This document shows, in pieces, positions 1 to 64,000 of a stretch of 64,000 nucleotides of DNA (within the stretch, counting starts at the first letter, position 1; each line of letters begins with the position of its first letter). Origin of the DNA: Dehalococcoidales bacterium (GTDB taxonomy: Bacteria; Chloroflexota; Dehalococcoidia; Dehalococcoidales; UBA5627); assembly GCA_034429935.1 (NCBI GenBank), contig DAOUFJ010000023.1, forward strand, positions 9,517-73,516. The letters run 5' to 3'. The notes beneath the pieces were generated by a model that worked only from the letters and a program-made list of their open reading frames with translations, did no database searches and was not told the DNA's origin. A program made the translations under genes and the position numbers.

Positions 1-32
1 ACCAATAAATAAATACTGAGTGCCTGTTTTTA

Positions 33-1280
33 TCAATTTGCATCGGTGACCTGGTATGCCCCTGCTAAATTATATAAATCGTCCAGATTTTTTATATCGG
101 AAGTTATTTTCAGGAATTCTGTAATGTTTGCGCTTTTCCATCTCAATTCCCACAACATATCTCCGATAGGGTCTACGGAGCCCGGGCTGCTGGCGTAGGT
201 TCCGTAAAAGGCGAAGTAAGCCTGGTTAAGTCGCCTGATGTAATAACCCTGCGATAATATGTACAACCTTTTTTCTTCCATGAAGGCTTCGGCTTGTTCA
301 ATCTCTCCGCTCGCGAGATAATTATCCACTGCTATGCGGATATTTCTCATTTCTTCGTAATAATCGAATCCTGTCCCCTCCGAGTAAACCTGTTCGCTTT
401 CTTCAAAATATTCGGCATAATAATTCTGGTAAATTATTGAAGCGATTTCATCGCTGGCTATTCCTGCTATGGTTTCATTTATGGTCGAAATGTCGCCATC
501 GTCATAGATTCCGAGCAGATTAAAAGCGTATAGAAATCCGGCAGGCTTGAAGAACAGGTATTGATGCAGCCACTCTTCTACGGCCGTGCTGATGGTAAAT
601 TCCAAACCTGAATTATTGGTAACAAATGACGGGAAGGTAGCCATCCCTCCGACCTGTAATACTATGGAAGAGTATCCCAGTTTATCTATTTCAGATTCGA
701 TATAATCGATTTCATCGATAGTTAAATCCTGCAACAGGATTACTTCTTTCATCCTTTCTATATGGTCTCTGGGGGAAATGACAAGCAGGTACGGAGGAGA
801 CTCGAGCGCAAAATTTATCGGTGGGAAATCGATATTTATATCGATAGTGTCGTTATAAAAATAGATGTTGAGTTCTTTCAGGGTTTCTCTTATCTGTTGT
901 TCCATTATGGTCTCTACGTTCCTTTTCAGGGAATCCCTTTGTTCCTTTAAAACTTCAAACCGTTCTTTTAAGGCATTCAGGTCTGCATCGCCGGGGTCAT
1001 CCTGCAAATATGATATTTGTGTTTCCAATCCTGAAATATCTCCGAGCAACGCAAAATAATCCACTACAATCCGGGAATCATCGGCTGTGTAATCTGCATT
1101 ATTGAAGATAACATCTTCCAGTTCATCGGTTAAGGTGTTCAGTTCCCATTCAACAATACTGAAGCGATAAGGGTTAATTATATCATCAATTATATTGTCG
1201 AAATCGTCCTGCTGCTGGCAGGAACTGCCGAAAATACTCGCTGCAAGGATAAGTACTGCTAAAAGTGGCCTGAATTTCAT
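33..1280 (-). CDS. Lipoprotein with gluzincin-like metallopeptidase motif variant (EExxH...NE)
   Basis: Start moved to the ATG at 1280 (MKFRPLLAVLILAASIFGSSC, signal peptide with lipobox Cys). Contains TAVEEWLHQYL followed by TINETIA, the HExxH...E spacing of gluzincins. Function is inferred. Confidence 0.6.
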   Translation of the reverse strand: MKFRPLLAVLILAASIFGSSCQQQDDFDNIIDDIINPYRFSIVEWELNTLTDELEDVIFNNADYTADDSRIVVDYFALLGDISGLETQISYLQDDPGDADLNALKERFEVLKEQRDSLKRNVETIMEQQIRETLKELNIYFYNDTIDINIDFPPINFALESPPYLLVISPRDHIERMKEVILLQDLTIDEIDYIESEIDKLGYSSIVLQVGGMATFPSFVTNNSGLEFTISTAVEEWLHQYLFFKPAGFLYAFNLLGIYDDGDISTINETIAGIASDEIASIIYQNYYAEYFEESEQVYSEGTGFDYYEEMRNIRIAVDNYLASGEIEQAEAFMEEKRLYILSQGYYIRRLNQAYFAFYGTYASSPGSVDPIGDMLWELRWKSANITEFLKITSDIKNLDDLYNLAGAYQVTDAN

Positions 1281-1397
1281 TTTAAAGCGCCTCGTTGGAA
1301 ACAAATGAATAAGTGCTATATAATTAAAGGAACCGTGTTTTCCTTATTATAACATCAAATTGCAGGCGCTACAGCGTTTTTATTCCGGTAAAATTAT

Positions 1398-2192
1398 ATG
1401 AAAGATTATTATAAAATTCTCGGTGTTTCAGAAAATGCCGACCAGCAGCAGATAAAAAGTGCATTCAGAAAGCTTGCATTTCAGTATCATCCCGATAAAA
1501 ATCCCGGCAACGAAAAGGAGGCGGAGGCCAAATTTAAGGAGATTAACGAGGCATTTGCCGTGCTGGGTGACGAGAACAAGAGGAAGCAATATGATATGGC
1601 GAGACAGGGGGCTTATGCGGGGGCAGGATACGAAGGCTTCAATTATTCGCAGCAGGATATTTTCAACGGAATGTTTACCAATCAGGCTTTCTATGAAGAG
1701 CTCAACCGCATATTCAGCCAGGCAGGGCTGAGGTTCGACCGTAATTTTTACGGGCAGACCTTTACCAACGGGAATACGATTTTCAGATTCTATACCAGTG
1801 CCGGAAATCAGAATGCCGGTTATTCCGATAGTCAGTTTGCATCGCAGGCAAGTTCTTATAAACCGAGCTGGCTGGAGCGAATGGCTTCAAAGGCGTTGAA
1901 CAAAATAACGCGTTATATCCTGAAAAAACTATTCGGCATCGAATCCAAACCTGCCCTGGATATTTATTCCAAACTTGAGATAATTCCTGAAGAAGCGTTA
2001 TCGGGGGCAGAAAAGGAAATTATTTATCAGCGGGGCAAGCGGAAAAAGAAATTGATTGTCAAAATCCCTGCCGGAACTGAAACAGGGACGAAAATCAGGT
2101 TAAAAGGCATGGGATTGGTACAGAGAAACAATGCCGGAGACCTTATCGTACATATAAATGTCAAAAAACAAGAGCCGCTTGGTTCAGGGTAA
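1398..2192 (+). CDS. DnaJ-domain (CbpA-like, class II/III) co-chaperone
   Basis: N-terminal J domain ([10 protein letters not shown]...YHPDKN, HPD motif), G/F-rich linker, one C-terminal DnaJ_C repeat (VKIPAG...IRLKGMG...GDL); no Zn-finger repeats. Confidence 0.85.
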
Positions 2193-2287
2193 TCTATTCC
2201 AACAATTCCTGTCGGTAATTTATAGTACATCTCTGTAATAAAAAGATAATTGCCTAAGTCCCTCATTATGGGGTAAAATGAAGTATT

Positions 2288-2360
2288 GCCCCTGTAGCTC
2301 AGTTGGATAGAGCACCAGCCTCCGGAGCTGGGGGCGAGAGTTCAAGTCTCTCCAGGGGCG
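2288..2360 (+). tRNA. tRNA-Arg(CCG)
   Basis: Cloverleaf: acceptor GCCCCTG/CAGGGGC, D arm GCTC/GAGC, anticodon arm CCAGC-CTCCGGA-GCTGG, T arm GAGAG-TTCAAGT-CTCTC. CCA is not encoded. Confidence 0.95.
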
Positions 2361-2388
2361 TTTATATTAAGTAAAAGGGGTTGTATAG

Positions 2389-2970
2389 ATGGAATTAAAA
2401 GAACCTATCGCAATCAGACTACACGGACGTGGCGGACAGGGGGCTGTGACGCTGGCTGAAATTGTGGCGCAGGCGGCAATCAGCGAAGGGAAATACGCTC
2501 AGGCATTTCCAAGTTTTGGCCCTGAAAGAAGAGGTGCCCCGGTTCAGGCTTATATCAGGATAGACGATAATAGGCCGATTCGAAACAGGGCAGGTGTTAT
2601 CTTTCCTGACATCGTCGTTGTACTCGACCCCGGATTATTGAACATAGTGAATGTTACCGCCGGTCTCAGGGAGGACGGAATGCTGGTGGTCAATACCCGC
2701 CAGACATTAGACAATATAGATATCAAACTCGGTGAAAAACAGGAGTTAGCCATCATAGATGCTACGAGCATTGCTCGTGAGATACTGGGAGCCCCGATTG
2801 TCAACACTACCATGATAGGCGCTCTCGTTAAAGCCAGGGGCGTCGTTAATGTAGAATCGCTGCTTGAGCCTTTAAAAAAGAGGTTTGGTCGATTGGCAGA
2901 AAAAAATATCAATGCTATGAAAAAAGCTTATGAAGAAACCTTGATTAAGGAGAAAAAAGCAATTGGGTAA
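2389..2970 (+). CDS. porG: Pyruvate/2-oxoacid:ferredoxin oxidoreductase gamma subunit
   Basis: HGRGGQGAVT and AFPSFGPERRGAPV motifs; first gene of a gamma-delta-alpha-beta operon. Confidence 0.93.
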   Translation: MELKEPIAIRLHGRGGQGAVTLAEIVAQAAISEGKYAQAFPSFGPERRGAPVQAYIRIDDNRPIRNRAGVIFPDIVVVLDPGLLNIVNVTAGLREDGMLVVNTRQTLDNIDIKLGEKQELAIIDATSIAREILGAPIVNTTMIGALVKARGVVNVESLLEPLKKRFGRLAEKNINAMKKAYEETLIKEKKAIG

Positions 2971-3253
2971 GTCAGAAAATGAGTTGACATGGAAGGACCT
3001 GGAAGTCGGTGGGATTGTCACCGAACCCGGTAACGCCAGCCAGTATAAGACCGGCGATTGGCGTTCCCAGAGGCCGACTTATGATTTCAGCAGATGTATC
3101 AAATGCGGTATGTGCCAGGTATTTTGCCCCGAGGGTTGTATAAATCAGAACGAAGAGGGTTATTTCGTAGCCGACCTCTTTTATTGCAAGGGGTGTGGTA
3201 TTTGTGCTCATGAATGCCCTACATTTGTAATAACCATGAAGGAGGAGGAATAA
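2963..3253 (+). CDS. porD: 2-oxoacid:ferredoxin oxidoreductase delta subunit (2x4Fe-4S)
   Basis: TGDWRSQRP, CIKCGMC...CP and CKGCGIC...CP; TTG start overlapping the porG stop. Confidence 0.93.
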   Translation: MGKSENELTWKDLEVGGIVTEPGNASQYKTGDWRSQRPTYDFSRCIKCGMCQVFCPEGCINQNEEGYFVADLFYCKGCGICAHECPTFVITMKEEE

Positions 3254-4434
3254 TGTCACAAAGGGTAGGTGTAGAAGTATCGATAGCCCTGGGCGATGCC
3301 GTAAAAATGGCTAACGCCGATGTCATTGCAGCATATCCGATTACTCCTCAAACTCATATAGTCGAGCATCTTGCAGAACTGGTGGCCGATGGCGAACTCG
3401 ATGCCGAGTATATTCCTGTTGAGTCGGAGCATTCGGCGATGAGTGCCTGCATGGGGTCTGCCGCTGCCGGTGCCAGAACTTTTACTGCTACAGCCGGACA
3501 GGGGCTGGAATTGATGCACGAGGCTCTCTATGTGGCTTCGGCTATGAGGCTGCCGATAGTTATGGCTGTTGCCAACCGCGCTTTATCGGCTCCGATAAGC
3601 GTTTGGGGCGACCACTCGGATGTTATGGCGTGCAGGGATACCGGATGGATTCAGATATTTACGGAAAACGGACAGGAAGTGGTCGATACTGCTTTGTGTG
3701 CCTTCCGTATTGCCGAAGATAAAAATGTTCTGCTTCCTACGATGGTTCATCTGGATGGATTCCATCTTTCGCATGTTATCGAGCCCATATTGATGCCCGA
3801 ACAGAGCCAGGTTGACGACTTTCTTCCTAAAAATCAATACCCGTTTGCATTGAATGCCGAGAAACCGGTGGCTATGGGTGATTTTGCTCCTCCTGCTATC
3901 TATACGGAGATGAAATGGGCGCAGGAAATGAACCTGCAAAAGTCAAAAGAGACCATATTAAAAACATGGAAAGAGTTTGCCGGTGTTTTCGGCAGGGAGT
4001 ATAAGCCTGTTGAGAGCTACCGTTGCGAAGATGCCAGAATCCTGCTGTTGACGATGGGGAGTTACAGCGAAACTGCAATGACAGCCATAGATAGAATGAG
4101 GGATAACGGCAACTGTGAAAATGTCGGTTTATTGAGGCTTCGCCTGTGGAGGCCGTTCCCTGCCGATGAATTGAGAGAGGCCGTCAAGAATGCCGATATT
4201 TTGATTGTTCTGGACAGGGCTTTATCGTTCGGTTCTGCAAGCGGGCCGGTTTGTATGGAAATTAAATCCGCTTTATATAATGAAGAAAAGAAACCCAGGA
4301 TAGTCAGCTTCGTCGGCGGTTTGGGTGGTCGAGATATAACCGTTATCGACTTTGAGAAAATTATTACCAATGGTATAGACATTGCCAGAAACGGCAGTGA
4401 ACAAGAATTTGAAATTTTCGGGGTGAGGGAATAA
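3253..4434 (+). CDS. porA: 2-oxoacid:ferredoxin oxidoreductase alpha subunit
   Basis: AYPITPQT, VESEHSAMS and TATAGQGL motifs; ATG at 3253 after a GGAGGAGG RBS, overlapping the porD stop. Confidence 0.93.
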   Translation: MSQRVGVEVSIALGDAVKMANADVIAAYPITPQTHIVEHLAELVADGELDAEYIPVESEHSAMSACMGSAAAGARTFTATAGQGLELMHEALYVASAMRLPIVMAVANRALSAPISVWGDHSDVMACRDTGWIQIFTENGQEVVDTALCAFRIAEDKNVLLPTMVHLDGFHLSHVIEPILMPEQSQVDDFLPKNQYPFALNAEKPVAMGDFAPPAIYTEMKWAQEMNLQKSKETILKTWKEFAGVFGREYKPVESYRCEDARILLLTMGSYSETAMTAIDRMRDNGNCENVGLLRLRLWRPFPADELREAVKNADILIVLDRALSFGSASGPVCMEIKSALYNEEKKPRIVSFVGGLGGRDITVIDFEKIITNGIDIARNGSEQEFEIFGVRE

Positions 4435-5390
4435 TGGAAAATTATACGGTTTATGTTCCCAAGTTAATAACCAAGAAAGAAAATTTAGCACCCGGGCACC
4501 GTGCCTGCATTGGTTGCGGCGAAGCCCTGGCGGTCAGGTTGGCTTTTAAAGCCATCGGGCAGAACGTCATTGTGGTTAACGCTACCGGCTGTGTGGAAAT
4601 ATTTACCTCCCAGCTTCCCTATACTTCGTGGCGTCTTCCCTGGATTCATACTCTTTTCGAAAATACTGCTGCGGTAGCTTCGGGAATCGAATCCGCCCGT
4701 AAAGCCATGGCGCGCAAGGGAATAATACAGGATACGAAAACCAAGATTGTGGCTATCGGTGGTGACGGCGGTACAATCGACATCGGTTTACAAGCACTGT
4801 CTGGCGCTATGGAAAGAGGCCATGATTTTCTTTATATCTGTTTCGATAACGAAGCATATATGAATACCGGAATCCAGCGGTCGTCGGCGACCCCGTTCGG
4901 CGCTTCTACAACGACGTCTCCTGCCGGGAAAGCCAGTATCGGGCAGTTCGCATGGAAAAAAGATATGCCCGCGATTGCTGCGGCTCATAATATCCCTTAC
5001 GTGGCTACTGCCAATCCCAGTTATCCGTTCGACCTGATGGAAAAAGTAAAGAAGGGGCTTGAAGTCAAAGGCCCCGCTTATATACAGGTATTATCGGCCT
5101 GCCCGACCGGTTGGGGATGTGCCGGAGACCTTTCGGTAAAAATCGGCCGATTGGCTGCCAAAACAGGCGTGTTTCCGTTGTATGAGGTGGAAAACGGCAA
5201 ATATAGAATAACCGTCGATTTCCCCAAATTGCTTCCTATTACCGAATATACGGGGTTGCAGAAGAGATTCCGTCATTTGACGCCTGAAATACTGGAACAG
5301 ATTCAACAGAAAGTTATCGAAAAATATGATGAGCTTAAGGAAAAAGCCGGTATGAGTGGATGTTGCTGCCAGGCAGGTTCGGAGGAGTAG
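4434..5390 (+). CDS. porB: 2-oxoacid:ferredoxin oxidoreductase beta subunit (TPP-binding)
   Basis: GHRACIGCG, GGDGG TPP motif, DNEAYMNTGIQRS, CPTGW. Confidence 0.93.
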   Translation: MENYTVYVPKLITKKENLAPGHRACIGCGEALAVRLAFKAIGQNVIVVNATGCVEIFTSQLPYTSWRLPWIHTLFENTAAVASGIESARKAMARKGIIQDTKTKIVAIGGDGGTIDIGLQALSGAMERGHDFLYICFDNEAYMNTGIQRSSATPFGASTTTSPAGKASIGQFAWKKDMPAIAAAHNIPYVATANPSYPFDLMEKVKKGLEVKGPAYIQVLSACPTGWGCAGDLSVKIGRLAAKTGVFPLYEVENGKYRITVDFPKLLPITEYTGLQKRFRHLTPEILEQIQQKVIEKYDELKEKAGMSGCCCQAGSEE

Positions 5391-5391
5391 C

Positions 5392-5766
5392 GTGAAAGAA
5401 ATTATTAACAATACCAAAGATAAATGCACCCTTTGCCGTAAATGTGTCGGTGTTTGCCGTAAAACAGTCGGGCGCGAGGCGATAGAATTCATCGAATCAG
5501 ATAACGGCGAGGCGTCTGTTGTATTCCATCAGGATAAATGTATAGCCTGCGGCTCCTGTTCATATATATGTTCCAGCGGAGCGATTATATTCGAGGATGT
5601 CGGTGATACCAGGGTGATAATCACTCCCAGCGGAAGAATGGAATTTAAATTAAGAAAGTGTCCCAAGTGCGGCTACTACTGGGCTCCCGAGCAGCAGATT
5701 AAATTTATGTCTGAAAAAGCTAATTTGCTGCTGAGTTCTTTTGAGCTGTGCCCTGATTGCCGTTAG
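5392..5766 (+). CDS. 4Fe-4S dicluster protein with C-terminal CxxC...CxxC
   Basis: GTG at 5392 after the GGAGGAG RBS at the porB end; CTLCRKCVGVC, CIACGSCSYIC, then CPKC...CPDC. Confidence 0.8.
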   Translation: MKEIINNTKDKCTLCRKCVGVCRKTVGREAIEFIESDNGEASVVFHQDKCIACGSCSYICSSGAIIFEDVGDTRVIITPSGRMEFKLRKCPKCGYYWAPEQQIKFMSEKANLLLSSFELCPDCR

Positions 5767-5823
5767 TACAACTGCCGTTTGTTGGCTTTGTGAGAGTGTG
5801 TTATACTTTTTAAGCTAAAATAA

Positions 5824-5896
5824 CGGGGTGTAGCGCAGTTGGTAGCGCGCAGCGTTTGGGACGCTGAGGTCGGAGGTTCGAGACCTCTCACCCCGA
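5824..5896 (+). tRNA. tRNA-Pro(TGG)
   Basis: Acceptor CGGGGTG/CACCCCG, anticodon arm CAGCG-TTTGGGA-CGCTG, T loop TTCGAGA. CCA is not encoded. Confidence 0.95.
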
Positions 5897-6016
5897 TTTT
5901 AGATACAGTTTGCAGGTTTGTACAGGTTTCTGACAATCTATTGCGCTGTTTCTTATCTTAGAGACATATTTTTTTATGTCTGGTTCTTCGGAATATCCCC
6001 GGATTAAAACAAAAAA

Positions 6017-6048
6017 GCTGCTGATTTTTTACCATTACAATCAGCAGC
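6017..6048. terminator. Hairpin, probable terminator between tRNA-Pro and the convergent modE-like gene
   Basis: GCTGCTGATT...AATCAGCAGC 10-bp inverted repeat, with an A-run on its left that gives a U-tract on the minus strand. Confidence 0.6.
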
Positions 6049-6083
6049 AGATTAATGAGTCCCTTTGGTTAAAGCGATTTACC

Positions 6084-6473
6084 CTAGCCGAATTTTTCTA
6101 AAAATTCCTGAAAGTGGGCACGCAGTTCCTTATACTCGTTGATAATTTTTTGCCCTTCCGCAGTGAGAATTGCCTGTCCGCCACCGGCTCCCCCCAGCAT
6201 CTTGATAACAAGCGGCTTGGGAGCAAGACGGTTCATATCTTCGACTTCGAGCCATGCATTGCGGTATCCCATTCCCATTTTACGTGCGGCAGCAGCAATG
6301 GAACCGAGCTTGTCGATTTGTTCCAGCAGTTCTACCCTGCCCCACCCCATGTAAACTTCGCCGCCTTTTTCAACCCACACCTTCCCCCTGGCTTTATATG
6401 AAGGTTCGGAAGAAGAAGACCCTTTTAATTCCACCTCGACAATGTCGTTATCTTTGTTGATTTTCTTTCTCAT
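6084..6473 (-). CDS. ModE-family winged-helix regulator (DNA-binding domain only)
   Basis: KVWVEKGGEVYMGWGRVELLEQIDKLGSIAAAARKMGMGYRNAW...GGAGGGQAILT matches the ModE N-terminal domain; no TOBE/Mop molybdate-binding domains. Confidence 0.85.
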   Translation of the reverse strand: MRKKINKDNDIVEVELKGSSSSEPSYKARGKVWVEKGGEVYMGWGRVELLEQIDKLGSIAAAARKMGMGYRNAWLEVEDMNRLAPKPLVIKMLGGAGGGQAILTAEGQKIINEYKELRAHFQEFLEKFG

Positions 6474-6650
6474 ATATAATCTCTCTTGATTATTTTAACC
6501 TGCGAAATGGATTATTGCAACCCCGCTTATATAATATAAGATTACTCTAAATAGATTATGTTTTCAATTATGTGGCTAAGTGTTATAATTATGTCGACTA
6601 GTTTACCCCTATTGATTCATATTATATTATTGAGATAATAGGAGAAGTAA

Positions 6651-7094
6651 ATGAAGTGTGCTTCTTGTGGAAAAGATATAGACAGGTCTCGTTTCCCCGC
6701 CAATATCGCGTTTTGTCCGTATTGCGGTGACGAATTGCACGGCGCTGACGAAGCGGATGCTATGCAGTTTTGTCCTTATTGCGGGGGAAAACTTGTGATA
6801 CGGGCGAATTTTTGTCCTCAATGCGGTAAAAAATTAATAATCTCTGGCAGAGCAGAAGCGACGCAAAATGTAGAAACCAAAGCATTTATCGAACAGGCGG
6901 CAAAGCCGATTATCAATACTATAAAGGAAAATATAGGCCCTGAGAGAAGAATGAGAAAACTTTATAAACAATGGGTGGAATTTTCCAATTTACCGCCGGA
7001 AGAAATACCGGAAATAAATAAAGATATCGAAGCAAGGAATAAACCTAAAGAGGAAGAGGTTTCAGGGAACGATTACCGGGATTACATTCAATAA
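6651..7094 (+). CDS. Double zinc-ribbon domain protein
   Basis: Four CxxC motifs (CASC, CPYC, CPYC, CPQC) in the N-terminal 60 aa; GGAG RBS upstream. Confidence 0.75.
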   Translation: MKCASCGKDIDRSRFPANIAFCPYCGDELHGADEADAMQFCPYCGGKLVIRANFCPQCGKKLIISGRAEATQNVETKAFIEQAAKPIINTIKENIGPERRMRKLYKQWVEFSNLPPEEIPEINKDIEARNKPKEEEVSGNDYRDYIQ

Positions 7095-7152
7095 TCATTG
7101 TCCTGCATAGTTGGTGTTTGTTAACTCGGGGACGTGAGAAATTTTTTACAGA

Positions 7153-7189
7153 AAAGGCAAAGCCTGATTTTTAATCAGGCTTTGCCTTT
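7153..7189. terminator. Bidirectional intrinsic terminator
   Basis: Perfect 17-bp inverted repeat AAAGGCAAAGCCTGATT-TTT-AATCAGGCTTTGCCTTT between convergent genes. Confidence 0.8.
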
Positions 7190-7250
7190 AACTTACCTAA
7201 CTTAATTCCCCGACCGTGAGGTCGAGGTAAGTTTATAATCAGAATATCTA

Positions 7251-8297
7251 TCAGGAAACATCTGCCGGAAAACCGCTTGTTCGATAGCAGTTCATATTTT
7301 TATCGATTAGAAGAGCTTCCGTTCCCGACATTTTCTCTATCATAGAGAGAGCTTCGTCCTTCCCCATGATTATACATGCTGTAGACAGGGCATCCGCGCC
7401 TATCGTATCTTTGGCGATTACAGTGGCGCTGGACAATTCCATTGGGGAAACTCCCGTTCTGGGGTCGATGATGAAGTTGTATAAATAATCCTCTGTAAAA
7501 TACGATTCGTAATCACCGGAGGTCGAAATAGCCCAGCTACCCGAGTTTATTATCGAAACATAATCATCGCTGTCTCCCCTGGGGTTCTTGATACCGATTT
7601 TCCACGGGGTTCCGTCATCTTTGGTTCCTGCCGGATATATCTCGCCGCCGCCGTTAATCAATACATTGTTCATATCCTCTTTGCCAAGCAGGTTGGCGGC
7701 TTTATCTACGATGTATCCAACAGCGATGCTATCCAGGGTAACAAGCGCCCCTGTTTTAACAAGAGTAATATCATTACCGCTTATATTAACATTTTTATAG
7801 TCGACAAGTGATTTGACTTCAGCTATGTCGCCCGTCGTTGGTGGAGCGTTGTATTTATTAAAGCTTTCCTGGTTGAGTTCGAGCAGCGGCAGGGTGGTTA
7901 TATCGAAAAGTCCGTTTGTCATCTCGGAATATTCCATCGACATGTTCACTATCGCCAGCATATCGTCTGAAGCCCCGATTAACTGTCCTGTCTGATTGAG
8001 ACTGTAAAGCTCGCTGGCGGAATCGAAGCGGCTGAAGACATTTGATAAGCGGCTTATCTCTTCAAAAGTAGACCTGACCATCGTACGCGCATTCTCCTGG
8101 TCGGTATCGACGGCTTTAATTGTGACGAATGTGCCCAGCATAACCTGTGTTTCCGAATAAACTTTTAAGTCGGATGCTACAGATTCTTTTTCGGGTGTTG
8201 CGAGCAGTTCTTTGATGCCGATGGCTCCCAGTGCCAAAACTCCCGCCCCTGCGGCTGTAATCTTGATAAAATCACGACGCGATAATTTTCTTTTCAT
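7251..8297 (-). CDS. apbE: ApbE-family (FAD:protein FMN transferase-like) protein with twin-arginine signal
   Basis: SRRDFIK Tat motif plus hydrophobic helix; ApbE motifs MLGTFV, SELYSLN, FDITT, WKIGIKNP, STSGDYE, IDPRTG, ADALSTA. Two catalytic positions are atypical (see findings). Confidence 0.85.
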   Translation of the reverse strand: MKRKLSRRDFIKITAAGAGVLALGAIGIKELLATPEKESVASDLKVYSETQVMLGTFVTIKAVDTDQENARTMVRSTFEEISRLSNVFSRFDSASELYSLNQTGQLIGASDDMLAIVNMSMEYSEMTNGLFDITTLPLLELNQESFNKYNAPPTTGDIAEVKSLVDYKNVNISGNDITLVKTGALVTLDSIAVGYIVDKAANLLGKEDMNNVLINGGGEIYPAGTKDDGTPWKIGIKNPRGDSDDYVSIINSGSWAISTSGDYESYFTEDYLYNFIIDPRTGVSPMELSSATVIAKDTIGADALSTACIIMGKDEALSMIEKMSGTEALLIDKNMNCYRTSGFPADVS

Positions 8298-8485
8298 TTA
8301 ATACGCTCCACATTAAAACCAGAGGGAACAAACTCTTTCCCCCTATTGAAGCTATTATAGCGTCATAATTGAATTTCATCAAGAAAAATAAATACAATTG
8401 CCAATTTATATTATTCCATTTCAAAACTTTGCCCTTTATCCTTAGTATTAGTATAATAAAGCTCAAATTAAATAAGGATAAAGAA

Positions 8486-8989
8486 ATGGGATATCAGGAA
8501 CATACTCATCATGTACCGGCTTGTGTCAACTGCTCTGTAATAATAATTTCCGGTTCGAGAACCGAACAGACGGATGAATCGGGCAAATATATAATGGAAA
8601 GTCTGAAAGAGGCCGGACATGCAGTTACTTCGTATTCGATTGTAAGAAATGATGCAGACGAGATTACCGGCAAAATCGGTGATATTTTTAAGGATAATAC
8701 CACACAGGTAATCATTACAAGTGGCGGAACGGGCGCCAGCCATATGGATATCACGATTGAAACTATATCCCCTATGCTGGAAAAGAAGATGGATGGTTTC
8801 GGGGAGCTTTTCCGGAACCTGACTTATCAGGAAATCGGTACCGGCAGCATCCTGAGCAGGGCGATGGCCGGAGTCGTAAAGGGGAAGATTATTATTTCTC
8901 TTCCCGGTTCCCTGGAGGCGGTTAAACTGGCAATGGGAAAGATAATTATTCCTGAAGTAGCACATCTTGTAAGGGAGGCGACCAGATGA
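8486..8989 (+). CDS. moaB: Molybdopterin adenylyltransferase MoaB/MogA family
   Basis: Start moved to ATG 8486; DESG, TSGGTG...DIT, GFGELFR, LSRA, SLPGS motifs. Confidence 0.9.
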   Translation: MGYQEHTHHVPACVNCSVIIISGSRTEQTDESGKYIMESLKEAGHAVTSYSIVRNDADEITGKIGDIFKDNTTQVIITSGGTGASHMDITIETISPMLEKKMDGFGELFRNLTYQEIGTGSILSRAMAGVVKGKIIISLPGSLEAVKLAMGKIIIPEVAHLVREATR

Positions 8990-10194
8990 ATTTATTTGAA
9001 CCCCCGTCGTTTTTTAACGAGGCCGACAGTTATACCTATGCCAGTATCAAGCCGGTATTGCGCGTGGAATCTATAAACCTTGAAGACAGCCTGAACAGGG
9101 TGCTGGCCGAAGATATTACGGCGGTTAGAGGTATCCCTCCCTTCAGCCGCGCCGTGATGGACGGGTATGCCGTTATCGCCAGGGATACTATCGGAACATC
9201 GCAGGATGCTCCGAAAATATTCGAGATAGTAGATTATCTGTATGCGGGCGGGGTGTCTAAAAAGTATTTGTCGTCGGGAGAGTGCGTACAGATTACCACC
9301 GGAGCTAAAGTCCCTGAGGGAGCGGATGCCGTTGTAATGACTGAAAATACAGGCATCGAAAACGGCAGATTGTGTATTTATAAACCCGTAAGTTACGGGG
9401 ATAATATAGAAACGGAAGGGCAGGATGTCAAAAGGGGGCGGGTATTATTAAGACAGGGAACGTTTCTGACTCCGGCGGGAGTTGGGTTGATTGCTACCCA
9501 GGGTATACAGAAGATAAAGGTCTATGAAAAACCGAAAGTAGCTGTTATTTCCAATGGTGAGGAACTCACGGAAGCCGGTGGTATTTTAAAGGATGGGCAA
9601 ATTTACGATGTCAATTCTTTTACCGTCAGCGCTATCGTGAGTGAGAACGGTTGTTTGCCTTTGAAGTTTGGAATAGTTGGCGACAATCCCGAAAAAATCA
9701 GGTCGATTATAGATGAAGCATTGAAAGTGGCGGATTTTGTATTTATTTCAGGCGGTTCTTCCCGGGGCGACAGAGACTATCTGATGGAAATCCTTCAGAA
9801 ACTGGGCAGGATTCCCTCTTATAAAATCAAGTCGAATGGGAAATCAGGTATATTTGTCATAGCCAGCGGAAAACCTGTTTTGGGAACACCCGGATTCCCC
9901 TCGTCCTGCCTGATAAATGCCTATGTTCTGCTTGTGCCGGCGCTCAGAAAGATTGCGCAGCTTCCCTGTGACAGGAGAATGAATGTTACTGCAAGGCTCA
10001 CAGAGAAAGTCGAATCTGATAAAAATATCAGCGGGCGTTTTTTACCATTAAAAATAGAGGGCGGCAGGGCAATTCCTGTTATCAGTGAAAATAAGGGGAT
10101 AGTCAATCTTGCCAAAGCGGACGGCTATATAATATTAGACGAAGAAACCGCAGCTATCGAAGAAGGATGTGCGGTTTCCGTTAATCTGTTTTAA
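8986..10194 (+). CDS. moeA: Molybdopterin molybdo/tungsto-transferase MoeA (copy 1)
   Basis: PPFSRAVMDGYAV, ITTGAKVPEGADAVV, IYDVN, SGGSSRG; ATGA overlap with moaB. Confidence 0.88.
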   Translation: MNLFEPPSFFNEADSYTYASIKPVLRVESINLEDSLNRVLAEDITAVRGIPPFSRAVMDGYAVIARDTIGTSQDAPKIFEIVDYLYAGGVSKKYLSSGECVQITTGAKVPEGADAVVMTENTGIENGRLCIYKPVSYGDNIETEGQDVKRGRVLLRQGTFLTPAGVGLIATQGIQKIKVYEKPKVAVISNGEELTEAGGILKDGQIYDVNSFTVSAIVSENGCLPLKFGIVGDNPEKIRSIIDEALKVADFVFISGGSSRGDRDYLMEILQKLGRIPSYKIKSNGKSGIFVIASGKPVLGTPGFPSSCLINAYVLLVPALRKIAQLPCDRRMNVTARLTEKVESDKNISGRFLPLKIEGGRAIPVISENKGIVNLAKADGYIILDEETAAIEEGCAVSVNLF

Positions 10195-10218
10195 ATTATG
10201 TAAAGTACTTTACCCCGG

Positions 10219-10692
10219 TTACCTGATATATGTCCCGCTTTTTCCTCCGCTTTTCTTTTGCAGGCATATATCTTCTATGCTCATCCCCCGGTCAACGGCT
10301 TTACACATATCGTAAATCGTTAAGGCGCTGACGGCGGCAGCAGTCATCGCTTCCATTTCGACTCCCGTTTTCCCGGTGCTTTTCGCCATGGCGGTTATTT
10401 TTATAAAATCATCTCCGGTAAATTCGAAATCGATGCTTATTTCACTTACCAGTATCGTGTGGCACAGGGGGATTAAATCCGGAGTTCTCTTGGCACCCAT
10501 TATTCCTGCGATTCTGGCTGTTGCCAGCACATCGCCCTTTTTCATCTGGTTCTCCCTGATTTTTGCCAGTGTTTCGGGTTTCATTCTTACCCCGCCGGTG
10601 ACGATAGCTTCGCGTACCGAATCATCTTTGGGGGATACGTCTACCATTTTGGCTTCGCCTTTATTATTTATATGAGTTAATTCTTCATCCAT
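10219..10692 (-). CDS. moaC: Cyclic pyranopterin monophosphate synthase
   Basis: MVDVSPK, KKGDVLATARIAGIMGAKRT, LIPLCH, TGVEMEA, YDMCKAVD, KSGGKSG. Confidence 0.96.
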   Translation of the reverse strand: MDEELTHINNKGEAKMVDVSPKDDSVREAIVTGGVRMKPETLAKIRENQMKKGDVLATARIAGIMGAKRTPDLIPLCHTILVSEISIDFEFTGDDFIKITAMAKSTGKTGVEMEAMTAAAVSALTIYDMCKAVDRGMSIEDICLQKKSGGKSGTYIR

Positions 10693-10714
10693 TAAACTAC
10701 TCCGATTTAAGTTG

Positions 10715-11698
10715 TTATCCGCCTATTTGCCACATCTGCCTCTTGTTCAAATCGAGTTTATCTGAATCCAGGTGCCTCTCCCCTTTTAAAGCCACTGCTT
10801 TTCGGATGATTTCCTCCAGTTCTTCTATGCTGGCGCCGGCTCTCAGCGGCCCTTTTATATCGATCTCGTCATCTTGCATCAGGCAGGGCATAAGCCTCCC
10901 GTCGGCTGTAAGCCTGAATCGGTTGCATTCCGAGCAGAAACTATGCGTCATGGCACCGATAAATCCGACCGTCCCTGTGGCACCAGGGAATCTGTAGTAT
11001 TTTGCGGGGCCGTTGCCTATCGCAGTTCCGCACGGCTCCAGGGTGCCAATGGCATTTGCAACGATCTCTTTAATCTCATCTATTCCTATCATTTTTTTCT
11101 TGTCATCTTCGGAATCGGCAAAGGGCATGTATTCTATATAACGAACGTTCCATCCGTCGGTAATGCTCTTCCTGGCGAAGTCTGCTATCTCGTCGTCGTT
11201 AACGCCTTTGATAGGCACCATATTTATCTTTACGGGGTCCAAACCGGCTTCTTTTGCCGCTTCAATGCCTCTCAGGACATCCTCGACATTCCCCCCGCCG
11301 GTTATATATTTGAATTTATCCGGATTAAAGCTGTCGAGGCTGATATTGACTCTTTTCAATCCGGCTTCCTTCAATTCATCCATATATTTTTCGAGAAACA
11401 CCCCATTGGTTGTCAGCGATATATCGTTTATTCCTTCAATGAGATACAGAAGTTCAATCAATGCGCCTACGTCTGGCCTGACGAGCGGTTCCCCGCCGGT
11501 GATTCGGATATTCTTTACTCCTAATCTGGCTGCCGCTTTGACAATCTTCTGAATCTCTTTGTATCTGAGAATGTCATCATGTGTTAGATGTGGAGCAAGG
11601 TGAGAATTGCAATATATACAGCGCATATTACAGCGGTCTGTTACGGATATGCGCATATAGTTGATATTCCGGTGAAATGGATCAACGAGCTTTGACAT
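10715..11698 (-). CDS. moaA: GTP 3',8-cyclase
   Basis: Radical SAM CNMRCIYC, TGGEP, C-terminal CSECNRFRL...PCL, ends IGG. Confidence 0.96.
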   Translation of the reverse strand: MSKLVDPFHRNINYMRISVTDRCNMRCIYCNSHLAPHLTHDDILRYKEIQKIVKAAARLGVKNIRITGGEPLVRPDVGALIELLYLIEGINDISLTTNGVFLEKYMDELKEAGLKRVNISLDSFNPDKFKYITGGGNVEDVLRGIEAAKEAGLDPVKINMVPIKGVNDDEIADFARKSITDGWNVRYIEYMPFADSEDDKKKMIGIDEIKEIVANAIGTLEPCGTAIGNGPAKYYRFPGATGTVGFIGAMTHSFCSECNRFRLTADGRLMPCLMQDDEIDIKGPLRAGASIEELEEIIRKAVALKGERHLDSDKLDLNKRQMWQIGG

Positions 11699-11796
11699 TT
11701 AGCCTCCCACTTATTCGCATATTATTGTAAAACGATTACATCGGGATAAAAACCGATACCTGCCGTGGGGAAGCATAACAATTTGCCGGAAATATA

Positions 11797-11898
11797 TTAT
11801 CCCCTCTTTCAAAACGCGGGCGGTATGGAGATTTCCCATGTATAATTAACCGGTTGTTTTTCATAAGCTATGGTCCGGTCAAAACAACTCGGATGGTT
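11797..11898 (-). ncRNA. Candidate Moco/Wco riboswitch upstream of moaA
   Basis: Minus strand reads AUCCGAG-UUGUUUU...AAAACAA (P2)-CGGU..AUGG-GAAA..CCAU-ACCG (P4-like)-CCCGCGUUUUGAAAGAGGGGAU (P5/P1-like), resembling the Moco RNA motif. It lies between a sigma70 promoter and moaA. No covariance search was run. Confidence 0.55.
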
Positions 11899-11942
11899 TA
11901 GTTATTAACATATGTTTTTAAGATTTCTCAAAGCCTAAGTTA

Positions 11943-11971
11943 AATATACTATGATAAATAAATCATGTCAA
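11943..11971 (-). promoter_or_regulatory. Sigma70-type promoter of moaA-moaC
   Basis: Minus strand TTGACA-N17-TATATT. Confidence 0.6.
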
Positions 11972-12089
11972 CAATATACCGGTATGAATATTTCCGAATT
12001 CACGTAATGTTGAACAGGATGTCGGATGAGCATGTAAAAATGTAATTCCGGTGATAAACCGAACTGCTGTTGATGAAAATCATCATAAG

Positions 12090-12797
12090 CTATGTAACCG
12101 AGCGCAGGGCGGTAAAAAACCTGTCCTGATATACATCGAACAGCCCCCAGCGTTTTAATTCGTCCTTCAATTCAATCGGGGAAATTTCCCCTCGTATTAG
12201 TTTTTCAAACAACTCCTCAATTCTTATCCTGGCTTCGAGGGGGACTCCGCTCGAATCGACATCCAGTAATCCCAGGGATTCGAACTGAACCAGATTTCTT
12301 TGGACGGAGCTCTGGGTTATCTCATATATGAATTTCATCAGTGAAACATCCCAGAGGTCGTCCTGCCCTAAAATAATGGCAGACAGATGTTCGGCTTTTT
12401 CTTCGATATCGTCATTCAGTTTGTCCACCACGGCATCTATTGCTTTGGGGATAATAGTGAGCTCTCCGGGTTCGTTGCGATATGTGTAGTATATTCCCGG
12501 TGAATTGGCTCCGTATATTTCGCTGGCCTTATCAAAATATTTTTTGGCCTCCTGGCTGAAACCCTCCAGCCGTGACAGATAATACGGCGTTACTATCCTG
12601 GGTTTTTCTGCGATGACATGCCCCTGTCTGAGGATGGTTTCCATGTTATTGATGCCCAGTTCTTTATACACTGGTTCGGTAACCATATAATACTTGATAT
12701 TGGTTTGCCCGAATGTAGACAGTTTCTGTCTCGGCAACCTTAATATTATTGTGTTTTTAGCAGCGTACTCTATTCTATCGCCATAGCTGTTCATCAC
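12090..12797 (-). CDS. Hypothetical protein
   Basis: 235-aa ORF with natural composition; no family motif recognised. Confidence 0.7.
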   Translation of the reverse strand: MMNSYGDRIEYAAKNTIILRLPRQKLSTFGQTNIKYYMVTEPVYKELGINNMETILRQGHVIAEKPRIVTPYYLSRLEGFSQEAKKYFDKASEIYGANSPGIYYTYRNEPGELTIIPKAIDAVVDKLNDDIEEKAEHLSAIILGQDDLWDVSLMKFIYEITQSSVQRNLVQFESLGLLDVDSSGVPLEARIRIEELFEKLIRGEISPIELKDELKRWGLFDVYQDRFFTALRSVT

Positions 12798-12823
12798 AAA
12801 ATCCCTGCAGTCACCTGTGGGTA

Positions 12824-13414
12824 TTAGTCGATATTTCTTAATGCCTGCTTGTATTCGTTCAGATAGTTGTTATACTGGTTATCAAACTGCGAGAGCGTCT
12901 TGTGCCATTCATCCTGGAACTGGGGTAAACTCTCTACATTGATATTTAAATCGTTGCCTGTCCCCAACTGTTTTTCCAGTGCCTGTTCTATTTTGCCATG
13001 GAAATCGTTTTTTAAGAGTTCGTACGCCTGGTCTCTCTGCTGTTTCCCATGGGTATTATAATGGTCGAAAATATAATTGATGTTATTAAATATCTCTTTG
13101 ACAGCATTCTTGTCGTTCTTAATATAGAGGATGTTTTCCATGGCTTTCTCGTTATTGTTTTTTACGGCATCGTTTTTAGGTATGTTGATATTGCTTATGA
13201 ATACCTTTTCCGCCCCTTTTAAGACGAACTCCCTGGCTTTCCTGTCATAGCTGTCGATTTTTGATTTTATCTCACATCCGTCGTTCAGGCAGGAAGCCGC
13301 CAGCTTCTCGCCTTCGGGGACGTACTTCCATTTGAGTTGCTCTTCCTCCGAGGCTTCTCCGATGGATGCTGCTTTTTCCATCGCAATTTCGCGAAAGCTC
13401 TTTATATCAGCCAT
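12824..13414 (-). CDS. Hypothetical protein
   Basis: 196-aa helical, charged ORF after a GAGGG RBS; co-oriented with the downstream ORF (26-nt gap). Confidence 0.7.
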   Translation of the reverse strand: MADIKSFREIAMEKAASIGEASEEEQLKWKYVPEGEKLAASCLNDGCEIKSKIDSYDRKAREFVLKGAEKVFISNINIPKNDAVKNNNEKAMENILYIKNDKNAVKEIFNNINYIFDHYNTHGKQQRDQAYELLKNDFHGKIEQALEKQLGTGNDLNINVESLPQFQDEWHKTLSQFDNQYNNYLNEYKQALRNID

Positions 13415-13558
13415 AAATCTTTCCCTCTTATAAATTTCCAGTTATATCACTACGTATATTATATAATAAATTCGGATGTAATCATAAAAACGGTAATTCG
13501 AAGTTTAAAAAGTGCTACAATTGGTGTTATAATCTACGCAATATCAAAGGAGAAGGCC

Positions 13559-14464
13559 ATGTATTTCAAGAATGCTTTAGATGCTCTGGGACATACCCCG
13601 CTGGTGGAACTTCCCGGGATGGTGAAAAACAAGAGGGTACGCATTCTTGCCAAGCTTGAAGGCCAGAATCTCGGTGGAAGCGCCAGTACCAAGGACCGCG
13701 TGGCGAAATACATGATAGAAACGGCTGTAAAAAACGGGCAGCTTGGCAGGGATAAAACTATCATCGAAGCCACCAGTGGTAATACCGGCATATCCCTGGC
13801 CTGGCTCGCTAAAAAAATGGGGTATAGAGTTATCATCGTTATGCCTGAAAATATGAGCAAGGAGAGGCAGCAGCTTATCCGTGTATTCGGAGCCGAGCTT
13901 ATTCTTACCAGTGCCAAAGACGGAGTCCTCGGTTCCATGAATCTGGTCAAAGAGATGGTTGCAAAAGACGCCAGATATTATGTGCCCGACCAGTTTTCCA
14001 ATCCGGCAAATCCATTGGCTCATTATGAAACGACGGGGGTGGAAATACTGGAGGATTTTCCGTATAGCAGCATAGATTACCTTGTTGCCGGTATCGGAAC
14101 CGGCGGAACTATTGTCGGTGTTACCAGAAGGTTGAGAGAGAAATTTCCGCAAATGCAGACAATCGGTGTCGAACCACCGCTCGGTGATTGTATTCAGGGA
14201 TTGCGGTGTCTTGAAACCTTTATCCCTCCGGTACTGGATTTAAGTCTTGTAACCAGAAGGGTATCTGTAACCAGTGAGCAGGCCAATAATGCCGCCAAAA
14301 AGCTGCTCGCCGATGAAGGGATATTCTGCGGTCAGTCATCGGGTGCCTTGATACATCAGGCAGTTCAAATTGCAAATGACATCGAGGAAGGAAATATTGT
14401 GGCAGTGCTTCCCGATGGCGGATGGAAATATCTGAGCCTCGATTTCTGGACAAGACAGAGCTAG
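13559..14464 (+). CDS. cysM: PLP-dependent cysteine synthase, CysM-like
   Basis: Start moved to ATG 13559; AKLEGQNLGGSASTKDR (PLP Lys), EATSGNTG, GIGTGGT, PDGGWKYLS. Confidence 0.85.
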   Translation: MYFKNALDALGHTPLVELPGMVKNKRVRILAKLEGQNLGGSASTKDRVAKYMIETAVKNGQLGRDKTIIEATSGNTGISLAWLAKKMGYRVIIVMPENMSKERQQLIRVFGAELILTSAKDGVLGSMNLVKEMVAKDARYYVPDQFSNPANPLAHYETTGVEILEDFPYSSIDYLVAGIGTGGTIVGVTRRLREKFPQMQTIGVEPPLGDCIQGLRCLETFIPPVLDLSLVTRRVSVTSEQANNAAKKLLADEGIFCGQSSGALIHQAVQIANDIEEGNIVAVLPDGGWKYLSLDFWTRQS

Positions 14465-14467
14465 AAA

Positions 14468-16048
14468 CTATTTGTGTTTTATCAGCCAGTACTCGAGGCT
14501 GTCGGCCAGTGCCAGCCAGCTGGCTTCGATAATATCGGACGAACTCCCTACCGTTTTCCAGTGCTCTGTTCCGTCGCTGGATTCGATAAGCACTCTCACA
14601 TGGGATTCTGTGTTCATCGAATTGAGAATGCGCACCTTGTAATCCACCAGTTTGATTACCGACAGCTGGGGATAAAACTGTATAAGGGCTTTCCGCAGGG
14701 CCTTATCGAGGGCATTGACCGGGCCGTTGCCTTCCGAAACCATGTGCATGATTTTACCGTCTACCTTAACCTTGACCATGGCTTCCGAGAGAGTTTCCTC
14801 GTGATTGTATATCGTGGGTGACCGGCGTCTGCTTTCAACGATTACCATGAAATCGACCAGTTCGAAGGGCGGCTGGTAGTTGGTCTGTGCCCTGTGAACC
14901 AGCAAATCGAAGGAGGCTTCCGCATTTTCATACTGGAAACCGCGGCTTTCCAGGTCCTTTACTTTTTCCAGTAATTGTTGCGCTTCCTTGCCCTTGGGAG
15001 GCAAAGGCACCCCGATTTCACTGGCACGGTGAACGATATTCGACCTGCCGGAAAGTTCGGAGATCAGCATGCGCGATTTGTTTCCCACCAGTGCCGGCTC
15101 TATATGCTGGTAGCTGCCCGACCACTTGCTTAATCCTGAAACATGCAACCCGGCTTTATGGCTGAAAGCACTGGTTCCCACGTAGGGCAGCGAAGGGTTG
15201 GGGTTGAGATTGGCAGCTTCGTTTATATAATTGGCAATATCCGACAGTTTTGCCAGGTTTTCATCGCTTATGCAATCTATCCCCATTTTCAGCTTGAGAT
15301 TGGGGATAATCGAACACAGGTTGGCGTTGCCGCAACGTTCCCCATATCCGTTGATAGTGCCCTGTACCTGGGTAGCCCCGGCTTTTACCGCTGCCAGGGT
15401 AACGGCTACGGCAAGGTCGCTGTCGTTATGTGCATGGATGCCTATGGGTATGGTCGTTACTTCGCGTACCTTTTTAACTGCTTCGAAGACTTCATCCGGT
15501 AGCGTACCTCCGTTCGTATCGCATAGCACCAGGCAATCCGCTCCGGCCTTTTCAGAGGCAATCAGAACGTCCAGTGCATATTGGGGATTGTCTTTAAACC
15601 CGTCGAAAAAATGTTCTGCGTCAATGAAAACGGATATTCCTTTGCTTCTGAGGTATTCTATTGAATCCGTTATCATATTGATGTTTTCTTCGAGGGTGGT
15701 CTCCAGAACCTGTGTCACCTGGCGTGCCGAACACTTGGATACCAGCGTAACGATTTTGGTATTGGCATTGACGAGCGAAGCTATTATCGGGTCGTCCTCG
15801 GCTTTTCCGTTTGCCCGCCTGGTGCTTCCGAAGGCGACCAGCTTTGCGTTCTTTAATTTCAACTCGCGCGCTTTTTCGAAAAACTCGATATCCTTCGGAT
15901 TTGAACCCGGCCATCCGCCTTCAATCAGGTGGATGCCGAGTTCATCCAGTTTGCATGCAATATTCAGCTTATCCACAACAGAAAAGGAAATACCTTCCTT
16001 TTGTGAACCGTCCCTCAGTGTTGTGTCATATAGCTGTATTGATATCAT
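14468..16048 (-). CDS. cimA: Citramalate synthase
   Basis: YDTTLRDGSQ, EGGWPGSNPKD, HAHND, GERCGNA, HKAGLHVS, LeuA-type C-terminal regulatory domain; last gene of the leu operon. Confidence 0.9.
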   Translation of the reverse strand: MISIQLYDTTLRDGSQKEGISFSVVDKLNIACKLDELGIHLIEGGWPGSNPKDIEFFEKARELKLKNAKLVAFGSTRRANGKAEDDPIIASLVNANTKIVTLVSKCSARQVTQVLETTLEENINMITDSIEYLRSKGISVFIDAEHFFDGFKDNPQYALDVLIASEKAGADCLVLCDTNGGTLPDEVFEAVKKVREVTTIPIGIHAHNDSDLAVAVTLAAVKAGATQVQGTINGYGERCGNANLCSIIPNLKLKMGIDCISDENLAKLSDIANYINEAANLNPNPSLPYVGTSAFSHKAGLHVSGLSKWSGSYQHIEPALVGNKSRMLISELSGRSNIVHRASEIGVPLPPKGKEAQQLLEKVKDLESRGFQYENAEASFDLLVHRAQTNYQPPFELVDFMVIVESRRRSPTIYNHEETLSEAMVKVKVDGKIMHMVSEGNGPVNALDKALRKALIQFYPQLSVIKLVDYKVRILNSMNTESHVRVLIESSDGTEHWKTVGSSSDIIEASWLALADSLEYWLIKHK

Positions 16049-16055
16049 CGGTACC

Positions 16056-17144
16056 TTAAATCCTTTCAGCGATTAAATCACCCATCTGGCTGGTGGTTAC
16101 TTTGGTTGTGCCTTCTCCCATTATATCATATGTGGCGTAATTATCATCCAGCACCTTTGAAATGGCGTTTTCTACGGCGGCCGCTTCTTCGGTTAAACCG
16201 AGCGAGTAGTTCAGCATCATCGCCATGCTCAAAATAGTGGCAATAGGATTGACTTTATTCTGTCCCTTATGTCTCGGTGCACTGCCGTGACTCGGTTCAT
16301 ACATACCGAGCGTTCTGTTGCCGGCTTTGGGAACTCCTGCCAGGCTGGCAGATGCCAGCATACCCAGTGAACCGCCGAGCATAGATGCCTCATCTGTTAA
16401 AATATCCCCGAAAGTATTTTCGGTAACAATAACATCGAGATACTTCGGATTCTGAATGATTCTCATAGCACAGGCATCCACCAGCATATGCTCCAGCTCG
16501 ACATCCGGATATTCTTTCGCGATTTCGACGGCTACCTGCCGCCACAATCTCGAAGATTGCAGTACGTTGGCTTTGTCAACCGATACCAGCTTCTTCTTGC
16601 GAGTGCGAGCAATTTCAAAGCCGACTCTGACGATGCGGGCGATTTCGTGCTCGGAATAAAGCATCGAATCGACCGCCCATCTGCCGTCTTTCTCCGTCCA
16701 TCTCTTTTTAGGCTGTCCGAAGTATAAACCTCCTGTAAGCTCGCGGACGAATACGAAATCCACTCCGTCCAGAACCCCGGGTTTGAAATTGGTGTGTCCG
16801 ACCAGTGACGGATAGGCATGCACAGGCCTCAGGTTGGCAAACAAGCCCAGTTCCTTGCGGATTGCCAGTAATCCGTCCTCCGGGTGTATCGGAGCCTGCG
16901 GGTCGTCGAACCTGGGGTCTCCGACGGCGCCCAGCAATACGGCATCGCTCTTTTTACATTTATCGATGGTCTCCTGTGATAATGCGGTTCCTTCTTCATC
17001 TATGGCTACGCCGCCGATGAGGGCATAATCACAGTTGAATTCGTGCCCGAATTTTTTACCGACGGTATTCATTACTTTTACGGATTCGGCTATGATTTCG
17101 GGGCCGATACCGTCACCTGGTAAAACGACAATGTTAAATTTCAT
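16056..17144 (-). CDS. leuB: 3-isopropylmalate dehydrogenase
   Basis: PGDGIGPE, RELTGGLYFG, VDKANVL, NTFGDILTD, EPSHGSAP. Confidence 0.97.
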   Translation of the reverse strand: MKFNIVVLPGDGIGPEIIAESVKVMNTVGKKFGHEFNCDYALIGGVAIDEEGTALSQETIDKCKKSDAVLLGAVGDPRFDDPQAPIHPEDGLLAIRKELGLFANLRPVHAYPSLVGHTNFKPGVLDGVDFVFVRELTGGLYFGQPKKRWTEKDGRWAVDSMLYSEHEIARIVRVGFEIARTRKKKLVSVDKANVLQSSRLWRQVAVEIAKEYPDVELEHMLVDACAMRIIQNPKYLDVIVTENTFGDILTDEASMLGGSLGMLASASLAGVPKAGNRTLGMYEPSHGSAPRHKGQNKVNPIATILSMAMMLNYSLGLTEEAAAVENAISKVLDDNYATYDIMGEGTTKVTTSQMGDLIAERI

Positions 17145-17639
17145 CTATTTATTCTCCAATCTCCTTTTTGTATATTCGATAAGTCCACCTGCTGCTATCA
17201 ATTGTCCCATAAAATCGGGATAAGGTTCAGCCGTGAATTCTTTTCCGTTATTCAAATTCTTGATTTTGCCGTTGGAAAGGTTGACTTCAAGAATATCGCC
17301 GCTATTGGTATTATCGACAGCCTCGCCGCATTCCAGAACAGGTAGTCCTATGTTAATGGCGTTGCGGAAGAAGATGCGGGCAAAGCTCCTGGCAATAACG
17401 CAGGAAACGCCGGAAGCCTTGATTGCAATCGGAGCATGCTCTCTGGAAGACCCGCAGCCGAAATTGGTGGTGGCAACGATAATATCTCCGGCATTTACCT
17501 TTTTAACAAAATCGAGGTCTATATCTTCCATGCAGTGCTTTGCCAGCGCCGACGGTTCTGATACATTTAAATACCGCGCCGGAATTATGGCATCGGTATC
17601 GACATTTTCACCGTATTTAAAAACTTTTCCTTTCAACAT
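17145..17639 (-). CDS. leuD: 3-isopropylmalate dehydratase small subunit
   Basis: [34 protein letters not shown]. Confidence 0.97.
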
Positions 17640-17685
17640 TGAGAGGATAACTCCTTTTCCTTATTTATTTTTCCTCATCCGTCAT

Positions 17686-17750
17686 CCCGATACATCGGGC
17701 TATAGTTCGGCGGTCTCCGCTCATCCTTAGTTTATCGAAGGACACGAACG
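17686..17750 (+). repeat. REP-like palindromic element plus CCCGAT-AC-ATCGGG palindrome
   Basis: CCGCTCATCCTTAGTTTATCGAAGGACACGAACG (17717-17750) resembles the elements at 35017 and 54907; a separate 14-nt palindrome lies at 17686-17699. Confidence 0.55.
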
Positions 17751-17771
17751 TCTTTTATTATTACTGTTAAC

Positions 17772-18248
17772 TTACTCTTCTACCAGCTTCTTCTCGAAAT
17801 CCCTCACCTTCGGGGCTTTTTTGCCTTTAGCCGCCTCGATGGTATGCCCTTCCGCTTCAAGGTGTTTTGCCTGTGCATCAATTCCACCGGGATATTTTTC
17901 ATTGAGCTCGCCGGTAGATTTAAGCGTCCGCCAGTAAGGAGTGATATCCTTTTTACCCTCGGCGGCGTCCTCTTCGGCGGCATAAGCGGCAGTCCATGCA
18001 AATATGCCGCTGGTAATGGGGCAGGCAAAATTCACATGATGTTTTTTGGCCAGAATACTGCGTATCTGGTTAATAGTAGTCAGCTTTCCATAGGGAACCT
18101 TTCTCATTATCTCGTCCACTTCCAGCGGAGCCGGAATAACGAATTTACCGGTGCCCCATTTTTGGCTCATGGTTTCCGTAACTTCTTCTATTTTGGGCAA
18201 GTCTTTGCTGTCTGCCAGCTTCTCACGCCAAGTTTTCTTTTTACCCAT
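17772..18248 (-). CDS. MGMT/alkyltransferase-like DNA-binding protein
   Basis: Start moved to ATG 18248 (MGKKKTW). VPYGKLTT helix motif; PYWRTLK in place of PCHRV; Q...LEAEGH tail typical of the Ogt/ATL fold. Confidence 0.7.
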   Translation of the reverse strand: MGKKKTWREKLADSKDLPKIEEVTETMSQKWGTGKFVIPAPLEVDEIMRKVPYGKLTTINQIRSILAKKHHVNFACPITSGIFAWTAAYAAEEDAAEGKKDITPYWRTLKSTGELNEKYPGGIDAQAKHLEAEGHTIEAAKGKKAPKVRDFEKKLVEE

Positions 18249-18249
18249 A

Positions 18250-18843
18250 TCAGTCTCTCCTGTAAACCGCCTCGTAGTTGTGGCACACAAGAGTTTTTTC
18301 AAGTAACGAGTGCACCTCTTTAAACCCATTCTTCTTTAAGAAAGACTTTACTTTTTTAATATCTACAGTTTCCAGCCCGAAGCTCAATTTGGATGATTTA
18401 TCCATATTGGAAATCGCTTCGGGATAGATAACCTCGGCATAGATGAAATATCCACCCGGTTTTAAAACTCGTGTTATTTCAGCCAGAGCCACTCTCCATT
18501 TATCGACATGATGTAAAACGCCGAAGGAAATAACCACATTGAAGCTCTCGTCTTCGAAAGGCAGTTTGACCGCATCAGCCTCTTGAAAAGACAGGTTGGG
18601 TATATGCCCCGAATCTCTGCGTGCCAGAGCAATTTGTCCGGGGTCGATATCCGTAGCAATGACGTTTCCAATGTAGTTTCTGGCAATATATCTGGCTACC
18701 TCACCGTTTCCACAACCTATCTCCAGAAAATCGGTCTTGTCGTCGAACTCGGTTATTTCCAGCAATTTTTTTGCCAGTTCTACGCCTCTTTTTTGGCTCC
18801 ATGGATTATTGGACAGGAGCTTTTCGAGGCCCAGCATTTTCAT
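18250..18843 (-). CDS. Class I SAM-dependent methyltransferase
   Basis: FLEIGCGNG motif I, ATDID, DAVKLPFEDESF, LKPGG. Confidence 0.88.
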   Translation of the reverse strand: MKMLGLEKLLSNNPWSQKRGVELAKKLLEITEFDDKTDFLEIGCGNGEVARYIARNYIGNVIATDIDPGQIALARRDSGHIPNLSFQEADAVKLPFEDESFNVVISFGVLHHVDKWRVALAEITRVLKPGGYFIYAEVIYPEAISNMDKSSKLSFGLETVDIKKVKSFLKKNGFKEVHSLLEKTLVCHNYEAVYRRD

Positions 18844-18846
18844 AAT

Positions 18847-20100
18847 TTATTTTGTCTCCTCGGGGCTGACAATATAGCCGGCTACGGCGCTGGCTGCCGC
18901 TACTGCGGGATTGGCCAGATATACTTCCGATTTGGTACTTCCCATTCGCCCGACAAAATTGCGGTTTGTCGTTGAAATACACTTTTCTCCGGCAGCCAGT
19001 ATTCCCATGTGCCCGCCCAGGCACGGGCCGCAGGTGGGAGTGCTGACAACGGCTCCCGCATTTATAAACGTTTCTATCAATCCCTCTTTTAAGGCTTCCA
19101 GATAAATCTTCTGCGAGCCGGGAATAACAATGCAGCGTACCTGTGAATTGATTTTTCTGCCCTTCAGTATGGATGCTGCCAGTCTCAGGTCATCGAGCCT
19201 GCCGTTGGTGCAACTGCCGATTACCGATTGGTCGATTTTGACGTCGCTCAACTTGCTGACCGGTTTTGTGTTCGACGGCAGATGCGGACAGGCAACCTGC
19301 GGCTCAATTTCGGAGGCATCGTATTCTATCACCTTTGCATAAGAGGCATCGGAATCCGGCTCGTAAACGGTATACTTTCTCTTTGCTTTATTCTTTATGT
19401 AAGCTAAAGTTTTCCTGTCCACTTTAAATATTCCGGCCTTGCCTCCGGCTTCGATAGCCATATTGGCCATGGTAAATCTGCCGTCCATATCGAGTTCATC
19501 GATAGCTTTGCCGTGAAACTCCATAGCCGAGTATAATGCACCATCTACCCCGATGTCTCCTATGGTATACAGGATTAAGTCCTTACCGCCTACCCATTTC
19601 CCCAGCTTGCCGTGGTAAATGAATTTTATGGTCGGAGGAACCTTCATCCATGCATCGCCGGTTGCCATGGCTGCTGCGATATCCGTTGACCCCATACCTG
19701 TCGAAAAAGCACCCAGTGCACCGTAGGTACAGGTGTGAGAATCGGCGCCGACGACTACATCTCCGGGCAATACCAGCCCCGATTCGGGCAGAATAACATG
19801 CTCGATTCCCATCTTGCCGATTTCGAAGTAGTTAATCTTCTGCTCATGAGCGAATTCGCGAACCATTTTCGCCTGTTCGGCGGCTGCAATATCCTTGTTG
19901 GGTGTAAAATGGTCGGGAACCATCACTACCCTGGAAGGGTCGAATACTTTGCTTACTCCGATTTTCCGGAACTCTTTTATCGCTATCGGCGCAGTTATAT
20001 CGTTGGATAAAACCATATCCACCTGAACGTTGATAAACTGTCCGGGAACCAGCGTTTTCTTACCGCTATGTGCTGCCAATATTTTTTCGATTAATGTCAA
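18847..20100 (-). CDS. leuC: 3-isopropylmalate dehydratase large subunit
   Basis: TTG start after GGAG; [30 protein letters not shown]. Confidence 0.97.
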
Positions 20101-20291
20101 TTCTGTACTCCAAAAAAAATATTTTCGATATATTAATAATAGCTTTATTTACAGGATAATAAAAGAGCGAATAGGAATACCGGCGCCATAATTATATATG
20201 ATTGCATGGTAACGGACTAAATGACGTAAGAAACATAAGGGGTCGGCATTTCCGTCCGTCATATCCTGTACACGGCTTCGGGAGAGCGGCT

Positions 20292-21818
20292 TTATTTAGC
20301 CGCTTTCCCGGAACTCAACAGTTTGTTAAGGGCGTTAAGATAAGCCTTGGCGCTGGCGACGATTATATCGGTATCGGCTCCGCGCCCGGTATATGTTGTG
20401 CCGTTACTTTCTATCCTGATGAGAACTTCTCCTATAGCATCGATACCTTCGGTGACCGATTTTACGGTAAATTCCGTGAGTTTGTTGGGGACTTTTACAA
20501 GGCGGTTGATCGCTTCGTAGACCGCATCGACAGGCCCTGTACCCAGTGCCGCATCGGCGATAACCGAGCCGTCCTCGCAAACAAGTCTTACCGCTGCCGT
20601 AGGAACCCCTTTATCCCCGCAGGTAACCTGCAGACGCTCCAGTTTATAGGATTCGGTAACCGTTCCTATTCTTTTATCTTCGGCAACCAGCGATTCGATA
20701 TCCCTGTCGGTAACTTCCTTTTTCTTATCCGCCAGCTCTTTAAATGCTGCAAAGAGACGGTCAATATCGGCATCGGCGGGATTATATCCCAGTTCCGATA
20801 ATCTCTCTTTGAAAGCGTGCCTGCCGCTTGATTTCCCCATTACCAGGCAGGAGCCCGGTAAACCGATTGTTTTCGGGTCCATTATTTCATAGGTTCTTGC
20901 CATCTTCATTACGCCGTCCTGATGAATGCCGGACTGATGACGGAATGCATTGCCTCCGACTACAGCCTTGTTGGGTTGTACGGGGAATCCGGTCAATTCA
21001 CTTACCAGGCGGCTTGTCTTATATATCTGTTCTGTATTAATACCGGTTGTTACATCGAACAGGTCGCTGCGGGTTTTTAGAACCATGACGATTTCTTCCA
21101 GAGCTGCGTTGCCGGCTCTTTCCCCGATGCCGTTGACGGTACATTCAACCTGCCTGGCGCCGTTTTTGATTGCCGCCAGGGAATTCGCTACGGCCAACCC
21201 CAGGTCGTTATGACAATGGACGCTTATTTTAGCTTTATTGATGTTCGGGACGTTTTTGAAGATGCCATCGATTAATTTTCCGAATTCATCGGGGATGGAA
21301 TATCCGACCGTATCGGGTATGTTCAGAGTGGTTGCCCCGGCATCGATTACCGCTTCCAGCATTTGATAGATGTACTCTGGATTCGAGCGGCTGGCATCCA
21401 TGGGAGAAAACTCGATGTCTTCCATATATCCACTGGCGCGTTTCACCATATTGCGCGCCATTTCCAGCACTTCTTCCTTGCTCTTCTTCAACTGGTGCAT
21501 GATATGGATATCCGATGAGGAAACAAAGACATGAATTCTGGGGTGCTTAGCCTCCTTTAAAGCTTCTGCCGCCTTATCTATGTCGTTGGCTATAGCACGC
21601 GACAGCCCGCAGATAACCGGGGTACGTACTTCCTGGGATATTAACTTAACGGCCTCAAAATCGCCGGGAGAAGATGCGGGGAATCCGGCTTCGATGATAT
21701 CTACACCCAGCTTTTCCAGTTGTTTGGCAATTTCCAGCTTTTCATTTATGTTAAGCGATGCACCGGCCGCCTGTTCTCCGTCTCTTAGAGTGGTATCGAA
21801 AATAACTACTTTATCCAT
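20292..21818 (-). CDS. leuA: 2-isopropylmalate synthase
   Basis: [41 protein letters not shown], regulatory C-terminal domain. Confidence 0.95.
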
Positions 21819-21975
21819 TTTATCCTTCCTTATAGAAAATATTTATGCTCATACCTGCAGAATCCCCTCCCCTGCAATAGAGAGGGGCCGGTAAGGATGA
21901 GATTATTTCCCATCGAAAGGACGGCAATACTGGAATTATAAAATAAAGAGTTATTCAATGTTTTTATCACTTGTT

Positions 21976-22971
21976 TTATTTCTTTTTTAACCAGGGAATC
22001 ATTTCCCTTAACTCGGCTCCGACCTCTTCGATTAATTCTTCCGATTCCATTCTTTTCAAGGCTCTGAATACAGGATAACCCGCCTGATTTTCCAGAATCC
22101 ATTCCTTGGCAAAACTGCCATCCTGTATCTCGCTGAGTATTTCTTCCATTTCATCGAGCGATTGCTCGTTGATGACGCGCGGACCGCGGGTATAACCGCC
22201 GTATTCAGCAGTATCGCTTACCGAATAATTCATATATTCTAACCCACCCTGGTACATCAGGTCTACAATCAGTTTCAATTCGTGAAAGCATTCGAAATAG
22301 GCGATTTCAGGCTGGTAGCCCGCTTCCACCAGTGTCTGAAAACCTGCTTTAACCAGTGAGGCGACTCCACCGCATAACACAGCCTGTTCACCGAAAAGGT
22401 CTGTTTCGGTCTCTTCGGCAAAAGTGGTTTCCAGAACGCCTGCGCGGCTGCAACCGATGCCTTTGGCATAAGCCAGAGCCAGTTCTTTGGCTTTCCCCGA
22501 GGCATCCTGAAAAACAGCTACCAGAGCGGGTGCCCCTGTATTCTCGGTATAGGTTTGTCTCAACATGTGCCCCGGACATTTCGGGGCTATCATGGTAACA
22601 TCGACATCGCACGGCGGGATAATCTGCGAGTAATGAATATTAAAGCCATGGGCGAACATCAGCGTCTTTCCGGCTTTCAATTCGTCCTTGATGGATTGAT
22701 TATATATCTTCGACTGTATGGTATCGGGAGCCAGCACCATTATCACGTCGGATTTTCTGGCAACGACATCGGCCGTAGACACATCGAATCCGGCTTCCCT
22801 GGCGTTTTTCCAGCCCTCGCTTCCTTCAACCTCGGCGACAATGACCTTTAATCCGCTATCCCTGAGATTCTGTGCCTGAGCATGCCCCTGGCTGCCGTAA
22901 CCTATGATACCTATTACCTTGTTTTCAAGGAGTTTCAGGTCGCAATCATTGTCATAATATATTGTTGCCAT
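21976..22971 (-). CDS. ilvC: Ketol-acid reductoisomerase
   Basis: [35 protein letters not shown]. Confidence 0.97.
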
Positions 22972-23017
22972 GCTATACCTTCCTGAAAATATATCCGGTC
23001 GTTTTTAGATGGATTAT

Positions 23018-23548
23018 CTATTCTATCTCTTTTAACGCTTCATTATCAATAGCAGCCGATTTAGCTCCGCCTCTTACCATTGCCACACAGCCTGTCCGCG
23101 CTATTTCTTTTATGCCGAACCCGCGCAGCAGGTTGTACAATGAAGAAAGCTTGTCTTCATCCCCCGTAGCTTCTACGGTAAGCGAATCCGGAGATACATC
23201 GACTATCTTGGCGCGGAAGATGTCCACCATTTGCATGATTTCGCTGCGTGTAGTTGTATTGGCTTTAACTTTAATCAATGCCAGTTCGCGTGTGATGGTG
23301 CCGTCTCCTGTAACATCAGCTACCTTGATTACATCGACCAGTTTTTCGAGTTGTTTTCTCACCTGTTCGACCATAGCTGCCGAGCCGACGACAACAATCG
23401 TCATCCTCGATACGTGCGGGGTTTCACTGTGTCCGACGGTTATACTGTCGATGTTAAAGCCGCGTCTTCTGAACAGGCTTGCCGCTCTGTTGAGAACACC
23501 CGGTTTATCGGTAACCATTGCTACCAGTGTGTGCTTTGAAGTCAACAT
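23018..23548 (-). CDS. ilvN: Acetolactate synthase small subunit
   Basis: ACT domain DKPGVL...RRGFNIDSITVG, EIARTG. Confidence 0.96.
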   Translation of the reverse strand: MLTSKHTLVAMVTDKPGVLNRAASLFRRRGFNIDSITVGHSETPHVSRMTIVVVGSAAMVEQVRKQLEKLVDVIKVADVTGDGTITRELALIKVKANTTTRSEIMQMVDIFRAKIVDVSPDSLTVEATGDEDKLSSLYNLLRGFGIKEIARTGCVAMVRGGAKSAAIDNEALKEIE

Positions 23549-23549
23549 T

Positions 23550-25241
23550 TTATTTGCACCTCACTTTTTTTACAGGTTCTTCGAATATTTCCGATAAGGC
23601 TGCTCCTGCAGGAACCATCGGATATACGTTTTCTTCCGGTTCGACGATAAAATTCAGCAGGAAGGGGCCTTTTTCTTCCATCGCTTTTCTTATTGCCGGT
23701 ATGACGTCTATTTTGTTACTGACGGTCAAACCGGGGATATTATACGCTTCAGCCACTTTCACGAAATCGGGGCATGCCAGGGGAGTGGCAACGTATCTTT
23801 TTTCATAGAACATCTCCTGCCACTGCCTTACCATACCCAGATAGCCGTTATTCATAATGGCAATTTTGACTCCGATTTTCTCTCTGGCAATGGTTCCCAG
23901 TTCCTGTATATTCATCTGGAAACTGCCGTCTCCATCGATGCACCAGATGGTTTCATCAGGGCAACCGACCTTGGCGCCCATGGCTGCCGGCAGCCCGTAT
24001 CCCATTGTCCCCAACCCCCCGGAAGTTATCAGGCTGTTGGGCTTATCGAACCAGAAGTGCTGTGCCGCCCACATCTGGTGCTGCCCCACCCCGGTAACCA
24101 CTATTGCATCTCCCTGTGTAATTTCATAGATTTGACGTATGACATATTGAGGCAGGATGCTTGCAGAATCTCTTATATTTATCGACGGATGTTCCTTGCG
24201 CAGGATATCCATGCGGGATATCCATTCTATATGTTCCGTTTTATCTATGTTCTTGTTCAATGCTTTCAGAACGGTTTTTACGTCACCGACTATGGGAACA
24301 TCGACGCGAACATTTTTCCCTATTTCGGCCGGGTCTATGTCGATATGTATTATATGCGCATTCGGCGCAAAGCTGCTGATTTTGCCGGTAACCCTGTCAT
24401 CGAAGCGCATCCCGATAGCGATGACAAGGTCGCATTCTTCCACGGCCAGATTGGCATAAGCCATGCCATGCATTCCCATCCATCCGTAAGATAGAATATG
24501 GGATTCGGGGAAGCTGCTTACTCCGAGCAATGTGGTAATAACCGGTATCTGTGATGTTTCGGCCAGTTGTTTTAACTCTTCGTAAGCCTGTGATATGATG
24601 ACGCCTCTGCCTGCAATAATCAGCGGCTTTCTGGCTTCGTTAATCAGCTTTACCGCTTTATTGATTTGCGAAGGATGTCCCTGTAGTGTCGGCTTATATC
24701 CGGGCAACGATACCCTTTCCGGATAAACGAATTCGACCTGGCTTGTAAGGACATCTTTAGGAATATCTATGAGTACGGGGCCTGGACGGCCTGTTCTCGC
24801 CAGGTAAAAGGCTTCTTTTATCGTTTTTGCCAGTGAAGCAGTATCCGTTACCAGGTAATTATGTTTTGTAATCGGTAACGTAATACCCGTAATGTCTATT
24901 TCCTGAAAGGCATCCTTGCCAATCAGGTTTCTTGAAACCTGTCCGGTTATGGCTACCATGGGAACGGAATCCATATAAGCATCGGCGATTCCGGTTACCA
25001 GATTGGTTGCTCCCGGCCCTGACGTTGCAATACATACGCCTACTTTTCCGGTTGCACGCGCATAGCCCTCTGCGGCATGGGCGCCACCCTGTTCATGTCC
25101 TACCAGAATATGCTTCAATTGAGGATACTGGGGAAGAGTGTCATAGAAAGGTATGATGACTCCTCCGAGGATGCCGAACATGACATCCACTCCTTCGTTA
25201 ATCAAGCTTTCGCATAATATCTGGGAACCCGTTTTTTTCAT
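23550..25241 (-). CDS. ilvB: Acetolactate synthase large subunit
   Basis: HEQG, TSGPGATN, GVGQHQM, GTMGYGLPAA, GDGSFQM, LGMVRQWQ. Confidence 0.97.
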   Translation of the reverse strand: MKKTGSQILCESLINEGVDVMFGILGGVIIPFYDTLPQYPQLKHILVGHEQGGAHAAEGYARATGKVGVCIATSGPGATNLVTGIADAYMDSVPMVAITGQVSRNLIGKDAFQEIDITGITLPITKHNYLVTDTASLAKTIKEAFYLARTGRPGPVLIDIPKDVLTSQVEFVYPERVSLPGYKPTLQGHPSQINKAVKLINEARKPLIIAGRGVIISQAYEELKQLAETSQIPVITTLLGVSSFPESHILSYGWMGMHGMAYANLAVEECDLVIAIGMRFDDRVTGKISSFAPNAHIIHIDIDPAEIGKNVRVDVPIVGDVKTVLKALNKNIDKTEHIEWISRMDILRKEHPSINIRDSASILPQYVIRQIYEITQGDAIVVTGVGQHQMWAAQHFWFDKPNSLITSGGLGTMGYGLPAAMGAKVGCPDETIWCIDGDGSFQMNIQELGTIAREKIGVKIAIMNNGYLGMVRQWQEMFYEKRYVATPLACPDFVKVAEAYNIPGLTVSNKIDVIPAIRKAMEEKGPFLLNFIVEPEENVYPMVPAGAALSEIFEEPVKKVRCK

Positions 25242-25253
25242 AGCATACCCCCA

Positions 25254-26921
25254 TTATTTAGTAAAAACAGCGCCGGTGCTGGCCGAAGAAACACTTTCGG
25301 TATATCGTGCCAGATAACCAGTCTTGAATCTCGGCTCGTATTTACCAAGGCAGCCGATTCGTTTGGCAATCTCATCGTCTGTAAGTTTCACTTCCAGCTT
25401 GTTGTTCGGAATATCGATACTTATTATATCTCCTTCTTTAACAGCAGCTATCGGCCCTCTGGCGGCAGCTTCGGGGGAAACATGCCCGATGGCAGCCCCT
25501 CTGGTAGCTCCGGAGAAGCGTCCGTCGGTAATCAGAGCTACCGTTTTATCCAGTCCCATGCCTCCCAGTAAAGATGTAGGAGTAAGCATTTCTCTCATAC
25601 CGGGGCCGCCTTTCGGCCCTTCGTATCGGATAACCAGTACATCCCCGGGTTTTATTTTTCCACCCATTATAGCTTTGGTTGCATCATCCTCGGAATCGAA
25701 AACACGGGCCGGCCCTTGATGAACCATCATCTCGGGGGCCACGGCAGATCTCTTAACAACGCCTCCTTCAGGAGCCAGGTTGCCGAAAAGTATGGCCAGG
25801 CCGCCCTTATCGGAATAGGCGGTATTTATGGAATGGATAACATCGCTGTCCTTCACACAGGCGTTTTTAACGATACTCGAAACGGTAGTTCCCGTAACAG
25901 TCTTGAGACTCAAATTTAATCTGGATTGAAGTTCTTTCATCACAGCGGGAATGCCGCCTGCCCTGTCCAGGTCTTCGATGTGGTAAGCCCCCGCCGGCCT
26001 GAGTTTACAAAGGCAGGGGGTTTCTTCGCTTATGGCATTTATCTTGGACAGGGGGAACTCAACGCCGGCTTCATGAGATACCGCCATCAGGTGTAATACC
26101 GAATTGGTGCTTCCGCCCAGAGCCATATCGACAATAAAGGCATTTCTTAAAGAATCGGCATTGATTATATCCCTCGGGCAGGTATTTTCAGCCAGGATAT
26201 TCATAATTTGACTGCCGGCTTCTTTTGCCAGTTCGATTCTTCTTTTATCTACTGCCGGAATGGTTCCGTTACCTGGTAACGCCATTCCCATCACTTCCGT
26301 AAGGCAATTCATGGTGTTGGCGGTGAACATACCGGCACAGCTGCCGCAGCCGGGGCAGGCACTCTCTACCAGATTTTCCAGTTCATCCTCTGTCATTTCC
26401 TTATTAACGACCTTACCGACCGCTTCGAAAACCGAATTGAGGTCGGTTTTCTGCTCGCCGTCCTTGCCTTTATAACGTCCGGCAAGCATCGGCCCGCCGC
26501 TGATAAAAATGCACGGCAGATTGAGTCTTAATGCAGCCATTAACATGCCTGGCACTACTTTGTCGCAGTTCGGAATAAACACCAGCGCATCGAAAGCATG
26601 CGCCTGAGCCATAATTTCAATCGAATCCGCAATCAACTCGCGGCTGGGCAGGCTGTACTTCATGCCGGCATGGTTCATGGCAATCCCGTCGCATACGGCA
26701 ATAGTATTGAACTCGAAAGGAACTCCTCCGCTCTGACGAACGCTTTCCTTTACCGCATCGGCTATTCCCCTTAGATGCATATGTCCGGGAACGACTTCAG
26801 TAAAGCTGTTGACAATTCCGATGAACGGTTTTTTCATATCCGGGGTGGATACCCCTAAAGCATGGAGCAGAGAACGGTGGGGAGCTCTTTCTATCCCCTG
26901 TTTGATTGATTGGCTCTTCAT
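25254..26921 (-). CDS. ilvD: Dihydroxy-acid dehydratase
   Basis: [47 protein letters not shown]. Confidence 0.97.
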
Positions 26922-26949
26922 AGTTTATTCTCCTCAAGTCGATAAAATT

Positions 26950-26977
26950 AAAAAATCCATCCCTCTGGGGACGGATT
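26950..26977 (-). terminator. Intrinsic terminator in the ilvD leader (possible attenuator)
   Basis: Minus strand AATCCGTCCC-CAGA-GGGATGGATT followed by TTTT, about 30 nt before the ilvD start. Confidence 0.7.
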
Positions 26978-27016
26978 CGAGATTTCAGATAAGCCCATCT
27001 CCGTATTTTTATACCT

Positions 27017-27046
27017 AAAATAACATAGACATGTGTTTAGTGTCAA
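27017..27046 (-). promoter_or_regulatory. Candidate sigma70 promoter of the ilv-leu operon
   Basis: Minus strand TTGACA-N18-TATTTT with TG at the extended -10 position. Confidence 0.45.
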
Positions 27047-27078
27047 GAACAGTTGAATCTACGATTATGAAAATATAG

Positions 27079-27519
27079 CTAACTGTGTTTTTCAAGCGCT
27101 TTTATCTTGTCGATGCGGCGTTGGTGCCTACCCCCTTCAAAAGTACCTTCGAGAAAATTGGTCACTATATCTGCCAGCGAATCGGGATTTACCGAAGATG
27201 CCAGGCAGAGAATGTTGGCATCGTTATGCTGCCGTGCCCGCAATGCTAAAAAACTGTCGAAACATAATACCGCCCGGATTCCCTTTATCTTATTGGCAGC
27301 AATGGACATGCCCGCTCCCGTCGAACAGATAAGTATTCCCCGGTCGGATTCTCCGCTGACGATACTTCTGGATACCAGTTCGGCGATATCCGGATAATCG
27401 ACGGGTTCCTCCGTGTGGCAGCCGAAATCTTTGTAGCTGTGTCCTTTCTCGTTTAACAGTTTCATGACGGTTTCTTTAAGGGCAAGCCCCCTGTGGTCGC
27501 AGCCGATTGCAATGCGCAT
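27079..27519 (-). CDS. rpiB: Ribose-5-phosphate isomerase B
   Basis: IGCDHRG, VDYPD, CSTGAG, ARQHNDAN, FEGGRHQRR. Confidence 0.96.
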   Translation of the reverse strand: MRIAIGCDHRGLALKETVMKLLNEKGHSYKDFGCHTEEPVDYPDIAELVSRSIVSGESDRGILICSTGAGMSIAANKIKGIRAVLCFDSFLALRARQHNDANILCLASSVNPDSLADIVTNFLEGTFEGGRHQRRIDKIKALEKHS

Positions 27520-27525
27520 AATATT

Positions 27526-28158
27526 TTATCTTATCCCCTTGTAAAAGTTTTCGAGCTCTTTTCTGGAAACAGCGCCTTCTCTTACTATCACAGGGACATC
27601 ACCTGTGACGTCGATTATAGTGGATACTATACCTATGGGGCATTTGCCGTCGTCGATAACCAGGTCGACTTTATCCCCGATTTGCTTGAAGACATTGCTT
27701 GCCGTTATATTGCTCGGCTCTCCGCTGGTGTTGGCACTTGTTCCCGCAAGAGGGGAGCCTACTCCTTCAATAATATCGATTGTCATTTGATGCAGGGGGA
27801 TACGAACAGCTACGGTACCCTTCCCGCTGGTAATGATATCGTGTACCGATTTTCCTCTCGGCATGATGAGGGTCATTGCCCCGGGCATATATTTCTCTAT
27901 GAAAGGCAGGGCGAGCGCAGGTATATGGTCGACCACCTCTTCAATCTGCGATTTGCTTGATACGATAACAGGGAGTGCCAGGCGGCGGGGTCTTTGTTTT
28001 ATTTCATAGATGCGTTCCAGTGCGGGAACGCTGTTGTACCTTGCTCCGAGACAGTATACGGTATCGGTAGGAAATGCAACTACTCCCCCGTTTTTAAGAA
28101 TTGCTATCCCTTTGTCGATTTGAGCGTTTATATTAGTGGAGTTTTGAAATGACATCAC
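27526..28158 (-). CDS. tsaC: L-threonylcarbamoyladenylate synthase (TsaC/YrdC)
   Basis: AFPTDTVY, IKQRP, AVRIP, TSANTSG, STIID; no Sua5 C-terminal domain. Confidence 0.93.
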   Translation of the reverse strand: MMSFQNSTNINAQIDKGIAILKNGGVVAFPTDTVYCLGARYNSVPALERIYEIKQRPRRLALPVIVSSKSQIEEVVDHIPALALPFIEKYMPGAMTLIMPRGKSVHDIITSGKGTVAVRIPLHQMTIDIIEGVGSPLAGTSANTSGEPSNITASNVFKQIGDKVDLVIDDGKCPIGIVSTIIDVTGDVPVIVREGAVSRKELENFYKGIR

Positions 28159-28220
28159 ATCAAGTCCTGTTTTAACTTGACGATATTATAGCATAATGCT
28201 AATCTGTGTGCTATAAAATT

Positions 28221-29906
28221 ATGAATACAGAAAAATCAAAACAGCCAGCAGATGAAAGTTTCAGGGTAGCCGCCAGCGGAGACATCGAGGTTTCCACTTA
28301 TCTTGAAATTGCCAAGGAAATCGGCGGTGAAAAACCGGTTGTGACTGTAGATGCGGTTTCAGGGGTGGAGAAGGAAGCCGTTGTCGTCATCGATTTCGGT
28401 TCCCAGTACAGTTTGCTTATAGCAAGGCGTATAAGAGAGTTACATGTATACTGTGAACTCGTATCGCACGAAACCCCATGGGAGAAAATTGCGCAGTTGA
28501 ACCCGAAAGGATTCGTATTATCGGGAGGGCCCGCAAGCGTATATGAACCGGGTTCTCCGACTATTCCTGCCTATGTATTTGAAAAATCATTACCCGTGCT
28601 GGGAATCTGTTATGGTATGCAGGCTATGACTCACCAGCTGGGAGGGCAGGTTGAAAAGGGATTGAAACGCGAGTTCGGGCATGCTGTTCTGCATATCAGC
28701 AATATGGATGCCCTGCTGCTGGCAGGTTTGCCTGATGCTATTACCGTATGGATGAGCCATTCCGACAGGATAGAAAAGATGCCTCCGGGTTTTGAATCGC
28801 TGGCGTATACCGAGAATACGCCCATTGCCGTAATGGGAAACAATAAAAATATGTATGGTATTCAGTTCCATCCCGAGGTCGTACATACGCCGCAGGGAAA
28901 GGTCATCCTCGAAAACTTCGTTTACAGGATATGCGGCTGTCATGGCAACTGGACAATGGGGGATTTTATCCTGGACAGTATCGAGAAGATAAAACAACAG
29001 GTAGGAAACGGGAAAGTTATCAACGCCATATCCGGAGGAGTCGATTCGTCGGTGGTGGCCACGCTGATACATAAAGCTATAGGCAACCAGCTTACCTGTA
29101 TATTTGTTAATAACGGGTTGTTGCGCCGTGAAGAAGCGGAAAGAACTCTTAAGGTTTTCAGGCAGAATCTTGGAATGAATGTCATTTATGTAGATGCGAC
29201 CGACCGCTTCCTTGAGCGGCTGAAGGGTGTGGTTGACCCCGAACAAAAAAGGAAATTAATCGGTGGGGAATTCATCAAGGTATTTGAAGAGGAAGCCCAG
29301 AAACTGGGAGAAGTCGGATTTTTGGGTCAGGGGACTTTATATCCGGATGTTATTGAAAGCACTTCTTCGACCAGCAATGCCTCGGTAAAAATAAAAACGC
29401 ATCATAATGTGGGCGGATTGCCTTCCAATATGACATTCAAATTGCTGGAGCCCCTGAGGTATCTTTTCAAGGATGAGGCGCGGCAGGTAGGTATAGAACT
29501 GGGATTACCGGAGGAAATGGTATGGCGGCAACCGTTCCCCGGCCCCGGGTTGGCAATACGTATTATCGGTGAAGTAACCCGTGAAAAACTTGAAACATTA
29601 AGGGATGCCGATTGGATTGTTATGGATGAAATAAAGAAAGCCAAGTTGTACCGGCAGCTCTGGCAGAGTTTTGCCATTCTCACTGATGTGAAGAGTGTGG
29701 GAGTTATGGGTGATTATCGTACTTACGGTTATCTTATTGCACTCCGGGCTGTAACAAGTAATGATGCCATGACAGCCGACTGGGCGCGTTTACCATACGA
29801 TTTGCTGGCGCGTATATCCAATCGTATTGTAAATGAAGTTGCCCTGGTAAACAGGGTTGTCTATGATATAACTTCCAAGCCACCATCGACCATCGAATGG
29901 GAGTAA
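28221..29906 (+). CDS. guaA: GMP synthase (glutamine-hydrolysing)
   Basis: [47 protein letters not shown]; N-terminal extension of about 50 aa. Confidence 0.97.
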
Positions 29907-29931
29907 TCTAAAAAAAGGCGGTATTTTTATT

Positions 29932-30480
29932 ATGGATTCAATGACTAGAGGTGTACTGATATTATTAACTGTATTAATTATTGGCGGTACTTGTGCTACT
30001 TTGATTTATTTTCAGGACGATATATTCGGGCCGCGATATACAACTACCACACAGGTAACTACGGAAACTACTGGTGAAGCTACGATGCCGGCGGAGGACC
30101 TGGCATATATACAAACATTGAACTCTTACGATTCATCTTTAATTGCTGCGGTTAGCACCATTAATAGTTTGCTGGTCAATCCTCTTATAGACAACCAGGG
30201 ATGGGCAAATTCAATGGCAGTTCCCGTGGGAAATGTCCTCGGTCTCTACAATGTAATTGCGCAGATTCCTACGTCTACCAATATTACCATGCAAATGCAT
30301 TATTATTATGTTAACAACGTTGCCGGAAATTATTATACAGCTGTTCAATTTATTACGGCGGCGATTAGCGAGGGGAAAACCGAAAGTCTGGCCTATGCAA
30401 ACGCTTATATAGAAGCCGCGACACAGGCAAGAGCCAAGTTTTTCAACCAGCTGAATGAATATGTGAATTCTTATAACTAA
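29932..30480 (+). CDS. Hypothetical membrane-anchored protein
   Basis: N-terminal hydrophobic helix, Thr-rich linker, amphipathic helical body. Confidence 0.65.
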   Translation: MDSMTRGVLILLTVLIIGGTCATLIYFQDDIFGPRYTTTTQVTTETTGEATMPAEDLAYIQTLNSYDSSLIAAVSTINSLLVNPLIDNQGWANSMAVPVGNVLGLYNVIAQIPTSTNITMQMHYYYVNNVAGNYYTAVQFITAAISEGKTESLAYANAYIEAATQARAKFFNQLNEYVNSYN

Positions 30481-30499
30481 ATTCCACCGGATTACTACA

Positions 30500-30913
30500 G
30501 TGAAAGAAGAAGAAAAGAATGAGATCCGGAACTGGGTACAGGAAGTTATGCCTTTATACAGGCAGGCTGAAGCAATAACACGCAATATCGCTCAAGTAGA
30601 TTCGGATGGATTGCCTGTAGATATAGAGAACATGAATGAAATACTGGTTGCTCTTCCGCCGATTCTGCAAAAAGTTAAGAAAATGCCCAAGCCTCAGTAT
30701 AACAAGATTCAGCAATTGCAGAAAGATTTCAGATTGATGCTGGATGCATGTATTAAATCTGCCAAATATAGATTAAAAATCGAGAAAAAGTGGAACCGCT
30801 TATGGTTTTCCACTGCTGTTTTCTGGACTAATTTAGCCATAAGCTTTAAGAAGGCTTTATCCCCTAAAATTGAAAAGATGTTTCGTGATTTCGATAAAGG
30901 AGGCACCCTCTGA
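30500..30913 (+). CDS. Hypothetical protein
   Basis: 137-aa ORF with GTG start; its stop overlaps the purD start. Confidence 0.6.
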   Translation: MKEEEKNEIRNWVQEVMPLYRQAEAITRNIAQVDSDGLPVDIENMNEILVALPPILQKVKKMPKPQYNKIQQLQKDFRLMLDACIKSAKYRLKIEKKWNRLWFSTAVFWTNLAISFKKALSPKIEKMFRDFDKGGTL

Positions 30914-32169
30914 AAGTACTTGTTATCGGTAGCGGAGCCAGGGAGCACTCCCTGGTTTGGAAGCTGGCTCAAAGCTCGAAAGTCAATGAAATATATGCGG
31001 CGCCGGGCAATGCCGGAACGTCTCTCTCGGCACGTAACCTCGATATAAAAGCCGGGGATATCGAATCCCTTGCCGATTTTGCCGTCAAAAATAAAATAGA
31101 TATTACCGTAATCGGCCCTGAAGGCCCCCTGGCGGCAGGGATTGTCGATGAATTCAAATCCAGGGGATTAAGGGTTTTCGGGCCGGATAAAGCCGCTGCC
31201 CGGATCGAAGCCAGCAAGGTATTTGCCAAGAATTTAATGCATAAATATGAAATCCCCTGCGCTAAAAGCGTCAGTTTTTCCTCTTATGATGAAGCTAAAG
31301 AATACCTGTTTAACCAGGAGATGCCGGTTGTTGTTAAGGCTGACGGGCTGGCAGCCGGAAAGGGGGTAACCGTTGCCGAAACAAGGGAACAGGCGTTGCA
31401 GGCGCTCTCGGATATGATGGTTGCCCGTCTCTTCGGAGATGCAGGCAACAGTGTCGTTATCGAAGAGAAAATGGTCGGCAGGGAGATGAGCACTTTCGCT
31501 TTTGCCGATGCCAGTACATCGGTTCCCATGGTTTCCGCCTGTGACCATAAGGCTGTCTACGACGGCAATAAAGGGCCGAATACGGGTGGTATGGGGTGTT
31601 ACAGCCCCCCGTTTTTTCTCACGCCTGCCCTGTCGGCTGAGGTAACTCAAAAGATAATGAATCCGACCATTCAGGCTATGATAAAGGAGAACAGCCCTTA
31701 TCAAGGGGTGCTTTATGGCGGTTTGATGATCACCGAAGAAGGCCCCAAAGTTATGGAGTTCAATGCCCGTTTCGGAGACCCTGAAACCCAGGTGATTCTA
31801 CCGCGTCTGAAATCAGACCTTTTGGAGATAATGCTCGGCGTTGCGGATAATGACCTGAAAAATATAAAGATGGAATGGTCTGATGAAGCATGTGTGGGTG
31901 TGGTGATGGCTTCCGGCGGTTATCCTGGGAGTTTTAAAAAGGGTTTGCCGATAAGTGGATTAAACGACGTGGATAAAGATATAATGGTATTCCATGCCGG
32001 TACCAGGCTTGATTCGTCAGGTAATGTGGTTACCGATGGCGGACGTGTCCTTACGGTTGCAGCGCTGGGTATGACAATCGCCGAAGCACGCGAAAAAGTT
32101 TATAATAATATCTCAAGAATTCACTTCGAAGGGTGCCATTATCGCAGGGATATTGCCCTCTTCGAATAA
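30910..32169 (+). CDS. purD: Phosphoribosylamine--glycine ligase (CTG start)
   Basis: The frame is open from CTG 30910: (M)KVLVIGSGAREH...APGNAG...GPEGPL; KADGLAAGKGV, GPNTGGMG, EFNARFGDPE, GGRVL follow. AGGAGG RBS lies 6 nt upstream. Confidence 0.95.
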   Translation: MKVLVIGSGAREHSLVWKLAQSSKVNEIYAAPGNAGTSLSARNLDIKAGDIESLADFAVKNKIDITVIGPEGPLAAGIVDEFKSRGLRVFGPDKAAARIEASKVFAKNLMHKYEIPCAKSVSFSSYDEAKEYLFNQEMPVVVKADGLAAGKGVTVAETREQALQALSDMMVARLFGDAGNSVVIEEKMVGREMSTFAFADASTSVPMVSACDHKAVYDGNKGPNTGGMGCYSPPFFLTPALSAEVTQKIMNPTIQAMIKENSPYQGVLYGGLMITEEGPKVMEFNARFGDPETQVILPRLKSDLLEIMLGVADNDLKNIKMEWSDEACVGVVMASGGYPGSFKKGLPISGLNDVDKDIMVFHAGTRLDSSGNVVTDGGRVLTVAALGMTIAEAREKVYNNISRIHFEGCHYRRDIALFE

Positions 32170-32198
32170 TGTCTTTAAAATTATAAAGGGGAATAGTT

Positions 32199-32675
32199 AT
32201 GCCGAAAGTTGCCATCATAATGGGTTCCGAATCGGACTCTGAAACAGTAAAACCGGCTGTAGATGCATTGAACATGCTGGGGATAGACCATGAAGTTAAG
32301 GTTATGTCGGCTCACCGCAAGCCTGAAAAGGTGCGGGAGTTCGGTTTATCCGCACGCGATAACGGATTCGAAGTGATAATTGCCGTCGCCGGCGGTGCGG
32401 CCCATTTACCGGGAGTACTTGCCAGCTGGACGACTATCCCCGTAATCGGCGTACCTGTTGCCAGTAGCGAGTTGAAAGGGGTGGATGCCCTTTATTCCAT
32501 GGTGCAGATGCCTGCCGGAATCCCGGTTGCTACGGTAGCTATAGGAACCTCCGGCGCCAAAAATGCCGCTTACCTGGCTGCCGAAATACTGGGATTGAAA
32601 TATGAAAATATCAGAAAAGCCTATGAAGATTACAGGAAAGAGCTTGCAAAAGATAAGGGGGAAGCTGGTAAATGA
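32199..32675 (+). CDS. purE: N5-CAIR mutase
   Basis: MGSESD, SAHR, AGGAAHLPG, VQMPAGIPVATV. Confidence 0.96.
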   Translation: MPKVAIIMGSESDSETVKPAVDALNMLGIDHEVKVMSAHRKPEKVREFGLSARDNGFEVIIAVAGGAAHLPGVLASWTTIPVIGVPVASSELKGVDALYSMVQMPAGIPVATVAIGTSGAKNAAYLAAEILGLKYENIRKAYEDYRKELAKDKGEAGK

Positions 32676-34027
32676 TAGAACGCTATAGCCGTCCGCAGAT
32701 GAAGCAGGTGTGGTCGGATGAGAATAAATTTGCCAGGTGGCTGGATGTCGAAATTGCCGTCTGTGAAGCATGGGCAGACCTCGGGAGGGTTCCCAGGAAC
32801 GCCATCCCCAAGATAAAGATGGCGCGTTTGAATATGAAACGCATGGAGGAAATACTCCAGGAAACGCACCACGATATGACCGCCTTTATCGGCTCCGTTT
32901 CGGAGAGCCTCGGCCCCGAAGCCAGGTTTATTCATCTCGGCATGACATCTTCGGATGTTATGGATACCGCATTGAGCTTACAGCTTGTCGAAGCGTCTGA
33001 CATATTGAATGAGGATATAAAAGGACTTCTCTCGGTACTTGTAGAAAAGGCCATAAAATATAAATATACGGTTATGATAGGCCGTACTCACGGTATTCAT
33101 GCGGAACCGACTTCTTTCGGCCTTAAACTGGCATTGTGGATCGAAGAGATGCAGCGCAATCGACAGAGGCTGGCCGAGGCAACTAAAATGATAGCCGTCG
33201 GCAAAATTTCCGGAGCCGTCGGAACGTACGCCACTTTGTCGCCCGAAATCGAAGAAAAAGCCTGTGCCAAATTGATGTTAAGCCCCGCTTCGATATCGAA
33301 TCAGGTTTTGCAGCGTGACAGGCATGCCCAGTTCGTTACCACTCTGGCTATAATTGCCGGTTCCCTTGAGAAATTCGCCACCGAGATTCGCGGATTGCAG
33401 AAAACGGATACCCGCGAGGTCGAAGAGCCTTTCAGTCAGGGACAGACAGGTTCATCCGCCATGCCGCACAAGAGAAATCCCGAACTTTGCGAAAGGATTT
33501 GCGGTTTAGCCAGGCTGATAAGAGGGTACTCGGTAACCTCTATGGAAAATATCGCTTTGTGGCATGAGAGGGATATCAGCCATTCCTCCACAGAACGGGT
33601 GATAATGCCGGATGCCTGCCTTGCGCTCGATTATATGCTTTCGTTGTTTACCAATATAATGGACGGTCTTCTGGTTTATCCTAAGACCATGGAAAAGAAC
33701 CTCAATAAAACCAAAGGGCTGATATATTCACAGAGGGTAATGCTGTCTTTAATCGATAAAGGTCTCAGCAGGCAGGAAGCATATAAAATGGTTCAGCGGA
33801 ATGCCATGAAGTCATGGGAGGGAGGCAAAGATTTCCTCAAGCTGCTCGAAGCTGACAAAGATGTCGTAGCTGTGTTGCCGCCTGCCGAACTGGAACCGTT
33901 GTTCGATTACAAATATTATTTGAGATACGTGGATGAAATATTCAAGAGGCTGGGATTAACAGAAAGCCAGTGGAAAAAGAAGTATATGGCACTGGAGCCG
34001 AAGCCGTTAGGACCGAGAGCACTATGA
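32672..34027 (+). CDS. purB: Adenylosuccinate lyase
   Basis: MIERYS, GRTHG, GSSAMPHKRNP, HERDISHSS. Confidence 0.97.
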   Translation: MIERYSRPQMKQVWSDENKFARWLDVEIAVCEAWADLGRVPRNAIPKIKMARLNMKRMEEILQETHHDMTAFIGSVSESLGPEARFIHLGMTSSDVMDTALSLQLVEASDILNEDIKGLLSVLVEKAIKYKYTVMIGRTHGIHAEPTSFGLKLALWIEEMQRNRQRLAEATKMIAVGKISGAVGTYATLSPEIEEKACAKLMLSPASISNQVLQRDRHAQFVTTLAIIAGSLEKFATEIRGLQKTDTREVEEPFSQGQTGSSAMPHKRNPELCERICGLARLIRGYSVTSMENIALWHERDISHSSTERVIMPDACLALDYMLSLFTNIMDGLLVYPKTMEKNLNKTKGLIYSQRVMLSLIDKGLSRQEAYKMVQRNAMKSWEGGKDFLKLLEADKDVVAVLPPAELEPLFDYKYYLRYVDEIFKRLGLTESQWKKKYMALEPKPLGPRAL

Positions 34028-34944
34028 AAGCGGGAAAAGACATCTTGTTAAAAACAGAACTTTCGCTGCCTTTATTTATACGCGGTAAAGTACGAGATAC
34101 CTATGATATGGGTGATTACATTCTGATAGTCGTTACAGACAGGATTTCCGCTTTCGACGTAATACTTCCCTGCGGCATTCCACAGAAAGGCAGGGTGCTT
34201 AATCAGTTATCCGCCTTCTGGTTCGACAGGACAAAGGATGTCATTCCGAATCATGTTGTCACTGTCGTAGATGATGCCGCTATTCTTAACGATTACCTGC
34301 CCGAAGAAAAGCAGGGAGAATTTCCTTCTTATCTGAACAAGCGTTCCATGCTGGTCAAAAAAGCCAGGAGGTTGCCTATCGAATGCGTGGTGCGCGGTTA
34401 TATTTCCGGTTCCGCCTGGAGCGAATACCGTAAAAGCGGGACTGTTTCAGGGGTAAAGATGCCGGAAGGATTGCTTGAAAGCCAGAAACTGGAAAACCCG
34501 ATATTTACTCCGACAACCAAAGCCGAACAGGGGCACGATATGCCGATGACTATGTCTGAAGTAGAAAATATGGTAGGCAAATCGCTGGCAGGCGAGATAA
34601 AGGACGCCAGCATCAGGATTTATAATTATGCCATGGAGTATGCCGGAACGCGCGGTTTTATTATCGCCGATACCAAGTTCGAGTTCGGTATCGATGACGG
34701 AAAACTGATTATTATAGATGAAATGCTGACCCCCGATTCCAGCCGTTTCTGGGAAGCGGATAAATATAAGGCAGGGCAATCACAGGACAGCTACGATAAA
34801 CAAATCGTCAGGGATTGGCTCAGCAAGTCCGGCTGGAACAAAGAACCGCCCGGGCCGGTTTTACCGGATGATGTAATCGAAAAGACGGCGCAGCGATATA
34901 TAGAGGCTTATGAAAAGCTGACCGGAAAGAAGTTTAATTATTAG
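34024..34944 (+). CDS. purC: SAICAR synthase
   Basis: ATG 34024 (ATGA overlap with purB); GKVRD, TDRISAFD, ECVVRGY, ADTKFEFG, TPDSSRFW. Confidence 0.96.
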   Translation: MKAGKDILLKTELSLPLFIRGKVRDTYDMGDYILIVVTDRISAFDVILPCGIPQKGRVLNQLSAFWFDRTKDVIPNHVVTVVDDAAILNDYLPEEKQGEFPSYLNKRSMLVKKARRLPIECVVRGYISGSAWSEYRKSGTVSGVKMPEGLLESQKLENPIFTPTTKAEQGHDMPMTMSEVENMVGKSLAGEIKDASIRIYNYAMEYAGTRGFIIADTKFEFGIDDGKLIIIDEMLTPDSSRFWEADKYKAGQSQDSYDKQIVRDWLSKSGWNKEPPGPVLPDDVIEKTAQRYIEAYEKLTGKKFNY

Positions 34945-35016
34945 CTTTTAAGTTATCCTCGGTTGTCATTCAGATTTATCGAAACGATGTGTTTCCTTTT
35001 ATAATCGATAATTCAA

Positions 35017-35050
35017 GCCGTTCGTGGTGAGCTTGTCGAACCATAACGGC
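35017..35050 (+). repeat. REP-like palindromic element
   Basis: GCCGTT-CGTGGTGAGCTTGTCGAACCA-T-AACGGC with inverted ends; related copies at 17717, 54907 and 54945. Confidence 0.65.
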
Positions 35051-35088
35051 GGCGAAAGTCGCATCGTTCATGATGACAACTATAGTAA

Positions 35089-35234
35089 TGTCGTTCAGAA
35101 GTCACAAGGGGTGACTGAAGAATCCGGGGAGTGTGGAGAGACAGTACAGAGGTATCTGCGGCAACAGGCGGGAACACTTCATTAACCACCCGTCCCCAGA
35201 TACTTCGTTCGACCACCACGAACTCAGCATGACA
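35089..35234 (-). repeat. Degenerate REP-doublet-like element
   Basis: Minus strand begins TGTCATGCTGAG...GAAGTATCT and ends GGATTCTTCAGTC...TTCTGAACGACA, two imperfect inverted arms with internal hairpins, between convergent purC and hisB. Confidence 0.5.
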
Positions 35235-35315
35235 GTCAGGTATTGTCATTGATAAATATGGGTGATTTATATTCGCTGTAGTTTGACTACCTTATCACTT
35301 CGCAGGAATAACTGA

Positions 35316-35897
35316 TTACAACTGCCCCTTGGTGCTCGGTAAATCGCCGGAAGTCCTCGGGTCGATTCTGGTTGCGGCACCCAGTGCCCTGCCCAATGCC
35401 TTGAACGTTGCTTCCGTTTTATGATGGTCGTTGGTTCCGTAAAGGATTCTGGCATGCAAATTCATTCTGGACTCGATGGCCAGTGTCTCCAGAAAATGGC
35501 GCACCAGGTCGGTGGGGAAACCGAACATATCGTTGTCGCAAAAAGGAAGATCCAGCACGGCATATCCCCTGCCGCTGAGGTCTATAGCCACAGAAGCCAG
35601 GGCATCGTCCATCGGGACGGTGGCATCGGCCATGCGTGTAATGCCCCGTTTTTCACCCAGTGCTTCGCATAGAGCCTTTCCCATGCATATAGCGACATCC
35701 TCCACCATGTGGTGTATGTCGTCTCCTGTTGCTGATAATGTTATGTCAATTAAGCTGTGCTTCGATAATTGCGACAGGAGATGGTCGAAAATCCGGTTGC
35801 CGGTAACCATTTCATAATCGCCGCATCCGTCTATATCGAGTTTAAGGTTGATATTGGTTTCCTTTGTTTCCCGCTTGATGCTGGAGATTCTGTTCAT
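35316..35897 (-). CDS. hisB: Imidazoleglycerol-phosphate dehydratase
   Basis: [34 protein letters not shown]. Confidence 0.96.
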
Positions 35898-35898
35898 C

Positions 35899-36996
35899 TC
35901 ATAATCCCTCCCCTATTCTATCGAGAGTTTTAATCAGAGCATCGTTTTCTTCCGGTTTGCCGACACTTATTCTCAAACTGTCCTTTAATAACGGGGTGTC
36001 GAAATAACGCACGAGAATGCCGTTTTCCTCGAGCTTCTGCTGTACATCTTTTGCCTTGCCTTTCAATACGGCACATAATATGAAATTCGCTTTTGAAGGA
36101 TAAGGCTTGATCCAGCCGGTTTTTTGCAGCATATCGAATAATCTGTCGCGTTCGGAAGAAATGATTCCGACTTTATCCATCAGGTAATTTTTATCCTTAA
36201 CCGATTCAATGGCGGCCAGCTGTGCTAAAACATTAACACAATAAGGTTCCTTAATCTTTAGCAGTATATTTGCTATTTCTACAGGGAACATGCCGTAACC
36301 GATTCTCAAGCCCGCCAGACCGGCCCATTTGCTGAATGTCCGGAGCACCATTAAATTCTTATATTTGCCTACCAGCGGAGCTACCGTCTCCCCCGTAAAT
36401 TCGAAATAGGCTTCGTCGACCAGAGTCGGTATTCCAAAATCAAGGACTTCGAGGATATCCTTTTTAGGCATGATGGTTCCCGTAGGATTGTTTGGTGTTG
36501 CCAGAAGTATCAGCTTGGTTCTGGAGGTTATAGCCTTCTTTACGGCTTTAACATCCACCATGAAGTTCTCATCCCTTAACACATTGACAGTAGTTCCGGA
36601 CACAAGATTAATGAAGAACTGGAACATGGCAAATGTCGGAATACAGTTGATTACTTCATCGCCTTTGGCAACAAAAAGCCTCATCAGCAGGTCGATAAGC
36701 TGGTCGCTGCCGGCACTGGCGACGATGTGCTCCATGGGCACTCCCGTATATTCCTGAAGATATTTTCTGAGTTCCTGTTGCCCCGAGTCGGGATATACAT
36801 GTATCCCTGAATATCCGGCAAGCGCCTTTCTGACCTTCGGCGAGCACCCGTACGGATTTTCGTTGGCGTCCAGCTTGATTATCTTTTCAACGGGAACAGC
36901 GATTTTCCCCTTGAGCGTTTCCGGTGCCTTGCTTGCCGCATAACCTCCGAAGCTTTTCAATTCTGGGAGTACGAATTTTTCGATTTCTTCTGACAT
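35899..36996 (-). CDS. hisC: Histidinol-phosphate aminotransferase
   Basis: [34 protein letters not shown]. Confidence 0.95.
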
Positions 36997-37026
36997 GTCA
37001 ATTTCCCTTCCGGTTCTGATATCTTA

Positions 37027-38340
37027 TTATAACCTGATTTCCACGGTTTTCGAGTGTGCCTGTAATCCTTCCGCATTTGCAATCGTCATCGCTACAGGCC
37101 CCAGTCTTTCCAGTTCTTCCCTGGTTACCTTAACCAGATTGGTATATTTAATGAAGTCGGATATATTTAGCGGTGAAGCAAATCTGGCCGTTCCGCTTGT
37201 CGGCAGAGCGTGGCTCGGGCCGGCTACATAATCCCCCATAGCCACCGTCGGCGTATATCCGTAAAATATACAGCCGGCATTGGTTATTTTTTCGATGTAT
37301 GATTCTACATTTGCCATATCCATGCAGAGATGTTCTGGCGCATACATATTGGATAGCTCAATGGCTTCATCCATGCTGTCTACGATTACTATTATTCCGT
37401 TGTTTGCCAGCGATTCGGAGGCGATTTTAAATCTGCTCAATTCCTCCATCTGGGTGTTTATTTCCCTTTCGATTGCTGCAGCGAGCGAAGGCGAATCGGT
37501 AATCAATATCGAGGAAGCCAGCATGTCATGCTCGGCCTGTGCCAGTATCTCGGCTGCAATCAAGTTGGCTCTGGCTTTGATATCGGCGATAATTAACACT
37601 TCGCTGGGTCCCTGCAACCCGTCTATATCTACCGTGCCGAAAACCTGTTTCTTGGCCAGCATAACGAATATGTTGCCGGGCCCGCATATTTTATCTACGC
37701 GTGGAACGGTTTCAGTGCCGTATGCCAGCGCAGCAATAGCCTGAGCCCCGCCGATGGAAAATACACGGTCAACTTCGGCAATATAGGCAGCCGCCAGTGT
37801 AGCTGCCGGGATTTTTCCGTCTTTGCCGGGAGGAGTCACAAGGCATACTTCTTTAACTCCGGCGACCCTGGCAGGAATGGCTGTCATCAGCACCGTTGAC
37901 GGATAGCTTGCCGTTCCGCCGGGGGCATAAACACCAACTCTCTGCAGCGGACGGGCTGAAGTCCCCGGCTTCATTTTTTCGATGCCGCTGAATAAAGCGT
38001 CTCTCTGTAAAACATGAAATGAGCGTACCTGCTCGGCCGCTGTCTTAAGCGCTTCGAGGAGTTCCCTGTTTATACTGTGGTATGCTTCACTTACTTCCCT
38101 TTTCGATACTTCGATTGCAGGGAGGTTTATTTTATCTATTTTAAAAGTATAGCCCTTGACAGCAGAATCGCCGTTTTTACGGACGTTATCGATAATGGTT
38201 CTGACCACCTGTTCGGGGTCTTCAGTTCCGAACATTTCATTCAGGCTGTTTTTCAGTGCCGGCGAGATTGTATAGTCGCCCGATATTACCTGTCTCGACA
38301 GCCGTGTCTTTGCTTCTTCAAACCCCTTTATAATTTTCAT
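37027..38340 (-). CDS. hisD: Histidinol dehydrogenase
   Basis: YAPGG, GGAQAIAALAYG, GPGNIFV, GPSEV, QAEHD, APEHL, GPSHALPT. Confidence 0.97.
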   Translation of the reverse strand: MKIIKGFEEAKTRLSRQVISGDYTISPALKNSLNEMFGTEDPEQVVRTIIDNVRKNGDSAVKGYTFKIDKINLPAIEVSKREVSEAYHSINRELLEALKTAAEQVRSFHVLQRDALFSGIEKMKPGTSARPLQRVGVYAPGGTASYPSTVLMTAIPARVAGVKEVCLVTPPGKDGKIPAATLAAAYIAEVDRVFSIGGAQAIAALAYGTETVPRVDKICGPGNIFVMLAKKQVFGTVDIDGLQGPSEVLIIADIKARANLIAAEILAQAEHDMLASSILITDSPSLAAAIEREINTQMEELSRFKIASESLANNGIIVIVDSMDEAIELSNMYAPEHLCMDMANVESYIEKITNAGCIFYGYTPTVAMGDYVAGPSHALPTSGTARFASPLNISDFIKYTNLVKVTREELERLGPVAMTIANAEGLQAHSKTVEIRL

Positions 38341-38341
38341 T

Positions 38342-39760
38342 TCAGGGCATCTCCATAGCGTTCTTTAGCGCTTTTATCAAGAACTCCATCCTCTCGGTTT
38401 TTTTTGCATTGTTTATCTTCCTGGTACTGCCAATAAGGCAGGCCGTAGATTCGAACAGCTTGTCGATAATCCTCAGGTTGTGGCGTGCAATCGTTCCGCC
38501 TGTTTCGGTATTTTCGATTAGCAAATCGGCATCTTCTGGCAGAAAGCCTTCCGTTGCACCCCATGTAGGGATTATCCGGTATCTGTCCATGCGAATATCC
38601 CTGACATAGTGGTCGGCGATATTGGTATATTCGGTCGCCACCCTGCAGGTAATCTGGTTCTTGCTGCAATATTCACGCCATGAGGAAATATCTTCGATGG
38701 GCAGGTTCTGGTCGATTACCGCCACTATTTTAACCCATCCGTATTTAAGGTCGAGCAATTCCTCGATGGGGCTGTTCGGAAACTGGTATTTGTGGTCGAT
38801 AAGCCAATCCCTCCCCGTAATGGCAAGGTCAAAATTTCCATTGGCTATTTGTAGCGGCATATCCTGCGGCCTGATAACTTTTATAAAATAACCGTCCAGA
38901 TTGCTTGTCGGCCTCCGGTTGCCCGTCTGCGACGGATAGTCATCCACCTTAATTCCTACTTTATCGAAAATACGGCATACATGAGATTGCTGGTGTCCGT
39001 CTGGCAGGGCCAGTCTCACCATGTCGTCATTTACTTTTGCAAATGTTTTGCAGACAGGCTGTTCTGTCCTGTGTATTATGCTGAAGGTTTTTGAAAAATC
39101 CCTGCTATTGACCATTTTATCGATCAGCGACGATAAAATATCGGCCATATTTTTGGATTTCAGGCTGTTGCTGTTGGCAATTAAATACGCCTTGAAATCC
39201 ACTATCTTGTTGATGGGGACAAGCCCCGCATCGAGTATGTCCTTTTCCGATTTTCTGGGTAAAAGAACGATTTCCGCTTCTTCCGGTGGATAGACTTCGG
39301 CGCCGCCCCACAACGGAAATATACTGAACCGCTTGAGACGCAGCTTTTCCGCCAGTGTTTCCGCCAGGTTGGGATATTCGCCGGCTATGCGGGTATTACT
39401 TCTTCTTGCGGAGAGTTTTTCAGGGTCGGACAATTCCCCGGGTAAGGCGGCGGCATATAGCGCGCCCTCTCCGTATCCGAGGTCGGCGATTTTAACGACG
39501 GAGCTGCTCGGGTATTTAACCAGCAATTCTTCTGTCCAGTCCAGTCCACAGATACCGAGGTCATAATTGCCCACAGCTATCTGTATTGGGATATCTTTTT
39601 CCTGCAATACTTTTATTTTTATATCCGGGAATTTCTGTGATTTCAAACGATAATAGCGTAATTTATCGTTGTACCCCTCGATTCTCCATCCGGCGCTTTC
39701 GAGAAGGGCTGCCGTATCGTTTAAAAGCCGTCCTTTGGGCAAAGCAATGTTAAGCGACAT
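38342..39760 (-). CDS. hisG: ATP phosphoribosyltransferase, tandem duplication of the short-form catalytic unit
   Basis: Two HisG repeats: IALPKGRL...DIP...GNYDLGICGLD...RIAGEYP and LALPDGH...RPQDMP...GNFDLAITGRD...RVATEYT...ENTETGGT. Confidence 0.88.
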   Translation of the reverse strand: MSLNIALPKGRLLNDTAALLESAGWRIEGYNDKLRYYRLKSQKFPDIKIKVLQEKDIPIQIAVGNYDLGICGLDWTEELLVKYPSSSVVKIADLGYGEGALYAAALPGELSDPEKLSARRSNTRIAGEYPNLAETLAEKLRLKRFSIFPLWGGAEVYPPEEAEIVLLPRKSEKDILDAGLVPINKIVDFKAYLIANSNSLKSKNMADILSSLIDKMVNSRDFSKTFSIIHRTEQPVCKTFAKVNDDMVRLALPDGHQQSHVCRIFDKVGIKVDDYPSQTGNRRPTSNLDGYFIKVIRPQDMPLQIANGNFDLAITGRDWLIDHKYQFPNSPIEELLDLKYGWVKIVAVIDQNLPIEDISSWREYCSKNQITCRVATEYTNIADHYVRDIRMDRYRIIPTWGATEGFLPEDADLLIENTETGGTIARHNLRIIDKLFESTACLIGSTRKINNAKKTERMEFLIKALKNAMEMP

Positions 39761-40994
39761 CTTCTGTACATCCCAGTAACTTTAGAATTTCGCATGCAGT
39801 ATCCGTATTCGATTTTTCTCCGCCGGCGACATCGGTCAGTACAAACCGGGGGCTGTCATTGTCGACTTCAAGCGTCCATCCGTATTCGGTCTCCTGCTTT
39901 TCGTCGAGCGCCAGCACTATGATATACCCGAAATCACGCAGCATTTCGGATATGGAGAAACCTTCTTCCAGGGCTCCGGGCTTGATTTTTATCAGGATTT
40001 TATTCGCAGCCAATTCCGCCAGCGATTCCGGTTCCAGCAGCTTCATCAACTGGTCCATATAAAGGGCAAATCCGGCAGCCGGTGTAGCCTTGCCCCCCAT
40101 CTGTGGAATAAGAGCGTCGTATCTGCCGCCGCCGCCGATGGTATTCTGTCCTATCAAGAGGTGGAATATCAAACCGGTGTAATATTCAAAACCCTTGCCC
40201 GAGGCAAGGTCTATCCTGTAATCGACGCCGAGTTTTTCCAGCTTTTCGACAATGCCGATAAAATTATCGAGCGGTTCCGATATATTCGCCAGCTTCTTCG
40301 AAGATAGCGCTTTTATATTCTTCAAGAACCCTGATGATTTCCCCTTGAGGCTCAGGAGCAGTGTCAGCGCTTCGACGGTGTCCGGTTTATCCATTTTAAC
40401 GATATCGAGGGCTGAGGTATCGCCTTCCAGTATGCGTGAAAGAATACCTGACTTCTCTTCGGAACTCAATTCGAGGCTGTCCAGCAGGGCTTTTATCAAA
40501 CCTGCATGAGATAACTTAATCTTAATATCGGAGAGACCCAGCTGCCTTAAAACATCGAGCGATAACGATAAAAGTTCGACATCCGAAAGAGCGGTGTTCA
40601 TGCCAATAAGTTCCGCACCGCACTGCCATCTTTCACGCGGTTTTTTTCCTGTTTCCTCGAACATGAAGACATTGGTTACATAGAACAGGCGGGCAAGCCC
40701 GCTTTTTTTGTCATCGATGTAGAACCTTGCCGTCGGAATGGTACCATCCGGTTTTAAAACAACCCTCTCTCCGCTCCAGCCATCCCAATCGAGGAAGGAA
40801 TAAACTTTTCCAAGCATATTGGGTGTTAATGTACCTGCGGATGTAAAGAGGTAGAGATATTCCAGAGTGGGAGTCCGTATCTCGTCATATCCCCAGCCGA
40901 GGCAGCAATCACGGAAAGTATCCTCTACAAAACGAAAAGCCCGCATTTCATCGGGCGAGAGGTCGCTGAAACCCTTACATTTTTCTGCTTTCAT
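39750..40994 (-). CDS. hisZ: ATP phosphoribosyltransferase regulatory subunit
   Basis: HisRS-like fold (TPTLEY, LKPDGT, QCGAELIG, YYTG, GGGRYD), directly upstream of hisG. The start may instead be ATG 41000. Confidence 0.88.
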   Translation of the reverse strand: MKAEKCKGFSDLSPDEMRAFRFVEDTFRDCCLGWGYDEIRTPTLEYLYLFTSAGTLTPNMLGKVYSFLDWDGWSGERVVLKPDGTIPTARFYIDDKKSGLARLFYVTNVFMFEETGKKPRERWQCGAELIGMNTALSDVELLSLSLDVLRQLGLSDIKIKLSHAGLIKALLDSLELSSEEKSGILSRILEGDTSALDIVKMDKPDTVEALTLLLSLKGKSSGFLKNIKALSSKKLANISEPLDNFIGIVEKLEKLGVDYRIDLASGKGFEYYTGLIFHLLIGQNTIGGGGRYDALIPQMGGKATPAAGFALYMDQLMKLLEPESLAELAANKILIKIKPGALEEGFSISEMLRDFGYIIVLALDEKQETEYGWTLEVDNDSPRFVLTDVAGGEKSNTDTACEILKLLGCTEDVA

Positions 40995-41066
40995 ATACAT
41001 TATCCTTCTTATTAGTGTGTAAATTCTACAATAAATATTGCTTCATGTACAAATTTAATACCCCGA

Positions 41067-41103
41067 ATCGTTATATTGACATTAATATAATGTGCATTAT
41101 AAA
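41067..41103 (+). promoter_or_regulatory. ModE-type operator overlapping the sigma70 promoter of moeA2
   Basis: ATCGTTATAT-N8-ATATAATGTG (41067-41094) resembles the ModE box ATCGNTATATA-N6-TATATANCGAT; it overlaps TTGACA (41076-41081)-N16-TATAAA (41098-41103). Confidence 0.6.
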
Positions 41104-41193
41104 ATAAGGCAGTTTTTGCCTGTGATTCTTTATAAACTTCTGTAATCAAAGCTACAGAGAAATAGAATATGTTATATTAAGCGGGGAATACCG

Positions 41194-42474
41194 ATGGTGA
41201 AAGTTGAGCAAGCTTTAGAAATTATTTTGAATCATACTGTTGTTCTTGATACCGAGAAAAAACCGTTGCTAAAATGTTTGGGGCAGGTACTGGCTGAGGA
41301 TATCCGCGCTCAATTCGATATGCCACAGTTAGATACCGGTGGTCCGGATGGTTATGCCGTCAGGTCCGAAGATATTAAAAGCGCCAGCCAGGATAACCCG
41401 ATAACTTTACGAATTATCGGGACAGTAAGAGCAGGCTACTTACCGAAGCGAACAGTTCAACCGGGAACTGCTATACGTATTATGACTGGTTCCGTGGTGC
41501 CTGAAGGCGCAGACTGTGTCGTCAGATTTGAGGATACAGATGAACCTGTGAACAAAAATGGCCCCAATCCATATAACCCTTCGGAAGTACGTTTTTTCTC
41601 CCCGTCCAGACCGGGGGCAAATATTTGCAGTGTGGGGAGCCGTTATACCAAAGGTTCACCGGTAATTCCGGCAGGTATACCTGTCGGGCCTTCTCAGATA
41701 TCTACCATTGCTTCTGTTGGGCTGGCAAATATCAAGGTAATCCGCCGACCGGTAATTGCTGTAATATCTACCGGTGATGAACTTATAAATCTGAATCAAT
41801 CACCTGCTCCTGCAAAAATTTATAACTGTAATACCGCAGCCGTATCTTCTTTAATTACCCATTATGGGGGTGTGCCTCAGATAATGGGTATCGCTCGTGA
41901 CAATGAGTCCTCCCTTAATCAAAAAATCCAAAAAAGTATTTTTGCGGATGCCATCATTACCAGCGGCGGAGTTTCCATGGGAGACTATGATTTAGTCCGG
42001 TTGGTGCTGGGTAAAACCGGACAGGTTCTTTTTTCAAGGATTAACATGGGGCCGGGAAAGTCTCTTGCCTTTGGTTTGGTTTATAGAACTTCGACCTCGG
42101 GAGAGCAAATACCGGTTCCTGTATTTGCTTTATCCGGGCCCCCCGTCGGTTGCATAAACAATTTTGAAACCCTTGTCAGGCCTGCCATACTTAAAATGAT
42201 GGGTTTTAGTGCGTTAAGCCATCCGTCGGTTGAAGCTGTCGCTATGGACTCTGACCTGATGAAAAAAACATTTCCTTTTATCAGATGGACAAGGCTGGAA
42301 AAAGTGCAGGGTGAATATCGGGTAACCCTTAATGGACATGGAAAACCCGGACCGCCGGCAGGGGTAGAAACAGCCAACTCTATCACAATTATCCCTGAAA
42401 ATACCCCAGTTCAAAAAGGTGATCGTATCCAGGTACTGCCATTGGAGTGGTGCCGGGATTACCTGAATCGTTAA
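41194..42474 (+). CDS. moeA: Molybdopterin molybdo/tungsto-transferase MoeA (copy 2, divergent)
   Basis: DGYAV, RIMTGSVVPEGADCVV, ISTGDEL, SGGVSMGDYD. Atypical motifs: PQLDTGGPDG, MGPGKS, LSGPP. Confidence 0.85.
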   Translation: MVKVEQALEIILNHTVVLDTEKKPLLKCLGQVLAEDIRAQFDMPQLDTGGPDGYAVRSEDIKSASQDNPITLRIIGTVRAGYLPKRTVQPGTAIRIMTGSVVPEGADCVVRFEDTDEPVNKNGPNPYNPSEVRFFSPSRPGANICSVGSRYTKGSPVIPAGIPVGPSQISTIASVGLANIKVIRRPVIAVISTGDELINLNQSPAPAKIYNCNTAAVSSLITHYGGVPQIMGIARDNESSLNQKIQKSIFADAIITSGGVSMGDYDLVRLVLGKTGQVLFSRINMGPGKSLAFGLVYRTSTSGEQIPVPVFALSGPPVGCINNFETLVRPAILKMMGFSALSHPSVEAVAMDSDLMKKTFPFIRWTRLEKVQGEYRVTLNGHGKPGPPAGVETANSITIIPENTPVQKGDRIQVLPLEWCRDYLNR

Positions 42475-42730
42475 AGTCTGTATAACAAGTAATAATTTCA
42501 AAGAGCAGAAACTATGTGCAATTTATGTCAGTATTTTTTTGATTTTTATGGTAAAAGATAGGTAAATAATTGTTTATGATATCATCGCCGCCAGCGGCAA
42601 AAAATCAATCCTCGAGAACTATAGAGATATTAGTTATAGAAAGAGAGGTGTAACATGACTACATGAAGAAGCAACCGTAATTTTTTTTCAATTTTAAATC
42701 TAATTAGACAAATTATACGAAAGGAGCAAA

Positions 42731-44404
42731 TTGAATAATAAAATTATCAAAGTCGCATTGACAATATGTTCCTGCGTGATACTAATTACCGGCCTTGCCG
42801 GATGCAGTCAGGCAGCCAAATCTATTCAAGCCAATATCTTGGGTGAGACTTACGATATCAGTATAAACAGCAGCGGTGAGGTTTTAGAAGCATTCACCGC
42901 CACAACGAGTGATGGGAAATTTACAATCAATATTCCTGCTAAGACAATCATCAAAGATAAAGATGGAAATTGCCTGACCAGTTTTACGGTAGCGAGCGAT
43001 AGTGATTCTCTTACTCCACCGCAGGAAGGGAAGGAAGTTGTTACGCCGGCATACACTTTACAACCCGAAGGAGCAACTTTTAGTTCTCCCATCACGATTA
43101 CCTTTAATTATGACCTTACCCAATATCCCGATACGAAAGATGACTACTTATATTCTGCCACGTATAGTTCTGGAATGTGGACAGAGCAAAGCAATACTAA
43201 TATTAATACGACCAAGCATACAATTTCAGTTTCGTTAACAGAAATCAGTTCTTCCACAACTTATGCTGTTATCGGTCATACTACCAGAACTATTACCGAT
43301 ATGTTCGACCGTCAGGTAACGGTGCCTGTTGCCATAAACTCGGTGTATTGCCTGGATAATCATTCAACACAACTGGTATATATGTTGTGCCCCGAAAAAT
43401 GGATAATGTCCAGTTCGTGGGCTGAAGGCTCTTATGTCCCTGATGAATATATCAGCAATCAGGTAGCCGCAACAACCCGTGTGAATGGAGTGGTAAATTA
43501 CGAAGAAGTCATTAAAGCTAAGCCGGATATCGCTCTGGCTGTTGTGATGAATTCCACAACGAAAGAGTCTCTGGACGATACGCAAACACAACTTGGCGGG
43601 ATACCTGTGGTTGCTCTCTGTATCGGCGATTATCTTACAAAATGGAGTGAGCCGATAGACTTTTTAGAAAGTATAATGCCTGATATAAAAAACCAGGGTG
43701 ATAAACTTAAGGCTTTTGCTGACGAAGCAGTAAGTTATGTTGAAAATATTCAAGAACAACTCGGCATTGAATACTACACAACCGGCGATGATGGCGAGTT
43801 TGGTGTAGTCGATTACAGTGCCATGAGCGCAGATGATCTTGCTAAATTAACCAGGGTACTGGATGCCGAAAGAGATGGTTTAAAAACAGATCTGCAAGGC
43901 AGTAAACATCTTAACCTCTTAACCTTCTGCGGTGGTTATTCCGTAGCTTTCGACAATACATTTACCGATCTTTCTTCCGAAAGGCAGGTAGATATTAACG
44001 CAGAAACGATAATGAATTGGAATTCCGAGTCCGGCCCTATAGATTTGATAATTATAGGACGGGGTTCGACTATAAATACCTATAATACGATAATGGATAC
44101 GAGCAGTGATAACTGGTGGCAAACCCTGGACTGCGTTAAAAACGGTTATGTATATACGCGCCCGACCAATCCTACATCCTGGTGGGATGGTCCTCCCGGA
44201 ACCGGTCAGATAATCGGTATGTACTGGATGGTACACTTACTCTATCCTCAGCTAACCACGGATTTGGACTCGGGTTCATCCGCATCGCTGGAGAGTAAAG
44301 TTAAATACTTCTATTCTAATTTCTGGCACTATGATTTAACCGATGCTGAACTTGCTTTACTTTTAAGTCAACCCGGTACAACCAACGCTTATCCCGGGAA
44401 ATAA
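42731..44404 (+). CDS. ABC transporter substrate-binding lipoprotein (class III, Fe-siderophore/B12/MolA-like) with an extra N-terminal beta domain
   Basis: TTG start after AAGGAG; lipobox LAGC. The binding domain begins RTITDMFDRQVTVP and includes NYEEVIKAKPD and VKNGYVY...PTSWWDGPP. Confidence 0.8.
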   Translation: MNNKIIKVALTICSCVILITGLAGCSQAAKSIQANILGETYDISINSSGEVLEAFTATTSDGKFTINIPAKTIIKDKDGNCLTSFTVASDSDSLTPPQEGKEVVTPAYTLQPEGATFSSPITITFNYDLTQYPDTKDDYLYSATYSSGMWTEQSNTNINTTKHTISVSLTEISSSTTYAVIGHTTRTITDMFDRQVTVPVAINSVYCLDNHSTQLVYMLCPEKWIMSSSWAEGSYVPDEYISNQVAATTRVNGVVNYEEVIKAKPDIALAVVMNSTTKESLDDTQTQLGGIPVVALCIGDYLTKWSEPIDFLESIMPDIKNQGDKLKAFADEAVSYVENIQEQLGIEYYTTGDDGEFGVVDYSAMSADDLAKLTRVLDAERDGLKTDLQGSKHLNLLTFCGGYSVAFDNTFTDLSSERQVDINAETIMNWNSESGPIDLIIIGRGSTINTYNTIMDTSSDNWWQTLDCVKNGYVYTRPTNPTSWWDGPPGTGQIIGMYWMVHLLYPQLTTDLDSGSSASLESKVKYFYSNFWHYDLTDAELALLLSQPGTTNAYPGK

Positions 44405-44469
44405 TGCAACTTTGAGAAAAATTAATGACCTATAACAGGGATGACATATTCATTCGGAAAATCGGCGCC

Positions 44470-45489
44470 ATGCGGCTTAAAAAGCTGACGGGCACGTCTG
44501 CCGGTGCAATCCTGATCATTTTATTAGCTATCGTTTTTATTCTGTCTTTTACGATAGGTAGATACCATATCGCACCGGCAGACGTGATAAAAATCATTCT
44601 ATCAAATTTTTTACCGATCGACCACACCTGGAAAAGTGACATGGATACAGTAGTTAATGTCGTCAGACTGCCTCGCATACTGGCAGCTATGCTGGTTGGG
44701 GGCGGTCTGTCCCTGGTCGGTGCCTGTTTCCAGGGGCTATTTCGTAATCCCCTGGTATCATCTGATATTCTTGGGGTTTCACAGGCTGCCGGTTTTGGAG
44801 CAGCTTTAGCAATATTTTTCAGCGCCAGTATTCTGGCGACGCAGGTAACTGCTTTCATTTTTGCCCTGGGAGCTGTCGGTTTGGCATTTGGTATCACCAA
44901 GGTTATGAAAGGAAATTCCGTTCTTAACTTAATTTTGGCAGGCATAGCTATCGGCGCCCTTTTTACTGCCTTTCAATCAATAACAAAATACGTTGCCGAT
45001 CAGGATAAACAATTGCCTGCTATGAATGCCTTTATAACAGGCGGTTTCTCCGGTATTAAAATGAGTACCCTATCGATGGCAGCTGTCCCTATTATAGTCG
45101 GCATAGTCGTGCTCATACTCATCCGATGGCGATTCAATGTGCTATCAATGGGAGAAGAAGAAGCTAAATCAATGGGAGTAAATACCGGGAAATTACGTGC
45201 CATTATTGTAGTCTGCTGTACGCTGGTAACTGCTTCAACAGTCTGTATTGCAGGCACCATTGGATGGATAGGGCTGATAATTCCTCATGTAGGGCGTGCT
45301 TTAGTGGGTCCCGATTATAAGAAACTTCTCCCTGTATCTATGTTATTGGGAGCCGTTTTCCTCTTAATTATCGATGATATAGCTCGAAGCCTGCTATCCG
45401 TGGAGATTCCTATCAGCCTCTTAACATCCGTTCTGGGAGCCCCATTCTTTATTTATCTGTTAAAAAAGAGGGGGAAAGGATGGTCATGA
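44470..45489 (+). CDS. FecCD/BtuC-family ABC permease
   Basis: VRLPRILAA, QGLFRNPLV, LSMGEEEAKSMG, IGWIGLIIPH. The start may instead be ATG 44425. Confidence 0.92.
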   Translation: MRLKKLTGTSAGAILIILLAIVFILSFTIGRYHIAPADVIKIILSNFLPIDHTWKSDMDTVVNVVRLPRILAAMLVGGGLSLVGACFQGLFRNPLVSSDILGVSQAAGFGAALAIFFSASILATQVTAFIFALGAVGLAFGITKVMKGNSVLNLILAGIAIGALFTAFQSITKYVADQDKQLPAMNAFITGGFSGIKMSTLSMAAVPIIVGIVVLILIRWRFNVLSMGEEEAKSMGVNTGKLRAIIVVCCTLVTASTVCIAGTIGWIGLIIPHVGRALVGPDYKKLLPVSMLLGAVFLLIIDDIARSLLSVEIPISLLTSVLGAPFFIYLLKKRGKGWS

Positions 45490-46268
45490 AGCTGCAGGTT
45501 ATTAGTGCCGGATTTCTTTATGAATCGAATAAATCGAGAGGTTTTTCCGATATCAATTTTTCCGTTAAGAACGGAGATGTAATGTCCATCCTGGGACCGA
45601 ATGGTTGTGGTAAAACAACACTTTTAAAATGCCTGGACAACTTATTGAAACTGCATGAAGGGTCAATTACTATCAATGATCAGGACATCTCAAAATTATC
45701 GGATGTAGAGATAGCCAAATCTATTGGATATGTACCTCAGATGCACCAGCCGCTCTTTCCTTTTTCTGTCATGGATGCCGTTTTGGTAGGAAGATCTCCT
45801 CACCTCAAAATAATGGCTTCGCCGGGGCAGGAAGATATTCGCATCGCCGAAGCATCCATGGAAGCGATGGGAATATCTCACTTGAGAGATAAACCTTATA
45901 CACAGATTAGCGGAGGAGAAAGACAAATGGTTATTTTCGCCAGGGTATTGACTCAACAACCTTCTTTGCTCTTACTGGACGAACCGACTTCTCATCTGGA
46001 CTATGGAAATCAAATAAGGTTATTAAGAGTCGTACAAAAAATGGCTAAGACCGGATTACCGATAATCATGACCACTCATTTCCCTGACCATGTTTTTCGA
46101 ATCTGCAATAAGGTAGCTCTCATGAAAAATGGAAAATTTATCGGAATTGGGAAACCGGAAGATGTAATGACCGATGACAATCTGGAAAAAGTCTATAACA
46201 TCAATATTAAAGTGGTTAACCCGGTTAAGGGATACGACCAGAAAATCTGCGTGCCGTTGGAAGATTGA
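45486..46268 (+). CDS. ABC transporter ATP-binding protein
   Basis: Walker A GPNGCGKT, signature ISGGERQ, Walker B LLLLDEPT, H-loop TTH. Confidence 0.95.
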   Translation: MKLQVISAGFLYESNKSRGFSDINFSVKNGDVMSILGPNGCGKTTLLKCLDNLLKLHEGSITINDQDISKLSDVEIAKSIGYVPQMHQPLFPFSVMDAVLVGRSPHLKIMASPGQEDIRIAEASMEAMGISHLRDKPYTQISGGERQMVIFARVLTQQPSLLLLDEPTSHLDYGNQIRLLRVVQKMAKTGLPIIMTTHFPDHVFRICNKVALMKNGKFIGIGKPEDVMTDDNLEKVYNINIKVVNPVKGYDQKICVPLED

Positions 46269-46523
46269 TATTCTATAAAAGACATAAACGATTTTTTGTA
46301 TCAGGCATTTAAAATTCTTTAATTTAGCTTATTTATAGTCAGGGTTATTCATTTAATTTTATGCTTCATAATATTTTATATGGAATTTGGGGAAATTATA
46401 TATCTATGTTAAAGGTATAAAAACGGTTGCAGATATTCGTTAATCGGTTTATACTCTAGGCATATCGGGTAATTTTCGTTGTCTATTGTTTCATAAATCT
46501 GATAAAGAAGGATTGGGGCATAA

Positions 46524-46820
46524 GTGAATATCTGGTGGATTCTTATCATTATAATTGTCAGTGTTTTTTTGATTATTTTTGTCATTGACCGAGTTGTAGT
46601 TGCCCATAAAAGGCAGGTAACTACCGGCAGGGAAGATTTAATCGGGAAATCGGTTGTCGTTAAGAAAACTTTAAATCCTGAAGGCACGGTATTTGTAGAG
46701 GGTGAAATCTGGCTTGCAAGGCTCGATAGCGGAACTGCCGCACCCGGGGAGCATGTCGTAATTAAAAGTTCCGATGGGCTTAAACTCTACGTTTCAAAAA
46801 ATAAGGAGGGAGGTAATTAA
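46524..46820 (+). CDS. NfeD-like protein (short, C-terminal OB-fold)
   Basis: N-terminal TM helix, [20 protein letters not shown]; directly upstream of the SPFH gene. Confidence 0.85.
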
Positions 46821-47572
46821 TGGATCTTTACGGCTATATAATATTAATTGTTGTCGTCCTGTTTATCCTGTCGCTGTCTGTCAAAGTGGTATCCGAATAT
46901 GAAAGGGGTGTTATTTTCAGGCTGGGGAGGCTTATCGGAGCGAAAGGCCCCGGTCTGTTCTTTATTATCCCCTTTGTCGACCGCATGGTTAAAGTGGATT
47001 TGCGTGTTGTCACCATGGATGTTCCGTCGCAGGAAGTGATTACCAAGGATAACGTTACGGTAAGAGTCAACGCGGTTGTCTATTTCAGGGTGGTTGACCC
47101 CGAAGCATCTGTGGTTAAAGTACTTGACCATATCAGAGCTACGTCACAGATATCTCAAACGACTTTAAGAAATGTTCTGGGACAATCCGAATTGGATGAA
47201 TTGCTGGCACAAAGAGAAAAATTGAACCAGACGCTACAGGCAATTATCGATGAACACACTGACCCCTGGGGAATTAAAGTCAGCACGGTGGAAATCAAAG
47301 AGGTTGAACTTCCCGAAACAATGAGAAGGTCGATGGCAGCGCAGGCGGAAGCCGAAAGAGAGAGGCGTGCCAAGATCATTCATGCCGAGGGTGAATATCA
47401 GGCTTCGGAAAAGCTGGCTCAAGCGGCAGATGTTATTGCCAAAGAACCGGTGACTTTGCAGCTGCGTTATCTGCAAACATTGACCGAGATAGCTTCGGAG
47501 AAGAACAGCACGCTGATATTCCCGATTCCTATCGATATGATAACGATGTTTATGAAAAAAGACAACAAGTAA
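46820..47572 (+). CDS. SPFH/stomatin (slipin) family protein
   Basis: [52 protein letters not shown]. Confidence 0.94.
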
Positions 47573-47595
47573 ACAAGAATTGCAGGGGATGTTAT

Positions 47596-48378
47596 CTATT
47601 TAAGCAGGGTAACATCCCCTGCCGTAAAGTCGACCTGTTTGCCATCGGCTAAAGTAAGTATCAGGCTGCCGTCTTCGGCAACGGTATCCACAATCCCCTC
47701 ATAAATGATATTCCCAGACTTGGCAGAGACCTTTTTCCCGATGGTATCCATATTGTCCCGCCATTCCCTGTAAACTATATCTTTATCTCTTGATAACAGA
47801 TATAGTTTTTCGATTTCGACCAGCAGCGTTCTGATGATATCGAGCCGTGATATATATTTCCCCTTTTCATCCAATAAGGTAGTAGCTGTATCTGCGATTT
47901 CAGGATAGTCTTTAACATTGAAATTCACATTTATTCCCATCCCGATAACGGCATATCCGACATTTTTATCGTTTATCATGCTTTCGATTAAAATTCCGCT
48001 TACTTTTTTTCCGTTGAGCAAAATATCGTTAGGCCATTTTATGGCGGCTTTCAGGCCGGTTACTTTCTTTATTGTGTGTAACAGGGCAACGGAGGCTACC
48101 ATGATCAGGGACGGCAGGTGTTTTATATCGGGATACAGGATAATTGAAAGAATAGCGCACCCTTTTGGGGTAACCCAGCTTCTTTCGAGGCGGCCTTTGC
48201 CTGAAGTTTGTTCTTCAGCGATGATTACGGTTCCTTCAGGGACACCGTTCGAGGCCGCAATCTTGGCGATTTCCATTGTCGAAGTAAGTTGTGGGTATAC
48301 AATAACCCTTTGTCCGATAAAACGGGTCTCCAGTTTCCCTGAAATATTTTCGGCGGATAAAATATCTTTTTCAGCCAT
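47596..48378 (-). CDS. birA: Biotin--protein ligase (no HTH, group I)
   Basis: STM, EEQTSGKGRLER, IKWPND, KVSGILIE, GMGINV. Confidence 0.93.
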   Translation of the reverse strand: MAEKDILSAENISGKLETRFIGQRVIVYPQLTSTMEIAKIAASNGVPEGTVIIAEEQTSGKGRLERSWVTPKGCAILSIILYPDIKHLPSLIMVASVALLHTIKKVTGLKAAIKWPNDILLNGKKVSGILIESMINDKNVGYAVIGMGINVNFNVKDYPEIADTATTLLDEKGKYISRLDIIRTLLVEIEKLYLLSRDKDIVYREWRDNMDTIGKKVSAKSGNIIYEGIVDTVAEDGSLILTLADGKQVDFTAGDVTLLK

Positions 48379-48418
48379 CATGTCAGTTACTCCGATAATA
48401 ATATTTTTATGGTAAATT

Positions 48419-49471
48419 CTAGAGCATCTTTTCCAATCTATCCGGATGACTGCTTTTTAATAATGCTTCTTCTCTGGTGGTCAGCCCCTGTTTTACGAGG
48501 TTTGCCAGGCTCTGGTCAAGCGTTTGCATCCCGGCAGCGTTATTCAATTGCATAATACTTGCAAGTTCAAAGGTTTTGCCTTCGCGTATCAGGTTTCTGA
48601 CAGCTGGATTGGCAAGAAGTATTTCGAATGCCCCCACCCTGCCTTTCGTATGAACTCTGGGAAGCAGCGTCTGGGATATAATGGCGACGAGCACCTGCGA
48701 GAATTGCAATCTTATCTGGGATTGTTGCTCGTGAGGATACATATCTATTATACGGTCGACTGTCTGCGGGGCATCTATGGTATGTAAAGTTCCCATAACC
48801 AGGTGCCCTGTTTCGGCTGCTCTCAATGCGGTGGTTATGGTAGGCAGGTCTCTCATTTCTCCCACGACTATTAAATCCGGGTCATGTCTCAAAGCATGGA
48901 TTAAGGCGGTATCGAACGATGCCGTATCGTCACCCAGGTCTCTCTGGGCTATAAGGCATTTTTTATTGGAATGCAGGTATTCTATCGGGTCTTCGATAGT
49001 AATCACATTTTTTCTCATGGTATTGTTCAGATGGTCTATCATGGCTGCCATAGTAGTCGACTTTCCGCTTCCGGTCGGCCCTGTAACTAAAATAAGACCT
49101 CTCGGTTTTTGTATCAGCTGTTTGCACAACTGCGGCAGGAATAATTCGTCAACGGTAAGTATCTTAAAGGGCACCAGCCTGAAGGCCATGCTTATGGTAC
49201 CTCTTTGTTTCAGTACGCTTACTCTGAACCTTGCCAATCCCTTGACGCTGTAAGCAAAATCAAGCTCTTTCGTACTGTAGAATATCTCTCTTTGCTCCTG
49301 TGTTGTTATCTGCTCGAATGCTGCTGTGACATCTTCTACCGAGAAAGGCGGATATTCCTCTTGAATAACCAGCGCTCCGTCGATGCGCAGCACCGGGGGG
49401 GTAAAAACCCTTATATGCAGGTCCGAGGCCTCTTTTTTTACCATCAATTCGAGCAGGTTGTTTATATCCAT
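48419..49471 (-). CDS. pilT: PilT-family pilus retraction ATPase
   Basis: ASDLH, GPTGSGKSTT, TIEDPIEY, LRHDPD...VGEMRD, TGHLVMGTLH, GMQTLDQ. Confidence 0.93.
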   Translation of the reverse strand: MDINNLLELMVKKEASDLHIRVFTPPVLRIDGALVIQEEYPPFSVEDVTAAFEQITTQEQREIFYSTKELDFAYSVKGLARFRVSVLKQRGTISMAFRLVPFKILTVDELFLPQLCKQLIQKPRGLILVTGPTGSGKSTTMAAMIDHLNNTMRKNVITIEDPIEYLHSNKKCLIAQRDLGDDTASFDTALIHALRHDPDLIVVGEMRDLPTITTALRAAETGHLVMGTLHTIDAPQTVDRIIDMYPHEQQSQIRLQFSQVLVAIISQTLLPRVHTKGRVGAFEILLANPAVRNLIREGKTFELASIMQLNNAAGMQTLDQSLANLVKQGLTTREEALLKSSHPDRLEKML

Positions 49472-49655
49472 TATTGAAGCTCCAGTTTTTGATATAGTTT
49501 GCGAAATTGTATTCTGTAAACAATCATCAGTGTTAAAGATTATAATACCACAATCATGATATTAATCAATGGCTGCTATTGTTTATATAAGCCGTCGATT
49601 CGGTTTCGGCTGTCTTTTTAAGACTGTTTAATCAATAATATATACCCTGCTTCGA

Positions 49656-49684
49656 TTGACAAGCTATCTGTTAGAGTTTATCAT
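49656..49684 (+). promoter_or_regulatory. Sigma70-type promoter of the DUF39 operon
   Basis: TTGACA-N17-TATCAT, ending about 55 nt before the start codon. Confidence 0.6.
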
Positions 49685-49740
49685 TTAAATATTTATGCCG
49701 TATTTATCACAATGCGCTATGAGATTGAGGAGCATGAAAG

Positions 49741-50949
49741 ATGTCCAAGACAATCGAAGAAATTAACGAGAAGATACGCCGTGGGGAGGCTGTAGTTGTC
49801 AACGCCGAGGAAATAATCGGGATTGCAAGGGAGAAGGGGATAAAGAAAGCGGCCCGGGAAGTGGATGTTGTAACAACGGGAACGTTTGGCCCCATGTGCT
49901 CTTCAGGCGCTTATATCAATATCGGACATTCGAATCCGCGCATCAAGGTCGGCGGAGGAAAGGCATATCTCAATGATGTTCCGGCTTATGCGGCATTTGC
50001 GGCAACGGATTTGCTTATCGGGGCCAATGCACTACCCGATGATGACCCGAGGAACAGGATTTATCCCGGCGAGTTCAATTACGGCGGGGGGCATGTTATA
50101 GAGGAACTGGTAGCCGGCAAAGACATACGTTTGTCTGTCACGGCGTACGGAACGGATTGCTATCCGAGAAAGAAGCTTGAAACATGGATTAATATTAAAG
50201 ACCTTAACGAGGCGGTATTGTTCAATCCTCGCAATGCCTATCAGAACTATAATGTAGCTATCAATACCTCGGGCAAGGTGATTTATACATATATGGGAAT
50301 TCTTAAACCCAATATGGGGAACGTGAATTATGCTACCGCCGGGCAGTTGTCGCCCCTTTTGAATGACCCTTACTATAAGACTATAGGTATAGGGACGAAG
50401 GTTTTCCTGGGGGGAGGTATCGGCTTCGTCGCCTGGCAGGGAACACAGCATAATCCGGCTGCCCCGAGAAACGAAAGGGGCGTTCCTACGAGAGGGGCAG
50501 GCACGCTTGCTCTTATCGGTGATTTGAAACAGATGAGCCCCGAATGGTTAATCGGTACCAGCATGATGGGGTACGGGTGTACCCTGACTGTCGGCATCGG
50601 CGTTCCCATTCCCATACTTTCCGAGGAGATACTCGAATATACCACTGTAACCGATGCCGATATTACATCTGCTGTCATAGATTACTCTTCCGAGTATCCC
50701 AATTTAGGCTCGAATATCGTCACCGAGGTAAGCTATGCCGAATTGAAGAGCGGGAAAATCGAAATAGGCGGTAAGCAGATACCGACTGCCTCTCTATCCA
50801 GTTATTCTCGCGCTTTGAAAATAGCCGATACATTGAAGGATTGGATAAAATGCGGGCGCTTTCTTTTAACCGAGCCGGTCGAGCCGTTGCCGGGGGCCGA
50901 ATCCGGTTTAAAGACAAAACCGTTGAAAGAACGTCCGGTTGTAGAATAG
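49741..50949 (+). CDS. Homocysteine biosynthesis protein (DUF39, MA1821/MJ0100-like), no CBS domains
   Basis: KTIEEINEKI...VDVVTTGTFGPMCSSG, PRNAYQNY, YTYMG, GQLSPLLNDP, GTLALIGDLKQM, GVPIP. Confidence 0.9.
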   Translation: MSKTIEEINEKIRRGEAVVVNAEEIIGIAREKGIKKAAREVDVVTTGTFGPMCSSGAYINIGHSNPRIKVGGGKAYLNDVPAYAAFAATDLLIGANALPDDDPRNRIYPGEFNYGGGHVIEELVAGKDIRLSVTAYGTDCYPRKKLETWINIKDLNEAVLFNPRNAYQNYNVAINTSGKVIYTYMGILKPNMGNVNYATAGQLSPLLNDPYYKTIGIGTKVFLGGGIGFVAWQGTQHNPAAPRNERGVPTRGAGTLALIGDLKQMSPEWLIGTSMMGYGCTLTVGIGVPIPILSEEILEYTTVTDADITSAVIDYSSEYPNLGSNIVTEVSYAELKSGKIEIGGKQIPTASLSSYSRALKIADTLKDWIKCGRFLLTEPVEPLPGAESGLKTKPLKERPVVE

Positions 50950-50976
50950 TTATATAGTTTAAGTGAGGTCGTTTTC

Positions 50977-51387
50977 ATGATCGTCTCAAAGAAAATAGTA
51001 CTCCATTTCCCTGTTCGCCTTGTAGATAGAGCTATAGTCTATCACCTGATAAAAGACTATGACCTTGAATTCAACATTATGAAGGCTTCCATCATTCCGG
51101 ATGCCGAGGGATTGATGGTTATCGAACTGCGCGGTGAACAGGTAAATTACGATAAAGGAATCAAGTTCCTTACCGAAACCGGTGTGCGGATACAATCCCT
51201 GGGGCAAAATGTTCTCCGCAACGATGCGCGGTGCACTCATTGCGGTGCCTGTGTGACCGTATGCCCCACCAAGGCTTTTAAACTCGACCCGGAAACACGG
51301 CTTATTTCATTCGATGACAGCAAATGTATTGCCTGCGGTCTGTGCCTGAAAGCCTGTCCCCCGCGGGCAATGGAACTGCACTTCTAA
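50977..51387 (+). CDS. NIL domain-ferredoxin fusion (MA1822-like)
   Basis: N-terminal NIL-like domain, then CTHCGACVTVC and CIACGLC...CP. Confidence 0.9.
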   Translation: MIVSKKIVLHFPVRLVDRAIVYHLIKDYDLEFNIMKASIIPDAEGLMVIELRGEQVNYDKGIKFLTETGVRIQSLGQNVLRNDARCTHCGACVTVCPTKAFKLDPETRLISFDDSKCIACGLCLKACPPRAMELHF

Positions 51388-51391
51388 TGTT

Positions 51392-52141
51392 ATGTATCAA
51401 CCGAGGAATTATCGCAACTGGATTCAGGGACATGACCTGTTTTCCTGTAATGTGACGGTGAAAGAGACGGATTTATATATCCGTACATCATCCGACCTCC
51501 GGGATAAAGCTTACAAATCGGTATGTAAATACAGGGAGCAGATTGAAAGGTACATCGAATCTCATCCACGGTTTGCCACATCGTTTGAACCTGTAGCGGT
51601 AACCGGAGACAGCCCCGGTATTGTCAAGGATATGGCGCAATCTGCCGAAAAATTCGGTGTAGGGCCGATGGCGGCGGTTGCGGGTGCTGTTGCACAATTC
51701 GTCGGAAAAGACCTGCTGGAATACTCGGCGGAGGTTATAATAGAAAACGGCGGAGATATTTTTATCAGCAGTAAAAAACACAGAACCGTTGCCATATATG
51801 CCGGCAGCTCCCCGCTGAGCGGGAAATACGGTGTAGAGATACATGCTGGGGATACTCCTCTTGGGGTATGCACTTCCTCCGGTACCGTCGGACACTCTTT
51901 CAGCTTCGGGAAAGCGGATGCAGCGGTAATAGTTGCTGATTCCGCTTCGCTGGCCGATGCCGCAGCCACGGCAATATGCAATATGGTAAGTACTCATAAC
52001 GATATAAACAAAGCAATCGAATATGCCAGAAGCGGTAAACTGCTAAGAGGCGTTATAATAATAAAGGATGAAAGCATGGGGGTCTGGGGGAATATAAAGC
52101 TTTGCGAGATTCCTCAAAAAGAGGGTGGGGATTTTGAATAA
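51392..52141 (+). CDS. UPF0280/ApbE-like protein (MA1715-like, sulfide assimilation)
   Basis: YQPRNYR, VKETDL, GPMAAVAGA, VIIENGGDI, CTSSGTVGHSFSFGKAD, LADAAAT. Confidence 0.9.
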   Translation: MYQPRNYRNWIQGHDLFSCNVTVKETDLYIRTSSDLRDKAYKSVCKYREQIERYIESHPRFATSFEPVAVTGDSPGIVKDMAQSAEKFGVGPMAAVAGAVAQFVGKDLLEYSAEVIIENGGDIFISSKKHRTVAIYAGSSPLSGKYGVEIHAGDTPLGVCTSSGTVGHSFSFGKADAAVIVADSASLADAAATAICNMVSTHNDINKAIEYARSGKLLRGVIIIKDESMGVWGNIKLCEIPQKEGGDFE

Positions 52142-52778
52142 AAAGATACGAATAGTACCATCCGTATTAACGGATAATGCCGAATCATTAAAGGAAATGC
52201 TGCGTAATTCCGAAGCCTTTACGGATTTTGTTCAAATAGATATCATGGACGGTGTCTTTGTTCCGTCAACCAGTATCACATCGAAAGATATTTCAAAGTC
52301 AAAACCGGTATTGAAATGGGAAGCCCACCTGATGGTAAATAACCCGGAAAACTATGTCGATGAGTTTGTTAAGGCCGGAGCGCAGCAAATCATATTCCAC
52401 TATGAAGCGTCAGAATCTCATAAATCGGTAATCGATTTAATCCACCGTTCGGGATTGAAAGCAGGGATAGCCGTTAATCCGGATACGCATATATCGGCGC
52501 TCGAACCTTTGATAAGTACGATTGACAGCGTATTGTTTATGTCTGTCATTCCCGGTTTTTACGGGAGCAAGTTCATCCCCGGTGTGCTGGACAAAATTGT
52601 TGAATTCCATAAGAAATATCCCCTGGTACAAACCGGAATAGACGGCGGTATAAAAGAGAATAACATCGCTGACGTTGCCGGAACGGGGGTCAGTTCGATA
52701 TGCGTCGGAAGCGCAATATTCTGTCAGCAGAATCCGGCGCAAAGCTACCGGCGGCTGGAAAAAATCTGCAACGAGTGA
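52134..52778 (+). CDS. rpe: Ribulose-phosphate 3-epimerase
   Basis: PSVL, QIDIMDGVFVP, EAHLMV, FMSVIPGFYG, IDGG. The start is TTG 52134 or GTG 52125. Confidence 0.92.
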   Translation: MNKKIRIVPSVLTDNAESLKEMLRNSEAFTDFVQIDIMDGVFVPSTSITSKDISKSKPVLKWEAHLMVNNPENYVDEFVKAGAQQIIFHYEASESHKSVIDLIHRSGLKAGIAVNPDTHISALEPLISTIDSVLFMSVIPGFYGSKFIPGVLDKIVEFHKKYPLVQTGIDGGIKENNIADVAGTGVSSICVGSAIFCQQNPAQSYRRLEKICNE

Positions 52779-52788
52779 TGCTTCTATA

Positions 52789-54792
52789 TCAGCATTTCTT
52801 AAGAAGTCTGAGAGCTTCCGATATTATTCTATCGGCAGTCAATCCGAACTTTTGATATAAAACATTGAAAGGGGCTGATGCTCCGAATCTGTCGATTCCG
52901 ATTGCGATGCCCTCTGTTCCCACATAACGTTCCCAGCCGAATGTAGTCCCCGCCTCAATTGAAATCCTGGCCTTTACACCGGAAGGGAGCACCGTTTCCC
53001 TGTATTCTTCTGGTTGAGCCTCGAATAGCTCCCATGAGGGCAGTGAGACAACACGGACGGTAATACCTTGTTCGCTCAAAAGCCGTCCTGCTTCCAGTGC
53101 GATATGAACCTCGGAGCCTGTTCCAATCAGTATTACTTCGGGAGTATCCGATGATTGCCATAAAATATATCCGCCGTATTTTACGCCGCCGGCAGGGGTA
53201 GTCGTTTGCCTGTTTAACACCGGTAATTTCTGGCGTGTAAAGACCAGAACGGTGGGATTATGCCGGCTGTTGACGGCTATCCTCCATGCTTCCGCCGTCT
53301 CGGTAGCATCGGCAGGTCTTATCGTAACCAGCCCCGGAACCGACCTCAAGCCCGCCAGTTGTTCTATCGGCTGATGCGTCGGGCCGTCCTCTCCCACTCC
53401 TATGGAATCGTGCGAAAATATATATATGACTCCCTGTTTCATAAACGCGGAGAGTCTTACCGAAGAACGCATATAATCGTAGAATACGAGGAATGTAGAA
53501 ACAAACGGGATTAATCCGCCGTGCAGTGTCATTCCGTTGGCAATGGCACCCATAGCGTGTTCCCGTATCCCGAAATGGAAATTACGTCCGGTATAACAAT
53601 CGGAGCTAAAGGATTCCGCATTTTTTATAGTGGTCTTTGTCGAAGGGGACAGGTCGGCTGAACCACCCACCAGCGAATGAATTCTCGGGGCAATCAGGTT
53701 GATAACCTGTGCCGAAGCTTCACGGGTTGCCAGCGTTTTGCTGCTATCCGAAAACAAGGTATCAAGCCCTTCGTCCCAGTGTTTCGGGAGCGTGCTGTTT
53801 AAATCCTGAATCAATTGTCTATAATCATCCGGGTAGGCTTTTTTATAATCATCGAATATATTTTGCCATCCGCTCTGTTCGGACTTTCCCCGTTCTATGG
53901 CTTTGCGGAAATGAGATAAGGCTTCTTCCGGTATTTTAAACGGCTCCGGGTAGGGCCAGTTCAATCTGGTTCTGGCAAGTGCCACCTCGTCTGTTCCCAG
54001 TGGTTCTCCATGTGCGGAACACTTGCCTTCCTTGTTGGGGCTGCCGCAGCCTATAATTGTATTGCAGATTATAAGGCTGGGGAATCGGGTTTCGGACTGT
54101 GCCTCTTTTATGGCGTTATAGATGGCATTAGTGTCGTTGCCGTCGACAGGGCCTATAACCTGCCATCCGTAAGCCTTGAATCTGAGCGCAACATCCTCTT
54201 TAAATGTAATATCTGTAGAGCCTTCGATTGAAATATCGTTATCATCATACAAATAAATGACCTTCCCTAATTGCAGGGTACCGGCCAGCGATGCCGCCTC
54301 CGATGTTATTCCTTCCATCATATCCCCGTCTGAAACTATGGCATAGGTGTAATGGTCTATAATATTATAACCGGGGCGATTGTAATTTTCGGATAGCCAT
54401 CTTTCAGCAATAGCCATTCCGATGCCGTTGGAGAATCCCTGCCCCAGCGGGCCGGTTGTCGATTCGACTCCCGGAGTCAAACCGTATTCCGGGTGCCCCG
54501 GGGTTTTGCTGCCCCATTGCCTGAAATTTTTCAGTTCATCGAGTGTCAGGTCATAACCCGTAAGATGTAACAAAGAGTACAATAAAGTGGAAGCATGCCC
54601 TGGCGAGAGAATAAATCTGTCGCGGTCAATCCATCCGGGGTCTTGCGGATTATGTTTCAGAAATCTGTCCCACAAAACATAGGCCATAGCGGCCATTCCC
54701 ATAGGTGCTCCGGGATGGCCTGAATTGGCTTTCTGTACAGCATCCATGGAAAGTATGCGGATAGTATTGATACATAATTCGTCAATGGCCAT
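52789..54792 (-). CDS. tkt: Transketolase
   Basis: [50 protein letters not shown]. Confidence 0.97.
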
Positions 54793-54906
54793 TTTCACTT
54801 CCTGAAATCGTGCAAGATTTATTTGAAATTCGTTTTATAATTCTATAATAACGAAAGGTTTACTTTCAAACTATTTTAATTAATCTTGGTTGCTTCTGCT
54901 TTTAGC

Positions 54907-54991
54907 CCCTTCGACAGGCTCAGGGCGAACGGAAGAGAAAAATCGCCGCTCGTGGTGAGTCCCGACCTGTCGGGATCGAATCCATAGCGGC
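54907..54991. repeat. Inverted pair of REP-like elements, one carrying a palindromic insert
   Basis: CCCTTCGACAGGCTCAGGGCGAACGG (54907-54932, minus orientation) and GCCGCTCGTGGTGAG-TCCCGACCTGTCGGGA-TCGAATCCATAGCGGC (54945-54991). Confidence 0.7.
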
Positions 54992-55065
54992 ATCGAATTG
55001 TTATCCATAACAACCATGATTGATAAGAACCTTTCAAACAACGGAATCTGTGGGCAGATATTATG

Positions 55066-57630
55066 TCAATCTGCGCCCTTTTTGTCTTTTATATTTCCGC
55101 TATCCTTATTATATTCATCCGGCTTGACGTCATTCTTCTGGATGACTTTAACAAAGGCATCCACAATATCAGGGTCGAATTGTGTTCCGGAACATCTCTT
55201 AAGCTCATCGAGTGCTTCCTGAAGAGAAAGCTGTTTACGATAAGGTCTGGGAGATACCATAGCATCGTAAGCATCGGCAACAGATAGTATCCTTGCTTCA
55301 ATGGGAATCTTCTCCCCTGTCAATCCTGCCGGATATCCCGCTCCGTCGAAACGTTCGTGATGGTGTAATATACCCGGAATGCAGCTTGTGAGATCGATGA
55401 CATGTTTTAAAATCTCTTCTCCCATTTTAGGATGTGTCTTGATAAGCTCGTTTTCATCACTGCTCAGGGAAGAGTTTTTATTCAAGATAGAATCAGGTAC
55501 TCCGATTTTGCCTATATCGTGGAGTAATCCGGCTGATCGAATACTGTTTATCTTTTCCAGGGGTAACTTCATGGATTCGGCAATTGCAATTGCATATTCA
55601 CTGACCTTCCTTGAGTGCCCGTAGGTGTAACTATCCTTGGCATCGACGGTTGCTGCAAGAGCATAGATTATGCTCAATGCTTTCGGGTTGGACACAAGTT
55701 CTGCCGAGAGCAGCGGCGCATTATTCTTTTTTATGTCGGACGACATGCAGGTGCGGTTTCTTCCCATTTGTTTTGCCCTGTATAGAGCTTCATCTGCCCG
55801 TCCGATGATCTCCTCTTTCATAACCCCGTCGTTCGGCCAGTTGGCGATTCCGAGGCTGACGGTAATCGGCATCGCTTTTAAGCTTGTCTTGGCTTCGATG
55901 GTCTTTCTGATGCGTTCTGCAACTTTATAGGCATCCTCAATACGTGCTTCGGGTAAAATAACGGCAAATTCCTCGCCGCCATACCGGAAAGCCAAATCTA
56001 TGCCGCGTATCGAGCTTTCAATATATTCTCCGACTTTTCGAAGCACCTGGTCTCCTGCCAGATGCCCGTAGATATCGTTATAAGACTTAAACAGGTCTAC
56101 ATCCATCATAATAAGGGAAAAAGTTCCGCCAAAGCGCGAATCCCTGGTAATTTCCTGGTCCAGGCGTTCGTGAAAGTGGCGGTGGTTATACAGCCCGGTT
56201 AATTCATCGGTATTGGCTCTTATTCTGGCCTGTGTATAAAGCTGTGCATTTTCTATAATGACACCGGCCTGATTGGTAATATTGGAAATAAGCTCCAGGT
56301 CCTCATGAGAGAGAATCGACTTGTTTTTCTTTTTCCCCAGAGCCAGAATCCCGATTAATTTATCACGGCTCTTGAACGGGAAGAAAAGACCTATATTGGA
56401 ATTCAGGATTTTCTCTTTTTCAGACTGCCACAATCCCCTGAACTCCGGTACGGTATCCATCTGCTCCGGGTTAAGTGGAGTGCTCTTCTTATCCATCCAT
56501 GTGATGATGGAACTATCAGGATCGAACGATATTCTTTTTAATGCCCCTTCCTGCGCGGGTTCTTTATCATCGGGATAAATATATTGTGTTTCAAAATTAC
56601 CCGTTTTGTTATCCTGAAGAATCAGACTTGCTCCGACAACGTTAAGGGCTTTTGAAGTTACGGGTAATATTTCTTTCGCCAGTTCGTCAAGATTGAGAAT
56701 ATGGCTCATTTTTTTACTAAAATTGAGAAGTTCCCGGCGGTAATCATATGTTTTTCTGTAAAACAGGTAATCTATGCTTTTGCTGACAAAATTAATCAGA
56801 GGGGATGCCAGTAATATGATACAGGTATATATAAGTGACAGGACTATGATAATGACAAACAAGGGTAATGTCGTAAAAAGTGTCGGATATGTTAAAACTA
56901 AAGCTGTCGTCAACCCAAAAAGTACGGCAATGACGATGATATACGTCAACAGTTTCCTGAAAATCATTTGTATATTAAGCAAATCAAACTTGAATATGGT
57001 ATAGGCGATTATCATGGCATTTATCAGGTTGCCGAGATGGTCAATCGGCAGTGTCTTTAATAAAGGAGTAAACGGTGTAACATAGCTTATAATCACCAGC
57101 AGACTCCATCCGACAATGAGGTACATCGTCCTGTTGCGGTCTACCGGGTCTACCGAATTCTTGTATCTTTTGTATAGCATTAATATTGTCATCGAAAGAA
57201 ACGGCACCAGTATGGCAGCTATAATGTAATCCCATGGAGCAATATCATGGTAAAGCAGGTTGTCTATAAAGTACGCATCCTTTACAACATAACCCATCAG
57301 GGAGAAAATCAAAAGAACCAGTACGATGCCGTAACCGATCAAGACGCCGATACCGGTCGGCTTATTGTTATATGCCCGTATAAAATGATAATAGGTGACT
57401 ACTACCAGCGGGATTGCCGTAATAACCAGTCCGTTCCAGAACGTAAGATATCCCGTTGAAGCGGAAGGATTGTGCAAAAGCATTACTGCTGTGAAGCTCC
57501 ATATCATAGAAGCAAAAAGGAACAGGGCAAATATTCTTTCGATGCGCTTCTTTATTTGAGGGAGTACAGATAGGAAGAGGGTTATGAAACAAATACAGCT
57601 AACAAGCGGTATGACAGCCCATAAATTCAC
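55066..57630 (-). CDS. Membrane c-di-GMP enzyme: multi-TM sensor (HisKA_7TM-like)-GAF-GGDEF-HD-GYP
   Basis: GTG start; about 9 hydrophobic helices; GAF-like segment; TDELTGLYN, DVDLFKSYND.YGH..GD, RGID (RxxD), RYGGEEF; HDIGK, HHERFDGAGYP, ADAYDAM. Confidence 0.93.
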   Translation of the reverse strand: MNLWAVIPLVSCICFITLFLSVLPQIKKRIERIFALFLFASMIWSFTAVMLLHNPSASTGYLTFWNGLVITAIPLVVVTYYHFIRAYNNKPTGIGVLIGYGIVLVLLIFSLMGYVVKDAYFIDNLLYHDIAPWDYIIAAILVPFLSMTILMLYKRYKNSVDPVDRNRTMYLIVGWSLLVIISYVTPFTPLLKTLPIDHLGNLINAMIIAYTIFKFDLLNIQMIFRKLLTYIIVIAVLFGLTTALVLTYPTLFTTLPLFVIIIVLSLIYTCIILLASPLINFVSKSIDYLFYRKTYDYRRELLNFSKKMSHILNLDELAKEILPVTSKALNVVGASLILQDNKTGNFETQYIYPDDKEPAQEGALKRISFDPDSSIITWMDKKSTPLNPEQMDTVPEFRGLWQSEKEKILNSNIGLFFPFKSRDKLIGILALGKKKNKSILSHEDLELISNITNQAGVIIENAQLYTQARIRANTDELTGLYNHRHFHERLDQEITRDSRFGGTFSLIMMDVDLFKSYNDIYGHLAGDQVLRKVGEYIESSIRGIDLAFRYGGEEFAVILPEARIEDAYKVAERIRKTIEAKTSLKAMPITVSLGIANWPNDGVMKEEIIGRADEALYRAKQMGRNRTCMSSDIKKNNAPLLSAELVSNPKALSIIYALAATVDAKDSYTYGHSRKVSEYAIAIAESMKLPLEKINSIRSAGLLHDIGKIGVPDSILNKNSSLSSDENELIKTHPKMGEEILKHVIDLTSCIPGILHHHERFDGAGYPAGLTGEKIPIEARILSVADAYDAMVSPRPYRKQLSLQEALDELKRCSGTQFDPDIVDAFVKVIQKNDVKPDEYNKDSGNIKDKKGAD

Positions 57631-57729
57631 TGCATAAATATCCTTTTATCAATAAATAAATTGAAATCTGCAAAACAGACCTTATAACAGATTAATTATG
57701 GCTATCGAAATTTGCTTTGTCAATAGAAG

Positions 57730-57764
57730 AGCGGCGGGAGGCTTTCTCCATCCCGCTGCTTTTG
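57730..57764. terminator. GC-rich hairpin between the ThiF-like gene and the c-di-GMP gene
   Basis: AGCGGCGGGA...TCCCGCTGCT imperfect stem. The T-run follows on the plus strand, so it is weak for the minus-strand transcript. Confidence 0.45.
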
Positions 57765-57784
57765 TAAAAATTGACGTAAATAAG

Positions 57785-58591
57785 CTAAATTACCGAACCA
57801 ACGACCAATTCGCGGTCAACCAGGTCGAAATAGGTATAATTTGGCGCTTTCGGCATATCCCTGCCGATAATTATATTTATAGCTTCGCTGGCAGCCTGAA
57901 TAGCCGATAACCCCGCTCCGATACATGTAGACGGGATAACGGATGTCTTCCCTTTTATAATATCATCTATTATACTTTTATCCCGGATGTATTTTGGTAT
58001 TACCGGAACGATTCTTTCCAGCGGCACCATCAAATTTTGAGGTTCGTCGACATCCACATCGACAGGCAGATTGTTATACTCTTCCAGCGTAATCCCGTCG
58101 GGGGCAAAAACCACTGTGATGGCACCGAATCCTATTGCTGTGGAAAAAAGGTAATGGATGCCCTTTTTCCTGGCTTCCCTCTGTAAAAGGATGGATTCCC
58201 TGAACAAACCGAAGTCCATTACGTCCATTATTACATCGCATCCGTCGATTAATGATTCTACATCGTATTGCGATTTAATCCCTGTCCTGGTATAAACAAT
58301 ATCTGCCTGGGGATTGATATCCTTAATCTGTTCATATATTACCTCGGCCTTGTTTTTTCCTAAGTTATTCATGGTGGAGCCGAACTGCCTGTTGAGATTA
58401 CTGGCTTCCAGGTCGCCGGGGTCGTTAATCTTCAGGTTACCCACACCCAACCTCAACAACCTCTCCGCAGCCAGCCCGCCTACGCCCCCTAAACCGGCAA
58501 TACCTATTCTGGAATTAAATATCATTTCCTGTTCGGATTCTGTAAAAAGCCCTATATTCCTGCTTGTTATTTCCCTGTATTGAGTGTTCAT
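57785..58591 (-). CDS. ThiF/MoeB/HesA-family adenylyltransferase
   Basis: SRNIG, GLGGVGG nucleotide loop, DPGDLEASNLNRQ, KNKAE; no Zn-binding CxxC pairs. Confidence 0.88.
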   Translation of the reverse strand: MNTQYREITSRNIGLFTESEQEMIFNSRIGIAGLGGVGGLAAERLLRLGVGNLKINDPGDLEASNLNRQFGSTMNNLGKNKAEVIYEQIKDINPQADIVYTRTGIKSQYDVESLIDGCDVIMDVMDFGLFRESILLQREARKKGIHYLFSTAIGFGAITVVFAPDGITLEEYNNLPVDVDVDEPQNLMVPLERIVPVIPKYIRDKSIIDDIIKGKTSVIPSTCIGAGLSAIQAASEAINIIIGRDMPKAPNYTYFDLVDRELVVGSVI

Positions 58592-58634
58592 AATTCAAAC
58601 TCCAGATGATGATTTTTCGTTATTTCGTTTTATC

Positions 58635-60278
58635 TTACGCCTCTACCTTTTCTCTGGTTGCCGTTCCCTGCTTTCTTGCTAATCTGATATCCGGTTTAAG
58701 CAGGAATTTTAATGTATCTTTCGAAGGATTGATATGCCTCGGACTAAGGTTATCCAGACCGGCACCCATTGATTGCTGTCTTTCCTTATAAGCCTTGAAA
58801 GCATTTTCAGGCAACAGGGTAATCTTGAGCGGCATCAAGCCCGTAAATGATTCCAGTTCGGAATACGGCTTATCCAGTTTTTTCAACTCATCGTGTATCA
58901 GGCTTACGATTTTTTTCTCATCCATATTGTTACCGGTTTCCGGCTCGATGTAAAGGTGGAGCGCCGGTTTGCCGTTGACCTCCTTGCAGGCAACCCAGTC
59001 ATAATAACCGATTCCTGAATTTTCTATCGATTTCCAGATTACTTTTTCGGACAATCTGGTGAACCCTGCGATATCAATCTGGTCGTCGATGCGGGTCAGG
59101 AACTTCATCTGGGGGATATCTATATTCAGTTTTTCGTTTCTGTTTGCTGTAATCTTTATCAAATGTCCCAGCCTGTAGCGTATGAAAGGACCGCCGTGCA
59201 GGCTGCTTATTACCAGTTCATAGTTGCCTGGTTTTACTTCGTCCATAAGAACTGTTTTAGGCTGATACGCCGGATTTTCAATCGATTTATTTACTTCATC
59301 CTCTGGAATGAATTCAAAGAAATTAAGATTGGGGATGAAAGTCAATCCTTCGTAGTCCCATGTTTGCATTGCAATAAATATCGCCTCGGTGCAGCCATGA
59401 AATTCCAGGGGATATCTGCCCCACATTTCCTTGATTTTTTCGCGATATACAGAACTGTCTATTCCAAAAGCAACCAGTCCCTTCAATTTCCAGATGTCTT
59501 TCGGCAACATCCGGCGTCCGGCCAGCTTGCTTCTGACGATGCCTTTCAGCAATCTTAACAATGTCTTCGGTTTTTTGACCAGCGATTTGATGTCGGTTTT
59601 GTGATTTCCTTTCCTGCTGAAACGCTCTCCTATAGCTACGGCTACACTCGACATTGCAATGCACATATCGAGCCCTTTATCCATGGCCAGGTCGAAGCCG
59701 TATTTAACCCTTTCTTCGAAGGATATGTTTTCGGCCTCTATTATCGGAGGCAGAACATCGAATAGTTCATTGGGAAAGGCGCGTGTCATGGTGCCTGTAG
59801 TATAAGGGGGAGGCGCCATCCCGTAAAAAACTTTATCCATGCCCCTTAAATTTATCTCCCCCTTGCTTTTACAGGTGGACAATATCATCATTGCGAATAT
59901 AATTCCCTCGACCTGGTCCAGTTGTCCGGCGGTAACGGGCACCCAGCGATAAGGATATTCCTCGGATTTCCCGGAAGTATATTGCCAGAGAATCGGCTTC
60001 CTGGGCAATACATCGAGGCGGCGTTTCAGCAAATAAGGAGCATAGTCCGCGTAAGTTGTCAGAGGTACAAGAGAGCGAAACTCTTCAACTGTTTCCGGTT
60101 TTACCTCTCCCATGATTGTCCTGCCCAATTCGCACTTGTTCAGCAATTCCATTTGTTCCAGTAATAACCTTTTTTGGATTTGCATAAAGTCTTCGATGCT
60201 TAAATCCAGATAACCGCAGCATCGCTGCCACAATTCGGCATTTTTCCCTTTTCTGAAGAGTTCTGCTTCAATTCCCAT
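58635..60278 (-). CDS. GH3-family adenylate-forming (acyl-amido ligase-like) protein
   Basis: Start moved to ATG 60278; VPLTTYADY, YTSGKS, FHGCTEA, NFFEFIP, YELVIS...FIRYRLGH, the GH3/ANL motif order. Confidence 0.85.
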   Translation of the reverse strand: MGIEAELFRKGKNAELWQRCCGYLDLSIEDFMQIQKRLLLEQMELLNKCELGRTIMGEVKPETVEEFRSLVPLTTYADYAPYLLKRRLDVLPRKPILWQYTSGKSEEYPYRWVPVTAGQLDQVEGIIFAMMILSTCKSKGEINLRGMDKVFYGMAPPPYTTGTMTRAFPNELFDVLPPIIEAENISFEERVKYGFDLAMDKGLDMCIAMSSVAVAIGERFSRKGNHKTDIKSLVKKPKTLLRLLKGIVRSKLAGRRMLPKDIWKLKGLVAFGIDSSVYREKIKEMWGRYPLEFHGCTEAIFIAMQTWDYEGLTFIPNLNFFEFIPEDEVNKSIENPAYQPKTVLMDEVKPGNYELVISSLHGGPFIRYRLGHLIKITANRNEKLNIDIPQMKFLTRIDDQIDIAGFTRLSEKVIWKSIENSGIGYYDWVACKEVNGKPALHLYIEPETGNNMDEKKIVSLIHDELKKLDKPYSELESFTGLMPLKITLLPENAFKAYKERQQSMGAGLDNLSPRHINPSKDTLKFLLKPDIRLARKQGTATREKVEA

Positions 60279-60379
60279 AATAATGAAAACCCCCTTTTTA
60301 ACGCCGGTTGGCACTCCGGAATTTTTTATAAATTGCACTAACTATGCCACGTTATAGCAGCTTTGGGAAGGTTTTCAAT

Positions 60380-60398
60380 ACTAGAACAATGTTCTAGT
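60380..60398. promoter_or_regulatory. Perfect palindrome upstream of the GH3 gene, candidate operator
   Basis: ACTAGAACA-A-TGTTCTAGT (9-1-9), about 100 nt upstream of the GH3 start. Confidence 0.5.
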
Positions 60399-60450
60399 CT
60401 ATCTATTCTAACTTACAAAGCGGAGATGGAATGGCGAAAAAACAGAAAAA

Positions 60451-60479
60451 TAAAAAACCCTCTTCATTCAAAGAGGGTT
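60451..60479 (-). terminator. Intrinsic terminator after the RHH-like gene
   Basis: Minus strand AACCCTCTT-TGAATG-AAGAGGGTT followed by TTTT. Confidence 0.75.
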
Positions 60480-60510
60480 GATATCGATTGTTACGTATGT
60501 CTGTAAATAA

Positions 60511-60945
60511 TCAGGAATGCTTCCACTTAATTTTTACTTCTTTGCCGGTATCTTCCTGTGCTTCGTTTTCAAGCTTATCGAGTGTTTGGGACAGTTCTGA
60601 AAGGTCGTTTACCGCAGATTGTTTGTTAAACTCCAGACCGTACCCGATAAAGAAATCGAGGAAACTCTTCATCAGTTTCTTGGTATCTTCCTGAAAAACT
60701 GCGGCTTCTTCTCTGGTTACAAAATTCTTCTGTTTCGCTTCTACATCCTGCATAAATTGCCTGATTTCTTTGCGGAGTTGTTCGATTTCTGCTCCCGAAG
60801 TATCTTTCAATTCAGCAGGTTTCTCTGTTCCCATCTGGTCCTGAATCAAAAATTCTATGAACTCTGCCTGGGACAGGTCGCCGCGGTTTTCATTTATCTT
60901 GTTAACAATTTCAGATGGCACTATCAGCATTCTCTTATCGGACAT
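60511..60945 (-). CDS. Hypothetical protein with ribbon-helix-helix-like N-terminus and coiled coil
   Basis: GGAGGAGG RBS; RMLIVPSEIVNKINENRGDLSQAEFIEFLI fits the strand-helix-G-helix CopG pattern. Function is inferred. Confidence 0.6.
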   Translation of the reverse strand: MSDKRMLIVPSEIVNKINENRGDLSQAEFIEFLIQDQMGTEKPAELKDTSGAEIEQLRKEIRQFMQDVEAKQKNFVTREEAAVFQEDTKKLMKSFLDFFIGYGLEFNKQSAVNDLSELSQTLDKLENEAQEDTGKEVKIKWKHS

Positions 60946-61008
60946 CACAGCCTCCTCCGGTTATTTCCTCTGCTAAACTCAATTTTATTATAACACATGT
61001 ATATTCTC

Positions 61009-61284
61009 TTATATATTCCCGTCTTCTCTCAGTTCCAGGGTGGTCAGTACCGCATCTATGCTTCGCAGCAGGTTCAATCCCTTGGGGGTAACCCTGTAAG
61101 TGACAGACGGGTTCCCGATCTTGACCTTGTCCACCAGCCCTCTTTCGAGAAGGAAATTGAGGTATTTCTGAAGCTGAAAGTAGCTCATATTGACGCTATA
61201 CATCATCTCGGTTTTGCCTGCTTCGCCGAGCCTGAGCATATCTGCGATTATTTCTATGCTAGACCTTCTCCGGTCTAAATTCAT
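61009..61284 (-). CDS. Small winged helix-turn-helix protein (archaeal-type HTH_45-like)
   Basis: RRRSSIEIIADML...KTEMMYSVNMSY..L.KYL..L...GLV...YRVTPKG. Confidence 0.85.
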   Translation of the reverse strand: MNLDRRRSSIEIIADMLRLGEAGKTEMMYSVNMSYFQLQKYLNFLLERGLVDKVKIGNPSVTYRVTPKGLNLLRSIDAVLTTLELREDGNI

Positions 61285-61371
61285 CTGCCTATCCTTAATG
61301 AAACATCTAGTACTATTGTACCATGCCTGTCAAGGGGCAAATTTACACAGGGGAAAGCTAGTTTTTCGTGC

Positions 61372-62184
61372 CTATTGAATGAATCCCAGGTACCAGTTAA
61401 GGATATCGCTGCCCCAGAGGATTGTGCATATCGCCCCGATTGATAGAAATGGGCCGAAAGCAATCGATTGCTTTCGGCTTTTTTGCCTCGCTATTATCAT
61501 AAACAAAGCGACAATTCCTCCGATGATAATGGCTAAAATTATAGCAACGAATATCAGCGGATAGCCGACAGCTAACCCGATAAGCCCCACCATCTTTATG
61601 TCACCTTCCCCCATCCCTCCCCGTGATACCAGGGCAATAATTGCGAAAATAATAAATCCGACAAAGCCGCCGAGCAGTGAACTGGCAATGCCTGATGCCC
61701 ATCCGAGAGACGCAAAATGTTCGTTGATTGCCACCGACGGCGCAAAATCGAGAGAAGGTAAAAAGATACTGATGATAAATGCCGTTACAGCACTGGGATA
61801 GACCACTTTATTGAGTATAAGATGATGTTCTATATCTATAAAAAATATTATTAAAAAGATGCAGAAGTAAAATAAAACAAGCGCCAGTTCAATCCCCAAA
61901 CCATAAAAACAATATAGCAATAAAAATCCGAGCCCGGTGCATAATTCGACAAACAATATGCGTTTGGGAATGGAGGTTTGGCAATAACGGCAGCGCCCCT
62001 TCAGGGATATATAACTGAATATGGGAATCATATCTTTAAAGGCCAGACGTTTTTCGCATTCCGGACAATGGGAAGGGGGAGAAACAATGGATTGTTTTGC
62101 CGGAAGGCGGTCTATACATACATTGAGAAAACTGCCGACAACCAACCCCAGTATCAAAATTATTATTGCCAAGACTATGTCCAT
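61372..62184 (-). CDS. pilD: Prepilin peptidase
   Basis: GSFLNVCIDRLP, SHCPEC, GRCRYC, FFIDIEH, GMGEGDIKM, FGPFL. Confidence 0.95.
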   Translation of the reverse strand: MDIVLAIIILILGLVVGSFLNVCIDRLPAKQSIVSPPSHCPECEKRLAFKDMIPIFSYISLKGRCRYCQTSIPKRILFVELCTGLGFLLLYCFYGLGIELALVLFYFCIFLIIFFIDIEHHLILNKVVYPSAVTAFIISIFLPSLDFAPSVAINEHFASLGWASGIASSLLGGFVGFIIFAIIALVSRGGMGEGDIKMVGLIGLAVGYPLIFVAIILAIIIGGIVALFMIIARQKSRKQSIAFGPFLSIGAICTILWGSDILNWYLGFIQ

Positions 62185-62457
62185 AATCCAGTTATTGTGG
62201 CTTATTTTGTTTCTTTAGTCAAGAAAGTAAAAAGCTTGCGTTCACCTTGATATTGGCAATAATAATTGGTGATTTAATCTGCTCTCTTATATAACTGTAC
62301 AATCTATAATTGCGTATCAATGAAATGGGCTGGTTGGGTCATTTCGTTGGCTAAAAGGGGGTTGATTAAAGTTCGGATTAAATATATACTATGTGCTGTA
62401 ACATACGTTGGCGGTTGTGATTACATCGATTAATAATTGTAAATTAATAAAAAGCTA

Positions 62458-62485
62458 TTGACTCCTGTTTGACGGTTGCTATAAT
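62458..62485 (+). promoter_or_regulatory. Sigma70-type promoter of the pilin gene
   Basis: TTGACT-N16-TATAAT with TG at the extended -10 position. Confidence 0.6.
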
Positions 62486-62525
62486 AAGATTGTTAGAACT
62501 ACTATTATAAAGATGGAGGAATGAG

Positions 62526-62909
62526 GTGAATATAATAGGTAAACTGGCGAAAAGAGTTCACAAGAGCGAAAAAGGATTCACTCTGATAGAACTCCTGGTT
62601 GTAATTGCCATACTCGGGGTTCTTGCTGCTGTTGCCATCCCTAATATAATTGGATTGATGGATAGCGGGAAAGAGGAAGCGGCACGAACAGAGCTACAAA
62701 CTGTGTCCTTAGCGGTATCTGTATGGAAATATCAGAATCCATCCAGTACTACTTATCCAACCTTTGATGCGCTCAAATCTTATACGGATAGCAACGGGGA
62801 AGGTTTATTTACGCAGCCGCCTACATATAACTGGGTTATTAATACTTCTACGGGAGAGGTTTCTCCTGCGTCGGATAATCCAATATATACAACAACTACA
62901 ACGGGTTAA
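62526..62909 (+). CDS. Type IV pilin (prepilin with class III signal peptide)
   Basis: GTG start after GGAGGA; KG|FTLIELLVVIAILGVLAAVAIP; 110-aa mature chain with no Cys and a TTTTTG tail. Confidence 0.92.
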   Translation: MNIIGKLAKRVHKSEKGFTLIELLVVIAILGVLAAVAIPNIIGLMDSGKEEAARTELQTVSLAVSVWKYQNPSSTTYPTFDALKSYTDSNGEGLFTQPPTYNWVINTSTGEVSPASDNPIYTTTTTG

Positions 62910-62933
62910 CAGCAATACACACTATATGAAATT

Positions 62934-62963
62934 GAAAAGAGGGGTTTTTAAACCCCTCTTTTC
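62934..62963. terminator. Bidirectional intrinsic terminator
   Basis: GAAAAGAGGGGTTT-TT-AAACCCCTCTTTTC perfect inverted repeat between convergent genes. Confidence 0.85.
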
Positions 62964-63047
62964 TTGTATAGGGAAACCCCACATTAATATCGATGCGGAC
63001 AGTAAATCGTTTGGTTAAACATTAAGTTAACGAGACAGGTATTTTTA

Positions 63048-64000
63048 TCACCATAGAAGTTTTATCTGGAAACTGAATGTGTTTATCTCGTTACTGATAT
63101 TCGAAATCAATACCGTTGAAAATTGCCCGCTGTCTTCCAAAGCGTTGGCATATTCGAATACGGATTCCTCGCTTGCGGCGATTCCGCTTATAGTCGCCTC
63201 GTCAACCGTATATGTAATCAAGGTAACATCTATAATATCTTCAGATAACCCTGTAATAATACCCATATCGCTATTTGTTTTCCCCATACTAATTGTTATA
63301 GCATCCAGTAATCTCTGCATGAGTGCGGCAGTTTCGGCATCCTCTATGGGTTCAAGATTATTTTCTATCTGGATATTAATGAGTTCCTGACGATATAGCG
63401 CCTCCTGTGATTTGGCGGTGAATTCAGCTGCGATAGATTCTAATTCAGAATCCAATGCATCGGATTCTGCTCCGAGAGCGGTTATATCGGAATTAAGGGA
63501 TGCAATTTTCGCCTGTAACAGATTATAATCGTTTTGCAGATTCGCAGTTTTGTCATACGCATTCCATAGCATTATTCCACCCAATACCAGTGCCATCAGG
63601 GCAACGAATACGGCTACGATGGACAAGATACGTTTTAAACTGAAAGACGGCGGCTGATATGCCTTGGGCAAAGCATCTATTTCTACTATAGAATAGTGAT
63701 TCCCCCCGTTTTTGGGCAGGCGACCTTTCAGGAACATGCCTGCATTGACCATATACTGGCATGAAGGAAAGTCCGGGGCAAATGAAAAAGGAGGTGCAAG
63801 CTGAACGATGGGATGCTCCAGTACGCCGAGAATTTCCTTTAATTTCTCTTCGTTATAGGTAAGGTCTCCGCAAACCAGTAAGGGAGTAGCCGCATCCAAG
63901 GCTTTGCTGGCAAAGCTTGTGTTATAAAAAGCTAGCGTTCTTACGATTTCTTCACTGATAAGAGGCAGTTTGTCCTCGAGGGCAACAGAATCGGTAGGCA
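63048..64000 (-). CDS. PilM/PilN-like pilus assembly protein, 5' end outside the window
   Basis: The frame is open to the window edge. PilM-like C-terminus (ISEEIVRTLAFY, LLVCGDL), then one TM helix, a coiled coil and a PilN-like domain (TISGIA...YANALEDSGQF). Confidence 0.65.
   Translation of the reverse strand, partial: PTDSVALEDKLPLISEEIVRTLAFYNTSFASKALDAATPLLVCGDLTYNEEKLKEILGVLEHPIVQLAPPFSFAPDFPSCQYMVNAGMFLKGRLPKNGGNHYSIVEIDALPKAYQPPSFSLKRILSIVAVFVALMALVLGGIMLWNAYDKTANLQNDYNLLQAKIASLNSDITALGAESDALDSELESIAAEFTAKSQEALYRQELINIQIENNLEPIEDAETAALMQRLLDAITISMGKTNSDMGIITGLSEDIIDVTLITYTVDEATISGIAASEESVFEYANALEDSGQFSTVLISNISNEINTFSFQIKLLW

Follow-up and report, generated by a model that had tools for sequence, protein, structure and literature searches.

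We found that the ATP phosphoribosyltransferase encoded here is a double HisG, in which two HisG domains are carried in a single chain, and that this design is standard in Dehalococcoidia, cultured Dehalococcoides included. The double HisG is a class-wide and testable departure from the two textbook architectures of ATP phosphoribosyltransferase. From sequence comparison we propose, at a probability of roughly 70%, that it is an obligate pseudo-heterodimer that works with HisZ, in which the C-terminal (C-type) module would be the enzyme and the N-terminal (N-type) module a pseudoenzyme lending Arg35. The gene lies within a window (the whole stretch of DNA that was analysed, 64,000 nucleotides) whose relevant features are collected in Table 1.

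Table 1. Features of the double hisG gene and its operon, with positions in the window
Feature	Coordinates	Strand	Remarks
hisZ	39750..41000	-	Regulatory subunit, HisRS paralogue, 416 aa; stop overlaps hisG start by 11 nt
Double hisG	38342..39760	-	472 aa + stop; N-type domain, linker, C-type domain
N-type HisG domain, residues 1-205	39146..39760	-	Aligns to HisG_S chains; predicted catalytically dead
K9-G10-R11, N half	39728..39736	-	Canonical K-G-R (R = Pa Arg32 / Ab Arg29)
R35-Y-Y-R38, N half	39647..39658	-	R35 aligns with trans-acting Pa Arg56 (Ab Arg53)
Degenerate AEIVLLPRKSEKDIL, N half	39233..39277	-	Where PRPP P-loop is expected; columns variable; preceding acid replaced by L/I/V
Inter-domain linker, residues 206-246	39023..39145	-	18% mean identity; lower pLDDT in AF2 model
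C-type HisG domain, residues 247-472	38345..39022	-	Aligns to HisG chains; predicted only catalytic module
D254-G255-H256, C half	38993..39001	-	In place of K-G-R; D 166/167, H 167/167
R297, C half	38870..38872	-	Pa Arg73 / Ab Arg70 equivalent; Arg in 167/167 C-type
DLLIENTETGGT, C half	38492..38527	-	Acid E416 and PRPP P-loop T420-G421-x-T423
hisD	37027..38340	-	Histidinol dehydrogenase; PF00815, 514 bits; start 1 nt past hisG stop
hisC	35899..36996	-	Histidinol-phosphate aminotransferase type; PF00155, 209 bits
hisB	35316..35897	-	Imidazoleglycerol-phosphate dehydratase; PF00475, 178 bits

The double hisG frame is uninterrupted, with no internal stop over its 472 codons, and its product matched both PF01634 (192.7 bits; cut-off 25.5) and TIGR00070 (239 bits; cut-off 75.75) in two stretches. 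Aligned with each other, the halves were 28% identical over ~220 residues (E 7e-30), and each could be aligned from one end to the other with HisG_S chains of known structure (about 205-230 aa), an alignment that the earlier note had named as a check. The two short-form HisG repeats that it had read in this stop-free ORF are thus borne out by the ORF itself, by Pfam and TIGR00070 and by the half-versus-half alignment, and the motifs it had quoted are exact: IALPKGRL (residues 5-12), AEIVLLPRKSEKD (162-174), LALPDGHQ (250-257) and DLLIENTETGGT (412-423). No HisG_C, the C-terminal histidine-binding regulatory domain, was found, PF01634 being the only Pfam match at E up to 0.1.

Among 123 fused relatives, mean pairwise identity was 60% in the N half, 68.5% in the C half and 18% in the linker, the length of which ranged from 34 to 49 residues. 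Given 60% identity against 18% for the linker, the N half is being maintained and is not decaying. An AF2 model of the double HisG, made from the 123-sequence alignment, reached a pLDDT of 87.5 and a pTM of 0.77, the dips in pLDDT falling in the linker and in a pair of equivalent loops (residues 151-160 and 401-410); the pTM suggests that the halves hold a defined, confidently placed arrangement. Foldseek recovered the HisG fold for each half against the PDB (target TM-score up to 0.87; 5M8H_E, 5UBI_A). No PDB chain spanned more than about half of the model (query TM-score ≤0.42, per chain), which indicates that no double HisG structure has been solved.

The double hisG belongs to a compact operon on the minus strand, ordered hisZ-hisG-hisD-hisC-hisB, and a search of the genome (1.9 Mb, 39 contigs, ~96% complete) showed that the double HisG is its sole HisG. 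For the hisZ product, tRNA-synt_His was the only Pfam match, with no match to an anticodon domain in the same search, and both TIGR00443 (203 bits) and TIGR00442 (210 bits) scored under cut-off. A true HisRS is encoded elsewhere in the genome, on contig C1, with 490 bits versus 210 bits for the hisZ product. Because the upstream product has no anticodon-domain match and the genome holds a separate bona fide HisRS, we assign the upstream gene as hisZ. Of 100 related loci, 86 have hisZ upstream and in the same orientation. Very long stop-to-stop frames in some GC-rich relatives had raised the candidate of an in-frame HisZ-HisG-HisG triple fusion, which we rejected, hisZ being in another frame every time.

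A word-indexed search yielded at least 120 relatives of full length (~460-480 aa, identity down to 56%), the named ones all being Dehalococcoidia or Chloroflexota MAGs. When 301 Dehalococcoidia genomes were sampled, 199 gave a match at E ≤1e-10, of which roughly 150-170 were full-length and stop-free at 36-67% identity, placing the fusion in roughly half of the sample; about 30 genomes gave weak matches alone, consistent with an ordinary single HisG, and the remainder gave none. All strong matches in a phylum-wide Chloroflexota sample (28/28) fell in Dehalococcoidia, with no strong match to the fusion in other Chloroflexota classes of that sample. Named species-representative loci carried one complete stop-free frame of 459-479 aa in 69 of 80 cases. 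None of the other 11 was split: 4 reach the contig end, in 5 masked or missing sequence interrupts the frame or clips its start, and one (L049) has an unexplained 565-aa frame. One of the 80 named loci was labelled Calditrichales. Exact-sequence look-up placed the fusion in complete genomes from the same order, those of Dehalococcoides mccartyi (468 aa; AAW39897.1, CAI82972.1, many strains) and Dehalogenimonas alkenigignens (467 aa), where it is annotated merely as 'ATP phosphoribosyltransferase'. The survey of doubled HisG that the earlier note had asked for therefore finds it class-wide in Dehalococcoidia and not unique to the source genome.

The N-type and C-type domains are also encoded as separate genes. 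Our homologue search takes candidates of similar length only, so that single-half queries leave out the fusions; most of their matches were fragments. One clade of N-type proteins, 220 aa long and drawn from JGI, Logan and ENA, is consistent and real. At two of its loci (L003 and L086), hisZ is followed by an N-type gene (220 aa) and then a C-type gene (251 or 246 aa), with differing junctions (the genes overlap by 11 nt at one and lie 4 nt apart at the other) and a shared downstream neighbour; at a further locus (L087) the break falls as in these two, at the linker. Two other apparent splits (L004 and L005) were left uncounted, as frameshifts riddle their assemblies and hisD and hisZ are broken there as well. 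An exhaustive representative search with the N half as query gave more stand-alone N-type and C-type proteins, those with labels being one N-type ('Deltaproteobacteria / Candidatus Zymogenaceae') and a C-type cluster of 35 members ('Desulfobacterales'). Separate, adjacent N-type and C-type genes were hosted by Desulfobacterota-labelled and unlabelled MAGs, and the order hisZ, N-type gene, C-type gene was found in 5/5 non-fused lineages examined (L088, L089, L116, L117 and L118), stop and start usually overlapping. Profile scores and motifs confirmed the typing of these two-gene forms. Fused or adjacent, N and C co-occur, with hisZ, in the loci examined.

To compare the two modules, residue columns were counted over 175 N-type, 167 C-type and 22 canonical HisG domains in A. 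baumannii (Ab) numbering, with active-site anchor positions taken from PMC9734150 and PMC10795190. The C-type module retains the conserved Glu/Asp residues, and its T177-G178-x-T180 columns (canonical T-G-x-T) hold T in 165, G in 167 and T in 162 (S in 5) domains. The D173 column (canonical D) is E in 164 and D in 3, and the R70 column (Pa R73; canonical K or R) is R in all 167. The N-type counterparts are variable at the T-G-x-T columns, L, I or V at D173 and H, Q, R or S at R70; P-loop, preceding acid and R70 equivalent are thus all lost by the counts over 175 domains. The N half studied here has Q53 in the R70 column and LLPRKSEKD in the place of the P-loop.

The arginines are distributed differently. 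At the K27 column (canonical K), N-type domains hold K in 143 and R in 14 of 175, and C-type domains D in 166/167; at the R29 column (Pa R32, acting in cis; canonical R), N-type domains hold R 130, D 23, E 9 and S 6, and C-type domains H in 167/167. The resulting C-type D-G-H is kept in the Desulfobacterota two-gene forms too. At the R53 column (Pa R56, trans-acting; canonical R), the N-type arginine, Arg35 in our protein, is present in 162/175 domains (93%), and C-type domains have G, A or a variable residue, without a conserved R, in a short loop where the C-type alignment could be off by one or two residues. A pair of arginines in the C half, R282-R283, lies two residues from this column and is conserved in about 93%. 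The K-G-R arginine is gone from 45 of the 175 N-type domains, replaced by D, E, G, S or N; all 45 retain R53, and the stand-alone N-type forms examined are all among them. In the 123 closer relatives, by comparison, K9-G10 of the N half is invariant and R11 nearly so. The N-type also has a near-invariant arginine of its own at column 147 (R141 here).

The earlier note had described complementary degeneration of the two halves. What stands of this is an asymmetric decay that has left the substrate-binding pocket to the C half alone, with HisZ adjoining; the note's particular version, K-G-R in the first half and P-loop in the second, does not extend across the family, the K-G-R arginine being lost in 45/175 N-type domains. 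The complementarity that holds family-wide is in the trans-acting arginine, retained on the N-type and lost on the C-type. The fused pseudo-dimer with one catalytic half that the note had suggested is upheld to the extent that the protein is a fused HisG pair in which the C half alone has a substrate-binding pocket.

In P. arcticus HisG_S, Arg56 crosses the dimer to the PRPP pyrophosphate, which Arg32 contacts too, and their replacement is costly (25-fold for R32A, 42-fold for R56A). HisZ rescues the single mutants (R32A holoenzyme kcat 0.48 s-1 vs 1.72 s-1 for wild type), but an R32A/R56A/K57A triple mutant is ~777-fold down and HisZ rescue fails (PMC9734150). Arg73 (Ab Arg70) binds the ATP gamma-phosphate, and the HisG_S dimer is arranged head to tail (PMC10795190). 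Since losing both arginines costs ~777-fold and HisZ cannot make good the loss, a D-G-H site should need the arginine of its partner. We therefore expect a C module alone, with its cis histidine and no trans arginine available from another C, to be nearly inactive, which would account for the retention of N and for the favoured fusion. The C-type module, retaining P-loop, preceding acid and ATP gamma-phosphate arginine, would be the enzyme; the N-type module would be a pseudoenzyme unable to bind PRPP yet under strong purifying selection. The two would pack as an intramolecular, head-to-tail, HisG_S-like dimer in which Arg35 of N is given to the pyrophosphate leaving group and completes the single active site, in the C module, making C obligately dependent on N. 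Binding of this N-C pair to HisZ would bring activation and histidine inhibition, in an expected assembly of HisZ4 with two N-C units and hence two, not four, active sites per HisZ tetramer. A model of a dead scaffold plus arginine donor leaves K9-G10-R11 of the N half and R282-R283 of the C half unexplained; their conservation could reflect a ligand-binding role for the N pocket.

Taken further, that role becomes an alternative in which the N half is chiefly a regulatory ligand sensor, whose remnant pocket (K9-G10-R11 together with R282/R283 of the C half) binds an anionic effector (a nucleotide, PPi or PRPP, for instance) and modulates the C-half site as a control layer beyond HisZ. The near-invariance of K-G-R in the 123 closer relatives, the C-type R-R pair kept near the trans position in about 93% and the high conservation of the N half as a whole all speak for it. 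However, the 45 N-type domains without the K-G-R arginine show no matching change in the C-type R-R pair, so an effector site would not be family-wide; the P-loop, acid and R70 equivalent that would hold a nucleotide or PRPP are all lost; and the known regulator, HisZ, is retained, as the 86 loci with hisZ upstream attest. We consider this reading unlikely relative to an N module that serves mainly as arginine-donating pseudoenzyme. Less credible by far is that the protein is a HisG_S dimer joined covalently, with a working site in each half: the HisG fold is present in both, and both score above family cut-offs, but over 175 sequences the N half is without T-G-x-T, acid and gamma-phosphate arginine, and the stretch where they would lie is unconserved, which leaves very little room for activity in both halves.

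It is also improbable, if slightly less so, that the ORF yields two polypeptides, by an internal start at Met247 or by processing, and that the fusion is only apparent. Forms split into two genes do occur and evidently work, and there is an ATG at residue 247 of the double hisG. Yet the corresponding column holds Met in just 9 of 123 relatives, no Shine-Dalgarno-like sequence precedes the ATG, and the frame is continuous in all fused relatives; the internal start at nt 39022 that the earlier note had raised is thus not a conserved feature. Least probable of all, to the point of being negligible, is that an assembly artefact, missed stop or frameshift has joined two adjacent genes. Assemblies ridden with frameshifts, in which the gene looks split, do exist, as at the two loci left uncounted above, but the same stop-free fusion occurs in the complete genomes of cultured D. 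mccartyi and Dehalogenimonas and in 69 of the 80 named species loci, with none of the other 11 split. With stop-free fusions in well over 100 other genomes, misassembly and a missed stop are excluded on comparative grounds.

A tree of the 175 N-type, 167 C-type and 22 canonical domains (FastTree, LG+gamma, 216 columns), rooted on archaeal HisG, recovered N-type (support 0.999) and C-type (0.945) each as monophyletic and set the joint N + C clade apart from a small canonical outgroup of 22 sequences (0.977). This topology points to a single ancient duplication as the origin of the N-type/C-type pair. Fused sequences surround the small Dehalococcoidia clade of split genes (L003, L086 and L087) in the N subtree and in the C subtree alike, so its split is a secondary fission at the linker, after which both genes were kept; this clade alone is clearly secondary. 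Desulfobacterota-type pairs are interspersed among the N and C clades on weakly supported branches, and the backbone within both clades is too weakly supported to order the fused and two-gene states.

Known HisG_S + HisZ systems (P. arcticus 5M8H/6FU2, A. baumannii 8OY0, L. lactis 1Z7M, T. maritima 1USY) are homodimers seated on a HisZ tetramer as a hetero-octamer. The double HisG has in common with them a catalytic fold without C-terminal regulatory domain and an adjacent, translationally coupled hisZ, and its C half shares their PRPP P-loop, acid and ATP gamma-phosphate arginine; the use of an arginine from across the subunit interface, as in HisG_S, is what we propose here as well. Unlike a HisG_S homodimer, it consists of two non-identical, anciently diverged modules, one without substrate binding, and in its catalytic module D-G-H takes the place of K-G-R and there is no trans-acting arginine to give; half as many active sites per complex would be expected. 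With two different modules in a single chain, the canonical homodimer of the HisG4-HisZ4 hetero-octamer is impossible in the strict sense. The long form, HisG_L (E. coli 1H3D, M. tuberculosis, C. jejuni 4YB7, M. thermautotrophicus 2VD3), shares the catalytic core fold and is likewise one polypeptide bigger than HisG_S, but it carries a C-terminal histidine-binding domain and needs no HisZ, whereas the double HisG has a second HisG core, no HisG_C, and retains HisZ.

A parallel outside histidine biosynthesis is offered by trypanosomatid AdoMetDC and its prozyme, a heterodimer of an enzyme and a dead paralogue; HisZ is itself a dead paralogue of HisRS. By analogy, the double HisG may be another case in which a dead paralogue is kept under selection because it completes or activates its live counterpart. 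Unlike AdoMetDC and prozyme, the double HisG is fused in most lineages, the proposed contribution of the dead partner is one trans-acting arginine plus a dimer scaffold, and the complex would hold two pseudoenzymes, HisZ and N-type HisG.

We more tentatively suggest, at somewhat less than even odds, that the N-type/C-type pair represents a third class of ATP phosphoribosyltransferase, an obligate heterodimer of a D-G-H catalytic HisG and a P-loop-less pseudoenzyme. Its core would occur as two genes or fused, with neither partner active alone and the pseudoenzyme as the only source of the leaving-group arginine; a HisZ tetramer would carry two active sites instead of four, in a holoenzyme with two different pseudoenzymes (HisZ and N-type HisG), and where the N pocket keeps K-G-R it may double as an effector site. 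Searches of the full-text literature turned up neither a HisG-HisG fusion nor an N/C HisG pair nor a HisG pseudo-subunit (subscription literature lay outside their scope), and no biochemical data on any double HisG; the only fusions that one review mentions are of hisZ with hisG.

Allosteric control of ATP phosphoribosyltransferase is textbook material, and the enzyme serves as a model for the pre-organisation of an active site by a remote regulatory protein. If the pseudo-heterodimer holds true, it would provide a natural test of the electrostatic model built on P. arcticus Arg32 and Arg56, with the cis arginine replaced by histidine and the trans arginine found solely on a dead partner, and would clearly show a core biosynthetic enzyme passing through duplication, subfunctionalisation, fusion and re-fission. 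As cultured D. mccartyi and Dehalogenimonas carry the fusion, it is testable by heterologous expression. There are consequences for annotation, too: the 470-aa proteins and the 220-250-aa N-type genes of Desulfobacterota are all labelled 'ATP phosphoribosyltransferase', and the stand-alone N-type genes very probably do not encode enzymes. The double-HisG proteins have been public, under that generic name, since the first Dehalococcoides genomes.

In a small Dehalococcoidia-like clade, the fused hisG was found divided again, with the break falling exactly in the linker between the two HisG domains (loci L003, L086 and L087). The products are an N-type gene of 220 aa, encoding the module predicted to be catalytically dead, and a C-type gene of ~250 aa, encoding the predicted catalytic module. 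This clade is in effect nature's own split-protein experiment.

Separate N-type and C-type genes were also found downstream of hisZ in L116 and L118. The HisRS of L116 has an anticodon-binding domain and directly follows the hisZ/hisG set, therefore the paralogue and its parent synthetase are encoded side by side. The HisZ of L118 is only 314 aa long and thus lacks the C-terminal extension; in this locus the first T of the C-type P-loop is replaced by G, and a gene of the Zn-dependent phospholipase C family lies between C-type hisG and hisD.

Fused copies were also recovered at two unusual loci. A double HisG with 55% identity to the split-clade query is encoded at L058 (JAIWFK010000012.1), a contig of a metagenome-assembled genome labelled Calditrichales; its presence there is due either to mis-binning of a contig from Dehalococcoidia or to a transfer. 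The second, L049:4001-5695 (Dehalococcoidia, UBA2162), is a 565-aa frame extending ~95 residues beyond the length of its relatives, with PKGN as its N motif.

Among the 301 Dehalococcoidia genomes searched with the double HisG, ~30 (e.g. family codes f29 and f22) gave only weak matches (~1e-11) and ~100 gave no match at an E of 1e-10. The class is thus made up of a patchwork of lineages, some with a double HisG, others with an ordinary HisG and possibly some with no HisG at all.

Within the window, the end of hisZ shares 11 nt with the start of hisG, and a single nucleotide separates the hisG stop from the hisD start (38338-38344) and the hisC stop from the hisB start (35897-35899). This tight packing suggests translational coupling along the operon. 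Neither a T-box nor a his leader was found upstream of hisZ, and two tRNA genes were the sole Rfam matches across the window. As in the window, purC adjoins the his cluster in the frameshift-ridden assemblies L004 and L005.

Coordinates of hisG loci in relatives and of his operon neighbours and tRNA genes in the window
Feature	Position	Strand	Remark
Re-split hisG	L003:5001-6408		N-type/C-type junction, 11-nt out-of-frame overlap
Re-split hisG	L086:1494-2901		N-type/C-type junction, 4-nt gap
Re-split hisG	L087:638-1493		N-type/C-type junction, 1-nt gap
hisZ, N-type hisG, C-type hisG, true HisRS	L116:1561-5743		Unlabelled metagenome contig
hisZ, N-type hisG, C-type hisG	L118:1327-5839		Short HisZ
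tRNA gene	window 2288-2360	+	Rfam match
tRNA gene	window 5824-5896	+	Rfam match
SAICAR synthetase gene (purC)	window 33970-34944	+	Just beyond hisB
MoeA-type molybdopterin molybdotransferase gene	window 41194-42474	+	Divergent from hisZ

What the first reader, a model, noticed from the sequence alone, without database searches (positions are those of the whole stretch)
55066..60278. GH3 ligase + ThiF adenylyltransferase + 7TM-GAF-GGDEF-HD-GYP: candidate small-molecule/c-di-GMP signalling cassette
Seen: three co-oriented minus-strand genes; the GH3-ThiF gap is only 43 nt. The c-di-GMP protein has intact GGEEF, RxxD and HD-GYP motifs behind a multi-TM input domain. Known: plant GH3 enzymes adenylate carboxylic acids and form amides with amino acids; ThiF/E1 enzymes adenylate carboxylates; in proteobacterial PEP-CTERM loci, N-acyl amino acid synthases occur with ThiF-like genes and 7TM PrsK-type sensors. 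Inference: this may be an analogous system in an anaerobic Chloroflexota, where GH3/ThiF make an acyl-amide signal and the receptor converts it into c-di-GMP changes, plausibly acting on the adjacent pili. I know of no description of this trio.
Basis: partly seen in the sequence, partly recalled or inferred. Interest (0 to 1): 0.78.

Follow-up and report, generated by a model that had tools for sequence, protein, structure and literature searches.

The report
GH3 ligase paired with membrane sensor
A bacterial relative of the plant hormone-conjugating GH3 ligases sits beside a many-pass membrane sensor that makes and breaks c-di-GMP; the pairing recurs in hundreds of Dehalococcoidia species and in gut Clostridia, so it looks like an undescribed small-molecule signalling module.

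Summary
Three co-oriented minus-strand genes encode a GH3-like ligase (58635-60278), a 268-aa ThiF/E1-like adenylating enzyme (57785-58591) and a multi-TM-GAF-GGDEF-HD-GYP protein (55066-57630). The gaps (43 and 154 nt) and catalytic motifs are as stated.

The interpretation needs re-centring. The conserved unit is GH3 plus the membrane sensor, normally with a ~190-aa ICMT/PEMT-type membrane methyltransferase that is often fused to GH3. In 80 Dehalococcoidia species-level loci, the sensor follows GH3 in 66 of 68 evaluable cases. The same trio occurs in Oscillibacter hominis, another Clostridia MAG and two high-GC lineages, sometimes rearranged. The homologous membrane domain carries different outputs: GGDEF-HD-GYP, NarL-type kinase, HisKA kinase or hybrid kinase.

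ThiF is a lineage-restricted accessory (15/80 loci). It always lies inside the cassette, mostly where the methyltransferase is missing, as in this window. FabF and B12-radical-SAM genes are other optional inserts.

Best reading (about 0.45): the enzymes build a hydrophobic acyl-amide ligand and the adjacent receptor senses it. No product or ligand has been shown. Only the c-di-GMP catalytic motifs support the output; activity is untested. I found no prior description. Also new: a conserved TAGAAC-N3-GTTCTA operator-like site upstream of GH3.

The parts
55066..57630 (-). Receptor: polytopic membrane domain (about 7-8 TM, HisKA_7TM-type by homology), then GAF, GGDEF (GGEEF plus RxxD I-site) and HD-GYP
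   Evidence: Pfam domains and motifs. Full-length homology to the Oscillibacter HisKA_7TM-GGDEF-HD-GYP protein: 26% identity, E 2e-93. A TM-domain profile matches sensors of other lineages. 47 of 50 relatives keep all four motifs.
57695..57723 (-). Conserved sigma-70-like promoter TTGACA-17-CATAAT for the sensor gene
   Evidence: 11 of 12 match to consensus. Both hexamers are invariant in 7 relatives while the flanks diverge (alignment A6).
57731..57760 (-). Terminator-like hairpin after ThiF, followed by a T-rich run
   Evidence: Sequence read. The stem is kept through compensatory changes in relatives.
57785..58591 (-). ThiF/E1-like adenylating enzyme, a lineage-restricted accessory of the cassette
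   Evidence: PF00899 at 120 bits. Below the cut-off of every NCBIfam equivalog. ATP-binding residues are invariant; no conserved Cys or CxxC. Model pLDDT 89; best PDB match is AclA 9EGB, then ThiF, PaaA and MccB. Orthologues lie only between GH3 and the sensor.
58635..60278 (-). GH3-like (ANL-fold) acyl acid amido synthetase homologue
   Evidence: Pfam GH3 N and M domains. JAR1 is the best PDB sequence hit. Model pLDDT 87; fold hits are JAR1, GH3.5, GH3.12 and PaaK-type ligases. Motifs are TSGKS..R / HGCTE / RYRLGH.
60382..60396 (.). Inverted repeat TAGAAC-N3-GTTCTA, a putative operator about 100 nt upstream of GH3
   Evidence: The exact 15-mer occurs once per locus in 57 of 100 loci, always between U145 and PEMT/GH3. 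It co-occurs with the HTH45+U145 pair.
60456..60479 (-). Intrinsic terminator after the 145-aa gene; GH3 starts a new transcription unit
   Evidence: 10-bp stem plus T-run, conserved in relatives.
60511..60948 (-). Conserved 145-aa protein of unknown function (U145). The N-terminus looks ribbon-helix-helix-like (my reading of the sequence only).
   Evidence: No Pfam or NCBIfam family. Present upstream of GH3 in 52 of 63 evaluable loci.
61009..61284 (-). Small winged-helix protein (HTH_45, Sso10a family), a conserved upstream companion
   Evidence: PF14947 at 76.8 bits. NF053610 at 64.3 bits, cut-off 60. Present in 53 of 63 evaluable loci.
61372..62184 (-). Prepilin peptidase PilD (neighbourhood context)
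   Evidence: A24_N_bact and Peptidase_A24. Upstream of the cassette in 28 of 45 evaluable loci.
62526..62909 (+). Type IV pilin-like gene (neighbourhood context)
   Evidence: N_methyl motif.

Best explanation
The locus is the local form of a widespread enzyme-plus-receptor module.

Core module (shown by comparative genomics): an ICMT/PEMT-type membrane methyltransferase, a GH3-like ligase, and a sensor whose polytopic membrane domain plus GAF domain is conserved while its output is exchangeable.

Proposed mechanism (inferred):
1. GH3 works at the membrane face. It adenylates a hydrophobic carboxylic acid, most likely a fatty-acid-like acid, and amidates it with an amino acid or amine. OlsH does this.
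2. A tailoring enzyme then caps or modifies the product. In most lineages this is the membrane methyltransferase.
3. In this window's clade the methyltransferase gene is missing from the cassette and a minimal ThiF-like enzyme is present. By analogy with TcdA, MccB and PaaA, ThiF would adenylate a free carboxylate of the intermediate and drive cyclisation or a second condensation.
4. The resulting neutral lipophilic molecule is perceived by the adjacent membrane-GAF receptor.
5. Here the receptor would shift the balance between its GGDEF (synthesis) and HD-GYP (hydrolysis) activities and so set c-di-GMP levels. In Dehalococcoidia the likely target is the neighbouring type IV pilus genes.
6. 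HTH45 and/or U145 probably control the GH3 operon through the TAGAAC-N3-GTTCTA site.

Not shown: substrate, product, secretion, ligand binding, and the link to pili.
For: 1. The sensor lies downstream of GH3 and co-oriented in 66 of 68 evaluable Dehalococcoidia species loci.
2. The same PEMT-like, GH3 and sensor trio occurs in four other lineages:
   - Oscillibacter hominis, where GH3 and the sensor overlap by 4 nt.
   - A Clostridia MAG with a PEMT::GH3 fusion plus a hybrid kinase.
   - A 64% GC lineage with a HisKA kinase.
   - A 66% GC lineage where the three genes are rearranged on both strands but still adjacent.
   Homology of all three parts was verified.
3. The homologous membrane domain carries four different outputs. 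This is the pattern expected of an input domain tied to its neighbours.
4. PEMT::GH3 fusions occur in two phyla. They place GH3 at the membrane and in one pathway with a lipid-type methyltransferase.
5. The only characterised bacterial GH3, OlsH, joins fatty acids to ornithine using ATP and Mg. It sits in an operon with a lipid N-methyltransferase (PMC12493201).
6. Optional FabF and B12-radical-SAM genes sit inside the cassette. This fits an alkyl-chain substrate.
7. No O-acyltransferase or alpha/beta-hydrolase appears in any context read. That argues for a single-chain product rather than a bilayer lipid.
8. ThiF orthologues occur only inside the cassette, in three arrangements. 9 of 12 evaluable ThiF+ loci lack PEMT, against 6 of 58 ThiF- loci.
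9. ThiF keeps its ATP-binding residues and has no conserved Cys or CxxC. Nothing ThiS/MoaD-like fits in the 43- and 154-nt gaps.
10. GGEEF, the I-site, HD and GYP are intact here and in 47 of 50 relatives.
Against: - No chemistry is demonstrated.
- This clade's GH3 has Lys->Arg in motif I, Tyr->His in motif II and Asp->His in motif III. ATP-dependent adenylation is therefore not assured. However, sister loci with the same cassette keep Asp (13 RYRxGD against 45 RYRxGH).
- Membrane-domain sequence types do not track which accessory enzymes are present. I saw no receptor-ligand co-variation at this resolution.
- In the window clade, a terminator-like hairpin and a separate promoter divide GH3-ThiF from the sensor.
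- Adjacency cannot give the direction of information flow. The sensor might monitor the membrane state that the enzymes alter.
- The link to pili rests on neighbourhood in Dehalococcoidia only; the other lineages lack it.
Confidence: 0.45

Rival explanations
1. Membrane-lipid modification module with a feedback sensor. GH3 and the PEMT-like enzyme (here GH3 and ThiF) make or remodel an aminolipid or other membrane component. The polytopic sensor reads the resulting membrane state, not a diffusible signal, and adjusts c-di-GMP or a phosphorelay.
For: - OlsH/OlsG precedent: a GH3 plus a lipid N-methyltransferase make trimethylornithine lipid.
- PEMT::GH3 fusions anchor the enzyme in the membrane.
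- FabF lies in the cassette in 16 loci.
- PlsX (FA_synthesis) lies a few genes upstream in Oscillibacter.
- Membrane-domain types do not co-vary with accessory enzymes.
Against: - No second acyltransferase (OlsI, OlsA or alpha/beta-hydrolase type) appears in any of the contexts read.
- Bulk-lipid genes are not normally locked to one sensor across phyla and through rearrangements.
- Lineage-variable tailoring enzymes look more like specialised-metabolite diversification.
Confidence: 0.25
2. Protein or peptide C-terminal modification. GH3, ThiF and the ICMT-like enzyme all act on carboxylates. They would modify the C-terminus or an acidic side chain of a protein or peptide, such as a pilin, U145 or a small unannotated peptide. 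The sensor would be regulatory.
For: - ICMT enzymes methylate protein C-terminal carboxylates (family knowledge).
- ThiF-like MccB and PaaA act on peptides, and both are among the fold hits.
- B12-radical-SAM neighbours resemble RiPP methyltransferases among others.
- Pilin and PilD genes are frequent neighbours.
Against: - I noted no conserved small precursor ORF in the cassette. The gaps here are 43 and 154 nt.
- Neither U145 nor the pilus genes accompany the trio outside Dehalococcoidia.
- All characterised GH3 enzymes use small-molecule acids.
Confidence: 0.08
3. ThiF is a housekeeping enzyme that merely landed between GH3 and the sensor. Candidates are the tRNA ct6A dehydratase TcdA, or a ThiF/MoeB sulfur-carrier activator.
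For: - JGI names for homologues.
- TcdA is among the best PDB sequence hits at 57 bits.
- ThiF is absent from most cassettes.
Against: - It falls far below all equivalog cut-offs: TcdA 58 against 304, ThiF 74.5 against 275, MoeB 53 against 377.
- Orthologues down to about 51% identity lie inside the cassette in three different arrangements, including the opposite strand.
- No ThiS/MoaD-like gene, no conserved Cys, no CxxC.
- Presence is anti-correlated with the PEMT-like gene.
Confidence: 0.05
4. CBASS-like or other anti-phage defence system, built from an E1-like protein plus a nucleotide cyclase.
For: ThiF matches the ATP-binding part of the Cap2 E1-E2 PADLOC models, best 58.7 bits.
Against: - Only about 100 residues of the Rossmann core match, with no E2 domain.
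- No CD-NTase or effector is present.
- GH3, U145 and the sensor have no meaningful PADLOC hits.
- The locus is syntenic chromosomal core across species.
Confidence: 0.01

Closest known systems
OlsH-OlsG-OlsI ornithine-lipid pathway of Singulisphaera acidiphila (PMC12493201)
   Same: A bacterial GH3-like ATP-dependent ligase encoded with a lipid methyltransferase. GH3 forms an N-acyl amino acid from a free fatty acid.
   Different: - No OlsI-type O-acyltransferase here.
- A dedicated membrane sensor is always adjacent.
- The window clade has ThiF in place of a methyltransferase.
- Motif III Asp is His here.
- I could not test whether OlsG belongs to the same ICMT/PEMT clan.
Plant GH3 acyl acid amido synthetases (JAR1, GH3.5, GH3.12)
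   Same: Same fold and domain order. The enzyme output is itself a signalling ligand (JA-Ile).
   Different: - 14-17% identity in the fold-search alignments.
- Altered nucleotide-binding motifs.
- Bacterial, membrane-associated through fusion or neighbourhood.
- Genetically paired with its presumed receptor.
Operon-encoded signal-synthesis plus polytopic-receptor cassettes: ComQXPA, Agr, CqsA/CqsS, RpfF/RpfC (from my own knowledge)
   Same: Biosynthetic or tailoring enzymes sit next to a multi-TM receptor that senses a hydrophobic or modified signal in the membrane. The sensor domain evolves faster than the enzymes (45% against 62% mean identity).
   Different: - Unrelated enzyme families.
- The output here is a dual GGDEF/HD-GYP rather than only a kinase.
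- No evidence yet that the product leaves the cell.
N-acyl amino acid synthases linked to PEP-CTERM/exosortase and PrsK (Craig, Cherry and Brady 2011; seen only as a citation in PMC4897644)
   Same: An N-acyl-amino-acid-forming enzyme is genetically linked to a multi-TM-GAF sensor. The last TM plus GAF of this sensor weakly resembles PrsK.
   Different: - The synthase there is a GNAT/FeeM-type acyltransferase, not GH3.
- PrsK equivalog not met (46.9 against 300 bits).
- No exosortase or PEP-CTERM genes seen.
- The ThiF link in those loci could not be verified here.
Non-E1 ThiF-like adenylating enzymes: AclA (PDB 9EGB), TcdA, MccB, PaaA
   Same: Minimal Rossmann-type adenylation domain without a catalytic Cys. 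Best structural matches. TcdA, MccB and PaaA adenylate a carboxylate and then cyclise (family knowledge).
   Different: - 26% identity to AclA at best.
- No peptide-binding N-domain as in MccB and PaaA.
- I could not find AclA's reaction in the library.
N-acyl alanine methyl esters (NAMEs) of Roseovarius tolerans (PMC4582587, PMC11580390)
   Same: A natural N-acyl amino acid methyl ester. This is the kind of product a GH3 plus a carboxyl methyltransferase could make. NAMEs are structural analogues of AHL autoinducers.
   Different: A chemical analogy only. No genetic link is known to me, and NAMEs are reported not to act in AHL signalling.

Membership tests
GH3 acyl acid amido synthetase family (Pfam GH3 N/M/C; ANL fold) | Sequence match to the GH3 domains above the curated cut-offs | tested here: met
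   GH3_M 43.5 bits and GH3 N-domain 37.4 bits, cut-off 23.6. GH3_C is below cut-off at 18.9. JAR1 is the best PDB sequence hit.
GH3 acyl acid amido synthetase family (Pfam GH3 N/M/C; ANL fold) | Two-domain GH3/ANL fold | tested here: met
   AF2 model pLDDT 87.3, pTM 0.85. Foldseek top hits are JAR1 4epl (E 7e-20, TM 0.64), GH3.5, GH3.12, OsGH3-8 and PaaK-type ligases.
GH3 acyl acid amido synthetase family (Pfam GH3 N/M/C; ANL fold) | Three nucleotide-binding motifs: SSGTxxGxxK, YGSSE, YRxGD | tested here: inconclusive
   All three are recognisable but altered: TSGKSEEYPYR (Lys->Arg), HGCTE (Tyr->His), RYRLGH (Asp->His). Relatives at 31-45% identity, and 13 sister cassettes, keep K and D.
GH3 acyl acid amido synthetase family (Pfam GH3 N/M/C; ANL fold) | ATP-dependent adenylation of a carboxylic acid followed by amide formation | not testable with these tools
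   Needs an enzyme assay.
OlsHI ornithine-lipid pathway | GH3-like gene in an operon with an OlsI alpha/beta-hydrolase O-acyltransferase | tested here: not met
   No alpha/beta-hydrolase or acyltransferase in the window cassette or in any related context.
ThiF/MoeB/E1-like adenylyltransferases | ThiF-family Rossmann domain with the ATP-binding residues (GxGxxG, D, SNLNRQ, K, DxxD) | tested here: met
   PF00899 at 120.3 bits. G33/G35/G36/G38, D57, N65/N67/R68/Q69, K81 and D123/D126 are invariant in 37 orthologues. Fold confirmed.
ThiF/MoeB/E1-like adenylyltransferases | Cognate ubiquitin-fold carrier (ThiS/MoaD) and a Cys or Zn (CxxC) motif | tested here: not met
   The 43- and 154-nt gaps leave no room for a small carrier ORF. 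No invariant Cys in alignment A5.
TcdA (tRNA ct6A dehydratase), ThiF and MoeB equivalogs | Score above the NCBIfam equivalog cut-off | tested here: not met
   TcdA 58.4 against 304; ThiF TIGR02356 74.5 against 275; MoeB TIGR02355 53.4 against 377. The best family is PRK08223 'hypothetical protein', 179 against 266.
GGDEF diguanylate cyclase | GG(D/E)EF active site and RxxD I-site | tested here: met
   GGEEF at 551 and RGID at 542. PF00990 at 156.8 bits.
HD-GYP c-di-GMP phosphodiesterase | HD and GYP motifs in an HD_5 domain | tested here: met
   HDIGK at 704, HHE at 757, GAGYP at 763. PF13487 at 142.9 bits. Activity not tested.
HisKA_7TM (PF16927) membrane sensor domain | Match to the Pfam model over the N-terminal TM region | tested here: inconclusive
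   The window protein gives no direct hit at E<=1. Close homologues carry precomputed PF16927 hits. The Oscillibacter and L098 partners pass the cut-off at 41.4 and 36.9 bits against 28.6. A profile of the Dehalococcoidia TM domains matches those partners end to end, E 1e-43 to 7e-3 at Z=1e6.
PEP-CTERM/exosortase PrsK-PrsR system | PrsK equivalog score; exosortase or PEP-CTERM genes nearby | tested here: not met
   TIGR02916 at 46.9 bits against 300, covering only residues 259-464. No exosortase in the annotated neighbourhoods.
CBASS (Cap2 E1/E2 plus CD-NTase) | E1-E2 fusion, CD-NTase and effector | tested here: not met
   Only the E1 Rossmann core matches. No other components.
Signal-synthase plus cognate-receptor cassette (functional class) | Conserved adjacency of biosynthetic enzymes and a membrane receptor across lineages, with an exchangeable output | tested here: met
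Signal-synthase plus cognate-receptor cassette (functional class) | The product is made, released and sensed by the receptor | not testable with these tools
   Needs LC-MS and receptor assays.

The most novel reading that the evidence does not exclude
The PEMT-like/GH3 pair, with ThiF, FabF or B12-radical-SAM tailoring in some lineages, is the synthase of a previously unknown class of lipid-derived autoinducers. These would be capped N-acyl amino acids: methyl esters where the methyltransferase is present, and a cyclised (lactone-, lactam- or oxazolone-type) form where ThiF replaces it. The HisKA_7TM-GAF protein would be their receptor. This would be a new quorum- or self-sensing system. It would be shared by strictly anaerobic Dehalococcoidia and gut Clostridia such as Oscillibacter, and would feed into c-di-GMP or two-component outputs.
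Probability: 0.25. Interest if true: 0.9.

Novelty: new variant of a known kind. Interest (0 to 1): 0.72.

Why it matters
- Bacterial GH3 homologues are abundant, but only one (OlsH, 2025) has a known function.
- HisKA_7TM is a widespread sensor domain with no known ligand.
- Dehalococcoidia, which are key to organohalide respiration and subsurface carbon cycling, have no described cell-cell or lipid signalling system.
- A genetically locked enzyme-receptor pair gives a direct route to a ligand for HisKA_7TM, and to a function for a large GH3 clade and for an orphan ThiF subfamily.
- One carrier, Oscillibacter hominis, has a complete genome on record and is a named species, so I assume it is cultivable. 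That makes the hypothesis testable now.
- If the product is a diffusible signal, it would be a new autoinducer chemistry. It would also be a second case, after plants, of GH3 enzymes making receptor ligands.

Tried and rejected
- Rfam scan of the whole window for c-di-GMP or other riboswitches near the pilin and GH3 genes: only two tRNAs.
- PADLOC scan for a defence-system reading: rejected.
Cross-phylum contexts came from single look-ups instead.
- Test for receptor/enzyme co-variation: membrane-domain clusters against accessory gene content showed no clear pattern.
- A conserved GH3 C-terminal tail ([KE]EK[VI]EA) was considered as a possible ThiF substrate. It also occurs in ThiF-less loci and in only 21 of 80, so I dropped it.
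- An 18-codon ORF lies in the ThiF-sensor spacer (my reading). It overlaps the terminator-like hairpin, and the spacer outside the promoter is poorly conserved, so I did not treat it as a gene.
- Literature: no paper linked GH3 with diguanylate cyclases. HisKA_7TM is only listed as a sensor domain. AclA/9EGB could not be traced. The OlsG paper (PMC4463453) and Craig et al. 2011 (PMC3187218) are not held. Two points therefore remain unverified: whether OlsG is ICMT/PEMT-type, and whether PEP-CTERM NAS loci carry ThiF.
- No PEMT-like, FabF, B12-rSAM or kinase/regulator homologue lies elsewhere in the 64-kb window.

Full report
**1. What is in the window**

Three co-oriented minus-strand ORFs occupy 55066-60338.

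- **GH3.** The upstream ORF matches the GH3 N and central domains above Pfam's cut-offs. The C domain scores just below.
- **ThiF.** The middle ORF is a 268-aa ThiF-family protein (120 bits).
- **Sensor.** The third ORF is an 854-aa protein with about eight hydrophobic segments in its first 275 residues. These are followed by GAF, GGDEF (RGID I-site at 542, GGEEF at 551) and HD-GYP (HD at 704, GYP at 763).
- **Spacing.** The gaps are 43 nt and 154 nt.
- **Origin.** The nearest relatives are uncultured Dehalococcoidales MAGs, with GH3 at 84% identity.

**2. Transcription units**

- A strong intrinsic terminator follows the preceding 145-aa gene at 60479-60456. It is conserved in relatives.
- A hairpin followed by a T-rich run lies between ThiF and the sensor. 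Next comes a TTGACA-17-CATAAT promoter at 57723-57695.
- In seven relatives both hexamers are invariant while the flanks drift. The hairpin stem is kept through compensatory changes.
- In this clade, GH3-ThiF is therefore probably one transcript and the sensor another.

**3. Is the trio conserved?**

The GH3 protein has more than 3,600 database relatives. At least 561 GTDB species genomes encode one. I took the best 80 species loci, all Dehalococcoidia by record title apart from one MAG binned as Calditrichales. I located homologues of each window protein by tblastn. The census:

| Feature | Count |
|---|---|
| Membrane sensor downstream of GH3, co-oriented | 66 of 68 evaluable |
| ~190-aa ICMT/PEMT-like membrane protein directly upstream | 52 of 70 (downstream in 3 more) |
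| HTH_45 (Sso10a-family) protein upstream | 53 of 63 |
| 145-aa protein (U145) upstream | 52 of 63 |
| Prepilin peptidase upstream | 28 of 45 |
| ThiF | 15 of 80 |

ThiF orthologues down to about 51% identity always sit between GH3 and the sensor, in three arrangements:
- directly after GH3;
- after GH3 and PEMT;
- on the opposite strand next to a B12-radical-SAM gene.

The trio is therefore real as a cassette, but ThiF is an accessory. It is enriched where the PEMT-like gene is missing: 9 of 12 evaluable ThiF+ loci lack PEMT, against 6 of 58 ThiF- loci. This count is not corrected for phylogeny. The window has no PEMT-like gene anywhere in its 64 kb.

Other optional inserts lie between GH3 and the sensor:
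- a bona fide FabF (TIGR03150, 565 bits) in 16 loci;
- two kinds of B12-binding radical SAM enzymes in 12 loci.

**4. Beyond Dehalococcoidia**

GH3 relatives at 31-45% identity show the same partners.

- **Oscillibacter hominis (CP060490).** A 183-aa PEMT-like gene, then GH3, then an overlapping HisKA_7TM-GGDEF-HD-GYP gene.
- **A Clostridia MAG.** A PEMT::GH3 fusion followed by an overlapping 984-aa hybrid histidine kinase.
- **A 64% GC contig.** PEMT-like, GH3, then HisKA_7TM-GAF-HisKA-HATPase.
- **Two 66% GC contigs.** The three genes are adjacent but on different strands.

BLAST and a profile of the Dehalococcoidia membrane domain confirm that all three components are homologous across these lineages.

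Within Dehalococcoidia, 10 of the 80 loci carry a similar membrane-GAF input on a NarL-type kinase, followed by LuxR-type regulators.

Three features hold together: a conserved input domain, exchangeable outputs, and adjacency that survives rearrangement. Together they are strong comparative evidence that the membrane domain works with GH3 and the PEMT-like enzyme.

**5. What the enzymes are**

*GH3*
- The model is confident (pLDDT 87). It superposes on JAR1, GH3.5, GH3.12 and PaaK-type ligases.
- The three nucleotide motifs are present but altered in this clade: TSGKS...R, HGCTE and RYRLGH, against the canonical ...K, Y..(S/T)E and YRxGD.
- Sister cassettes keep Asp (13 RYRxGD against 45 RYRxGH). 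The substitution seems tolerated within the same genetic context, but activity must be tested.
- The only characterised bacterial GH3, OlsH, ligates free fatty acids to ornithine using ATP and Mg. It is encoded next to a lipid N-methyltransferase (PMC12493201).

*PEMT-like partner*
- It belongs to the ICMT/PEMT clan of membrane SAM methyltransferases. The fusion protein P0241 scores 31.7 bits on PF04191, cut-off 25.
- Weaker hits are to ICMT, MddA and LmtA.
- Fusions to GH3 occur in two phyla.

*ThiF*
- It retains every ATP-binding residue, and no Cys is invariant among its orthologues.
- No carrier-protein gene is present.
- It scores far below the TcdA, ThiF and MoeB equivalog cut-offs.
- Its best structural match is AclA from Tenacibaculum discolor (9EGB: 26% identity, TM 0.75-0.81), followed by ThiF, PaaA and MccB. 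I could not find AclA's reaction in the library.

**6. Mechanism proposed**

*Shown:* a conserved enzyme-receptor module, intact catalytic motifs in the c-di-GMP domains, and membrane association of GH3 through fusion or neighbourhood.

*Inferred:*
- GH3 makes an N-acyl-amide from a lipophilic acid.
- The methyltransferase, or here ThiF through carboxylate adenylation and cyclisation or condensation, tailors it. This is what TcdA, MccB and PaaA do (family knowledge).
- The membrane-GAF receptor senses the product and sets c-di-GMP.
- In Dehalococcoidia the output probably bears on the adjacent type IV pilus genes.

No second acyltransferase appears in any context. That favours a single-chain, signal-like product over a bilayer lipid. 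N-acyl alanine methyl esters of Roseovarius show that such capped acyl-amino acids exist in nature (PMC4582587, PMC11580390).

I put this reading at about 0.45. The main rival, at 0.25, is that the enzymes remodel a membrane lipid and the sensor reads membrane state. Protein or peptide modification, a housekeeping ThiF and a defence system are less likely, for the reasons given under the rival explanations.

**7. Comparison with what is known**

- The locus works like operon-encoded signal-synthesis plus polytopic-receptor cassettes (ComQXPA, Agr, CqsA/S, RpfF/C; my own knowledge).
- It resembles the OlsH/OlsG enzyme pair.
- It is a member of neither.
- The PrsK/PEP-CTERM analogy fails as membership (46.9 against 300 bits).
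- NCBIfam has no model for this GH3 clade.
- Full-text searches found no description of a GH3-sensor pairing.

I classify it as a new variant of a known kind: an enzyme-receptor signalling cassette built from families not previously seen in that role.

**8. An additional finding**

- A perfect inverted repeat, TAGAAC-N3-GTTCTA, lies at window 60382-60396, about 100 nt upstream of GH3.
- The exact 15-mer occurs once per locus in 57 of 100 fetched loci (1.39 Mb).
- It is always between U145 and the PEMT/GH3 start. In other loci the half-sites are preserved and the centre varies.
- It co-occurs with the HTH45+U145 pair: 40 of 49 loci with the pair have it, against 3 of 11 without (Fisher p about 0.001, uncorrected).
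- It is a strong candidate operator for one of these two small proteins.

**9. Verdict**

- The function remains untested.
- The comparative signal is unusually clean, and the module is testable in Oscillibacter hominis, assuming it can be grown.

Noticed in passing
window 60382-60396 (also L001:7291-7305, L026:9307-9321 and 55 other loci): Inverted repeat TAGAAC-N3-GTTCTA upstream of the PEMT/GH3 operon. The 15-mer is identical in 57 of 100 loci whose proteins are only 55-85% identical. It co-occurs with the upstream HTH45 and U145 genes and is a likely operator.
   Followed up: partly
window 57695-57760: Terminator-like hairpin with compensatory changes, then an invariant TTGACA-17-CATAAT promoter, between ThiF and the sensor. 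The sensor is probably transcribed on its own in this clade.
   Followed up: partly
window 60511-60948 and 61009-61284: Two small conserved companions. One is a 145-aa protein with no family hit; its N-terminus looks ribbon-helix-helix-like by eye. The other is an Sso10a-family winged-helix protein, a family named for archaeal chromatin proteins, which is unusual in a bacterium.
   Followed up: partly
L063-L069, L071-L073, L076, L078, L079, L084, L091, L094 (e.g. L069:11769-13034): A full-scoring fabF (TIGR03150, 565 bits) is inserted between GH3 and the sensor in 16 species. I could not tell whether it is the housekeeping copy or a cassette-specific paralogue.
   Followed up: no
L027:11734-13146, L071:13037-14494, L049:5180-6667, L032:6619-8112: Two kinds of B12-binding radical SAM enzymes (BchE/HpnJ-like and PhpK-like) sit inside the cassette in 12 species, sometimes next to an opposite-strand ThiF.
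   Followed up: no
GH3 C-terminus, window 58638-58655; L016-L026 and others: A conserved C-terminal tail ...[KE]EK[VI]EA follows a variable linker in 21 of 80 GH3 proteins, regardless of whether ThiF is present. It may be a docking motif.
   Followed up: partly
L007:10637-13211 versus L008:10637-13210: The same sensor gene is called as two ORFs (678 + 170 aa, with HD-GYP split off) in one metagenome assembly and as one intact ORF (857 aa) in another. This may be a frameshift or an assembly error.
   Followed up: no
L024 (JAIWFK010000052.1): This contig carries a typical Dehalococcoidia cassette (GH3 67% identical) but is binned as a Calditrichales MAG, probably mis-binned.
   Followed up: no
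L096:3136-6149 (Oscillibacter hominis): A DUF5940 protein with a faint ACP_syn_III hit, PlsX (FA_synthesis) and a 97-aa ORF lie a few genes upstream of the PEMT-GH3-sensor trio. This is a possible lipid-synthesis neighbourhood.
   Followed up: no
L002/L003:12891-17629: In one lineage the cassette is followed by a phage-type integrase, HTH genes and an AAA_25 protein. HicAB and a TackOD1/Mrr-like gene lie among the pilin genes upstream. Mobile or defence material has inserted around a stable cassette.
   Followed up: no
window 2288-2360 and 5824-5896: Two tRNA genes are the only Rfam hits in the window. No riboswitch lies near the pilin or GH3 genes.
   Followed up: yes
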